From positions 1 through 40,917 of IMG/VR virus record IMGVR_UViG_3300020043_002142: a stretch of DNA of 40,917 nt, one strand, 5' to 3'. The notes under the pieces are model-generated. The model saw only the letters and a program-made list of their open reading frames with translations. It ran no database searches and was not told the origin of the DNA. Each line of letters begins with the position of its first letter. Within the stretch, counting starts at the first letter, position 1. Positions 1 to 40,917 of the stretch are shown one piece after another. Source of the stretch: a virus. Taxonomy: Duplodnaviria > Caudoviricetes. A program made the position numbers and the translations under genes.

Positions 1-29
1 GTTACTGGAATTTGTTTTGAGTTGTACCT

Positions 30-530
30 ATGATTCCAATAGACCCGATAACAGCGTTAGAAGGACTACAGACTGCAATCAGCGTAGTCAAAAAGGCAAG
101 CAAGGTCGCAAGTGATCTGGCTGGATTGGCTCCATCCATTGCGCGGCTTTTTGATGCCAAGAGCACCGCTACCAAGGCGATGCTTCAGGCAAAGCGTACA
201 GGGGGTAAATCCAACCTAGGTGCGGCGTTACAGATTGAGATGGCTTTGGATGAGGCCAAGCGGTTTGAAGAACAGTTAAAGATGCTGTTCATGCAGGCGG
301 GACGCATAGACGTATGGAATGCGACCAAGGCTCGGCAAGCTGAGATGGATAGAGATGATGCCAGAGAGATGGCGGAGCTAAAGGCTGAAGAGAAGCGCCG
401 CAAAGAAGAAGAGCAAGAGCAGATGGCGTGGGCGATTGGGGTTGTTGTGATTGTGATGCTCCTAGGCGCAGTTGGGTGGGGCATTGCTGAGATACAAGAT
501 TACTGTGCCAAGACAAGGTGTGGTCGGTGA
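30..530 (+). CDS. Hypothetical membrane-anchored coiled-coil protein at the head of the lysis cassette
   Basis: 166-aa ORF with a charged helical stretch followed by a C-terminal hydrophobic segment (AWAIGVVVIVMLLGAVGWGI). Confidence 0.6.
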   Translation: MIPIDPITALEGLQTAISVVKKASKVASDLAGLAPSIARLFDAKSTATKAMLQAKRTGGKSNLGAALQIEMALDEAKRFEEQLKMLFMQAGRIDVWNATKARQAEMDRDDAREMAELKAEEKRRKEEEQEQMAWAIGVVVIVMLLGAVGWGIAEIQDYCAKTRCGR

Positions 531-676
531 ATGAGTACCAGAAACAGTTTGACCTCTTCCTTAAAGTCTTTGTCAGGCTGTGTATTGCGTGGTGGGTGCT
601 TGGGTTTCTTAAATTCCTGCCAGACGATCTGTCTGACAAGATTGTGAACAAAATACTTGGGATGTTTGGACTATGA
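527..676 (+). CDS. Small membrane protein, 49 aa (not in ORF track)
   Basis: GTG start overlaps the upstream stop (GTGA) and the stop overlaps the next ATG (ATGA). Reads MNEYQKQFDLFLKVFVRLCIAWWVLGFLKFLPDDLSDKIVNKILGMFGL with one hydrophobic helix. Confidence 0.6.
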   Translation: MNEYQKQFDLFLKVFVRLCIAWWVLGFLKFLPDDLSDKIVNKILGMFGL

Positions 677-1284
677 GTGAAGAAAAGCCAGCAGATGTAC
701 TAAGCAAGGTGCTGTCCTATGTGGATAGTCCATTCAAGCTGTTTGCGCTGATACTCATGGCGGTGTTTGCATTTTGTGGGTACTTTGTTTGGCAGAACCA
801 AGAACTGCTAGTGGGCGCGTACAAAGAGTCCAAGAAGATGCCAAGCATTGTTGAGGACAGAGTGGAAGATGCTGCCGCCCACTTGCTTAAAACCACCAAC
901 GCCACCGTTGTTGCCGTATTCAAAGTAAATCCAATGTTTGGAACCAGAGTGCTGTACCGCGCTTACACTAAAGAAGGTCGAGACAAAACCAACGATGGAC
1001 TTGATGTTGGGTTGTTTACTCAAAACTCAGCCAATAATGCTGATGTGGTAAAGCTGATGGCAAGTGAGATTCCTTGCGGTGAATACCGATCAGCGCAATC
1101 AGAGATGGGTTTATGGTATATCGCCAAGGGAGTTACCTACACTTGCCGAATCAGCATTCCACCTGACCCAAGTCGGTTTGTTGGTCAAATTACTGTAGGC
1201 TGGGATAATGAACCCATCGATATTCAGGTGACAAGAACCATGATGGAAATTGCAGCAACCATGCTTTCAAGGAGCAAACAATGA
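673..1284 (+). CDS. T4 gpT-like holin (single N-terminal TM helix plus periplasmic GAF-like domain)
   Basis: TM helix followed by VWQNQELLVGAYKESK, and a C-terminus YTCRISIPPDPSRFVGQITVGW...EIAATMLSRSK, resemble T4 T as I recall it; sits beside lysis genes. Confidence 0.65.
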   Translation: MSEEKPADVLSKVLSYVDSPFKLFALILMAVFAFCGYFVWQNQELLVGAYKESKKMPSIVEDRVEDAAAHLLKTTNATVVAVFKVNPMFGTRVLYRAYTKEGRDKTNDGLDVGLFTQNSANNADVVKLMASEIPCGEYRSAQSEMGLWYIAKGVTYTCRISIPPDPSRFVGQITVGWDNEPIDIQVTRTMMEIAATMLSRSKQ

Positions 1285-1448
1285 TCGCACTCGACGCACT
1301 AAAAATGGCGCTTAACGCGCTAGAAAGTATTTTTGCATCAACTCACCCTTATCGGGAAGACGGGACAAGCACTCTAAGCGAAGAATCTGTTGAGTTGAGT
1401 AACAAAGCTATTGCTGCCATTAAAGAGATATTGGAGCAGCGCACATGA
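1281..1448 (+). CDS. Small hypothetical protein, 55 aa (not in ORF track)
   Basis: ATGA overlaps at both ends; MIALDALKMALNALESIFASTHPYREDGTSTLSEESVELSNKAIAAIKEILEQRT. Confidence 0.55.
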   Translation: MIALDALKMALNALESIFASTHPYREDGTSTLSEESVELSNKAIAAIKEILEQRT

Positions 1449-1855
1449 TTGGACTCGACGCACTTCTAAACGTGGGCGGCAAGCTCATTGACAAGCTAAT
1501 TCCAGACCCAGAGGCTAAAGCCAAGGCGCAACTTGACCTTGCAAAAATGGCACAAGATGGCGAATTAGCAAGGATGGCCAACGAAACCGACCTGTACAAA
1601 ACTGAGCAGAACAACCTGACCGACCGCTTGAAATCGGATATGGCCAGCGACTCTTGGCTATCTAAGAACATCCGCCCCATGACGCTGGTTTACATTCTGG
1701 TGGCGTACCTGCTGCTGGCAATCTTAGACGCTTCGGTAATCGACATTGCTGACGCATTTGTTGAACTGCTGGGGCAGTGGGGTATGCTGGTCATGTCCTT
1801 CTACTTTGGTGGCCGCACCCTTGAAAAAATCATGGATATGAAAGGTAGAAAATGA
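1445..1855 (+). CDS. Holin, GTA 3TM-holin-like family
   Basis: KLIDKLIPDPEAKAKA...SDSWLSKNIRP...FYFGGRTLEK signature with hydrophobic helices, directly upstream of the endolysin. Confidence 0.8.
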   Translation: MIGLDALLNVGGKLIDKLIPDPEAKAKAQLDLAKMAQDGELARMANETDLYKTEQNNLTDRLKSDMASDSWLSKNIRPMTLVYILVAYLLLAILDASVIDIADAFVELLGQWGMLVMSFYFGGRTLEKIMDMKGRK

Positions 1856-2289
1856 ACTTGACACCCCACTTCACGCTTGAAGAACTTACCGCCTCAGAAG
1901 CCGCAGAACGCAACGGATGGGACAACGCGCCAAATGAACAGGAATTGGAGAACCTTAAACGCCTCGCCGCCTTCCTTGAGGAAGTTAAAACTGCCTTGGG
2001 CGGAAGACCAGTCATGGTTAACTCTGCTTTTCGCAGCAAGCAAGTCAATGATGCTGTTGGTTCTAAAGATACTAGCCAGCATCGCATTGGTTGTGCTGTG
2101 GACATCCGAGTACCTCAACTGACCCCTGACGAAGTGGTCAAAACCATCATTGCGTCTGGCCTGCCATACGACCAAGTTATCCGAGAGTTTGACCGCTGGA
2201 CTCATGTAAGCATCCCAAACACGCCAGATGCCAAGCCAAGAAAACAGGCACTGATTATCGACAAAACAGGCACACGGCTGTATGCTTGA
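1852..2289 (+). CDS. Endolysin, peptidase M15 (Zn peptidase) family
   Basis: LTPHFTLEEL, NSAFRS...N..VG, SQHRIGCAVD and WTHVS zinc-ligand motifs. Confidence 0.85.
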   Translation: MNLTPHFTLEELTASEAAERNGWDNAPNEQELENLKRLAAFLEEVKTALGGRPVMVNSAFRSKQVNDAVGSKDTSQHRIGCAVDIRVPQLTPDEVVKTIIASGLPYDQVIREFDRWTHVSIPNTPDAKPRKQALIIDKTGTRLYA

Positions 2290-2319
2290 TGCACACCCAA
2301 ATTGATGGGAAAATAAGCC

Positions 2320-4461
2320 ATGCCATTAAAGAAACTTCAGCAGAAAGCTGGCGTAAACAGAGAAAATACGCGCTACACGTCGGAGAACGGTTACTACGTT
2401 TCCGATAAGATCCGCTTTCGCCAAGGCACACCTGAAAAAATCGGTGGTTGGCAGCGTATTTCTTCTGCTATTTTCCAAGGTGTATGCCGCTCTTTGTGGA
2501 ACTGGGTGACTCTGGGCGGGCAGAATCTGCTGGGTATTGGTACTAACCTAAAGTTTTACATTGAGAACGGTGGACTGTATTACGACGTTACCCCGTTGCG
2601 CTCGGCTGTACAAACTCCTGTAACACTAAACAACCCTTTTGACACTACATCTGGGTCAGACGTTATTAACGTCAATGACACTGCCCACGGTTTACTTACC
2701 GGTGATATTGCTACCTTTTCTGGGGCCGTTGCGGTCGGTGGAATTCCAGCAGAAGTACTTAACACTAACCACACCATAACGTATGTTGGAGCTGACGACT
2801 ACACAATTACCGTATCTACTACGGCATCATCCACTGTGACTGGCGGGGGCGGTGCATCTGTTTCAGCAACATACACAAAGCTTAGCGTTGCACTGACAAA
2901 CCCATTTGCTACGGTCAACGGCTCAACAACTGTCACTGTAACTGACGCAGCTGGTGGCTATACCAATGGTGACTTTGTTACCTTCAGCGGTGCTACAGCT
3001 GTTGGTGGCCTTACTTTAAATGGTGAGTATGAGCTAACCGTAACCGGCACATCTACCACTCAATACACAATTACTGCGGCAAGCCCGGCTACTTCCACTG
3101 CTACGGGCGGTGGGTCTGCTGTGGTTGCTGCTTACCAAATTAACATTGGCGCTCCTTATGCGCTTCCTTTGGTTGGCTGGGGTGCTGGCCCGTGGGGTGC
3201 TGGGCCTTGGGGCGTTGGTGTGGAATCATCTGACCAGATGCGTATTTGGTCACAGGCTAACTTTGGTGAAGACTTACTCTTTGCACCTAACGGTGGTGAG
3301 ATTTACGTCTGGAAAGCAAGCTCTTTGCTGACTTCACGGGGTGTGGCTATTAACAACTTGCCGGGAGCTTCTTCCTGCCCAACGGTTCAGAGTTCTATTC
3401 TGGTGTCTGATGCTTCACGCTTTACGTTTGCGTTTGGCTGTAATGACTATGGAAGCACCATTCAAAACCCCATGTTGATTCGCTGGTCTGACCAAGAGGA
3501 TTACTTGGAATGGTTCCCCTCTGCAACCAATCAGGCTGGTAGCTTACAGCTATCCAAAGGCTCAAAGATTGTTACTGCAATTCAGACCCGGCAGGAGATT
3601 GTTGTGTTTACAGACTCAGCTCTGTATTCGTTGCAGTACCAAGGGCCGCCAGCGGTGTGGGGTTCCCAGTTGTTGGGAGACAACATCTCTATTGCCGGGC
3701 CAAACGCAGCTGCAACCGCCACTGGTGTGGTGTACTGGATGGGCATTGATAAGTTCTACAAATACGACGGTCGGGTGCAGACTCTTAGATGTGATCTGCG
3801 TCAGTATGTTTTCCAAGACATTAACTTGGAGCAACAGGATCAATTCTTTGCCTCTACCAATGAAGGCTTTAACGAGATCTGGTGGTTCTACTGTTCCGCT
3901 GGGTCGTTCACTATTGATAAGTACGTAACATACAACTACTTAGAAGATGTCTGGGCTTACGGCTCAATGGCCCGAACAGCATGGATTGACTCTGCCCTGC
4001 GTAAATACCCAATGGCGGCAACGTATACGTACAACATTGTCTACCACGAACAAGGTAATGATGACAACGAAACCGGTACAACTTTGCCAATTACTGCCGT
4101 TATTGAGACTACCGAGTTTGACATTGATGACGGCGATCACTTTGGGTTTGTCTGGCGTATCCTGCCCGACATTACTTTCCGTGGGTCTGATACATCATCT
4201 CCGCAAGTCACCATGACTTTAATCCCCTTGCAAAACTCTGGATCGGGAGCCAACAGCCCAATCTCTTTGGGTGGCAACTCGGATGCTACGGTAGTACGTA
4301 CAGCCACTGTGCCGATTGAAGAGTTTACGGGTCAGGTTTACGTCAGGGTTCGTGGCCGTCAAATGATTATGAAGGTGGAATCTACCCAGCTTGGGTGCGC
4401 ATGGCAGCTTGGCTCACCCCGTATTGACATCCGTCAAGATGGCCGCAGAGGTAATTCATGA
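2320..4461 (+). CDS. Virion tail/head-closure (P22 gp10-like stabilisation) protein with two inserted beta-rich repeats
   Basis: 713 aa; propeller-like motifs (IRWSDQED, VYWMG, EIWWFY); two copies of LxNPF-T...GD..TFSGA.AVGG...YTIT. Confidence 0.55.
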   Translation: MPLKKLQQKAGVNRENTRYTSENGYYVSDKIRFRQGTPEKIGGWQRISSAIFQGVCRSLWNWVTLGGQNLLGIGTNLKFYIENGGLYYDVTPLRSAVQTPVTLNNPFDTTSGSDVINVNDTAHGLLTGDIATFSGAVAVGGIPAEVLNTNHTITYVGADDYTITVSTTASSTVTGGGGASVSATYTKLSVALTNPFATVNGSTTVTVTDAAGGYTNGDFVTFSGATAVGGLTLNGEYELTVTGTSTTQYTITAASPATSTATGGGSAVVAAYQINIGAPYALPLVGWGAGPWGAGPWGVGVESSDQMRIWSQANFGEDLLFAPNGGEIYVWKASSLLTSRGVAINNLPGASSCPTVQSSILVSDASRFTFAFGCNDYGSTIQNPMLIRWSDQEDYLEWFPSATNQAGSLQLSKGSKIVTAIQTRQEIVVFTDSALYSLQYQGPPAVWGSQLLGDNISIAGPNAAATATGVVYWMGIDKFYKYDGRVQTLRCDLRQYVFQDINLEQQDQFFASTNEGFNEIWWFYCSAGSFTIDKYVTYNYLEDVWAYGSMARTAWIDSALRKYPMAATYTYNIVYHEQGNDDNETGTTLPITAVIETTEFDIDDGDHFGFVWRILPDITFRGSDTSSPQVTMTLIPLQNSGSGANSPISLGGNSDATVVRTATVPIEEFTGQVYVRVRGRQMIMKVESTQLGCAWQLGSPRIDIRQDGRRGNS

Positions 4462-5117
4462 GTCTGATCGTCACAACGGAATACGACTTTCAGCGGGTTG
4501 AGCCGCCTGCTCTGCCGTTGGCAACAGAGCAATACAACAAAGCGTACCAAGATCAGCTAAACAATGTGCTTAGGCTGTATTTCAACCGCCTGCAAAACAT
4601 TCTTAACCAGATGAATACTGGCTCAGGCTCAATTGATGGGTCTGGCTTGCGTCTGCCTTACGGGGCTTTTTCTAGCGATCAGGATCAAACAGCCACGGCC
4701 AATACAGCCACGTTGATGACGTTCAACACCACAGATTTTTCTAATGGTGTAACCATAGATACCTCTAAAATCACGGTAGCAACTGCTGGTATTTATAACC
4801 TACAGTTTAGTGCTCAGTTTCAAAACACTGATACGGCCTTCCAAGATGTTTACATTTGGCTAAAACAAAACGGCGCTGATATTACAGGATCAACTGGTTT
4901 TATATCTGTTCCAAATAGACACGCAGGCACGGACGGGCATTCAATTATTGGCTGGAATTACTTTTTGTCTATGAGTGCCAATGATTACATTGAAATATAT
5001 TGGTCTGTACCTAATGTCGCTGTGAGTATTCAGCACCTTGCGGCTTCTGGCACGCCTACAAAACCGTCTACTCAATCTGTTGTGGCCACAATGTCATTTG
5101 TGTCGGCTCTGCCTTAA
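4458..5117 (+). CDS. Virion structural protein with C-terminal C1q/TNF-like beta-sandwich
   Basis: N-terminal helix LRLYFNRL; C-terminal KITVATAGIYNLQFSAQF...ANDYIEIYW. Confidence 0.5.
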   Translation: MSLIVTTEYDFQRVEPPALPLATEQYNKAYQDQLNNVLRLYFNRLQNILNQMNTGSGSIDGSGLRLPYGAFSSDQDQTATANTATLMTFNTTDFSNGVTIDTSKITVATAGIYNLQFSAQFQNTDTAFQDVYIWLKQNGADITGSTGFISVPNRHAGTDGHSIIGWNYFLSMSANDYIEIYWSVPNVAVSIQHLAASGTPTKPSTQSVVATMSFVSALP

Positions 5118-5125
5118 GGAAAAAT

Positions 5126-6919
5126 ATGGCTGAAGATTACAAGCAACTTATAAAGAAACAAATTCTTGGCCAAGGCTTAACCAGTAAATGGTCTGGTGCG
5201 GGTTTTGGTTCTGCTGAGGCAAATGCCGAGGACATGGCTAAGATTCTGTCTAGCATTGGCATTACCGACATCAAGCAGTTTGGTAAGGTTCCAAAGTATG
5301 AGCCTGTTCAAGAGATTGGTAAAACATACAACGGCAATCAAGTTGTTCAACTCTACGATGAAGATGCTGGCACTTCCAGAAACGTCATTAGGCAACCCGA
5401 TGGTGGCGCTGATGAAGAGGGAAACCCAACATATAAGATGGTTGATGTCCCACAAGACGCAAAAATAGATACTCAATATGGTCTTGCTCAGGACAACGGA
5501 GAGGGTGGTTTCAACTACACACCAGTTGATCCATCAAAAGTTAAAACGGTAAATGGGCAAGCGGTAGCCGATACTGGGCAAACAACATTTGGAAATAAAG
5601 TTACTGGTCAAGAAGTCCCGAACACATACACCGAGCGCCAAACGGGGAACTTCTTTGGCGGCACTTATGAGGGAAAAGGAAACACCGGTTACGGCGTGCA
5701 GTTTGATTCCCAAGGTAATCCTATCTTTTACACACAGGGCGCGTCTAGCAGCGACATAGGGAATATTGCGCCACTGCTGTCAATTGCTTCATTTATTCCC
5801 GGCGTAGCTCCATTTGCTCAAGGTTTAAACGCACTGATTGCAGCCAAGCAAGGCAATATATTGGGTGCTGTTGCGGGCGCTGCGGGTCTTGGGGGCATGA
5901 CTGAAGTTGCCAACGCAGCTAAATTCGCAGGTGCTCTAAAGAGTGGCGATCCGTTAGCAATTGCTATGGCTGGCGCTAACGCCGGTGGAATAAGTGATAT
6001 TGGCGGGGTTGACCTTAAAGATATTTCCAAAACAATTGGCGCAGTTAAAGCAATTGAGAGTGGTGATCCACTAGCCATACTGCGCTATGGCATGGACGCT
6101 CTGCCAAAAGGTGACGGCCTTACATCTTCTATTGGCCCCGGCAATATGGATGAGTTTAGGGAAAACTTAATTCCCGGATACTTCCAACCCGGTGGTGAAG
6201 GGTACATGGCTTCTTCTGGTGGTGAATCCCCCATGCCAAGCCCAGACGAAGATTTCCCGTCTACATCCCCATCGGGTGGCGCTGATTTAAGCCCCGGTTA
6301 CTACAACGAAATAACGGGTGAATTTGTTTCAGATCCTTTGGGTGGAATACAAGGCCCACTTGGGCCAGAGACAGGTAACTTTGATCCAAACAAAGAGTGG
6401 GAATACAGCCTGACCAGACCCGGAGTTTGGACAAGCAAGGATGGCGAAGAGATTGATGTGAGCTATATGCCAGATCGAGACACAGCCATAAGCGGTGGGG
6501 AGTTGATGAAAAGAGCTGGGGCTATGCCCGGCGGGGCTAAGAAAGCAGCTCCAGCAAAACCCGCAGCTAGACCAACTACGCCCGGCGCAAGGCCCACTAC
6601 ACCCGGCACAAACCCTGCGGTAGATGCAATAACCAACTTAGCTAATCAACAGCAACAGCAACAAAACGCCTTGTTGAACATGATGATGAGTGACAAGACT
6701 GAGGGTGCTAAGATAAAATCTTACAAAGAGCTGTTTGGGGAAGATTTGTTTGGCAGTAGTTACATTCCGCCTTCTGCGCTTGGGGCAAGTGACGGTTTCT
6801 CAGGGATGCCGATGCAGGGAATGCAGCAAGAGCAGAATACTGAAAATGACGGGTTTTCTAATGGTGGTCGCGTAAACAGTATTGACGTTGACACCTTGTT
6901 ACAAATTTTGAGGAGTTAA
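5126..6919 (+). CDS. Putative internal virion/ejection protein
   Basis: 597 aa; G/A-rich amphipathic segment, low-complexity tail, C-terminal FSNGG motif; position among structural genes. Confidence 0.5.
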   Translation: MAEDYKQLIKKQILGQGLTSKWSGAGFGSAEANAEDMAKILSSIGITDIKQFGKVPKYEPVQEIGKTYNGNQVVQLYDEDAGTSRNVIRQPDGGADEEGNPTYKMVDVPQDAKIDTQYGLAQDNGEGGFNYTPVDPSKVKTVNGQAVADTGQTTFGNKVTGQEVPNTYTERQTGNFFGGTYEGKGNTGYGVQFDSQGNPIFYTQGASSSDIGNIAPLLSIASFIPGVAPFAQGLNALIAAKQGNILGAVAGAAGLGGMTEVANAAKFAGALKSGDPLAIAMAGANAGGISDIGGVDLKDISKTIGAVKAIESGDPLAILRYGMDALPKGDGLTSSIGPGNMDEFRENLIPGYFQPGGEGYMASSGGESPMPSPDEDFPSTSPSGGADLSPGYYNEITGEFVSDPLGGIQGPLGPETGNFDPNKEWEYSLTRPGVWTSKDGEEIDVSYMPDRDTAISGGELMKRAGAMPGGAKKAAPAKPAARPTTPGARPTTPGTNPAVDAITNLANQQQQQQNALLNMMMSDKTEGAKIKSYKELFGEDLFGSSYIPPSALGASDGFSGMPMQGMQQEQNTENDGFSNGGRVNSIDVDTLLQILRS

Positions 6920-6920
6920 T

Positions 6921-9536
6921 ATGGGCATTCCAATAGAAAATAAATATGGTAGCGATTACGGACAATATGTTCCTGACGTTATGCCCACGATAGGTGGTGA
7001 GGCTGCGCGATTTTTGCCGATGAGCGAAAGATATGCAATTGGCCCGAATGCAGAGCCTATAGAAGGCAGATTAGGCAGCGATTACGGAAAAAGAGTTCCT
7101 GATAACATGCTGGTGGGGTATGGTGGCACAAAAGAAACTGGGTATACGTCTCCCGGCGGCGATGAACCGTTTGACCTAAACAAGCTTATTGGCATCTCTC
7201 CCGGAAGTACTTCGCAATATCGCAATGCAGATTCGCCCAGCAATCGTGACATTGAAAAAGAATACAATCTTTTAAATCGCTCAAATATTACCAACTCCAT
7301 CAATGATCTTTTTGGAAGCAATCTGTCTGGAGCAGATATAGCAAGCCGTATTGCTGTTCTTGGTGGTGGCTTGGCTGGCGGTCTAGGGATGTTTGCACCC
7401 AACAGACAAAAAGTTGGATACCAAGGTGGTATTCCTAAGTTCACCGCAGAACGCAACATGGTGACTGCTCCTCCCGCTGGTAGCCGTCCCGGTGCTGGGG
7501 GTGTTAACTACGGCGGTGATGTTAATTACGTGCGTCAACCCGGATCTCCTTCTACTTCTTCTGGTGGTGGCGGTGGAGGCGGAGGAGGCGGTGGTTTTAA
7601 TTTAGGAAACGTAGCAAAAATGGCTGGTGGCGCTGGATTGGCCGCATTGCTTGGTAACTATCTTAGTAAACCCGGCGCACTAAGCAATATATCTGGTGGT
7701 TTAAATTCTATTTTTAAAGGTATTGGCTCTGGCTCCGGTTCTCGTTCTATGCCCGGTTCTGGCACACCCACAGGACAACCAGATGAATTTACTGGAATAG
7801 ACGATCAAATCAGGCGCAGGGCAATGGAGCCTCAAGAGCCACCCCTGTTAAACGACACAGAAGTTGATGCTGAGCTTGATCGTCTTCGTGCATTAATACC
7901 AGATTATGAAATGCCGATGTATATAGAAGATACAGAACCTTTCAACAATTACACTTACTCAAGTGGTGAACTTGATTACGCTAAGGGCGGTAGCGTACCC
8001 CGCTATTTACAAGGGGAGACTGATGGTATGGCCGATAAGATTCCAGCACGTATTGGCCAAGATCAACCTGCCGCGCTAAGCCACGGCGAGTTTGTTGTTC
8101 CTGCGGATGTTGTGTCTCATTTAGGCAACGGCAATTCTGATGCCGGAGCTAAGAAACTGTACAGCATGATGGACAAGATCCGTCAAGCCCGCACCGGCAC
8201 AAAGAAGCAAGGCAAGAGAATTAACCCAGACAAGTTTATGCCTGGTGGCTTGGCTCAAGCTTACGCCGAAGGCGGGTCAGTTAAGCGGCTTAACGTTGGC
8301 GGAACAACTATGCCCGCTGGCGTAACAGGATCGGAGCAAACACTTGCAAGCTGGACTGGTGACTACATTCCCAACATGCTTGGTAAAGCTGAGGCTTTGG
8401 CTAGTGCTCCATATCAACAATATGGCGGCCCATTGACCGCTGGCGCTTCCGGTCTGCAACAGCAGGCATTCCAAGCTGCTGGTAATCTGTCTGTGCCTAG
8501 CAGTGTTGGTCAAGCTACACAAACTGCCGGTGATATTGCTGCCAAGGCTCAAGGCATAAGCTACGATCCAACAAAGTTTGATAGCCAGTTCAAAGCACCA
8601 GAACTTTCTGCTGCCACGCAGTTTACAAACCAGTTCAAAGCACCCGACCCGTACCAAAGTACAACGTTTAAATCAGGTACTTTTGGTCAAGAGCAAGCCC
8701 AACAGTACATGAATCCGTACTTGCAAGCTTCTTTGAACCCACAGCTGGAAGAGGCTCGCCGTCAGTCAAACATTAGCGAGCAAGCAAACAAAGCCGCGAT
8801 GACCAAGGCCGGTGCTTTTGGTGGTGGCCGTAGCGCTATTTTGACCGCAGAGAACCAGCGTAACCTTGGCACTAACCTAGCTGGTATTACTGGTAAGGGT
8901 TATGACACTGCGTTCCAGAATGCTATGTCTCAGTTCAATGCTGACCAAGCCCGTAACATGCAGGCACAGCAGGCATCTGAGCAGTCTAAGCAATTCGGTG
9001 CTACTCAGGGTATGACCGCCGCTGACATGATGGCTAAGTACGGTATGTCTGCACAGCAAGCTCAAGAAGCTGCACGTCAGTTCAACCAAGGCCAGTCTAT
9101 GACTGCGGCTCAGCAAGCTGCTCAGTACGGTCAAGCCGCTCAACAAGCATCCGAGCAATCCCGTCAGTTTGGTGCAAACTTGGGTCTACAAGGTCTTCAG
9201 ACCGGTCTGCAGGCTGCACAGACGCAAGGTAACTTGGGTATTTCTGGTGGTCAGTTGGGCTTGGCTCAGTTGCAAGAACAGTCACGTCTTGGCGCTACTC
9301 AGCGTGGTATTGAAGCTGAAGGTATTGCAGCGGACAAGGCTGCGTTTGAAGAAGCTCGTGCCAACCCATACAAGATGCTGCAGTTCCAGCAGTCCATGCT
9401 CCAAGGCTTGCCAATTTCTGCAACTAACTACTCAATGCCGGAGCCAGACGCTCTTACCAATGCGGCTCGTGGTGCGACGACTGTGAATCAGTTACTTAAA
9501 ACTTTGGGTCTTGGAGGGTCCGGATCCCCAAAGTAG
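6921..9536 (+). CDS. Putative DNA ejection/transfer protein (short form)
   Basis: 871 aa, G/Q/A-rich; YMNPY...GAFGGGR motif, QQASEQSxQFGA repeats, YAKGG and YAEGG motifs. Confidence 0.6.
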   Translation: MGIPIENKYGSDYGQYVPDVMPTIGGEAARFLPMSERYAIGPNAEPIEGRLGSDYGKRVPDNMLVGYGGTKETGYTSPGGDEPFDLNKLIGISPGSTSQYRNADSPSNRDIEKEYNLLNRSNITNSINDLFGSNLSGADIASRIAVLGGGLAGGLGMFAPNRQKVGYQGGIPKFTAERNMVTAPPAGSRPGAGGVNYGGDVNYVRQPGSPSTSSGGGGGGGGGGGFNLGNVAKMAGGAGLAALLGNYLSKPGALSNISGGLNSIFKGIGSGSGSRSMPGSGTPTGQPDEFTGIDDQIRRRAMEPQEPPLLNDTEVDAELDRLRALIPDYEMPMYIEDTEPFNNYTYSSGELDYAKGGSVPRYLQGETDGMADKIPARIGQDQPAALSHGEFVVPADVVSHLGNGNSDAGAKKLYSMMDKIRQARTGTKKQGKRINPDKFMPGGLAQAYAEGGSVKRLNVGGTTMPAGVTGSEQTLASWTGDYIPNMLGKAEALASAPYQQYGGPLTAGASGLQQQAFQAAGNLSVPSSVGQATQTAGDIAAKAQGISYDPTKFDSQFKAPELSAATQFTNQFKAPDPYQSTTFKSGTFGQEQAQQYMNPYLQASLNPQLEEARRQSNISEQANKAAMTKAGAFGGGRSAILTAENQRNLGTNLAGITGKGYDTAFQNAMSQFNADQARNMQAQQASEQSKQFGATQGMTAADMMAKYGMSAQQAQEAARQFNQGQSMTAAQQAAQYGQAAQQASEQSRQFGANLGLQGLQTGLQAAQTQGNLGISGGQLGLAQLQEQSRLGATQRGIEAEGIAADKAAFEEARANPYKMLQFQQSMLQGLPISATNYSMPEPDALTNAARGATTVNQLLKTLGLGGSGSPK

Positions 9537-9566
9537 ATTCCGCCGCGTCTTCGGATGGCGGCGGGG
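9527..9566 (+). other. Programmed -1 ribosomal frameshift signal (slippery heptamer plus hairpin)
   Basis: C CCA AAG (9527-9533) lies immediately before TAG; a GC-rich stem with C(UUCG)G tetraloop spans 9540-9564; the -1 frame is open from 9500 to 10186. Confidence 0.75.
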
Positions 9567-10186
9567 GCTTGGGTTTAGGTTTAGGTTTAGCTGGTGGTTT
9601 GGCTGCGGCAGCGTCACGCCCTGCTGCGCCTGAGCCTATGTATACGCCAAGGCAAGAGCCGTCTTATGCGTATAACCCACCGCCTCCTGAGCCACCACCT
9701 CCGCCGCCCCCTCCTCCTGCTCCGCCGCCACCACCAGCGTCTGAGCCGGTTCCCCCGCCACCGCCTATCACTGCGCCAACGCCTCAGCCAGCGCCCATAT
9801 TCACGCCGCCACAGCCGCCGCAAGAATATGAGTGGATGCAAAACGGTTTTAATGTTGACGACACACCTGCGTACATCCAAGTGCATAAAGGTGCTGCGGG
9901 GAATGCGGCGGTACAGCTTCCACCAGAACCTGTTTACACGCCCCCTGAAGTACCTGACTATTTTGCACAGCAATTTGGGCCAGATGTTTATAGTCCAACA
10001 CCTGCTCCCGCATATACGCCTCCTCCAGAGCCTGTTTACACGCCCCCAGAGCCTGACTATTTTGCACAGCAGTTTGGTGGTGGAGAAACTGCCGGTGGTG
10101 GTTATGGGGGCTATGGCATAGACGACCGGTATTACGAGCAAATGTTTGCCAAGGGCGGTTTAATCGATCTTCTCCGTAGACGCTAA
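9533..10186 (+). CDS. Proline-rich -1 frame extension of the 6921 protein (217 extra aa; about 1088 aa fusion)
   Basis: The track ORF 9569..10186 has only a TTG start. It contains the internal repeat PEPVYTPPE-PDYFAQQFG twice and ends in MFAKGGLIDLLRRR, like neighbouring ejection proteins. Confidence 0.65.
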   Translation, partial: VDSAASSDGGGGLGLGLGLAGGLAAAASRPAAPEPMYTPRQEPSYAYNPPPPEPPPPPPPPPAPPPPPASEPVPPPPPITAPTPQPAPIFTPPQPPQEYEWMQNGFNVDDTPAYIQVHKGAAGNAAVQLPPEPVYTPPEVPDYFAQQFGPDVYSPTPAPAYTPPPEPVYTPPEPDYFAQQFGGGETAGGGYGGYGIDDRYYEQMFAKGGLIDLLRRR

Positions 10187-10230
10187 GAGAAATTTCAATA
10201 AAATGAGCACAGTTATTAGAAGGAATCATC

Positions 10231-11973
10231 ATGGGTATTGATCAACTTGTAAACGCATACAAAGGCAACCCACAGCCTTTGCAGGCTAAAGTGCAGCAGG
10301 CTCAAAAAGGTCAGCCTCCCGGAGCCATTCCACCTGATTTAGAAGAGGCTATTGCGCTTCAAAAGATTACTGAACTGCGTAACAGTGCGCAGGCTCAGCA
10401 AGCTATGCAAGCTGGCGGTGCTCAACCTTCTATCGTTGAGAAGCTGCGTCAGATGTTAAGTGCTGACCAGAGACAGCAGGCTCAACCCCCGCAGATGCCC
10501 CAAGGCGGCCCACAAGCTATGCCTCAAGGTGCGCCACAAGGCGCTCCTCAACCACCACAAGGCGTTGATGCTCTGCCAACTAATGTAGGCCAACAATACG
10601 CAGAAGGCGGCATTATTGGTAATGTTCGTCATTTTGATAATGGCGATCTTGTTGTTGACCCTATGGGTGGGGTTATTCAATCCAGCTCTGGCTCAAAAGA
10701 TGACCGCACTCTTTTGGAACGACTTGGTATTTTTAATCCAGAAAATCGTCGCGCTCTTGAAAGAGCTGAACGTCAGAGGCGTGAGCGTGAGGCATTGGGT
10801 TTAAAACCCGGAGAAGTTGAGCGTGGTCGTTTGCCAGATCCACGCGCATCCGCCACTCCATTCCCTAATGCAGAAGCTCAACTTGCTGCTTCTGCGGATT
10901 TTGCCGCTCAATCTCAACCTAAAACTCGTGTAAACGCTGCCCCCGCAGCAAGCAGCGGCGAATCTTCAACCGCTGGCTCTGGAGCGCCCGGGATGCCACG
11001 TAATTTGTCGTTTACACCATCGGCAGGTGGAGGCAATGAGTATTTAAGAAAAATGCTTGACCGTGATGAAGATGTCTTGGCAGGTGAAATGCGAGCCAAG
11101 TTTTTAAACGAAGTTGGCAAGAAAGATCTGTCCATTTACGATGAAATGGCAGCCGAACTAAAAGCCAGAAAAGAGCGTTTAAAAGGCCCAGAAAAAGGCT
11201 TTGACTCATTGATGGAGTACTTAGGCGCTATTGCTCAATCTGGCGGTGGCCGTAGTTGGATGGAAGCAGGCGCAAAAGGTGCTGCTGGCTTATCTGCATT
11301 GCAGAAAGCCCGCCAAGACCAACAAGACGCTCTGGTTGACAAGATCCTTGATCTTGGAGCCAAGAAGAAAGAAGCTGAATATGGTGAACGTCTTGGTATG
11401 TTTAACCTCACCAAAACTGAGAGAGACAAGATTATTCAAGACAAGAGGGCAGTCGCTGAAAAACTTGGTCTGTCTGAGGATAAAGAAAGAGAACTTATTC
11501 AGAACGCTTTGCTTGAAGAAGCCAAGATGAAGAACCAAATGGCTGTTGCTCGTATGGGTGGTCGTGATAATTTGGCTGAACGTGCGGCAAAGATTAGAGC
11601 TGAAAACCCCGGCATGTCTTTTGAAGAGTCTATTAGACGTGCAGCTTTGGCTGGTAGTGCAGCTTCAGTAGGTAGTACTGATGCACGTAGAGACAAAGCT
11701 TACATTGATGCTAAAAACAAGATTGATGAGCGTTTCCAGCATTTAATCAGCGACACTCCTTATGGCAAGAAACAAAAAGAGTTGTACGACAAAGCTATTT
11801 CCGATTTAAACGCTACGTTTGGTATAAGCGGTGGCGGTATAAACACACTGCCAGCCGCAGCACAACCAATTCCATCCGGAGCAAAACCAAGTGACTTGTC
11901 CGTTGGAACTGTTTATCAAACCGCCAGAGGCCCAGCAAAATGGAATGGTAAAGCATTTGAACCAGTGCAATAA
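10231..11973 (+). CDS. Putative internal virion/ejection protein
   Basis: 580 aa; Q/P-rich N-terminus, YAEGG motif, helical C-terminal half; AGAAGGAA RBS. Confidence 0.55.
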   Translation: MGIDQLVNAYKGNPQPLQAKVQQAQKGQPPGAIPPDLEEAIALQKITELRNSAQAQQAMQAGGAQPSIVEKLRQMLSADQRQQAQPPQMPQGGPQAMPQGAPQGAPQPPQGVDALPTNVGQQYAEGGIIGNVRHFDNGDLVVDPMGGVIQSSSGSKDDRTLLERLGIFNPENRRALERAERQRREREALGLKPGEVERGRLPDPRASATPFPNAEAQLAASADFAAQSQPKTRVNAAPAASSGESSTAGSGAPGMPRNLSFTPSAGGGNEYLRKMLDRDEDVLAGEMRAKFLNEVGKKDLSIYDEMAAELKARKERLKGPEKGFDSLMEYLGAIAQSGGGRSWMEAGAKGAAGLSALQKARQDQQDALVDKILDLGAKKKEAEYGERLGMFNLTKTERDKIIQDKRAVAEKLGLSEDKERELIQNALLEEAKMKNQMAVARMGGRDNLAERAAKIRAENPGMSFEESIRRAALAGSAASVGSTDARRDKAYIDAKNKIDERFQHLISDTPYGKKQKELYDKAISDLNATFGISGGGINTLPAAAQPIPSGAKPSDLSVGTVYQTARGPAKWNGKAFEPVQ

Positions 11974-11993
11974 TAGCCTCATAGGAGTTTGTA

Positions 11994-14900
11994 ATGGCAA
12001 AAGAATTCTCGTTTGAAGAGGCAATTGGCACACCTAAAGAGGAAAAAGAAAAGAAGTCGTTTTCTTTTCAAGAAGCCGTACAGCAACCAAGTGCTCCTTT
12101 TTCTCTTAAAAACCTAGGTCTTGCTTTCGGCCAAGGATTGACCGGTGCAACGCAAGACATTTCTAGTATTGCCGGTGCAACCAATCCTCTTGCTCAAGGC
12201 TTAGGTAGTTTGCAACAAACTGCTGGTGAGGCAATGACTCCTGAGCGCAGAGCTGAGATTCAACGTCGCCAACAAATTGAGAAAGCCGCAGAAGGCAACA
12301 CTTGGGAAGAGATCAAAGCCAAGCTTGGCGGTGTTGCTGAGGCTCCCCTTATAACAGCAGCAACAGTTGCTGGCGGTGTTGTTCCATACATAGCTGGTAC
12401 GCTTGCAGTCCCAGAGGTTGCTATTCCTGCAATGGTTGCAAGGCTTACCGGCCTTGGCATGTCTGCTAAGGCAGCGCAGAGGGTTGCCTCCGCAGTGCCT
12501 GTTACTGCCGTTGGTGGAGTGATGGGCCTTGGCGGTCAGAAAGCCCAAGACTACGACACAGTCAAACGTGAGTTGCTTGAAAAGGGTGTTAAAGAAGAAG
12601 AAGCGGAAATCCTTGCTCAAAAGGCCGCAGAGTATTCTTTAAAGAATCTTCCTAGACAAGCCGCAGCTGCTGGCGCTGGCGCATTTGAAGGCGCTATTGG
12701 TGCTGAAGGTTTGTTGAGCCGTGCTATTAAGAAGCCTCCTCAAATCCAAGGCAAACCAGTCAATATGCCTGAGCCAACTTGGAAAGAAGCAATTGCAAAA
12801 AGCACTGTTGGCGAAGCTTTGCCTGAAGGCCTTCAATCTGCGGTTGGCACTGCCGGAACGAACGTTGCTCTGACCGAGGCTGGTATCCCCACAGACATTA
12901 CCAAAGGCTTAGTGTCTAGCGCGGTACGCGATACATTAGTTGGCGGCCTCATGGGTACGGCTGTCTCTCCATTGAAAATGAGAGAGCTACGCCAAGAATA
13001 TGTAGCCAACGAAATAGAATCCCAAAGAGAATTTCAAAAGCAGCAGCGCGAAGAAATTGCTGCCGCAAAGAAGCGTTTAGACGATCAATTGGCAATGACC
13101 AAGAACCCTCTTGGATCATTCACTATGGAAGATCTTGGCCCAGACTTAGCCAAGACTGTTGAGCAACACCGTATTGATACAGGTAAGCCAGCACTTACAT
13201 CTTATGCTCTGGATGACATCATTGATGCTCTCCCCGGCGTAGACAAAGCCAAAGAGACAGAGAGTTTAAACGCATTAATTGCAGCCAAATCTGGCTACAC
13301 CAACGAGGTTTACACGCCTGCCCAGCTCATTGAGATTGCTCAGGCTAAGAACGTAGACAGTGCTGCACCTAGCTTTGCTGACTTTCTGTCCAGAACGACC
13401 GGTGTCAGTGATCCAATGCAGATGTCTCAGCCACAGCTTCATGCGGCTATTACGTCCTTAGATAAACTGCCCGGCTTTGCCGCACCGCAGGCTCTGCCTG
13501 AAGGCTCAAACGCCACCCGCTACAGCCCTGAGCAGCTGACAATTGCCATCGACAGTTTAAACGCCAAGATGGATTTGCTTGGCAAAGACGAGCTTGGATT
13601 TAAAGAGGCAGCCCAAACAATAGAAACAGCCACAGGACTTAAGGGTTCTGCGGTTAATGCGTTGGTTAATGATGCCATCCAAAAGGGCGATGTTGCCGCC
13701 AACGAAAACAAAACAATTAGCGTTCCCTCACGCACTATACCTACTGGATACGGCATTTCCGAGGAGTTTGGCGCAGAAGAAGAAGTCGCAGATGCGTATG
13801 ACATCATGCGTGGCGATGAGAAGCTGACCTCCGTGCCAGACCAGAAAGCCGCTGACACTCTCTTAGAGAAGCTGCAAAAGATTACAGAAGCTGACATCAA
13901 GAAAGTTGATGCAGATCTCAAGGCTATTGACGAGAAGACAGCCAAGTCTGAGGACGAACTAAACAGACTGATTGTTGAAGGCAAAGCTAACACTGCGGAA
14001 TACAAGGCCGCAGAGAAGGCTCATCAAGACCTGATGGATGCCTCTATGCCCACCATTGCAGAATTGGTGGCTAAGAAGGAGTCTTATGGTAAACCACTAG
14101 AAGCTGTTCCAACAGGCGTTAAAACAGTCAGGCCTGCGTCTTACATTGTGCGTAGGGGTGATGAGATCCGCACCATTGCACAAGACCGTGCTGCGGCTGA
14201 ACAGGCTATCTTTGAAGAACTATCTGAGGCAGACCTTCAAGACCTTGTAAAGCGGCCTTCGCCCGCGTTACAGCAGCGTGTAAACGCAGAGATCCAGCGC
14301 AGAGCAGCATTGCCGGTTACCGGCGCTCCTGCAACAGCGGTAACGCCTGAGCAACAAGTTAAATTAGATCAACTTAAAGTTGAGCTTCCAGCCCTGCTTA
14401 CCAAGTTTGGTTTGAAGGATGTTGGCCTCAAGATTGTTGATGCAATTGAAGGTGGTGCTGACGGCTCCTACCAAGCCAAGTTAATTCAGATTGCATTAAG
14501 CGCAGAAAACCCTATCACGACCCTGCGTCACGAGGCTATCCACGCTCTGAAAGAGTTAGGCTTCTTTACGCCTCAGCAATGGAAGGCATTGGAGCGTCAG
14601 GCTGAGAAGGAATGGGTACAAAAATACCTGAAGAACGTCAGGGTTGAAGTTGGTGGACAAACAATGTCCCGCTATGACGCTTATTCCAAAGGCGTAAAAG
14701 ATGCAAAAGGCGAGTTCATCCTAAAGCCGCTTAGCGCAGAATCTGTACTGGAAGAAGCTATTGCCGATGCCTTTGCTGACTTTGATGCAAACAAAGCGCC
14801 TCCCGGAATGTTGACTGCATTGTTGAACAAGATGCGCAACTTCTTCACTGCGCTGCGTAATCGTTTAAACGGTGCTGGATTCCAGACATACGAAGACGTG

Positions 14901-17900
14901 TTCGGTAAAGTTGAGAAGGGTCAGCTCAAAGCTACCGCTCCAGAGGTTGAGGTCGAGCAGAAATTTAGCCTTGCACCAGAAGGAATACCTCAAAAGCTTT
15001 GGGATTTGCATAACAAGGCTATGGCCGCTGATGAGGCAGCTAGTACTTGGAATGCTGGCTCTAGAAAAGCTAATGCAACCAAAGCAAGCAATCGTTTAGT
15101 TCGGGCTGTGGATGAATATTTCCCTGATGATTATCAGGCGCAAATGGCAATCATGACCAGAATGAATGAGGAATCCAGTAAGCGCGGAGAAGGCTTCTTT
15201 GGCACTCCAAAATTTAGTTTGGATACTAAAGCTGAAAAACGTCCAGAGACTACTGAATCTAAAAAATCTCTTGTTCGTGCTGCAGTTGAAGGCGAGACAG
15301 AGATCTCCACACGCAATCCACAAGGCGTTAAACGCACTAACGACCCCATCACAGACATGCTGTCAATTGATGAGGCGGCTGTACGTGAGGCCATGAAGGC
15401 CAACCCCGATATGTATAAACGCACCATCCAAGCCATTAAGGGTTATGGATTTGTGCCAAACAATACAGCACCTAACGATGTAATTAATGTGTTTAAACGC
15501 AACATCATTAGCAATTTGCTGTATCTCTATAACAAAGTTCCTGCGGATATTCGTGAGCGCAGTAAGCTTTGGTATGACGGTGCAAACCGTATTGCCACCG
15601 ACATGAGCAAGGAATACAAGGTTTCTATGGAGCAAGTGGCTGGCATCATGGCCGCCATGTCTCCTCAGAAAGACTGGTTCCAAAACGTTTCTATGGCTGA
15701 ACGTGCGTTGGACATCTTGACTGAACAAGGCGGTAAGTCTTGGGATGCCAACATGCTTAAATACGCTGAGAGCTACGTCAAAGAAGCTACCAGCCGCAAG
15801 GAGCGTGAAAAGCGTCAAGCAGCTTTTGACAAGATCAAAGGCGTAGCCCGTGCAAAAACAACTTTAAACGACATGTCGCAAGATGATGCGGCTGCGTTTA
15901 TACGTGCTTATGACGAGGCTTACAACTCCCGTCAATACAGAATTGTCACCCCAGAGGGTGGCTTTGGTGATTACGTTCGTAAGAATGATGGCGAGCCTGC
16001 CACCATGATGTGGTCTACATACGATCCAATCAAGAAGACTGTCAGCATTTTCCGTGATGGAAGTCGCAAAAACATTAGCGAGCAGTTGGGCGAAGAGCAC
16101 AAGATCCGTTCTTTCTACAACAACATTGCCGCTCCCAACAGCGACATTGGTCACGTAACAATTGATACCCACGCAGTTGCCGCAGGCTTGTTTGAGGCTT
16201 TGGCTGGCACAGACCAAGAAGTTATCCACAACTTTGGTGGCACGGGTAAGAACATCAATCTTGGTGTTGGCGGTACATACGGCATCATTGCCGATGCCTA
16301 CCGTGAAGCGGCTCAGCAAAAAGGTGTCCGTGCCCGTGAGATGCAATCCATCACATGGGAAGCTGTTCGTGGCTTGTTTGGTGAGAACATTAAGAGCACC
16401 ATCAAGCCTAAGATCCGTGCAGAGTGGACTAAGTACAAGACTGGTGAGCAATCATTTGATGCCACCCGTGAGAAAGTTATGGAGATTGCCGGTGGAATTG
16501 ACAACCCTGATTGGGTTGGAACTGGCGCTGGAGATTTTGTTGCCGACGGCGGATCAAGCTACGACAAAGCGTTTACACCAGAAGGTGGTGTGCGTCTGCG
16601 TGAAGAGAAGGACATCCGTGAGAAGTTAACCTTCAACCTGTCTGCGGTTACATCATCCATTCCCGGCCTGCGTGAGTTGTACCAACGTGCAATGGGGCGT
16701 GATAAAGAAGCCTACACCGTGCTCCAACGAGTTGCGGAAAGCTCTCTCAAGTTCTTGTTGAGTGGTACAGGTGCAAAGATTAATGTTGAGTACGCCAAGG
16801 GTGTGTATCTGTCAGACCGTGAGCCATCTATTTCTGTTGGAGTTGCATTCTCCGAAAAAGAAATGAGCAATGTGATGGCTGGCTTGGCTAAGTTTGCAGA
16901 AAGCTATAACCAACAACAGATCCATGTGCGCCAAGAGACTGCGCAGAAGTTTGGTCATAACTTTGGCGATGGCTCATACGCCACCGCAGTGTATGAAATT
17001 GACCTCAAAAAATCGTTAAACAACGAAGCTATTTCAAGAGTTATTGACGACAGCGGCCTACAAGGTTTTACAATCACAGATAAAACCCTGACTGCATATT
17101 TTGTAAGGACAGAAGGCAATGAACAAGACAACTTCAAATCTTTCGGAGAGCGGATCAAGCGAGTCCACGAATTGGTGGGAGACAGCTCTAGCCGACCTAG
17201 ACGAACAATTGAACGCCTCTACGTCTACGGAGAAGGATACGGAGCAAGGATCCCGTACAGCGAAGTCGCGTACCCTTCAAGCGACATTCGTACCAAGCAA
17301 GCGAGTGATACAGTAACTCCCAAGCTTATTGCTGAGTACTTAACAAAAGCTCCTGTTACAACGTTTAAACAGAAGCCACTTAGCGCCAAGCAGGTCAAAG
17401 AACAGGAAAAGTTATCTAGGGCATTTGATGCCATGCCTGTTAACGACTTGAAGAATCCGTTGGTCAAACGAGCCTACACTGCGTTGGCAAACTCTCTTAA
17501 AGAGCAATATCAAGTCATGCCTATTAAGGTTGAGTTGATGGAGACCATTGACGAGCCTTACGCCAACAGCGATGCTGTCCGTCGGGATGTGAGTGTAAAC
17601 AACAGATTTAAGGTTTACGCCACTTCTCCTGAGACATTTGGCCCACCCGGTTCAAACTTTAAAAATCATCCGCTGCTTAAAGACTCCGGGCTAAAGGATG
17701 TAAACGGCAAGCCAATGCTGTACAACGACTTGCTCCGTGCAGTCCATGATTACTTTGCCCACAACCTGACTGAGACTCAGTTTGGCCCTAATGGTGAAGC
17801 AGCCGCTTGGCGCAACCACATGTCTATCACGCCTGATCCGTTTGCACGTTGGGCATTGACATCAGAAACCCGTGCGCAAAATGCATGGCAAAACTTCCGT

Positions 17901-20900
17901 CCAGAAGCAAAAGGCTTGAGCCTTATTGAAAGAGGATTTGCAGATCAGAAGGCGGCTTTGCCACCTCTTGAGTTTGTGATGACTGGTGATGCAAAGATTG
18001 ACCAGCCTGTTACCGAGCTGAAGGAAGTGCTAACGCCCGAACAACAGCGTGGCAGTGTTCCAACTACGGCTAAGTACAGCCTGCGCAAGGCTCCAGAAAC
18101 ACCTGAGTTTAAACGCTTCTTTGGCCTCAGTAAGGTTGTCAACGACGACGGCACACCCAAAGTCATGTACCACGGCACTGCCCGGAACATTGATACGTTT
18201 AAACCACGTCAAGCTGGCGCTATTTTCCTGACTGAGAACCCAGAGTTTGCAGGCGAATACGCAGATGTTTCTGCTGAAAACAAAGCCCTTGAGCGTAATC
18301 TTTCTGATTACTCTGCACAGGAATTGGATAAAGCCAAGGTACAAGCCATTGCTGATGTCCGTGCATCCTATGGAAACAACAAAGAATCTGCCGGTCTTAT
18401 CAAAGAGATAAAGTCTGGCAACCCACAGGGTGAGGCTTTAGACTTCCTCAAGCTTGCCGCTGATAAGCTGTTCCCTGAAGCAGGTCAAAACATCATGCCT
18501 GTGTATGTGCGGGCTGAGCGACCATTTGACTACGAGAACCCAGATCATGTTGCTGCGCTTGGTTTAAACGACATAGACACAGAAGATCTTGCCAACAACG
18601 TGGCTAGACTTGAGTCTGACCGTGTCCAAGATGCAATTAGAGCCGCTGGCTTTGATGGTTTCTATATCAAACAGGGCAAGCAAAAGAACCTTGCAGTTTA
18701 TGACCCCGTGCAGATTAAGTCTGCCACAGGCAACGTAGGAACGTTTGACACAACAAATCCTGACATTCGTTACAGTCTGCGTAAGGTTCAAGACGAAGTA
18801 GATTCATTGCCTAACGGTTCGGCTATCAACGCTAGTATCAACAGAATCACTACCGCCCGTGAGCCAGAAGGCTTCTTTGAGCGCATCATTAATGCGTTTA
18901 AACCACAGAGCGTAGACGCGCTGCGCCAGCAATGGCTCAACCGCTACAACCAACTCGGTGTGTATGACAAAGAGCTTGCCAAGCAAATGGGTGGAGCCGC
19001 TCTCCTTGCTGATGCAAGCGCAGAATCTGCCGCTCTGATGTCTGACAATGCCGCCGCCATTGCGTCTATGGCTTGTGGTATCGATGGTAAAGGTGGCATT
19101 CCAGTCTTTAACAACGGCTTTACCACAGTTAGCAGTGCCAATGGTGAGAAGGGTGTCCTTGAGATCCTGATGCCTTTGGCTCAGATTGGTGATCCACGTA
19201 TCTATCAAACCTATCAGTTCTGGGCTGGCGCTAAGCGTGGTAAACGCTTGTTAGCCAATGGTAAAGATCATACTTACACCCCCGCAGAAATTGCTTACGC
19301 AGCGGAGCTGGAGAAGAAGTACCCTGAGTTTAAACAAGTCCAACAAGACTGGATCAAATACAACAACGGGCTGATGAAATACGCAGTGGCTACCGGTGTT
19401 CTTGCTCCAGAAAGAGCCGCAGAGTTCATGAAGTACTCTGACTACATCCCGTTCTATCGTCAGATAGACGGTGAGAACACTGTCGGCCCAAGACTGTTCC
19501 AAAACATCTCAGGAGTTACACCTCCTAAGAAGCTGACAGGTATCAAAGAAGGACAAGAAGCGCCTCTGGCTGACTTCCTAGAGACCATTGTTCGCAACAC
19601 TCAGTCCATCATTCAGTCTGGCATGAAGAACACTGCGGCACAACGTGCCATCGGTGCGGCTGTCCAGTTGAAGACTGCTCAAAAGCGCAATGACGTGTCA
19701 TACGCTCCCGGAGTTGTGACTGTCTTGGAGCGTGGTAAGCCTGTCTCCTACGATGTCTCAGATCAGTTGTTCATTGATGCGGTTAAGAGTTTAAACCTAC
19801 CAGAGTTGCCATTCCTAAGCATCTTCTCTGCGCCAGCCAATCTGCTGAGAAACCTGATCACCAAAGATCCGGGCTTTATGATGGCTAACTTGATGCGTGA
19901 CTCCTTGTCTGCGTGGGTTACCAGCGGCGCAAAGATGACTCCTATCGCCTCTACCATCTCTAACTTTGGCAAGGCCATCGGTGGCAAAGATCCCGCTTAC
20001 CTTGCCCTGCGCAATGCAGGTGTGATCGGTGGTTATGAGTTTGCTCAAGACATCAAAACAAGTGGCTCTGTCTTGGGTGCAAGTCTGCGTAGAGCAACGG
20101 GTACAGAGCAAGGTTCTGAGAAGGCTCTCAAGCCGTTTACAAGCCTCTGGCGTGGCCTAGAAAAGGGCACAGAGGCATCTGATGCCGCTACCCGTATGGC
20201 AGTCTACAAATCAACCTTGGAGCGTACAGGCAACGAGGCAGAAGCTATCTACCGCGCTATGGAAGTCTTGAACTTCAACCGCAAAGGTAACCTTGCCATT
20301 GTTCGTATTCTGACTGCGGCTGTGCCATTCTTGAATGCACGTATGCAGGGCTTGGATGTGTTCTACCGTGCCGCCTTTGGCAAGATGGCTAGTGAAGATG
20401 CGGCTGCAATTCAGCGTTCATTCTTCATCCGTGGTGCAACCCTCATGGCCCTGTCAGCCATGTATTGGTTCCTGACCCATGATGAAGAGGAATACATTAA
20501 CCAAGAGCAAGAGACACGAGACAACAATTGGTTGTTCCCGTCCGTGGGCATTCGGATCCCAATCCCGTTTGAGGTTGGTGTCCTGTTTAAAACAATCCCC
20601 GAGCGTCTGCTTGAGTACTCTTTCGGTAACGACACTGGTAAAGATCTAGCTGACTCTATGAAGCGTAACTTGATCAGCACCTTTGGTATCAACCCAATCC
20701 CGCAGACTTTCTTGCCATTGGTTGAGGCTCGCACCAACTACTCTTTCTTCACAATGAGACCCATTGTTGGACAGGGTATGGAAGGCGTAGCCACTGAGTA
20801 TCAGGTGTCTCCCGGAACTTCTGAGTTGGCTAAGACGGTCGGTAAGTCTATTGGCGAGTCCCCCATCATGGTTGATCACATCATCAAGGGATACACAGGC

Positions 20901-21341
20901 TCAATGGGTATGTACGCAGTTGACTTGATTGATGCGATCCTCCTCGGAAATGATGAGTCACCCAAGGTTGCTAAACGCTTTGAGCAGATGCCTGTCATCA
21001 AGCGATTCACTGTGGACAAAGAAGCCAAGGGAACTGTGACTGCTTACTATGAGCTAAAGAACTCTGTTGATGAGGTTGTGAGAACAGTCAACTTGATGGA
21101 GCGCACTGGTAACGCTGAAGATCTTGGCGCTTACATGGAGAAGAATGCTCAGTTGTTTGGCATGAGAAACTACATAAGTAGCGTAGAGAAACAGATGAAG
21201 GTGATGCGTGAAGCGGCAATCCAGATCCGCTCATCTGATATGTCTCCTGAAGAGAAGAGAGATTCTCTAATGGCTATCACACAGGCTCAGAATGCCATGA
21301 CATCAAGCATTAGAGAACTCAAAAAATCTATTGCACAGTAA
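11994..21341 (+). CDS. Giant polyvalent (likely injected) protein: metallopeptidase, HhH-glycosylase-like, HD-motif, ADP-ribosyltransferase and LPD38-like domains
   Basis: 3115 aa; HEAIH at 14529; WYDG/AAMSPQ/VTIDTH/QSITW; NDLLRAVHDYFAH; MYHGT...IFLT...QIKSATGN; C-terminal NWLFP...IRIPIPFEVGVLFK. Confidence 0.8.
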   Translation: MAKEFSFEEAIGTPKEEKEKKSFSFQEAVQQPSAPFSLKNLGLAFGQGLTGATQDISSIAGATNPLAQGLGSLQQTAGEAMTPERRAEIQRRQQIEKAAEGNTWEEIKAKLGGVAEAPLITAATVAGGVVPYIAGTLAVPEVAIPAMVARLTGLGMSAKAAQRVASAVPVTAVGGVMGLGGQKAQDYDTVKRELLEKGVKEEEAEILAQKAAEYSLKNLPRQAAAAGAGAFEGAIGAEGLLSRAIKKPPQIQGKPVNMPEPTWKEAIAKSTVGEALPEGLQSAVGTAGTNVALTEAGIPTDITKGLVSSAVRDTLVGGLMGTAVSPLKMRELRQEYVANEIESQREFQKQQREEIAAAKKRLDDQLAMTKNPLGSFTMEDLGPDLAKTVEQHRIDTGKPALTSYALDDIIDALPGVDKAKETESLNALIAAKSGYTNEVYTPAQLIEIAQAKNVDSAAPSFADFLSRTTGVSDPMQMSQPQLHAAITSLDKLPGFAAPQALPEGSNATRYSPEQLTIAIDSLNAKMDLLGKDELGFKEAAQTIETATGLKGSAVNALVNDAIQKGDVAANENKTISVPSRTIPTGYGISEEFGAEEEVADAYDIMRGDEKLTSVPDQKAADTLLEKLQKITEADIKKVDADLKAIDEKTAKSEDELNRLIVEGKANTAEYKAAEKAHQDLMDASMPTIAELVAKKESYGKPLEAVPTGVKTVRPASYIVRRGDEIRTIAQDRAAAEQAIFEELSEADLQDLVKRPSPALQQRVNAEIQRRAALPVTGAPATAVTPEQQVKLDQLKVELPALLTKFGLKDVGLKIVDAIEGGADGSYQAKLIQIALSAENPITTLRHEAIHALKELGFFTPQQWKALERQAEKEWVQKYLKNVRVEVGGQTMSRYDAYSKGVKDAKGEFILKPLSAESVLEEAIADAFADFDANKAPPGMLTALLNKMRNFFTALRNRLNGAGFQTYEDVFGKVEKGQLKATAPEVEVEQKFSLAPEGIPQKLWDLHNKAMAADEAASTWNAGSRKANATKASNRLVRAVDEYFPDDYQAQMAIMTRMNEESSKRGEGFFGTPKFSLDTKAEKRPETTESKKSLVRAAVEGETEISTRNPQGVKRTNDPITDMLSIDEAAVREAMKANPDMYKRTIQAIKGYGFVPNNTAPNDVINVFKRNIISNLLYLYNKVPADIRERSKLWYDGANRIATDMSKEYKVSMEQVAGIMAAMSPQKDWFQNVSMAERALDILTEQGGKSWDANMLKYAESYVKEATSRKEREKRQAAFDKIKGVARAKTTLNDMSQDDAAAFIRAYDEAYNSRQYRIVTPEGGFGDYVRKNDGEPATMMWSTYDPIKKTVSIFRDGSRKNISEQLGEEHKIRSFYNNIAAPNSDIGHVTIDTHAVAAGLFEALAGTDQEVIHNFGGTGKNINLGVGGTYGIIADAYREAAQQKGVRAREMQSITWEAVRGLFGENIKSTIKPKIRAEWTKYKTGEQSFDATREKVMEIAGGIDNPDWVGTGAGDFVADGGSSYDKAFTPEGGVRLREEKDIREKLTFNLSAVTSSIPGLRELYQRAMGRDKEAYTVLQRVAESSLKFLLSGTGAKINVEYAKGVYLSDREPSISVGVAFSEKEMSNVMAGLAKFAESYNQQQIHVRQETAQKFGHNFGDGSYATAVYEIDLKKSLNNEAISRVIDDSGLQGFTITDKTLTAYFVRTEGNEQDNFKSFGERIKRVHELVGDSSSRPRRTIERLYVYGEGYGARIPYSEVAYPSSDIRTKQASDTVTPKLIAEYLTKAPVTTFKQKPLSAKQVKEQEKLSRAFDAMPVNDLKNPLVKRAYTALANSLKEQYQVMPIKVELMETIDEPYANSDAVRRDVSVNNRFKVYATSPETFGPPGSNFKNHPLLKDSGLKDVNGKPMLYNDLLRAVHDYFAHNLTETQFGPNGEAAAWRNHMSITPDPFARWALTSETRAQNAWQNFRPEAKGLSLIERGFADQKAALPPLEFVMTGDAKIDQPVTELKEVLTPEQQRGSVPTTAKYSLRKAPETPEFKRFFGLSKVVNDDGTPKVMYHGTARNIDTFKPRQAGAIFLTENPEFAGEYADVSAENKALERNLSDYSAQELDKAKVQAIADVRASYGNNKESAGLIKEIKSGNPQGEALDFLKLAADKLFPEAGQNIMPVYVRAERPFDYENPDHVAALGLNDIDTEDLANNVARLESDRVQDAIRAAGFDGFYIKQGKQKNLAVYDPVQIKSATGNVGTFDTTNPDIRYSLRKVQDEVDSLPNGSAINASINRITTAREPEGFFERIINAFKPQSVDALRQQWLNRYNQLGVYDKELAKQMGGAALLADASAESAALMSDNAAAIASMACGIDGKGGIPVFNNGFTTVSSANGEKGVLEILMPLAQIGDPRIYQTYQFWAGAKRGKRLLANGKDHTYTPAEIAYAAELEKKYPEFKQVQQDWIKYNNGLMKYAVATGVLAPERAAEFMKYSDYIPFYRQIDGENTVGPRLFQNISGVTPPKKLTGIKEGQEAPLADFLETIVRNTQSIIQSGMKNTAAQRAIGAAVQLKTAQKRNDVSYAPGVVTVLERGKPVSYDVSDQLFIDAVKSLNLPELPFLSIFSAPANLLRNLITKDPGFMMANLMRDSLSAWVTSGAKMTPIASTISNFGKAIGGKDPAYLALRNAGVIGGYEFAQDIKTSGSVLGASLRRATGTEQGSEKALKPFTSLWRGLEKGTEASDAATRMAVYKSTLERTGNEAEAIYRAMEVLNFNRKGNLAIVRILTAAVPFLNARMQGLDVFYRAAFGKMASEDAAAIQRSFFIRGATLMALSAMYWFLTHDEEEYINQEQETRDNNWLFPSVGIRIPIPFEVGVLFKTIPERLLEYSFGNDTGKDLADSMKRNLISTFGINPIPQTFLPLVEARTNYSFFTMRPIVGQGMEGVATEYQVSPGTSELAKTVGKSIGESPIMVDHIIKGYTGSMGMYAVDLIDAILLGNDESPKVAKRFEQMPVIKRFTVDKEAKGTVTAYYELKNSVDEVVRTVNLMERTGNAEDLGAYMEKNAQLFGMRNYISSVEKQMKVMREAAIQIRSSDMSPEEKRDSLMAITQAQNAMTSSIRELKKSIAQ

Positions 21342-21615
21342 GATGACCCCGCTCAAAGAGCCATCCAATGGTTTTGCGGTGGGCTTCATCCCAAGCTTTG
21401 AACTTGGCATCTTTTGTCCATTCATAGCCTTGGTCAACTTTTGCATGGCAGGTGTAGCACAAGGCCGCGATTCTGTAGTCGTGGGCCTTGAGTCCCATTC
21501 CCTTGCCATCCCGTTGTTGGTTTGAATGAGCGGCAACCACCGTGCCATCCTGTGCCCCACAGATTTGACATGGTGATTCCCTCACTAGGTCAAGCAGTTT
21601 TCTATTTCGGTACAT
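21328..21615 (-). CDS. DUF1364/YbcO-like Zn-binding putative nuclease
   Basis: PCQICG...TVVAAH...KGMGLKAHD...LCYTCH. Confidence 0.65.
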   Translation of the reverse strand: MYRNRKLLDLVRESPCQICGAQDGTVVAAHSNQQRDGKGMGLKAHDYRIAALCYTCHAKVDQGYEWTKDAKFKAWDEAHRKTIGWLFERGHLTVQ

Positions 21616-21814
21616 CTTGCTCAGACAAAAACCGGATGTAGTTGGCTATCTCTTTACCGGTGTAATCAATGTCGCCATAAGCCATGAACCTCTTTTCTAG
21701 GCGTTTAAACACAGCCTGCTGGGCTGCGTGCCAGACTTCGTAGCTCCACCCGTCGTCATCTTCAAAGGCTTTATTGCCTATGAACTCACAGTATTCTTTT
21801 TTGCATTCGTTCAT
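21602..21814 (-). CDS. Hypothetical protein (start moved to MNECKK)
   Basis: Fits the tightly packed minus-strand operon; ATG at 21814. Confidence 0.5.
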   Translation of the reverse strand: MNECKKEYCEFIGNKAFEDDDGWSYEVWHAAQQAVFKRLEKRFMAYGDIDYTGKEIANYIRFLSEQDVPK

Positions 21815-21977
21815 CTTCAGCCTGTTTCTCGTAGTGGTTGATTGGTAGTGTTGCTTTCTTCCTGACAAACTTACGTAGCCATTCTGCCCCACCCAGCTCT
21901 TGAAACATCAACCACTCTATATCTGACATCCTGACATAGCGTGGTTTTAGTTTAGATGGCGGTTTAGGTCTAGGCAT
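21786..21977 (-). CDS. Small ribbon-helix-helix-like DNA-binding protein
   Basis: MPRPK...YVRMSDIEW...LGGAEWLRK pattern. Confidence 0.5.
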   Translation of the reverse strand: MPRPKPPSKLKPRYVRMSDIEWLMFQELGGAEWLRKFVRKKATLPINHYEKQAEDERMQKRIL

Positions 21978-22155
21978 TCTTTGGCCTCCGTGTTGCTCGG
22001 ATAGCCCAACAAGAAGCGCAGTACCATTTATTAGGATTCATTTGTATCCCACCTTCTGGTGGTTTGTTCTGGTCACATTTACCGCACTGTTTAAACTTAT
22101 GTGTGTTGGGCTGCTGGCCACTTAAATCTAATTGTTGTTTTACGAATCCGTTCAC
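21970..22155 (-). CDS. Small zinc-finger protein
   Basis: CGKC...CASC. Confidence 0.55.
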   Translation of the reverse strand: MNGFVKQQLDLSGQQPNTHKFKQCGKCDQNKPPEGGIQMNPNKWYCASCWAIRATRRPKNA

Positions 22156-22505
22156 TTCTTCATGTTCCTTACAAATACTGCAAATGATGCCGCTGTGTCA
22201 CCAAAGGCGGTCATGGCATCAAACTCCTTAGCAACCTCTTCTAGTACTTCGTTTCTTTGTGAAGGTGAAACGTAAAGATCAAAGTGGTATGGCTGACCTA
22301 GATCACGCAGAATCTGCTTGCCGAGGTTGCTGTGCTTCTCCACCTCGTTAAAGGCTTCGTCTTCTTCTTTAGTCCAGTCAGTCATGTTTTTTCCTTCCTG
22401 CTTTAAATACAAAGGCCACACCTGACCCAGTGGTGTAAACAAAGGGCAGTCTCTATCTGTACTTACCATGCCATTGCTTGGGTCGTACCATGCTATTGGG
22501 GTCAT
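22152..22505 (-). CDS. Hypothetical modular phage protein
   Basis: 117 aa with overlapping start/stop codons; RNEVLEEVA motif. Confidence 0.55.
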   Translation of the reverse strand: MTPIAWYDPSNGMVSTDRDCPLFTPLGQVWPLYLKQEGKNMTDWTKEEDEAFNEVEKHSNLGKQILRDLGQPYHFDLYVSPSQRNEVLEEVAKEFDAMTAFGDTAASFAVFVRNMKK

Positions 22506-22756
22506 GCTTGTCCCCTTGCTCGGATGATGTTGGCGCAGTCAGATGGTGTCGGCCATTTCTCGTCAGGCACAAGAAGTTTTTCGCACTGCTCCTCAAGCGA
22601 ATCACACACCCATGCACACGCCTCACGCTCTTTCTGTGCTACTAGCTTGGCAAAGTCTTCAATATTGAACGGGCTACAACGCATACAGTCATCCCATGTA
22701 TTTCCTTTGTCCCATCCACAACTTTCAGCCATCTCAATGATTTCATCTTGTGTCAT
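22502..22756 (-). CDS. Hypothetical protein, paralogue of 29624..29833
   Basis: FAKLVAQKEREAC...IRARGQA is shared with 29624..29833. Confidence 0.6.
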   Translation of the reverse strand: MTQDEIIEMAESCGWDKGNTWDDCMRCSPFNIEDFAKLVAQKEREACAWVCDSLEEQCEKLLVPDEKWPTPSDCANIIRARGQA

Positions 22757-23079
22757 AGCACCTCCTCAAGAATGCGCCATGAATGCAGAGTGCTTCCATT
22801 GAATGAAACCTCCACCGGAATGCCAACCATGTCAGCACAAGAAGTCACCTTCGCTTTGCTCATCAACTCAGCTACACGACGGCACATTTCACCCCAAAGC
22901 TTGGTTTGGTCTTCCAATGTCCATGCGCAACGCTCATCCGGTGTGCGTGTCCATGTACCATCAAAGTCACCAACGCCCCAACCTTGGCCGCCTAGTGTGA
23001 CAGACATTCCGAACATTGCCCCATCGTATCCACCAAGGCCAACATCAAACTTTTGAATCTTGCCTAATTCTTTTCTCAT
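22753..23079 (-). CDS. Hypothetical protein (start MRKELGK)
   Basis: AGGAGG RBS before ATG at 23079; overlaps its neighbours by 4 nt. Confidence 0.6.
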   Translation of the reverse strand: MRKELGKIQKFDVGLGGYDGAMFGMSVTLGGQGWGVGDFDGTWTRTPDERCAWTLEDQTKLWGEMCRRVAELMSKAKVTSCADMVGIPVEVSFNGSTLHSWRILEEVL

Positions 23080-23258
23080 GCTTCCTCCTGAAATGATATT
23101 GGAATATAGAAGCAAGCTTTACTCTTGCTATCTTGAACATTGACTATGCCATTGCCGCGAGTCTGCTCGGGGTGATTGATCCACCGCTTACAGTTCTCGC
23201 ATTTGGCGTTGTAAACCACTGGTTTACACCTTGTGTATTCACTTGATAGAGGTGTCAT
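23076..23258 (-). CDS. Small Cys-rich protein
   Basis: C...CENC...C in 60 aa; coupled stop/start. Confidence 0.5.
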   Translation of the reverse strand: MTPLSSEYTRCKPVVYNAKCENCKRWINHPEQTRGNGIVNVQDSKSKACFYIPISFQEEA

Positions 23259-23268
23259 ATTAGTTTGT

Positions 23269-23724
23269 TTAAACTCTTAGTTCTTCTTGAGGTCTAGCAC
23301 GTTGTTGTAAGCTCTCGTCCAACTGCAGAATGAGATCCGCTAAATCTGAATCAATTAAATGCAGTTTCTTCGTCCATCGAGCAATTGTTAATTGCAAATC
23401 ATGAACGAATTCTTCTCTTAAAGAGGAGTTGTTCATAACATCGGCCACCATTCTGTAGCCACCACCAGTCTCACGGTCTGACGGCAAACTTACAAATGCT
23501 CTGACATGTGTTGGCTCTGAAGTCAGCACAGTGATCTTACATTTTTGGATCAGATTACGGGCTTGCTCTCTGCGGTATTGAATAGCCGCCTCCGAGTCGT
23601 CCCATTCAAAGTAGGAGTGCAAGATGCTCTCTTCTTTCTTTGCCTCCTCAATCACATCATCAATCATTAACACGCCACCGTTTTGACGTGCCATCTTCTC
23701 TAACAGTTTTCTTTCTTCGTTCAT
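23269..23724 (-). CDS. Partner/accessory protein downstream of the GGN-NN array
   Basis: 151 aa, helical; LHSYFEWDDSEAAIQYRREQARNLI motif; AAGGAG RBS right after the array. Confidence 0.7.
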   Translation of the reverse strand: MNEERKLLEKMARQNGGVLMIDDVIEEAKKEESILHSYFEWDDSEAAIQYRREQARNLIQKCKITVLTSEPTHVRAFVSLPSDRETGGGYRMVADVMNNSSLREEFVHDLQLTIARWTKKLHLIDSDLADLILQLDESLQQRARPQEELRV

Positions 23725-23751
23725 GATTTCTCCTTTTGTTTAAACATAAAT

Positions 23752-24247
23752 GCCTGCCTTGCCTCACCGGAACTCACGTCGCCCCGCCCAACCTTGCCTG
23801 CCCTGCCCTACCACGCTATTCCTAGCCGATCCATGCCTGCCATACCTTGCCAGCCCCATCTAGACCAAAACGAGCCTTGCCCCGCCTGCCTAACCATGCT
23901 CACCGCGCCATACCCGTCCAGTCCATGCCTCGCCTGCCAATCCTTTCCTTGCCAGACCCTGTCTCACCTTGCGAGTCCATGCCTGCCGAACCAAACCAAG
24001 CCACTCCATACCTAGCCCTTCCCCGCCGAGCCACGCCTGCCGTGCTAAACCGATCCTGACCGCTCCGAGCCGCGCCTATCCATGCCTGCCATACCTATCC
24101 CCACCGTGCCCCACCTATCCCGTCCATGCCTGCCCATGCCTGCCATACCTTGCCGTGCCGTACCGGAACAGGCCATGCCTTGCCACGCCACACCTGCCAT
24201 GCCAGACCGGACTGCTCCAAGCCCCGCCCATCCGGGCCTAGCCTGCC
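23752..24247 (-). ncRNA. Putative guide-RNA array (VIPR-like): ten 39-54 nt units of GGCAGGC followed by alternating NN and GGN
   Basis: On +, gcctgcc starts at 23752, 23796, 23835, 23884, 23932, 23981, 24035, 24084, 24128, 24138, 24192 (acctgcc) and 24241, with near-strict 5-nt periodicity between them. Confidence 0.8.
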
Positions 24248-24259
24248 TAGGTTTAAACG

Positions 24260-24922
24260 TCACTCAATGCCAAACTTGGCCCTGATTGCGCTTTCTCGGT
24301 CGCTCTCTACTACTTGGAACAAACCAAACCCACATCCGGCACTAGCCTTACTGTCGGGTCTGCCTGCTCCAATACCAACTTGCAAGCCGCAACGGCTAAT
24401 CAAGTTAATTACATCCACAGTTTTAAACTGATCCATATCAAAACGGATACGTAGTTTTACTGCCCACTCTTTATACATAGGACGTGAACGAACATCCACC
24501 ACGCCAGTAGCGTTACGGGTGTGTGCGGTGTATGTATCGCTCTTTCCATAGACACGAACCAATGGGATGCCATCCTGTTGATCCCAGCCGTCAGCCTCTA
24601 CAAACGTTGACAGCTTAGCCAACGTCATCTTGAAGCCAACCAGACGACACGCAGAAATCATCGCAGCGCGAAACGATGCAGCGTTTACACCCTCCCATCC
24701 CTGCATACTGCGGTAACGCGCATCTTCTGCTTCTTTTTCGTAGTCCCGTGCATCACGAACCTTTTTACTGTTTGCAGACTTACCCTCTTGCATCTTTGCC
24801 ATCAGTTCCGCTTTCTTGCTGAAGCGTTCTACAACCAATGGAGCAATACCTTCTAGGTACACATCCACAGTTGCAAACTTAGGGGGTGAAATTACGTATG
24901 TTGTTTCAATTTCTTTAGCCAT
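24260..24922 (-). CDS. RAMP/Cas7-like RNA-binding protein (Vipr-like effector)
   Basis: N-terminal strand VYLEGIAPLVV, helix AASFRAAMISAC, RPMYKEW, and a C-terminal Gly-rich loop GIGAGRP...GCGFGLF; abuts the array. Confidence 0.75.
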   Translation of the reverse strand: MAKEIETTYVISPPKFATVDVYLEGIAPLVVERFSKKAELMAKMQEGKSANSKKVRDARDYEKEAEDARYRSMQGWEGVNAASFRAAMISACRLVGFKMTLAKLSTFVEADGWDQQDGIPLVRVYGKSDTYTAHTRNATGVVDVRSRPMYKEWAVKLRIRFDMDQFKTVDVINLISRCGLQVGIGAGRPDSKASAGCGFGLFQVVESDRESAIRAKFGIE

Positions 24923-24949
24923 TTTGATACTCTCTTCTTTGTTTAAAAA

Positions 24950-25156
24950 TTATTCGCTTAGTTCTTTAAGCATTTGATCTGTTAAATCACGTACCCGCTT
25001 TAACGCCAAATTCATGTCTGCCTTGTGTGTAAACTCACCAGTGACAGCCATCTTAATGCTCGTTAAAGTTTTGTACATGTCCTTACCCTTCATGGCGAAT
25101 AACAAGTTGTCTTCGTCTTCAGGATATGTAAATTCAAGTATTGCTTTGGTTTGCAT
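24950..25156 (-). CDS. Hypothetical protein
   Basis: KAILEFTYPED N-terminus; AGGGAG RBS. Confidence 0.55.
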   Translation of the reverse strand: MQTKAILEFTYPEDEDNLLFAMKGKDMYKTLTSIKMAVTGEFTHKADMNLALKRVRDLTDQMLKELSE

Positions 25157-25313
25157 GGAGACTCCCTATTGGTTTGGCAATCAACCAACGATCCCCCAAT
25201 TGCAAGACTGAGCGCACCCACTTACGTTGGTTGTGTCGGTTGATATGTTCGGGAACCATACCGTTGTTGTAGATCTTTCTAGCTTTTTTGCGTAGTTGTT
25301 CAGTTGTCAACAT
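25134..25313 (-). CDS. Hypothetical protein (start MLTTEQ)
   Basis: GGGAGAG RBS before ATG at 25313. Confidence 0.5.
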   Translation of the reverse strand: MLTTEQLRKKARKIYNNGMVPEHINRHNQRKWVRSVLQLGDRWLIAKPIGSLHANQSNT

Positions 25314-25530
25314 CTTCTCTCTCCCTAAGTTTGAGATGATCCGGCATCTTTGAAGTGATCCAGAAACCATCAGCGTTTAAACTAAAGCCCTTTTCAATCA
25401 TTTCTTCTGGAGTTCTGCATCTGCGGTCTACTCCATATTTGCCTGTACGGTGCTTCTCAAAAGCACCATTGCTGTTGAAGTACTGTTTACATGCTTGGCA
25501 TTGATTACGGTTACCCCTTAGCACTTTCAC
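25300..25530 (-). CDS. Zinc-binding protein (FDXHR-like)
   Basis: CQACKQYFNSNGAFEKHR...RC. Confidence 0.6.
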   Translation of the reverse strand: MKVLRGNRNQCQACKQYFNSNGAFEKHRTGKYGVDRRCRTPEEMIEKGFSLNADGFWITSKMPDHLKLREREDVDN

Positions 25531-25828
25531 TTGAGACCTCCCTCATGATTAGGTTTGCAATCTCTTCGTTGATCAGTTCACCAAATGATTTGCCTGACGG
25601 GAATCTCATCTGCGATGCCTGATGATCATTGATCACCTTGGTTGCGGCTGACAGTCCGTCATTGAATCCCTTGAGGTAAGGATTGTCTTGTGCCATACGC
25701 ACCTCCAATCCCTCACGCAGAATCCTAGCCATCGTCACCTTTTTGGTTCGGGCAAACTTCTTTAGCTTGACGTAGTCTGCATCGTCCAAGTACGTCATGA
25801 ACGGTTTAAGTTTCTTAGAAGGGGTCAT
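25511..25828 (-). CDS. Putative RHH DNA-binding protein
   Basis: FMTYLDDADYVKLKKFA...TMARILREGL. Confidence 0.55.
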   Translation of the reverse strand: MTPSKKLKPFMTYLDDADYVKLKKFARTKKVTMARILREGLEVRMAQDNPYLKGFNDGLSAATKVINDHQASQMRFPSGKSFGELINEEIANLIMREVSSESAKG

Positions 25829-26207
25829 CTGTTACTTTCGTTTTTTCGTATGCATTGACTAAAGCATCAAACTTAACTTTGGCCGGTACGTTGCCATGAA
25901 GTTCTGTGCGGGAGTCAATACCACATCGTTTACACAACATGTGGATGCAGTCTGTTTCGTTGTCGCACATCAAAAACTCTTGGAAGTCAGGATCACGGCA
26001 AAGCATTCCGGCCTTCTGAACTCGGTTGTCGTATGGCGTGGGTGACTCATCATCTTGGATGCGAACCACCGCACAGGCATATCTCGCCCCAACAAAGTCA
26101 CGCAGAATCTCTTCAGGGACTTCGTCAGGGTGCAGAGAGAGCGTCAAGATAAAACCTGTACGGTCTTGCTTGAGCGCTACCTTACGGGCTTCAAACTGTA
26201 ACGCCAT
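25815..26207 (-). CDS. Hypothetical protein
   Basis: 130 aa within the operon; LCRDPDFQEF...CGIDSRTEL. Confidence 0.55.
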   Translation of the reverse strand: MALQFEARKVALKQDRTGFILTLSLHPDEVPEEILRDFVGARYACAVVRIQDDESPTPYDNRVQKAGMLCRDPDFQEFLMCDNETDCIHMLCKRCGIDSRTELHGNVPAKVKFDALVNAYEKTKVTDDPF

Positions 26208-26553
26208 CGAGTTTCCCCTGAAGATAGGAGATCACTGCACGGTAACCAATGACATCGTTTTTCAACTGATTGATATCATCTTCAAGCTCAATGACTAGAT
26301 TTTCATTAACGTCATTAAGTATTTTCCAGTTAGCAATCTCTGCGTGTAAACGATCAATCTCGCTGCGCAAGACTTTTTGTCCTTCTGTAGGAACTACTGG
26401 CTTCAATTCTTTCTTGTCTTTCTTTTTCTTCTTGGCGTTATGCAAGACTTGGTAAACATAGGCGTTGGTTACGCCACAAGCCTTGGCAACATCGCTTGGC
26501 TTGTGTGTAGGGTTGGCTTCTTTGTAGGCTCTGATTTGTTGTGCTTTAGTCAT
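26191..26553 (-). CDS. HTH plus coiled-coil protein
   Basis: KPSDVAKACGVTNAYVYQV HTH; heptad-like C-terminus; AAGGAG RBS. Confidence 0.6.
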   Translation of the reverse strand: MTKAQQIRAYKEANPTHKPSDVAKACGVTNAYVYQVLHNAKKKKKDKKELKPVVPTEGQKVLRSEIDRLHAEIANWKILNDVNENLVIELEDDINQLKNDVIGYRAVISYLQGKLDGVTV

Positions 26554-26569
26554 GGTCTCTCCTTTTTAA

Positions 26570-26869
26570 TTAAAACGGGATGTCTTGGTCGTCAGCAGGG
26601 AAGTCCTGTGCTTGGTTCTCTTGGCGTACACCGCCTTGTTGTTGTGGTACGAATCGGTTCACTGCGAGTGACAGATAGGTCTTACCGCTCTTGCCGACCT
26701 TCTTCCATCCGGACAACTTGATAATCGTCAGGCCGTTCTCGGTCTTGATCGCTGTCAGATCCTTAAGGTTGATGGCAATCGTTCCGGAGTAATCCGGAGA
26801 CTTAGGGTTCTTCTTGCTCTGCTCTGCGAATAAAGAGCCTGTGTCGGGGCGTGTTTCAAAATCACTCAT
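26570..26869 (-). CDS. Putative single-stranded DNA-binding protein
   Basis: PDYSG...LSGWKK...YLSL core and acidic DDQDIPF tail; adjacent to the annealing protein. Confidence 0.65.
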   Translation of the reverse strand: MSDFETRPDTGSLFAEQSKKNPKSPDYSGTIAINLKDLTAIKTENGLTIIKLSGWKKVGKSGKTYLSLAVNRFVPQQQGGVRQENQAQDFPADDQDIPF

Positions 26870-27575
26870 TTGGTTTCTCCGTTTGGTTAAGTTTTAGCTT
26901 CAAGGATTTGAAGCAGTTCAAGACCTCCTCGTAAAGGGGAGGGTGCGTTTGCTTCAGCGAATCAAGCTGAAGTTCATTGCTCTTCCAGTAGCTGTTTAAA
27001 CCCGCTACTGTGGTGCAGTGGGAAGTCCACTCAATCATTCCTTCGGCAAACAACTTACGACTTGCGTCCGAGTTGTCCCATTCCACGGGTTGTGGCTTGG
27101 CCTTAGTCTTGGCAATAATCTTCTCGTACTTGGGGCCATCTTCCTTCTTGTACAGTTCACCCATTGGAGCCGTTGCCTCTGTGCTAGGAGCGGCTTTTGA
27201 GTCCTCTTGCGGCAAGTCATCTCCGGCATAGATGTATATGCCCAAACCGTGCAAGGCGAGGGCTTTGGTCATGCATCGCATGATTGCAGTGTTAACGGCA
27301 AACGCATCAGGGTTAAGGATGGGCTTGTTCTTGTAATCCATGACGGGCAACATACAGGTTCGGGGCTGACCGAACAAAGTCACTGTGACCCACACCATGC
27401 CTGTACCATTGACATCCATGTAGGGTTTACCCTCAAAGGTCTGTACATCAAAGGTGGCAGTGGCATCGGCCTTTAAAGCCTCTTGCCATGCCCACGCCCA
27501 TGACAGGTACGTCAGGCCATTCTTCTTCTCGGTGTGATCATTGACGTTGATCTTCAGTAAATCATGGGGTGACAT
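26862..27575 (-). CDS. Sak3/DUF1071-like single-strand annealing protein (start MSPHDLL)
   Basis: LTYLSWAWAW and VNTAIMRCMTKALALHGLGIYIYAGDDLP; AAGGAGA RBS before 27575. Confidence 0.8.
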   Translation of the reverse strand: MSPHDLLKINVNDHTEKKNGLTYLSWAWAWQEALKADATATFDVQTFEGKPYMDVNGTGMVWVTVTLFGQPRTCMLPVMDYKNKPILNPDAFAVNTAIMRCMTKALALHGLGIYIYAGDDLPQEDSKAAPSTEATAPMGELYKKEDGPKYEKIIAKTKAKPQPVEWDNSDASRKLFAEGMIEWTSHCTTVAGLNSYWKSNELQLDSLKQTHPPLYEEVLNCFKSLKLKLNQTEKPNE

Positions 27576-28428
27576 TGATCTCTCCTTGGTATTGTTTACA
27601 CCACTTGCTGACTCCGCAGAAATCTCCGGTGCATCGCTTGGGTTCGCCTTTTCTTTCCTCGACATATCCTTTTTCCTTTTCTGCCAGTTCATTGGCTTCT
27701 TCAATTGATTTAAATACTCGGATCGCAGTCTTGCGTCCTTCCCTCTTCACTGCGTAGATGGTCTCGCTCATCCATCGTTCTTCATCGGTACAGGCTTGTA
27801 AGTCCTCCCCGAATTCCTGTGCTTGCTTGGCGGCACGGTGCATGTCCAAGCGTTTGCGTACATAGGTCTCAGTGGTAACTGAATCCCACATGGGGATGTC
27901 AATCATCACGGCCTCAGCCTCGGGGTAGTTCTCCTGAGTGGAGTGGGCGGTGTAGTCTTTGATGATGGCGCAGATCTTTAGACCGCAGACCTTTTGCTTC
28001 TTGACTGTTTCCACAAGCCATTTGTAGATGTTCAACTGGGTGACCCAGTCATCCTTAGACTGCATGACTGACCAAGCCTTAACAAACTTGTAATCAATGA
28101 TGACAATCCCGTCATCTGTGTGTTCCTGTAGATCCACTGCACCGCTGATGGTGATGCCATCAATTGAGTGAAAGATGCGCTCCTCGTTGGTGTAACCCTC
28201 GACTGTCTTGCCCTCAAGCTTGGCATGCATGAACGTGCCAAGTTGTGAAGCTATCAGTTTGGTAACGTCAATCTCCATTTCCTCGTCATACTGTTCGCGC
28301 ATTCTGCGGATCTTCGGTGGCGACATTAACTCGGTTACGCTATACTGAGAAGCACCCTTGGTGTAGAAGTCTCTCGCAAGCAAAGCCACTAACGGTGCGG
28401 GTAAGCCTTGTTTGTTGGTTATTTTCAT
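27562..28428 (-). CDS. PD-(D/E)XK exonuclease (phage Cas4-like/recombination)
   Basis: GTFMH, ISGAVD, IIDYK, QLNIY and C-terminal C...C...C. Confidence 0.8.
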   Translation of the reverse strand: MKITNKQGLPAPLVALLARDFYTKGASQYSVTELMSPPKIRRMREQYDEEMEIDVTKLIASQLGTFMHAKLEGKTVEGYTNEERIFHSIDGITISGAVDLQEHTDDGIVIIDYKFVKAWSVMQSKDDWVTQLNIYKWLVETVKKQKVCGLKICAIIKDYTAHSTQENYPEAEAVMIDIPMWDSVTTETYVRKRLDMHRAAKQAQEFGEDLQACTDEERWMSETIYAVKREGRKTAIRVFKSIEEANELAEKEKGYVEERKGEPKRCTGDFCGVSKWCKQYQGEINVTP

Positions 28429-28448
28429 TTACTCTCCTGAAAGTTGTT

Positions 28449-28886
28449 ATGAACCCAGACCTCAATAATAGCGATGTTCCAACTGAATTGCAAGCACTAT
28501 CACAAATTATTTTTGGAGAGCCAGCTTCCAAGGCAAACTCTAGGAGAGTTGTTCACTACGGTGGTATGTCTAGACTGATTAAGTCTAAGAAAGCATTAAG
28601 TTACTCTGATGTTTTTAAGCAACAGTGCAAACCATTGGCTACTTTAATGACGGGGGATCTGCGAGTTACTCTGCATATTTTTTATGCGTCACGCAGACCT
28701 GACCTTGATGAGAGCCTGATCCTAGACCTGATGCAGGGTCTTATATATGAGAACGACAGGCAGGTGAAAGAGCGTCATTGTTACTGGGGGCTTGACCCTG
28801 ACAACCCCCGTGCAGAGATCATCATTGAAAAGATCCCTGAGATTGCTCCAAAAAAAAGCCCCTCCAAGAAAACTCAGAAGGGCTAA
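28449..28886 (+). CDS. rusA: RusA-like Holliday junction resolvase (start may be TTG 28488)
   Basis: GEPASKAN, RRPDLD and IYENDRQV motifs. Confidence 0.75.
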   Translation: MNPDLNNSDVPTELQALSQIIFGEPASKANSRRVVHYGGMSRLIKSKKALSYSDVFKQQCKPLATLMTGDLRVTLHIFYASRRPDLDESLILDLMQGLIYENDRQVKERHCYWGLDPDNPRAEIIIEKIPEIAPKKSPSKKTQKG

Positions 28887-28979
28887 TCCCATAACAGGAG
28901 GAGAGTACCAGCAACTGCAAGTTGTGGTAGCCCGTAGTTTAAATCAAATTCAACCGGTAAGCAAAACACAGCTGTTGGC

Positions 28980-29058
28980 CACCCGGCGCTTTGTTTAAAC
29001 GCATCCAGCAGCACCCGGCGTGCGTGTTTAAACAATAACCAGCAACCCGGAGCTGCGG
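28980..29058. repeat. Short direct repeats CACCCGGCG-N4/5-GTTTAAAC (two copies plus a degenerate third)
   Basis: cacccggcgctttgtttaaac (28980), cacccggcgtgcgtgtttaaac (29012), caacccggagctgcgg (29043). Confidence 0.55.
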
Positions 29059-29114
29059 ATTCTTTTTAATTCTTCTGGTAACTTGGATGTTGGTAAAAAT
29101 ATTTTTAGCACTGC

Positions 29115-29145
29115 TTGACACAACCTGAAAAGTTGTGTTTATAAT
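29115..29145 (+). promoter_or_regulatory. Sigma70-like promoter with 19-bp spacer and internal dyad
   Basis: TTGACA 29115-20, TATAAT 29140-45; ACACAAC-N7-GTTGTGT inverted repeat 29118-29138. Confidence 0.6.
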
Positions 29146-29149
29146 TTAA

Positions 29150-29256
29150 TCGTTGCCGTGAGAAGCGACAGATTGAAGCCACTTAATTCTACTCTCGCCC
29201 TTGGTTTTTGCCGCAGGGTTCTCACCGAGGGTAGAGCTAAGTGGCTTTTCTGTTTT
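29150..29256 (+). ncRNA. Structured leader RNA/attenuator
   Basis: AAGCCACTTA...TAAGTGGCTT long stem followed by a U-rich tract; GTGAGAA (29158) is complementary to TTCTCAC (29219). Confidence 0.45.
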
Positions 29257-29623
29257 CAGAACTGGACGGGCGTTGGGTTAGCGCCATCGCATCCCTTAAC
29301 GGGGAGGACGTTAAAAAGACACTGCTTCATGTGAGCCGTCTAGTTCTGATTCCCCTCCTACGACAACCGTACTCCAGACGTTACTAAGGGGTAGATATCT
29401 GCCTGCGTGGAAGCAAAGGGTTACGTGGTATGCGCAAGCTAGGGGGCAGTTCCCGAACAATCCACGGTGCTGGTCGTATCTGCAAGCACAGGGGTTAGGA
29501 CAACCTAACATGCAGAAGCCCTAACGGGCGGTGAAACCATCCCTCTCTACCCCTTGGGGTAGGGGGGTCTATGGGTGAAAATAATTAATAAGCCCCGCAA
29601 AGGGGCGCTAACAGGAGAGAGTA

Positions 29624-29833
29624 ATGACACGAGCAGAAATAATTTTGATGGCAGACGCATCAGGCATATCGTTGTACGGCATGGGCTTAGACAGGGAAAA
29701 GTTTATTCACCATCTTGAAGCTTTTGCCAAGCTAGTAGCACAGAAAGAGCGTGAGGCGTGTATTGACATTGTTGCTATGTTTGGTGGAAGCATTGAAATT
29801 GAAGCCGCCATCCGAGCAAGGGGACAAGCATGA
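29624..29833 (+). CDS. Hypothetical protein, paralogue of 22502..22756
   Basis: AGGAGAG RBS; shared motifs. Confidence 0.6.
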   Translation: MTRAEIILMADASGISLYGMGLDREKFIHHLEAFAKLVAQKEREACIDIVAMFGGSIEIEAAIRARGQA

Positions 29834-30192
29834 CTAAAGACGAAGCATTACGCCTTGCATTGGAGGCGTTGGAATACACAGGTTTGAAATGGCCTCAAGT
29901 TGAAGAAGCCATCAACGGAATTAAAGCCGCACTAGAAGCCTTGGCACAGCCAGAGCAGGAGCCTGTGGCGTGGAGAGCATGGGTTTCAAAGTTCCCACAA
30001 GGGACAGGTAGCTATTGGGTGTATGTGACTAAACCAATCATGAAAGACAATGTTCACAACCAACCTCTCTACACCACCCCACCACAGCGCACATGGGTAG
30101 GGTTGACGGATATTGACTACGCAGGATTGCCACTTGAACAAGTTGGACTTGTCCGATGGGCAGAAACCAAACTCAAGGAGAAAAACACATGA
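29830..30192 (+). CDS. Hypothetical modular phage protein
   Basis: EALRLALEALE...QEPVAW...PLYTTPPQRTWVGLTD. Confidence 0.6.
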   Translation: MTKDEALRLALEALEYTGLKWPQVEEAINGIKAALEALAQPEQEPVAWRAWVSKFPQGTGSYWVYVTKPIMKDNVHNQPLYTTPPQRTWVGLTDIDYAGLPLEQVGLVRWAETKLKEKNT

Positions 30193-30392
30193 AGCAACGT
30201 GTTTACACGATCGGTGTCGGTGATCAGGTCAGACTGATCCGTGCATCCAATCGCAGACAAGCGATAGCGCATGTGTCATTAGGGATTATGACAATACGAG
30301 TCGCCACACAAGAAGACATCATCACCCAACTAGATAAAGGAATACCTATCGAGAACTACACACCGCCCGAGCAAATTGAATTAGAACTTTAA
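30189..30392 (+). CDS. Hypothetical protein (start MKQRVY)
   Basis: AAGGAG RBS, ATGA overlap. Confidence 0.55.
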   Translation: MKQRVYTIGVGDQVRLIRASNRRQAIAHVSLGIMTIRVATQEDIITQLDKGIPIENYTPPEQIELEL

Positions 30393-30412
30393 AAAAATAC
30401 AGGGAGAGAGAG

Positions 30413-30883
30413 ATGGATGAGTTAAGACAAAGAGATTTCAAGAGGTTCGTCAAGCACCTCGATGAAAGCCATGAGGGCGTGATCTCAGCCGCCAATTGGT
30501 TAAACAGTTTGGGGTACTCGGTAACGATACCGCCATCGACTGTCTCAGACAGTTATGAGAATCGGATGAAGCATGTAGACAGTGGTGATCTCTACATCAA
30601 TATGCGCGTGGAAGTCAAGACACTTGGCATCACATTCACCAACAGGGCAGACTGGAAATTCGGGGATAAGTTCATCGTCTGCGCTAAGCATTCGTTTGAC
30701 AATGCCAAACCAAAGCCTTATGCATACATCATCCAAAGCGCAGATTTAAAACACATCGCAGTTGTCCATACCACTACGTGTAAACAATGGTATTCAGAAA
30801 AGCGTAAGGACTCTCGGTACGAAGATGTGACCCAAGATTTTTATCTTTGCCCAATTGACCTTGTCAGGTTTCATGCGGTTTAA
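30413..30883 (+). CDS. Putative PD-(D/E)XK nuclease-fold protein
   Basis: GD...VEVK motif. Confidence 0.45.
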   Translation: MDELRQRDFKRFVKHLDESHEGVISAANWLNSLGYSVTIPPSTVSDSYENRMKHVDSGDLYINMRVEVKTLGITFTNRADWKFGDKFIVCAKHSFDNAKPKPYAYIIQSADLKHIAVVHTTTCKQWYSEKRKDSRYEDVTQDFYLCPIDLVRFHAV

Positions 30884-30905
30884 TTGATATTCCAAGGAGC
30901 AAATA

Positions 30906-31145
30906 ATGACTAGAAATTACAAGCAAGAGTACAAGACCCAACAAGATAGAGGCGAACACGAGAACCGAATGGAACGCCAACGCGCCCGTAGAAAATTGGA
31001 CGCTAAGGGAGTGACCCGACAAGGAAAAGACGTGGCTCATGTCAAGGCTTTGTCCAAGGGTGGATCAAACGCAGATGGCATCCGCCTTGAGTCTCCTGCC
31101 AAGAACCGTTCGTTTAAACGCAACAGCAGCGGCAGCATGAAATGA
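30906..31145 (+). CDS. Small HNH-like endonuclease
   Basis: DVAHVKALSKGGSN...NRS. Confidence 0.65.
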   Translation: MTRNYKQEYKTQQDRGEHENRMERQRARRKLDAKGVTRQGKDVAHVKALSKGGSNADGIRLESPAKNRSFKRNSSGSMK

Positions 31146-32815
31146 ACGCAGAGTTTGTGGAGCAGTTCCACTTCAATGAATCTACTCGGGTAGCTTGCCC
31201 GTACTGTTCTACTGAACGTAGAAAATCCAATCAGAAAGACATGACCCTAACCCGCAAAGCAGACGGGGCGGTCGTGTTCCATTGCCATCATTGTCAGACT
31301 AGCGGCTCAGTCCAACCACAACAGGAGAGAATTTTGTCAGCCGTACCCAACCCAATTATTGTTTCAAACAAACTGCAAGATACGCATTACGCATGGTTAG
31401 CCCTGCGTGGTATTTCAAAACAAACCGCAGACAAGATGAAGTTGTTTGCCGCTGAGAAGTACTTCAGCAAGCTTGGCAAAAGCGCAGATGCCATTGGCTT
31501 CCCATACTACAGACAGGGTGCATTGGTTGCCGCCAAGTACAGATCATTCCCTGAGAAAGACTTCACCCAAGACTCAGGCGGTGCGCATGACTTCTTTGGT
31601 ATTGATCTCATCAAAAAGGATCAGCCACTCATCATCGTTGAGGGAGAGATAGATTGCTTATCCCTCATGGAACTTGGTTATGACAACGTGGTCAGCGTAC
31701 CAAGTGGAGCACCCATCAAGGTGGCAGATGGAAAGGTACTCCCGTCCGAAGACAAGCGATTCGCCTATGTATGGAACGCCCGTGAGGTACTCGATGCAGT
31801 CCCTTACGTGATCCTTGCAACAGATCAAGACACCGCAGGGCAAGCCTTAGCCGAAGAGTTGGCTCGCAGAATCGGTAAAGAGAAATGTCGTCTGGCTAAG
31901 TTTGAAAAGAAAGATTTAAACGAGGTCATGCTTGATGACCCGACAAAGGTAAGCGTCCTTCTCGACTCAGCCGCCCCGTACCCAGTGTCGGGGATCTCCG
32001 ATGCGGGCACGTTCTATGAGCGTTTAAACGAGTTGTACACCAAGGGCACAGGCAAGGGGTTCTCAACAGGCTACTCCTCCGTGGATGAAATTTATACAGT
32101 TGCCCCTGCGCAGTTGACAGTTGTCACTGGTTACCCTTCATCGGGTAAGTCAAACTTTGTGGATCAGATCATGGTCAACCTTGCACAGGCACACGACTGG
32201 AAGTTTGCCGTGTGTTCGTTTGAGAATCAGCCTGAGATCCACATCAGCCGATTGATGGAGATCTACACTCGCAAGCGGTTCTTTGATGGCAGGGAAAGAA
32301 TGTCCGAGCAGGAGAAAGAGCAAGCGTTTAAATTCGTTAAGGAGCATTTCCTGTTCATCGATACAAACGGGGAAGAGCCATCAACACTTGACTCAATACT
32401 GGACAGGGCAAGAATTGCCGTTAAGAGGATGGGAGTTCGTGGGTTGGTCATTGACCCGTATAACTACATCGAGTTGCCACGGGGTGACGGGACTGAGACT
32501 GCCGCCATCAGCGACATGCTGACGAGGGTTCAAAAGTTCTGCAAGGCACATGACGTGCATACATGGTTCGTTGCTCACCCTTCTAAGATCACCCGACAAG
32601 GCACAGAGCAACCCCGTCCTGACGGGATGTCCATCGCGGGGTCGATGGCATGGTGGGCAAAGACTGACTGCGGCCTGACTGTCCACAGGAAAGATCACCA
32701 CGTAGAGATCGCAGTGTGGAAGTGTAGGTATCGTTGGGTCGGAACGCAGGGTGAAACAACAATGCTTTACAACAAAACCGCAGGGACTTACTCGGAGAAT
32801 CTCGATGCCTTCTAA
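31142..32815 (+). CDS. Primase-helicase (T7 gp4/Twinkle-like)
   Basis: CPYC...CHHC zinc finger, TOPRIM EGEID/DQD, Walker A GYPSSGKS, VIDPY, VAHP. Confidence 0.9.
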   Translation: MNAEFVEQFHFNESTRVACPYCSTERRKSNQKDMTLTRKADGAVVFHCHHCQTSGSVQPQQERILSAVPNPIIVSNKLQDTHYAWLALRGISKQTADKMKLFAAEKYFSKLGKSADAIGFPYYRQGALVAAKYRSFPEKDFTQDSGGAHDFFGIDLIKKDQPLIIVEGEIDCLSLMELGYDNVVSVPSGAPIKVADGKVLPSEDKRFAYVWNAREVLDAVPYVILATDQDTAGQALAEELARRIGKEKCRLAKFEKKDLNEVMLDDPTKVSVLLDSAAPYPVSGISDAGTFYERLNELYTKGTGKGFSTGYSSVDEIYTVAPAQLTVVTGYPSSGKSNFVDQIMVNLAQAHDWKFAVCSFENQPEIHISRLMEIYTRKRFFDGRERMSEQEKEQAFKFVKEHFLFIDTNGEEPSTLDSILDRARIAVKRMGVRGLVIDPYNYIELPRGDGTETAAISDMLTRVQKFCKAHDVHTWFVAHPSKITRQGTEQPRPDGMSIAGSMAWWAKTDCGLTVHRKDHHVEIAVWKCRYRWVGTQGETTMLYNKTAGTYSENLDAF

Positions 32816-33128
32816 CAGTTTAAACAATGAGCCTGCTGGCTCACCAGATGAGCCTGCTCCACGTTTAAACATCAGGGAGGAACTGGCGGAGGAATGGGAC
32901 ACGGAGCTTCTCTTCTTATCGGAGGAGGAGTTTGATGAGGCGATCATCGGGGTGGCAGAAAGGATAGGCGATGAGCCTGTCGTTGCCTATGACACAACAA
33001 AGATCGTGGAGATCCTGAGTCGATCTATGAGCGTGGATGAGGCTTATGAATTCTTTGAGTTCAATATCCTCGGGGCGTATGTCGGACAGAAAACTCCGAT
33101 GTTCGTCACAACACTGTTTAAACAATGA
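32805..33128 (+). CDS. Hypothetical acidic protein
   Basis: FDEAIIG...VVAYD...EAYEFFEFNILGAYVG. Confidence 0.6.
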   Translation: MPSNSLNNEPAGSPDEPAPRLNIREELAEEWDTELLFLSEEEFDEAIIGVAERIGDEPVVAYDTTKIVEILSRSMSVDEAYEFFEFNILGAYVGQKTPMFVTTLFKQ

Positions 33129-33177
33129 TACAGCCAGCCGCTGTTTCACAATGCGTTTAAACGCTGATATATAGGCC

Positions 33178-33204
33178 AAAAAAAAGGGAGCGCAATGCTC
33201 CCTT
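33178..33204 (-). terminator. Intrinsic terminator between convergent operons
   Basis: AAGGGAGC-gcaat-GCTCCCTT hairpin with an A8 tract on + (U-tract on -). Confidence 0.75.
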
Positions 33205-33207
33205 AAT

Positions 33208-33444
33208 TTATATTCTTGCGACTCTTACCGCTTGAATGATGCTTGGATATTTTCCGCAGTAGCGGGGCACTCGGTCTCTACCCATCCGATAGACTGCCCA
33301 TGCTTTCTGCGCATAGGTGATGTACTTCTCGGCAGGGTTGACAAAGCGTTCATGGTTAACGAGGTCAATGAGGTTGTCATAGTAGTACGTGGTTTTGAGA
33401 AAGGTTGGGTCTGATTGGGTGATCGCCTTGATCTTCTTCATCAA
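33208..33444 (-). CDS. Hypothetical protein
   Basis: GAGGTG RBS; ends at the terminator. Confidence 0.5.
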   Translation of the reverse strand: MMKKIKAITQSDPTFLKTTYYYDNLIDLVNHERFVNPAEKYITYAQKAWAVYRMGRDRVPRYCGKYPSIIQAVRVARI

Positions 33445-33680
33445 TGCACCTCATCACTGGATGGACGCATGAAGCGTTCCATGTCATAGGTTGCGGCAAC
33501 CACGCCAAGCACCTCCTCCCGATCGTAATCTGCGGCTACTGCAAGCTTCATAGCGGCTTTAAAAAGGATGCCGAGCATTGACTCAGTGTCCAGTTCAGAA
33601 CGGCTCAAAAGCTCTATGAGGTCGCCATAGTTCGCACTGAGTCGGGCAACCTCATCATTACTCAATTGCCTGACTTTCAT
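33441..33680 (-). CDS. Hypothetical protein (start MKVRQL)
   Basis: AGGAGG RBS before 33680. Confidence 0.55.
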   Translation of the reverse strand: MKVRQLSNDEVARLSANYGDLIELLSRSELDTESMLGILFKAAMKLAVAADYDREEVLGVVAATYDMERFMRPSSDEVH

Positions 33681-33912
33681 CTTCAACCTCCTTTTCCATG
33701 TAGCGCACCAATGCTTTGGCCTCATCACTCTGCATCTTCTGAATGATCTCATACATCTGCGGTGCGATGGCAATCAATCGGGCGTTTGCCCGTTGAGTCG
33801 CAAGCGGTAGATTTCTACTAGCACATGAGGAAATTATGGTCGTTGCTTCATAGTCCCACACGTTGGAGTTTTGAGCAACCCAAGGGTAAGGCGTTGTGTG
33901 TTTAAACATCAT
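33658..33912 (-). CDS. Hypothetical protein, ANARLIAAAP-type phage family
   Basis: HTTPYPW...ANARLIAIAP. Confidence 0.6.
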   Translation of the reverse strand: MMFKHTTPYPWVAQNSNVWDYEATTIISSCASRNLPLATQRANARLIAIAPQMYEIIQKMQSDEAKALVRYMEKEVEDESQAIE

Positions 33913-34001
33913 GGTCTCCAGTAAAACAAGTCAAGCAGTAAAACGATCAAGCCGACAAGAAACACGGCACGTTCTATTTTGTCCCATAGTGTGTGGTTCA
34001 T
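33909..34001 (-). CDS. 30-aa single-TM peptide (not in ORF track)
   Basis: MNHTLWDKIERAVFLVGLIVLLLDLFYWRP; ATGA overlaps at both ends; GGGGAG RBS. Confidence 0.5.
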   Translation of the reverse strand: MNHTLWDKIERAVFLVGLIVLLLDLFYWRP

Positions 34002-34159
34002 GCTTGCTCCCCTATCCCCAAACGTTTCTCTGTAAATGCTTGGGCTTGATCCATCTCAGCATCGGAAAGGTCAAGAATCTCGCCAATCATTTCACGCCAG
34101 TGATGGTTGGCAAGGGCAAGCCGTGCTACCTCAAAGATCAGAATTTCTTTACTTGTCAT
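33998..34159 (-). CDS. Hypothetical protein, 53 aa (not in ORF track)
   Basis: MTSKEILIFEVARLALANHHW...; GGGGAG RBS. Confidence 0.5.
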   Translation of the reverse strand: MTSKEILIFEVARLALANHHWREMIGEILDLSDAEMDQAQAFTEKRLGIGEQA

Positions 34160-34325
34160 TCTTACTCCCCTTGTTTAAACGTGTTGCTTTCAGAACACCC
34201 TTGGCAAACTCTACGTCAAGTGAAAGGTGCTCAATCCATGAGCCATCATCGATGTAGCGGTCAGCAGATTGCACCAAGTTTTTGAGTGCTGATCTGAGGT
34301 AAACAATTCGTTCTTTGTCAGTCAT
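34149..34325 (-). CDS. Hypothetical protein, 58 aa (not in ORF track)
   Basis: MTDKERIVYLRSALKNLV...; GGAGGTGA RBS. Confidence 0.5.
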   Translation of the reverse strand: MTDKERIVYLRSALKNLVQSADRYIDDGSWIEHLSLDVEFAKGVLKATRLNKGSKNDK

Positions 34326-34500
34326 TGGTCACCTCCTCCACACTGTAAATAGACCAATCACCGCCCACACCTTGATCCACAGGGATGAATGCTCCTCCAT
34401 CCATGTCCTTGGCAATGGTGTAGGCTTCAACTTCGCTCTCGGCCTCAACGTGTTCATAAAAATACGTTGTCAGCTTGGCAATCACCTTGTAAGTTTTCAT
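34318..34500 (-). CDS. Small DpnD/PcfM-like protein
   Basis: MKTYKV...VEAESEVEA pattern. Confidence 0.45.
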   Translation of the reverse strand: MKTYKVIAKLTTYFYEHVEAESEVEAYTIAKDMDGGAFIPVDQGVGGDWSIYSVEEVTND

Positions 34501-34862
34501 TGGTTATCTCCCATGTCCAAGCTTTCAGTGACGGTGTAACCCTTGCTCGCGGCTAATGCTTCAAGGGAGGGCAAGCAAGCCATGTAGGTTTCTTCTGAAT
34601 CAAACTGGGCTACCGAATGCGCACCCGCATTGGCTTCAAAATAAACTGCCACTTTCATGTCACGGCTCACCTCCTCCATGCCATAGTCTGCGGGGTACTC
34701 GGTGCGCAGATCGTCCAACTCATCGAGGTAACGCTCGATCTCCTCGCGCAGATACTCGGGCAGGGTGGCGGAAAGGTCTTCAACCTTTCCATCATTCCAA
34801 GTCACGGTCAGTTTGCAATCAACGATTGCGTGGGTAAATTTACTGTGTGGTTCGCGTTTCAT
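34497..34862 (-). CDS. Hypothetical protein (possible internal start at 34658)
   Basis: AGGAGAG RBS before 34862; a second RBS GGAGGAGGTGA precedes the in-frame MKVAVY. Confidence 0.5.
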   Translation of the reverse strand: MKREPHSKFTHAIVDCKLTVTWNDGKVEDLSATLPEYLREEIERYLDELDDLRTEYPADYGMEEVSRDMKVAVYFEANAGAHSVAQFDSEETYMACLPSLEALAASKGYTVTESLDMGDNQ

Positions 34863-34920
34863 AATTTCTCTCCTGCTACTGGTTTCATTTGTTGGTTTAA
34901 ACATAAGGGGGCGAACCCCC

Positions 34921-35577
34921 TCATGCGGCAAGCTTGAGCTTGTTGAATGCGACAGTGCCCATGTCAGCGAGGTTGTCAACCCTCACTGCATTGGGGTAGA
35001 CACGGGAGACATTCTCTTGAATGCCGATCCCGATTGTTGTGATGCCAAGGCGTGAGCCTGAGTTGCATTGGTCGCGGGTGGCGTTGGGCGAACCCTCACC
35101 ATCGGTCAGGACGAAGCAGACCTTGCGCTCCTCTGTCCTACGTAGCAACAGGCCGTGAGCATAGTTCAGGGCGGCATAGTCGTTCGTGCCTCCACTGCAC
35201 ACGACACGCTCAAGCAGGGGCTTGACACGCTGATAGGGCGCGTTCCAAGGCTTGAGTGTAGACACCACATTGGAGAACGTCACAACACTGGTGTGCACCC
35301 CTGCTTGGCTGAGTGTGGTCAGCAGGGCGTAGCAGACATCAACGGCATGTTGCATACGATTCTCAGATTGCATCGAGCCTGAGCAGTCGAGCACGATCGT
35401 CACGGCTGAGTCAATACCTGCAACCTCAGTCCTGCGTTTAAACAGGCGGTCACTGTGCCCGATGTGGGGCAAGGCGTTGACATTGAGCGAGCCTTGCTTG
35501 CGGTTGATGTTGAACTCCTCAGTGCCTGAATTCTCAAACAGTCTGCGAATCTCATAGCGAAGTTTTGCGGGAATCAT
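34921..35577 (-). CDS. VWA-domain protein (CobT C-terminal-like)
   Basis: MIDAS motifs DCSGS, GGT and LTDG; TAAGGAG RBS before MIPAKL. Confidence 0.8.
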   Translation of the reverse strand: MIPAKLRYEIRRLFENSGTEEFNINRKQGSLNVNALPHIGHSDRLFKRRTEVAGIDSAVTIVLDCSGSMQSENRMQHAVDVCYALLTTLSQAGVHTSVVTFSNVVSTLKPWNAPYQRVKPLLERVVCSGGTNDYAALNYAHGLLLRRTEERKVCFVLTDGEGSPNATRDQCNSGSRLGITTIGIGIQENVSRVYPNAVRVDNLADMGTVAFNKLKLAA

Positions 35578-35587
35578 TGTGTGCTCC

Positions 35588-36586
35588 TTAGCAGTTGACA
35601 GTCCATTGTTTCTTATCGCTAACGTGGTATTCGTTAGCACCCATGCACCACTCACCAGTCGCGCCCCCTGCACGTGCAGTCTCGGGCACGTTGACGGTTG
35701 GCTCAGTAGAACGGGGCACAACCACAACGCGAACCTTGCCGCCATTAGGATGAGCCTTGGTGCGCTTAACGGGGGTCTTGGCATCCCCTACCTCATCGCC
35801 CTCTTTTGCGGGGCTTGTAGGGGGCTTCTCGCCCTTTGTAGGGGCATCCTTATTGCCTCCCTCCTGATCGGATGGATCACCATCATCGCAGGGGTTGCCG
35901 TCATCACTGCCTGTTGGGGGTTCAGGGTTGACGGGAGGAGGCTCAGGATTGACAGGGGGCTGAGGGGGTTGGATCTTGCACAATTGCTCAAAGACCCACT
36001 CGGCAAGCACCCATGTATCGGCAGTGTGTTGGCATGTGTTTAAACGTTTGCAAGCTTCATCAAAGATGGGCTTCAAGCCGTTAGCCAATGGCACTTTGAT
36101 TGTGCCGTGCTTGCGAGCATAGACTGCCAACACAAAGGGGTACTGCTTAGGATCTGACCAGTCGCTGACCTCATTGAGACCCTCGGTTGCCATGTTGTCG
36201 ATCAGCGTACCGAGCAAGCTTTCCACGTTGCCCGTCAACTTGCGCTCCACTGCACGGTTCTCAATGAACGCATCCTCCAAGCCGTTGTGCAAATGGATCA
36301 AGTACTCGACTGCATCGCGGTTGATGGCATTGAAGTTGGTGTACTTCCAGTGTAGAAGCTCATGCAGGGCAAAGCCTGTAAAGCGTTCAAGATCACCACG
36401 GGTCAGCACCGCATCGTCTGCGATGTTGGTGATGTAGACGTTACCCTGACGGTCAATAGCCGCAGTGGGAATGTCTGCTTTGAAAAGCACCTTGACACGG
36501 GACAGACCCAAGTCGGATGCGATTTTGTGAATGGCGGCAGTCAAGGCTGACTTGAACTCCCAACCGAAGTATTTTGCTTTAAGCAT
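35588..36586 (-). CDS. CobT N-terminal-like HExxH metalloprotein with acidic/Pro-rich tail
   Basis: LHELLHWKYT, NGLEDAFIE. Confidence 0.7.
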   Translation of the reverse strand: MLKAKYFGWEFKSALTAAIHKIASDLGLSRVKVLFKADIPTAAIDRQGNVYITNIADDAVLTRGDLERFTGFALHELLHWKYTNFNAINRDAVEYLIHLHNGLEDAFIENRAVERKLTGNVESLLGTLIDNMATEGLNEVSDWSDPKQYPFVLAVYARKHGTIKVPLANGLKPIFDEACKRLNTCQHTADTWVLAEWVFEQLCKIQPPQPPVNPEPPPVNPEPPTGSDDGNPCDDGDPSDQEGGNKDAPTKGEKPPTSPAKEGDEVGDAKTPVKRTKAHPNGGKVRVVVVPRSTEPTVNVPETARAGGATGEWCMGANEYHVSDKKQWTVNC

Positions 36587-36596
36587 TTTGCTCTCC

Positions 36597-38018
36597 TTAT
36601 AGCCACGACTTGATGTCGTTTTGATTGATGTATGCGGCCTTGATCACGTCAAGAGCGGCACGGGACTCAGCGGGTTGCCGAGAGGTTATTGCAGACTCCC
36701 AAGCCTCATCGACACTCAGCATGTTTAAACTGCGAATGAATGCGAGGGCGGAGCGGATCGATGGGGCATCGATGATGTCACCACTGTCAACCTTTGCACG
36801 GGCGGCATTGATGGCATCCACTACGTGACAGGCCAAGGCTTGATGGCAACCAGTGTGTCTCACCAGTGCTTCAACCTCTTGGTCACGGGGTAGGTATTCA
36901 AACTTGACGACACGGGCAAAGCGGTCAGCAAGTGATGAATTCATTTGGCGAGTGCCTGAGTAACGTCCCGAGGCATCACCGTTGGTCAGCGTGTTGTCAG
37001 CGGCAAAGACCAACACACCCTGCGCTCTGCGGTGCACTTGGCCTCCAAAGTTGACGGCACTGTTAGGCTCGAGAAAACCGTTCAGGGTAGCAAGCTCACC
37101 CGCATCACAGTTGGAGATCTCATCGAGCAAAACGATGGTTGACGGAGTGGTGAACGCGGTCAGGAAAGCACCACGTTTAAACACTGTCGCACCGTTCTCA
37201 AGGCCAACCGCACCCGCGTAATCCTCGGTGGTTGTGTACTTGTGGAAGTTGATGCGGGTGAATGAGCGGCCTGTGCGAGCGGCAAACTGCTTGGCGGTCT
37301 CGCTCTTGCCTGTACCCTTTTCACCTCCGAACCACACGTTGTCGCCTGTCTGTTGGCTGAGCAAGAGGTGCTTCAGGATCGACTCAGACCACACAAAGTT
37401 GGGGTCAATCGCAGGGGCATCGGGTGCATTCCAAATGTCCACGTAGACTTTCATGCCCTGAGAATCGTACAGGTCAACACCGAACACATCGAGGGCAGTC
37501 TTACTGTCAACGATTGTTGCGGCAACAGTGGAGGCCACTGCGGCTTGAGCACCCGCATCGATCACGGCCTGTTTAAACGGGGCAAAAGCCTTGGCAATTG
37601 CAGAGGCCACATCAGCGGCAACCTTTGTGTCATCGACACTGGAAACGGCCTGAGCCTTGGCCATCTGATCGAGGGTGATGCGCATGTTGGACACATCCCC
37701 TGCGATGGCGGCAACCGAGCCGTCAAGGGCGCGGGTAGCATCAAGCCCCTGCAAGGCGTAGGCGTGGGCACGATTGGCAACGGCCTCGATGGCATCAACC
37801 TTGGTGTTGTCCACTGTGGAGGACGACTGAATCACTGGGGTTGCGTTCTGCACCTGAGCGATGGTCAATTTACCTGCATTGATCTGCTCGACAAGCCAAG
37901 TGACACGGTCAAGCTTGGTGTTGAGGTTTGAGGGTGCACCGTGGGCGGTGGTTGCACCGATGATTTTGCCAACGGGGATGGACAACAGTTGGTCACGCAA
38001 AGTTAAAGTCTTGGTCAT
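36597..38018 (-). CDS. CobS/MoxR-type AAA+ ATPase
   Basis: Walker A GEKGTGKS, Walker B LLDE, ADN, Arg finger LADRF. Confidence 0.85.
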   Translation of the reverse strand: MTKTLTLRDQLLSIPVGKIIGATTAHGAPSNLNTKLDRVTWLVEQINAGKLTIAQVQNATPVIQSSSTVDNTKVDAIEAVANRAHAYALQGLDATRALDGSVAAIAGDVSNMRITLDQMAKAQAVSSVDDTKVAADVASAIAKAFAPFKQAVIDAGAQAAVASTVAATIVDSKTALDVFGVDLYDSQGMKVYVDIWNAPDAPAIDPNFVWSESILKHLLLSQQTGDNVWFGGEKGTGKSETAKQFAARTGRSFTRINFHKYTTTEDYAGAVGLENGATVFKRGAFLTAFTTPSTIVLLDEISNCDAGELATLNGFLEPNSAVNFGGQVHRRAQGVLVFAADNTLTNGDASGRYSGTRQMNSSLADRFARVVKFEYLPRDQEVEALVRHTGCHQALACHVVDAINAARAKVDSGDIIDAPSIRSALAFIRSLNMLSVDEAWESAITSRQPAESRAALDVIKAAYINQNDIKSWL

Positions 38019-38046
38019 TTTCTCTCTCCTACTAGTTTCTGTTTAT

Positions 38047-38661
38047 TCAAGCGAGGGCGAACATGTCGCCACATCTGCACGTGGGAAGCTCTACGTCACC
38101 GTGGGCGTTGTAAACCCACTTGGCGGTCATGCGAATTGAGCATTGGCATGTTGGGCAACGGGCAAGCAACATGCGTGTGCCTTGGCTTTTGTACGTGGAC
38201 ACGTCAACCTTGGCATGGGGGTAGACACCCAGTGAATCGATGATGGCCTGATAGGCATCAATGAAGTTCTGCCCGTGGGTCACTTCTTTGTAGGGGCTTG
38301 AGCCTGTGCCTGTGGGCAGAATGTGCAGGGCATCAGCGACACGGCTATAGCCAAGGGTTGTCACGTTGTACGCGCCCCGTGCGGTGCGGCACAGTTGAGC
38401 GATGAGGGTCTCGGTCACCTTGGTAGGGTTGTCCAAGATGGGGGAAATGTAGATCTCCCAGTGCCCATCGGCAGAGTTGGTGTTGGGGATGCACTCGCCA
38501 AGCACCTTAAAGCCTGAGCGTTTTGCATTGGTTGGGTAGGCACAGGCAACCCGAATCTCAGCGGGTAGGGTGTAACCACGGGAGGAGAAAAAGGGACGCA
38601 GTTCATCGACTGCGGCATTGAGCCAATCCTCACGATTGGCGTGGATGGTAGCGAGGGTCAT
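38047..38661 (-). CDS. SprT-like protein with degenerate HExxH and C-terminal zinc ribbon
   Basis: REDWL...GEC...EIYISP...TLIAQLCR...CPTC...CRC. Confidence 0.6.
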   Translation of the reverse strand: MTLATIHANREDWLNAAVDELRPFFSSRGYTLPAEIRVACAYPTNAKRSGFKVLGECIPNTNSADGHWEIYISPILDNPTKVTETLIAQLCRTARGAYNVTTLGYSRVADALHILPTGTGSSPYKEVTHGQNFIDAYQAIIDSLGVYPHAKVDVSTYKSQGTRMLLARCPTCQCSIRMTAKWVYNAHGDVELPTCRCGDMFALA

Positions 38662-38729
38662 GGATGGTCTCCGAGGGGTGGCAAAATTACCACTGCAATG
38701 CCCTGACTCGCAGGGCATCACGGTGAAAA

Positions 38730-38939
38730 TTACAGGGTGTCAAGGGCGGCTCGCTCAGCAAGCACATCCTTAAGCTTGAGCAAGGCATCTTGTACCTTGA
38801 TCACCTCATGCGGTGCTAAATCGTCCAATTCACCTTGGCGATTTTTAACTGCGCTATTGAGCGCATCAATTGCCAGTGAGTGGGCAAACTGTCGGGGGGT
38901 GTAGCCGTTGTTCATGCTGATACCTTTCTGTTTAAGCAT
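38730..38939 (-). CDS. Hypothetical protein (start may be 38915)
   Basis: Short helical ORF in the early region. Confidence 0.45.
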   Translation of the reverse strand: MLKQKGISMNNGYTPRQFAHSLAIDALNSAVKNRQGELDDLAPHEVIKVQDALLKLKDVLAERAALDTL

Positions 38940-39040
38940 TCGTTGTAAGTGCCAGTAAAGAAAATGCGGTAGCCGTTGCGCTCCACATCACCCTTACAGA
39001 CAATGATGTTGCCGTGGCGGTCAATTTGTGCGGTGTACAT
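38912..39040 (-). CDS. Hypothetical protein, 42 aa (not in ORF track)
   Basis: MYTAQIDRHGNIIVCKG...; GGGAGAG RBS. Confidence 0.5.
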   Translation of the reverse strand: MYTAQIDRHGNIIVCKGDVERNGYRIFFTGTYNECLNRKVSA

Positions 39041-39042
39041 GT

Positions 39043-39192
39043 TCACTCTCCCTTTTCTACTTTGATCAAGATGGCTTGATCTTCAATTGAGAGTAAGCAT
39101 CCCGCCATCATGTGCTTTTTCATGTACTTGATCAGGCGTTGGCGGTTGGCCTCTGTGGGGTTTGCCTTGTAGGCATCGATTAGCTTTTGCAT
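39043..39192 (-). CDS. Hypothetical protein, 49 aa (not in ORF track)
   Basis: MQKLIDAYKANPTEANRQRL...; GGAGA RBS. Confidence 0.5.
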   Translation of the reverse strand: MQKLIDAYKANPTEANRQRLIKYMKKHMMAGCLLSIEDQAILIKVEKGE

Positions 39193-39206
39193 GAGTAGGT
39201 CTCCAA

Positions 39207-39257
39207 GCAGTGCGACATTGCACTGGTGAACCCCGTAAGGCTCACCGCTGAAATGTC
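39207..39257 (-). repeat. Structured intergenic repeat, copy 1
   Basis: cagtgcgacattgcactggtgaaccccgtaaggctcaccgctg, near-identical to 39499-39549. Confidence 0.65.
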
Positions 39258-39483
39258 AGGCGGCATGAATGCGAGCAGTCCCTGCGTCATACCAACCATA
39301 GTCAAGGCCGTTGGCCGACAGAATGCTAACGATCTCAGGGTGCATGTAATCTCTCCCTGCGTCAGCCCATGTTGTCTTGTCGTTATCCTCTGCGCTGATC
39401 ACAAACCAATCAGGCTTGTTGATCACTGGTGCACCGAGGGCTTGCAGGGCGGCATAAGCTTTGTCAATTTGTGTCTGTTTCAT
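39256..39483 (-). CDS. Hypothetical protein
   Basis: 75 aa between the two repeats; AGGA RBS. Confidence 0.55.
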   Translation of the reverse strand: MKQTQIDKAYAALQALGAPVINKPDWFVISAEDNDKTTWADAGRDYMHPEIVSILSANGLDYGWYDAGTARIHAA

Positions 39484-39498
39484 GGTGTGTCCTAGTAA

Positions 39499-39549
39499 CA
39501 GTGCGACAGTGCACTGATAAACCCCGTAAGGCTTACCGCTGTACTGTCT
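39499..39549 (-). repeat. Structured intergenic repeat, copy 2
   Basis: cagtgcgacagtgcactgataaaccccgtaaggcttaccgctg. Confidence 0.65.
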
Positions 39550-39658
39550 ACAGCCCTCTGTGGTGCGATCACCTAGAGGGTGGAGAGATCTGCACTATCT
39601 GATGTTCTTTGCCCATCACGGGTCATCAGGTCTAAGCGGTAATCTCTGCGATGGCTGA

Positions 39659-39688
39659 ATTTTAACCACAACAATATTGTCGTGTAAA
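39659..39688 (-). promoter_or_regulatory. Possible early promoter
   Basis: TTTACA-N18-TAAAAT on the minus strand with an ACAATATTGT palindrome in the spacer. Confidence 0.35.
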
Positions 39689-40039
39689 CACCTGCAATAC
39701 TTACTTGAGTAAATTGTGGGGTTATTAAATCGTGATGGTGTGATGGACTCAAGACATTTCTTATTAGTACAGAAGAGTTTCGGTGTTGGACTAAAAGGTA
39801 TTCAATTTGGAGTGAAAGTAATACGTTTCCGAAAAGTATTAAAAAACGCTCAGAACGGCTCAGGTGAGGCGATCGGGAAGGGGTCAAGGGGTAGGGTGCT
39901 TGGAGGGTCAAAAAACGCACTGAGGCCGTTTAAATGCGAAAGCGCCACAGTTTTGGCGTATTACTTTAGCCATGTTCTGTAGTACTTAGGTAATCAAATC
40001 ATGTGTTGTTTTTATGCACTGTATAACAAATGTATAAGC

Positions 40040-40142
40040 TGTGGATAAGGCTGTGGATGAGTCGGGGCTGTGGATAAGCTGTGGATAACTTCCTGTGGAT
40101 AACTTTTGACTTGTCCACAGGGTGTTGATAAACTGTGCATAA
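40040..40142. promoter_or_regulatory. DnaA-box cluster
   Basis: TGTGGATAA at 40040, 40069, 40080 and 40094; one-mismatch boxes at 40052, 40111, 40123 and 40134. Confidence 0.7.
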
Positions 40143-40215
40143 TGCGAACAGTGCGTTTCCCTGAGTTGGTGAGCGGGAAATGTGGGGTGCTTACATATAG
40201 ATGGAGTGTTTAAAC

Positions 40216-40917
40216 ATGAGCAAGGCAAGCAAGGGTGAGTACAGGGCTGAACTGGAGGAGGCGATGGACGGGATCGAGGATTGGGCGGGTGATGAAGACC
40301 TCGCAGACCTTAGCGAAGCGGAACAGTATGCCCATGCCGCAGAGAAGCCAAGACTAAGAAAGGATGGAGAACATAGAGGGTCAGACATAAAGAGACCTAA
40401 GCCTTTAAGCCCACGGCAAGTGCTGTTCTGCCAAGGAGTAATACTGGGGAAAAGCCTACGGCAAGCATACAGAGATGCCTATGCCAATGACACAGGATCA
40501 GATGCTTCTATCAGTGCCAGTGCAAACAAACTAATGAAAGATCCAAGGATCAAACACATACTCCAAGAGGCATGGGAGGAGACTGCCGAACACCTGAGTG
40601 AAGACCTTGCCGCAAGCAAGAGATATGTTCTAAAGGGACTGTTGGCACTAAGCAAGAAAGCCAAGCAAGAGGGGACTAAATTAAAAGCACTGGAACTGCT
40701 AGGCAAAGCCGCAGGGTTGTTCACCCCGACAGAGGTACAAGACAAGGCAGTGATCACCGCAGATCAATTAAAGAGAGAACTTGCAGGCCACATGAAGCTT
40801 CTAGAGCAAAGTAGAAAAGGGAGAGTGAACATGTACACCGCACAAATTGACCGCCACGGCAACATCATTGTCTGTAAGGGTGATGTGGAGCGCAACGGCT
40901 ACCGCATTTTCTTTACT
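40216..40917 (+). CDS. terS: Terminase small subunit (3' end missing or chimeric; not in ORF track)
   Basis: LSPRQVLFCQG...SLRQAYRDAY...ANKLMKDPRI...KLKALELLGKAAGLF; no stop before the window end. Confidence 0.7.
   Translation, partial: MSKASKGEYRAELEEAMDGIEDWAGDEDLADLSEAEQYAHAAEKPRLRKDGEHRGSDIKRPKPLSPRQVLFCQGVILGKSLRQAYRDAYANDTGSDASISASANKLMKDPRIKHILQEAWEETAEHLSEDLAASKRYVLKGLLALSKKAKQEGTKLKALELLGKAAGLFTPTEVQDKAVITADQLKRELAGHMKLLEQSRKGRVNMYTAQIDRHGNIIVCKGDVERNGYRIFFT
40807..40917. repeat. 111-bp exact inverted copy of 38954-39064
   Basis: Direct reverse-complement comparison. Confidence 0.9.

Follow-up and report, generated by a model that had tools for sequence, protein, structure and literature searches.

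A minimal vipr-array-vap locus

Three features lie in order on the minus strand of the 40,917-nt stretch that we analyzed (the window): vipr (24922-24260), an array of short G-rich units (24247-23752), and vap (23724-23269). They resemble the components of VIPR, a system related to CRISPR that binds DNA under the guidance of RNA and was first described in 2026 (10.64898/2026.04.26.720920). The window is the whole of a virus record from a freshwater phage (Caudoviricetes; IMGVR_UViG_3300020043_002142) with an estimated completeness of 67%. The neighbors of the locus on the minus strand are small early-type genes, and the phage genes in the window include those for holin, endolysin, virion proteins, primase/helicase, Sak, and RusA. 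An earlier note made from the sequence had stated that there was no cas1, and we found none in this 67% complete record. A PD-(D/E)XK gene (28428-27562) with a weak 'CRISPR associated' PHROG match was rejected as a CRISPR gene; it scored far better as a phage exonuclease and is beside Sak. Searches of Pfam, NCBIfam, PADLOC, and Rfam gave no match for vipr, vap, or the array, and a promoter scan at the locus was at chance level. Contigs from RNA runs were pieces of relatives and may be DNA. Elsewhere in the window are a 3115-aa protein of unassigned function with several PHROG matches (11994-21341), a CobS/CobT-like AAA and vWA gene cluster (34921-38018), and a short G-rich tract on the plus strand (39841-39900) that has a weak lag-5 signal and on inspection contained no GGH/NN array.

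The product of vipr (24260..24922, minus strand; 220 aa; phrog_4652) is a RAMP protein homologous to Vipr of phage SUSP1. It is a single-RRM, Cas7/Csm3-like protein that is predicted to bind guides. The AlphaFold model had a pLDDT of 94, and all 31 of the Foldseek matches listed were Class 1 CRISPR complexes (Csm3/Cas7 chains; best E value 1.5e-5), at a TM score of only ~0.4. The sole significant sequence match in the PDB was SUSP1 Vipr (36pp; E values of 0.0035 with the single sequence and 4.6e-7 with a profile), and hhalign of the family profile against SUSP1 Vipr (agp039) gave 95.5% over 172 columns with 22% identity. The RAMP/Cas7-like fold and the resemblance to VIPR, both proposed in the earlier note, were upheld. 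The protein has the RAMP fold with its G-loop and thumb and belongs to the Vipr family; its widespread freshwater clade counts 5102 proteins at E <= 0.001. In the profile alignment, R138 and R179 of SUSP1 Vipr are retained as R147 and R188, H17 is replaced by E32, and D177/W178 are replaced by A186/G187, which are invariant in 59 close homologues. In SUSP1, D177 and W178 read the GG of the triplets; the G-reading carboxylate appears to have been swapped in the window Vipr relative to that of SUSP1.

The array (23752..24247, minus strand) is 496 nt long and consists of ten units without structured tails, followed by a closing GGCAGGC. The units are 49, 54, 54, 49, 54, 49, 48, 49, 39, and 44 nt long, from unit 1 to unit 10. 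Each can be parsed as GGCA plus 7-10 GGH/NN pentamers or, alternatively, as ending in GGCAG, a pentamer that shares its final G with the start of the following unit, with a one-base slip at every GGCAG/GGC junction. GG pairs at a lag of five numbered 74 in the array, compared to 25.5 +/- 4.4 (maximum 41) in 1000 dinucleotide shuffles, and no comparable tract was present elsewhere in the window. The array had no stable fold (folding z = -0.3). These results agree with the 496-nt, same-strand array of ten 39-54-nt units described in the earlier note, with some corrections. The gap after the vipr stop is 12 nt and not 13; most units begin with GGCAGGC as described, unit 2 with GGCAGGT; lengths differ by multiples of five for nine units, unit 7 being one base short; and GGC/GGU/GGA triplets are the overall pattern, with many degenerate ones (AGC, GTT, CGC, GAC).

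The arrangement was conserved in 63 loci from IMG/VR that encode Vipr relatives 70-100% identical to that of the window. As the earlier note's proposal would have it, homologues also adjoin arrays: a tract of ~220-1170 nt was downstream of vipr in all 63, truncated in one of them where the contig stops, and the order vipr-array-vap was found in 62. For statistics we used 47 distinct intergenic regions, including that of the window, and split units at junction motifs; counts omit units that are not 4 mod 5 long or that have fewer than seven or eight NN. Segments between junctions were 4 mod 5 long in 481 of 554 cases, and 397 of 601 junctions had the motif GGCAGGC. The information content at the five pentamer positions was 1.45, 1.40, 0.53, 0.06, and 0.04 bits (3584 pentamers from 389 distinct units), and the third triplet base was C (54%), T (31%), A (14.5%), or G (0.8%). 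In held-out pentamers of 164 pairs of related units, NN bases differed at 8-10% (73% for random pairs) and the third triplet base at 28% (60% for random pairs). NN bases are thus the best kept of the pentamer positions relative to chance, and selection acts on them.

Several arrays varied in other ways. In a comparison with L001 and L005, the unit next to vipr (24199-24247 in the window) differed at many bases from that of a phage whose Vipr is 99.5% identical, and the other nine were nearly the same. This suggests replacement of units at the 5' end of the array. Two arrays (L043, L044) are ~1.1-1.2 kb with 26 GGCAGG junctions, and L043 has an internal stretch like an array end, as if two arrays had been joined. 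In three loci (L032, L038, L052), vipr is separated from the array by an insert of 200-290 nt, which in L032 contains a small ORF.

The partner gene proposed in the earlier note is vap (23269..23724, minus strand; 151 aa; phrog_15946), which followed the array in 62 of the 63 loci. The N-terminal 72 aa of Vap are weakly winged-helix-like, with VIA Z scores of 4.2-4.5 to ArgR, MecI, and MexR that are at background level, and the C-terminal part forms long helices. Foldseek gave no match for Vap, and a profile comparison found no similarity to Vap1 of SUSP1 (agp038).

Matches of the guides to integrated islands

Guides of this clade matched integrase genes when read by the published rule in which one nucleotide is skipped between NN pairs (10.64898/2026.04.26.720920). 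We combined eight pairs from unit 4 with two pairs from relatives into a 20-base pattern; an exact scan of GTDB gave 43 matches, compared to ~1 expected, and 42 were integrase-like, including records labelled Limnohabitans, Polynucleobacter, and Methylopumilus. With the seed family excluded, the other guides gave 174 matches in GTDB integrases under skip 1, in marked contrast to 12, 13, and 17 under other skips and 5-9 with shuffled guides. Thirty-nine guides, under skip 1 only, accounted for the 174 matches, and 164 of these were antisense with the skipped base at the wobble position.

The enrichment was also found in an independent set of islands. By protein similarity we selected 52 of 80 metagenome loci with an integrase at least 53% identical to that of one island, L114. 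These 52 islands had 677 matches under skip 1, compared to 14, 16, and 12 under other skips and 6-8 with shuffled guides, and 44 of 299 clade guides with at least eight NN had a match. A further 17 regions chosen by their HGGxSTG gene had 80 matches, compared to 11, 5, and 6. Because L114 and ten further islands first came to light through the unit-4 pattern, matches of the unit-4 family there are circular. In L114, matches were obtained for eight of the 42 guides that the closest arrays contain (one being the seed), compared to one per control. Of 182 guide families, 26 had a match and 156 had no target in the islands searched; 41 of 47 arrays contained a matching guide.

The matched sites were conserved in a manner that follows the skip. 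Read bases were ~90% conserved in the targets and skipped bases 55%. The sites are conserved codons throughout. In integrases they belong to the core, the HGFRSTFRDW box, and the catalytic-tyrosine region, and further sites are in a second integrase family, the HGGxSTG gene, primases, and an excisionase-like gene. The seven guide families that match integrases were all antisense and would therefore base-pair to the coding strand; other genes were matched on either strand. In the best matches of 30 guides, the first eight pairs agreed at 95-98% and the last at 62%, and the junction AG of the guides was unmatched in the targets. The 3' end of the unit, where the match is loosest, therefore resembles a handle, in apparent contrast to SUSP1, in which filaments engage from this end.

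We looked for targets in the phages themselves. With 333 guides against the window there was no excess of self-matches under skip 1; the best self-matches of the units covered 67-81% of bases, and one of 13/16 was at the level of control skips. On the masked flanks of VIPR phages there were 16 matches, compared to 15, 26, and 6 for controls, and phage arrays had no guide match under skip 1. The earlier note had supposed that the NN bases encode targets, probably in competing phages or the host. The first part held, the matches being specific to skip 1 (677 versus 12-16); among the targets found there were no rival VIPR phages and no ordinary genes of the host. Sequence matches support satellite-like islands integrated in host chromosomes as the targets found.

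Among the ten window units (all minus strand), two had good targets, three weak ones, and five none. Unit 4 (24042..24090; 9 NN) matched FKECAEAYI/M codons of P4-type tyrosine integrases at 17/18, antisense with a wobble skip. Its first eight pairs were exact in 15 of the 52 metagenome islands and matched at 15/16 in ten more. In IMG/VR its pattern had 23 matches, 22 of them not integrases and one in a P4-type integrase that was also matched by three guides from relatives. Members of the family of unit 1 matched the HGGxSTG gene of islands at its C-terminal codons for RGRKPxGY, unit 1 itself (24199..24247; 9 NN) at only 14/18; the family link is seven NN in common with unit 0 of L005, and guide clustering did not group unit 1. 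Unit 3 (24091..24144; 10 NN) matched IQMRNGTGY codons in a 133-aa gene of L114 at 17/20, and its relatives matched these codons at 18-19/20. Unit 2 (24145..24198; 10 NN) had a weak 17/20 match just past the excisionase-like gene of island L131 and no exact match in IMG/VR. Unit 9 (23803..23841; 7 NN), whose family is kept in 12 arrays, had one weak 14/14 match to a 63-aa ORF near an island and outside its core.

For units 6 (23939..23987; 9 NN) and 10 (23759..23802; 8 NN), no target was found in the islands and regions searched. Unit 5 (23988..24041; 10 NN) was without a target. Its antisense decoding, xxTIYLPET, may resemble what precedes TKNG in the integrases of another family. Its full pattern had no exact match in IMG/VR and, at two mismatches, was in one of 301 genomes, equal to the control; the 30 matches of its core pattern were mostly in one unrelated repeated gene, and one was a TKNG-type integrase (L220). 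Unit 7 (23891..23938; 48 nt, one triplet base missing) had no credible target; many of its 43 matches were in one small zinc-ribbon gene family, in which other guides were not enriched (12 versus 8, 12, and 17). The sense decoding of unit 8 (23842..23890; 9 NN) is a Walker A stretch, GKS-LCLNI, and five of its seven matches were Walker A sites in RecA/DnaB-like genes, with no convergent target.

The islands have a common ~6-kb layout of an integrase, an excisionase-like gene, a variable primase or helicase, and the HGGxSTG gene, followed by cargo. PICI-like satellites are small and carry an integrase, an excisionase/AlpA-like regulator, and a primase or helicase; the islands have this gene set and size. 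The HGGxSTG gene corresponds to NF041373, with three of six tested copies above the cut-off besides weaker ones. The island primase had no relatives in IMG/VR. Four islands (L135-L138) adjoin tRNA-Ser, and two HGGxSTG islands (L254, L258) have a second, ~325-aa integrase family that is matched by other clade guides. The islands sit in Polynucleobacter, Limnohabitans, and their kin. From the matched islands, and from the genome with L114, whose genus sample includes named Polynucleobacter, the phage host is likely a freshwater member of the Burkholderiales. Neither a tyrosine integrase nor an HGGxSTG gene was present in five records of related phages, three of which are at least 90% complete. 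A literature search for HGGxSTG, or for a Polynucleobacter phage satellite with an integrase, found no paper.

Relationship to described VIPR systems

The locus has the hallmarks of VIPR: a minimal vipr and vap locus in a virus, GGY-like/NN pentamers, and natural targets with a 1-nt skip. In the preprint on VIPR (10.64898/2026.04.26.720920), staggered vrRNA arrays are described as having vipr and vap and a pentamer array whose units overlap by 1 nt and have no tails. The window locus shares all of these, the overlap being seen in the 4 mod 5 segments. The text and legends of that preprint, as far as available, give no type number, junction motif, or targets for the staggered kind. Guides here have 7-10 NN, compared to 9-16 repeats in the preprint. 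The 667 systems of the preprint may already include this clade, and another source reports 99 VIPR-like clusters (10.64898/2026.10.21.760802).

The locus shares several properties with the type II VIPR of SUSP1 and differs in others (PDB 36pp; 10.64898/2026.04.26.720927; 10.64898/2026.10.15.759431). The Vipr proteins are homologous (22% over 172 columns), the 1-nt skip falls on wobble bases, and a recombinase of an integrated element is a target. The guides of SUSP1, four in number, stand apart from one another, end in pseudoknots, and use mainly GGT as the triplet, whereas the window has ten abutting units with GGC, GGT, and GGA, and the structured 3' tail of SUSP1 guides is absent. Unlike in SUSP1, the array is between vipr and vap, Vap has no profile match to Vap1, A186/G187 stand for D177/W178, and the target family is different.

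Loci with GGCAGG-jointed pentamer tracts were also present, unannotated, in other phages. Cyanophage Cy-LDV1 (BK059895) has a Vipr 51% identical to that of the window and a homologous vap, with arrays flanking vap on both sides, unlike the window. Mycobacteriophage Donkeykong (NC_051648) has a Vipr 35% identical and a homologous vap, with the tract upstream of vipr, also unlike the window. The search that found such staggered loci (L249:2640-2840 and 3440-3600; L250:1750-1810) in Cy-LDV1, mycobacteriophages, and Gordonia phages matched 31 records by vipr and 33 by vap. Cas7/Csm3 proteins of Class 1 CRISPR share the RAMP fold, G-loop, and thumb; the window locus, unlike those systems, has no repeats and spacers, no Cas1 that we found, and a non-contiguous code.

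Proposed function and alternatives

We consider it very likely that this is a phage VIPR locus of vipr, a staggered array, and vap, that its guides match, with a 1-nt skip, islands resembling satellites in freshwater Burkholderiales, and that they probably silence the integrase and replication genes of these islands during infection. By analogy with SUSP1, the array would be transcribed and the RNA coated by one Vipr protomer per pentamer. The one-base slip at GGCAG/GGC would break the register of the filament and so mark unit ends in place of a tail. In the sequences compared, NN pairs agree with island DNA when one base in three is passed over (in integrases, the wobble base); agreement is close over the first eight pairs and loose at the final one or two. 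By extension from SUSP1, binding would block transcription such that the island could not excise or replicate, and the phage would escape parasitism; Vap probably helps in DNA binding. Several results count against this explanation: A186/G187 stand where SUSP1 has the GG-reading D177/W178; A occupies 14.5% of third triplet positions, a change that is among the perturbations tested in SUSP1; and good targets are limited to two of the ten window units, and matches in the islands searched to 26 of 182 guide families.

A broader proposal is possible, and we put it forward tentatively: that a large freshwater clade deploys tail-less arrays as a battery of many guides with fast turnover, directed at an undescribed family of HGGxSTG satellites in Polynucleobacter and Limnohabitans. 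The units would be cut or parsed at the one-base slip, the GG pocket of the Vipr that reads them would be rewired, integrases would always be targeted via the coding strand, and whole units would be gained and swapped without Cas1.

The islands might instead be temperate elements, or compete in a general way for the resources of the host, without hijacking the virions of this phage; silencing by the VIPR system would then stop their induction or defense cargo. The varied cargo of the islands is consistent with this reading, which we think unlikely given that the gene set and ~6-kb core are like those of phage-inducible islands and that a satellite recombinase is a target in SUSP1 (10.64898/2026.10.15.759431). 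It is more doubtful still that the array acts as a single long RNA that is never cut, with its own Vipr filament on each stretch from one register slip to the next and no need for processing. Rfam searches and folding gave no tail, ribozyme, or structure at the junctions, and the locus has no nuclease gene. However, the legend of Fig. S18 of the preprint terms staggered units 'individual processed vrRNAs' (10.64898/2026.04.26.720920), and the junction heptamer is kept more than a bare slip needs. It is hardly credible that the array is a microsatellite in decay or a coding repeat of low complexity, and that vipr encodes a stray Cas7 or a decoy of the anti-CRISPR kind, despite the degenerate triplets, short ORFs overlapping the tract, and the low TM score, since segments of 4 mod 5 break any reading frame, NN bases are conserved above triplets between related units, and the skip-1-specific targets refute it.

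The VIPR principle itself is already published. The window contains a real staggered VIPR locus with unusually well supported natural targets. The staggered kind thereby gains concrete targets, and the role of VIPR in conflicts between phages and satellites is extended from one phage of E. coli to a widespread freshwater clade. The guides point to an island family for which our literature search found no paper, and guides alone predict the hosts of uncultured phages. If it works as predicted, the array, which packs ten guides of 39-54 nt without tails into 496 nt, would make a compact repressor for multiplex use.

Follow-up and report, generated by a model that had tools for sequence, protein, structure and literature searches.

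The virus record analysed here, which is referred to in its full length of 40,917 bases as the window, carries on its minus strand an array of pentamers in which a conserved scaffold alternates with variable dinucleotides (NN), and the question raised by this locus is whether these dinucleotides are guides and, if so, against what DNA they are directed. Systems of this kind have been described. VIPR, a CRISPR-related RNA-guided DNA silencer reported in 2026, uses a guide code with a one-base skip and wobble alignment (10.64898/2026.04.26.720920), and VIPR arrays were recovered independently by a second group, according to the accessible part of its report (10.64898/2026.10.21.760802). According to published structures, each pentamer of the guide is covered by one Vipr subunit, and NN pairs with DNA in such a way that every third base is skipped (10.64898/2026.04.26.720927, accessible part). 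In the case of SUSP1, VIPR silences the recombinase of a satellite and stops satellite excision (10.64898/2026.10.15.759431, accessible part). Staggered VIPR arrays, the guides of which overlap by 1 nt, are mentioned in the legend of Fig. S18 of the first report, but the targets given in its text concern the SUSP1 and P. fulva clades and types III and V, and none is given for staggered arrays (10.64898/2026.04.26.720920).

Genomic context and structure of the array

The genes of the window include those of a holin, an endolysin, a virion protein, Sak recombinase, RusA and a primase-helicase, and no integrase was found among the 38 window ORFs scanned. The array sits between minus-strand ORFs of 220 aa (24922-24260) and 151 aa (23724-23269), which are assigned here as vipr and as a candidate for its accessory gene, vap (Table 1). 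This arrangement is conserved: a GGY/NN array is present 3' of vipr in 62 of 63 related IMG/VR loci (the 63rd ends 60 nt past the gene), and the vap candidate lies directly 3' of the array in all 62 loci with enough sequence. Both genes are intact in the window and 99-100% identical to those of its relatives. The locus is minimal and phage-borne, with vipr and one vap, and is free of a CRISPR array or a cas operon (38 window ORFs; 62/62 loci); neither repeat-spacer arrays nor cas genes that would indicate CRISPR-Cas membership were found in the window. A fold search with the Vap model gave no clear match (best Z 5.1), and the ESM Atlas neighbours of vap are viral clusters without names. A promoter scan remained at chance level. 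In RNA runs at most 12% of the words were present, at the level of contigs only, and these runs are therefore no evidence on expression or habitat.

Table 1. Positions of the VIPR locus components in the window, with the sites matched by particular guides
Feature	Position	Strand	Description
vipr gene	24260..24922	-	220 aa; single RAMP/RRM-fold protein with G-loop; phrog_4652
Staggered vrRNA array	23750..24247	-	ten guides; 11 GGCA junctions of four bases, with a 1-nt overlap; without long tail
Candidate vap accessory gene	23269..23724	-	151 aa, mostly helical; phrog_15946; pLDDT 85, pTM 0.45
g1	24199..24243	-	9 units; probable diverged guide to island HGGxSTG-domain gene (antisense, wobble)
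g2	24145..24194	-	10 units; weak candidate site between alpA and primase
g3	24091..24140	-	10 units; small ORF before island primase/helicase-like gene (sense, wobble)
g4	24042..24086	-	9 units; family-1 tyrosine integrase (Arm-DNA-bind_3/Phage_int_M), antisense, wobble
g5	23988..24037	-	10 units; family-2 tyrosine integrase (332 aa), antisense, wobble
g6	23939..23983	-	9 units
g7	23891..23934	-	9 units, one of 4 nt; lead at end of CHC2 zinc-finger ORF, island L244
g8	23842..23886	-	9 units
g9	23803..23837	-	7 units; 3' segment of host moaC, a copy of which lies at each end of the island (antisense, wobble)
g10	23759..23798	-	8 units

Two other regions of the window are of separate interest. 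Positions 11994-21341 of the plus strand encode a 3115-aa polyvalent protein with the domains LPD38, DUF7178 and ART-PolyVal. At 34921-36586 of the minus strand, a CobT-like VWA gene, adjoined by a CobS-like AAA gene, consists of two overlapping ORFs, both of phrog_1576, which is possibly the result of a frameshift.

The minus strand from 24247 to 23750 parses into GG-x-NN pentamers, and the successive guides overlap by 1 nt at their junctions, as in the staggered architecture. The score of this parse is 223; 300 dinucleotide shuffles reached 19.9 at most, and the rest of the window 8.4. G occupies position 1 in 84 of the 90 pentamers and position 2 in 86, and the entropies of positions 1-5 are 0.41, 0.30, 1.62, 1.95 and 1.93 bits, respectively. 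Position 3 is C in 43 units, T in 27, A in 18 and G in 2, i.e., C or T in 70/90, and the 20 units with a purine contradict the statement of the preliminary description that variation is confined to two fixed positions. The ten distinct guides listed in that description do all differ, and nine of the ten NN strings are right as written, but g3 was given short by two dinucleotides: it has ten units and begins with AU CA ahead of the string read before. The ten-unit form of g3 is present also in relatives L001, L002, L004, L005 and L059, and both extra dinucleotides are matched by the g3 target as well. The letters of g7 were likewise read correctly, but its 4-nt unit (23899-23896), which represents a one-base deletion, was passed over silently. 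With 7-10 units each, the guides abut, and no 3' tail of SUSP1 type was found.

At window positions 23645-24240, contigs of other runs omit whole guide units or carry different guides, and these contig-level differences suggest gain and loss of guides among strains. Two of the related loci, L043 and L044, have long arrays of about 23-24 guides each.

Vipr protein

Results of our searches place the 220-aa protein next to the known Vipr. With its sequence alone, phmmer returned SUSP1 Vipr (36pp_D) as the top PDB match (E 0.0035), and with a profile of 134 homologs SUSP1 Vipr was the only PDB match (E 6.9e-7), while no match was obtained in Pfam or NCBIfam. The AlphaFold model (pLDDT 93.6) has its top fold matches among Csm3/Cmr/Cas7 proteins (Z 10.2, rmsd 4.2, 146 aligned), is paired with CRISPR RAMPs by Foldseek also, and shows the RRM core, thumb and G-loop of a single RAMP protein.

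The four residues of SUSP1 Vipr that read GGY are R138, D177, W178 and R179, of which D177 and W178 are essential, as stated in the accessible part of the structural report (10.64898/2026.04.26.720927). In the window Vipr the two arginines are kept as R147 and R188, whereas D177/W178 are replaced by A186/G187, and this replacement in the G-loop counts against the silencing function discussed below. The Ala-Gly pair (window 24358-24367) is present in 63/63 loci and in 120 close homologs; the wider family has mostly Glu-Gly at this position.

Homologs of Vipr number 5,102 at E<=0.001. Cyanophage Cy-LDV1 (L064:3645-4600) encodes vipr, a vap homolog and GGY/NN arrays, with staggered arrays flanking vap on both sides. 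Mycobacteriophage Donkeykong (L065:2000-2320) encodes vipr, a vap homolog and a GGY/NN array that overlaps annotated hypothetical genes.

Guide code

The spacing at which guides match DNA was determined with pooled guides. The 63 loci contributed 360 of these, restricted to regular ones of 7-14 pure pentamers; the window brings the pool to 364, and 324 remain when the g4 family is left out. An exact scan with the g4 core identified 2 IMG/VR loci, in one of which, an integrase, 12/364 guides match with one base skipped between dinucleotides (gap 1) vs. 0.8 for shuffles. In the 99 GTDB loci with the g4 pattern (43 integrases, 31 ribonucleotide reductase motifs and 25 others), 35/324 guides match at gap 1, vs. 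6, 2 and 2 for shuffles and 5, 8 and 5 at other gaps; the records with the best of these matches bear the titles Limnohabitans, Methylopumilus and uncultured Burkholderiales. Islands with integrases of family 1 were tested in 80 of 280 metagenome loci of this integrase family at a match threshold of >=85%: 72/324 guides (32/189 clusters) match at gap 1, vs. 3, 1 and 7 for shuffles and 8, 4 and 4 at gaps 0, 2 and 3. The upstream-flank control of this test is not clean, 15 of its 16 matches being to island genes upstream in L192. Enrichment was seen also in six further close loci (29/256 guides vs. 0, 4 and 1 for shuffles), in 33 distant loci (47 vs. 17, 12 and 11) and, in the case of trimmed guides, in three family-2 loci (17/348 vs. 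3, 0 and 3).

In 28/32 guide clusters, 14 of them sense and 14 antisense, the skipped base is the third of a codon when the longest frame is considered. At g4 sites, conservation is 0.95/0.94 for the read positions and 0.57 for the skipped one, in 54 distinct sites picked as best matches. The preliminary description had proposed one skipped base between dinucleotides, its fall on the wobble position, and a search at gaps of 0 to 3 against shuffled strings, with a lack of enrichment over shuffles at any gap as the refuting outcome. The enrichment at gap 1 is contrary to that outcome and bears out the one-base skip, and the codon positions of the skipped bases bear out the wobble idea. Its example, g6 read as I-L-K-E-R-L-K-K-L, is not supported: 102 exact IMG/VR matches occur in all six frames, 24 of them in the proposed one, and no other guide matches alongside. 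The skipped target base does not track the third scaffold base of the guide.

Not all dinucleotides appear to be read. When sites were picked from the other units, the first NN matched its target in 95% of cases, the penultimate in 65% (n = 66), the last in 34% (n = 56 guides) and the others in 82-100%. The low rate of the last NN, which begins with A in 280/396 guides, points to a junction or cap element that is mostly unread and mostly scaffold. The 14-20 nt of information initially ascribed to each guide is therefore too high, about 12-18 nt being a better figure.

Tandem Repeats Finder reports the locus as a period-5 array, and frames of 50-100 aa cross it, as could be expected of a degenerate microsatellite or of an ORF of low complexity whose matches arise by chance. 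The junction periodicity, the fixed linkage to a RAMP gene and an enrichment confined to gap 1, of 10- to 20-fold, argue against such an origin, and the four pooled-guide tests refute it; we assign it practically no probability. A decaying microsatellite had been argued against already from the sequence itself.

No self-target is present in the window at gaps 0-3, in line with the initial inspection by eye; the lowest P among 40 tests was 0.01, obtained once (g2, gap 3), which we regard as a chance result. There was no enrichment of guide matches in the 6-kb flanks of related phages, and no signal when guides were compared with vipr/vap homologs as peptides or with the arrays of other phages.

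Target islands

The matched genes belong to islands of about 4.5-9.5 kb. In family 1, the layout comprises an integrase gene, an ORF, alpA, small ORFs, a primase or helicase gene and a gene with the HGGxSTG motif, and guides match the integrase, alpA, primase and HGGxSTG genes. The island L444, with a family-2 integrase, shares this layout. Cargo between the core genes varies, and no capsid genes were found among the island genes annotated. For instance, L243, L169 and L175 combine int, alpA and a DUF3987/DUF5906 primase gene without capsid genes, although the 529-aa ORF of L175 has no family match. In L169, the two copies of a tRNA-Asp 3' repeat mark the ends of the island, 9.45 kb apart.

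Guides are oriented with respect to the islands: in family-1 islands L180-L259 all 8 integrase clusters are antisense to the gene and 20/25 downstream clusters are on the other strand (Fisher P 0.0002 with g4 left out). At least one guide from a cluster matching family 1 is present in 58/62 phage loci, but such clusters account for only 169/545 guide occurrences.

A further island type was seen in loci of more distant relatives of the family-2 integrase, 17 of the 40-odd loci found. In this moaC island family of freshwater Burkholderiales records (L451 at 385 and 8873, L455, L456, L458, L460, L461 and L466), the island is inserted in moaC, and the 3' part of the gene is repeated 4.5-9.0 kb away, with identical runs of up to about 180 nt. 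An HGGxSTG-like motif is present in 6 of the 17 loci. Locus L457:379-6250 contains three moaC 3' copies, one of them in frame with the HGGxSTG gene, and resembles tandem islands at one site. In L192:1-8000, on an 11.7-kb contig, island genes are present upstream of the integrase gene, so that this island may be tandem, circular or concatemeric.

Could the targets be something other than satellites that depend on the capsids of the phage, namely, integrative islands of an ordinary kind, or what is left of decayed prophages, in competition with the phage or equipped with defence cargo? The relation of helper and satellite is drawn here from sequence, the cargo is variable, and IMG/VR yielded a single relative of the family-1 integrase. 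The size of the islands, their core of integrase, alpA and DUF3987 primase genes and the lack of capsid genes are, in turn, like those of minimal satellites such as PICMI, and it is the core genes on which guides focus in 58/62 phage loci. We therefore regard ordinary islands as an improbable kind of target and treat the islands below as putative satellites.

Targets of the window guides

At least four of the ten guides (g3, g4, g5 and g9) match integrated islands of freshwater bacteria in sequence at the one-base skip. Trimmed of its last unit, g4 matches 16/16 in 45/80 loci, those loci having been fetched with an overlapping motif, and longer versions of g4 in relatives match 22/22 when trimmed. 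The matched integrases are, we assume, P4/IntA-like. Among the exact 18/18 GTDB matches of g4, 26/30 are in a ribonucleotide reductase motif, presumably of the class II enzyme, which indicates that short guides match conserved motifs by chance. The g4 matches in ribonucleotide reductase and in a large virion-type ORF (L068) were accordingly set aside as chance matches to a conserved motif.

Guide g3 matches 17/20 positions, which none of 200 shuffles did, or 17/18 when trimmed, and its counterpart in relative L004 matches 18/18 trimmed in L175. Guide g5 matches 18/20 in L444 and L446; the L010 version matches 20/20 in L444, an island matched by independent guides too. Two genus-level genome searches with g5 gave 2 and 1 matches, vs. 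3 for a reversed control, and the case for g5 is based on all three matches being to one integrase site and on co-targeting by other guides. A g5 match in a terminase gene (L066) was dropped in favour of the integrase site, which matches better and is co-targeted.

Guide g9 is widespread, being present in 20 phage loci in addition to the window. When trimmed, it matches 12/12 in 13/17 loci, with two or more copies in 9; in full length it matches 14/14 at 14 sites in 8/17 loci, which 0/150 permutations did. These matches comprise 12-14 nt, their sites represent one conserved motif and are non-independent, and the guide was picked post hoc among ten. The last target dinucleotide at the sites is AG or AA, i.e., the last unit of g9 itself or the commonest one in its family. 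As g4 and g5, g9 is antisense to the matched gene.

Matches of the remaining guides are weaker. The window g1 matches 15/18 (P=0.15), and its version in relative L005 matches 19/20 at the identical site; the HGGxSTG gene is the best g1 site in L175, L243, L257 and L444. For g2, 17/20 positions match in L243 and L249 (P=0.02, or P=0.28 without the last unit), and 0/139 genomes match at 1 mismatch. The L244 site of g7 (15/18, P=0.13, sense, wobble) is an unproven lead. No target was found in the island loci for g6 or g10, the IMG/VR scan of g6 being chance-like. Neither was a target found for g8, whose 38 IMG/VR matches are chance-like; in our view its sense reading resembles a Walker A motif. 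The initial integrase locus search returned its own query alone, and a family-level genome search gave a match in 1/401 genomes.

Three window guides, g1, g3 and g5, match their targets worse than the versions of relatives, g7 has a one-base deletion, a purine occupies 20/90 third positions, and the equivalent of D177 is Ala. These features might suggest a once-functional array that is now decaying, or guides that mainly titrate Vipr, so that the window copy silences no longer. Given the intact state of vipr and vap, with 99-100% identity to the genes of relatives, the fixation of the G-loop variant in 63/63 loci and the perfect fit of g4 and g9 at the read positions, and as the sampled islands need not be the alleles met by the window phage, we find this very unlikely.

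Discussion

Results of our analysis make it highly probable that the window contains a phage VIPR locus whose guides match integrase islands of freshwater Burkholderiales and which likely silences these islands, so that they would be unable to excise and parasitise. The identity of Vipr, the synteny in 62/62 loci, the enrichment at gap 1, the repeats at island ends and the SUSP1 precedent all argue for this explanation. The four of ten guides without a target and the two with a weak one count against it. The system and its code are already known: the guide function, the one-base skip and the avoidance of wobble positions are the published VIPR rule, and sequence comparisons support its reproduction in the clade of the window. 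The host group of the phage, as judged by the records of the targets, may be freshwater Burkholderiales.

The array would be cut at the GGCA junctions into single guides. If the SUSP1 model applies, one Vipr per pentamer would coat each guide, NN would pair with dsDNA with every third base flipped out, and Vipr binding would repress the target without cutting it. The islands would be satellites of the phage family of the window, with g4 and g5 repressing their integrases and g9 sitting on their attachment site; they would likely be held in the host chromosome, unable to excise and parasitise the phage.

With published staggered systems, the window locus shares a phage solo RAMP gene with one accessory gene, GGY/NN pentamers and the 1-nt overlap; it differs from the published staggered arrays in its 7-10 units per guide, the frequent A as the third scaffold base and the mostly unread last unit. 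The 1-nt skip, wobble alignment, targeting of both strands and lack of self-targets are shared with published VIPR in general. In the SUSP1 VIPR (type II, directed against F5 satellites), too, the recombinase of a satellite in its integrated state is what the guides match, and wobble positions are skipped (10.64898/2026.10.15.759431, accessible part). Type II guides of SUSP1 have 9-16 repeats and, beyond these, a structured 3' tail (10.64898/2026.10.15.759431; 10.64898/2026.04.26.720927; accessible parts of both), namely, a 40-nt pseudoknot, and are four in number, whereas the window has ten short guides and no tail. Within what is accessible of these reports, the SUSP1 target is described with a catalytic serine, in contrast to the tyrosine integrases, alpA, primase, HGGxSTG gene and host-gene attachment segment matched here. 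On the same basis, the target islands differ from the F5 satellites of SUSP1 in the lack of tail genes, and, unlike in the SUSP1 system, no solo vrRNA array was found in the island loci.

The PICMI of Vibrionaceae, as described in the accessible part of PMC10803314, resemble the target islands (L243) in their size of ~6 kb, the integrase gene, overlapping ORF, alpA and DUF3987 primase gene, and the lack of capsid genes. PICMI integrate at fis and are induced and packaged by a helper phage (PMC10803314, accessible part). The target islands end at tRNA-Asp or moaC where ends were seen; they also come from Burkholderiales records and have an extra HGGxSTG gene, three integrase families and varied primase/helicase types. 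With Class 1 CRISPR-Cas systems (Cas7/Csm3), the window locus has in common the RAMP fold and a protein filament on guide RNA, but it lacks a repeat-spacer array and a cas operon, and its code is non-contiguous.

A more specific possibility, which we put forward tentatively, is that a freshwater lineage aims a staggered VIPR panel at undescribed capsid-less satellites (three integrase families, HGGxSTG), and that g9, among the most widely kept of its guides and directed at the moaC attachment site of the host instead of a satellite gene, leads Vipr to cover DNA next to the crossover, which would prevent excision or integration. Our literature search found no paper on HGGxSTG, and the combination of moaC and integrase gave only listings that look unrelated; targets for staggered arrays, an island family of this kind and an attachment-site guide were not found in the literature examined, the supplementary data of which could hold them. 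If this possibility is true, g9 would represent RNA-guided control of site-specific recombination.

The anti-satellite action of VIPR has been tested so far in one E. coli phage, and the window locus would, by our analysis, extend this role to staggered arrays and to an abundant phage lineage, with natural guide-target pairs now named. Decoded guides can also be used to find satellite families and to indicate which host group is likely, and the mostly unread last unit bears on the design of short tail-less guides.
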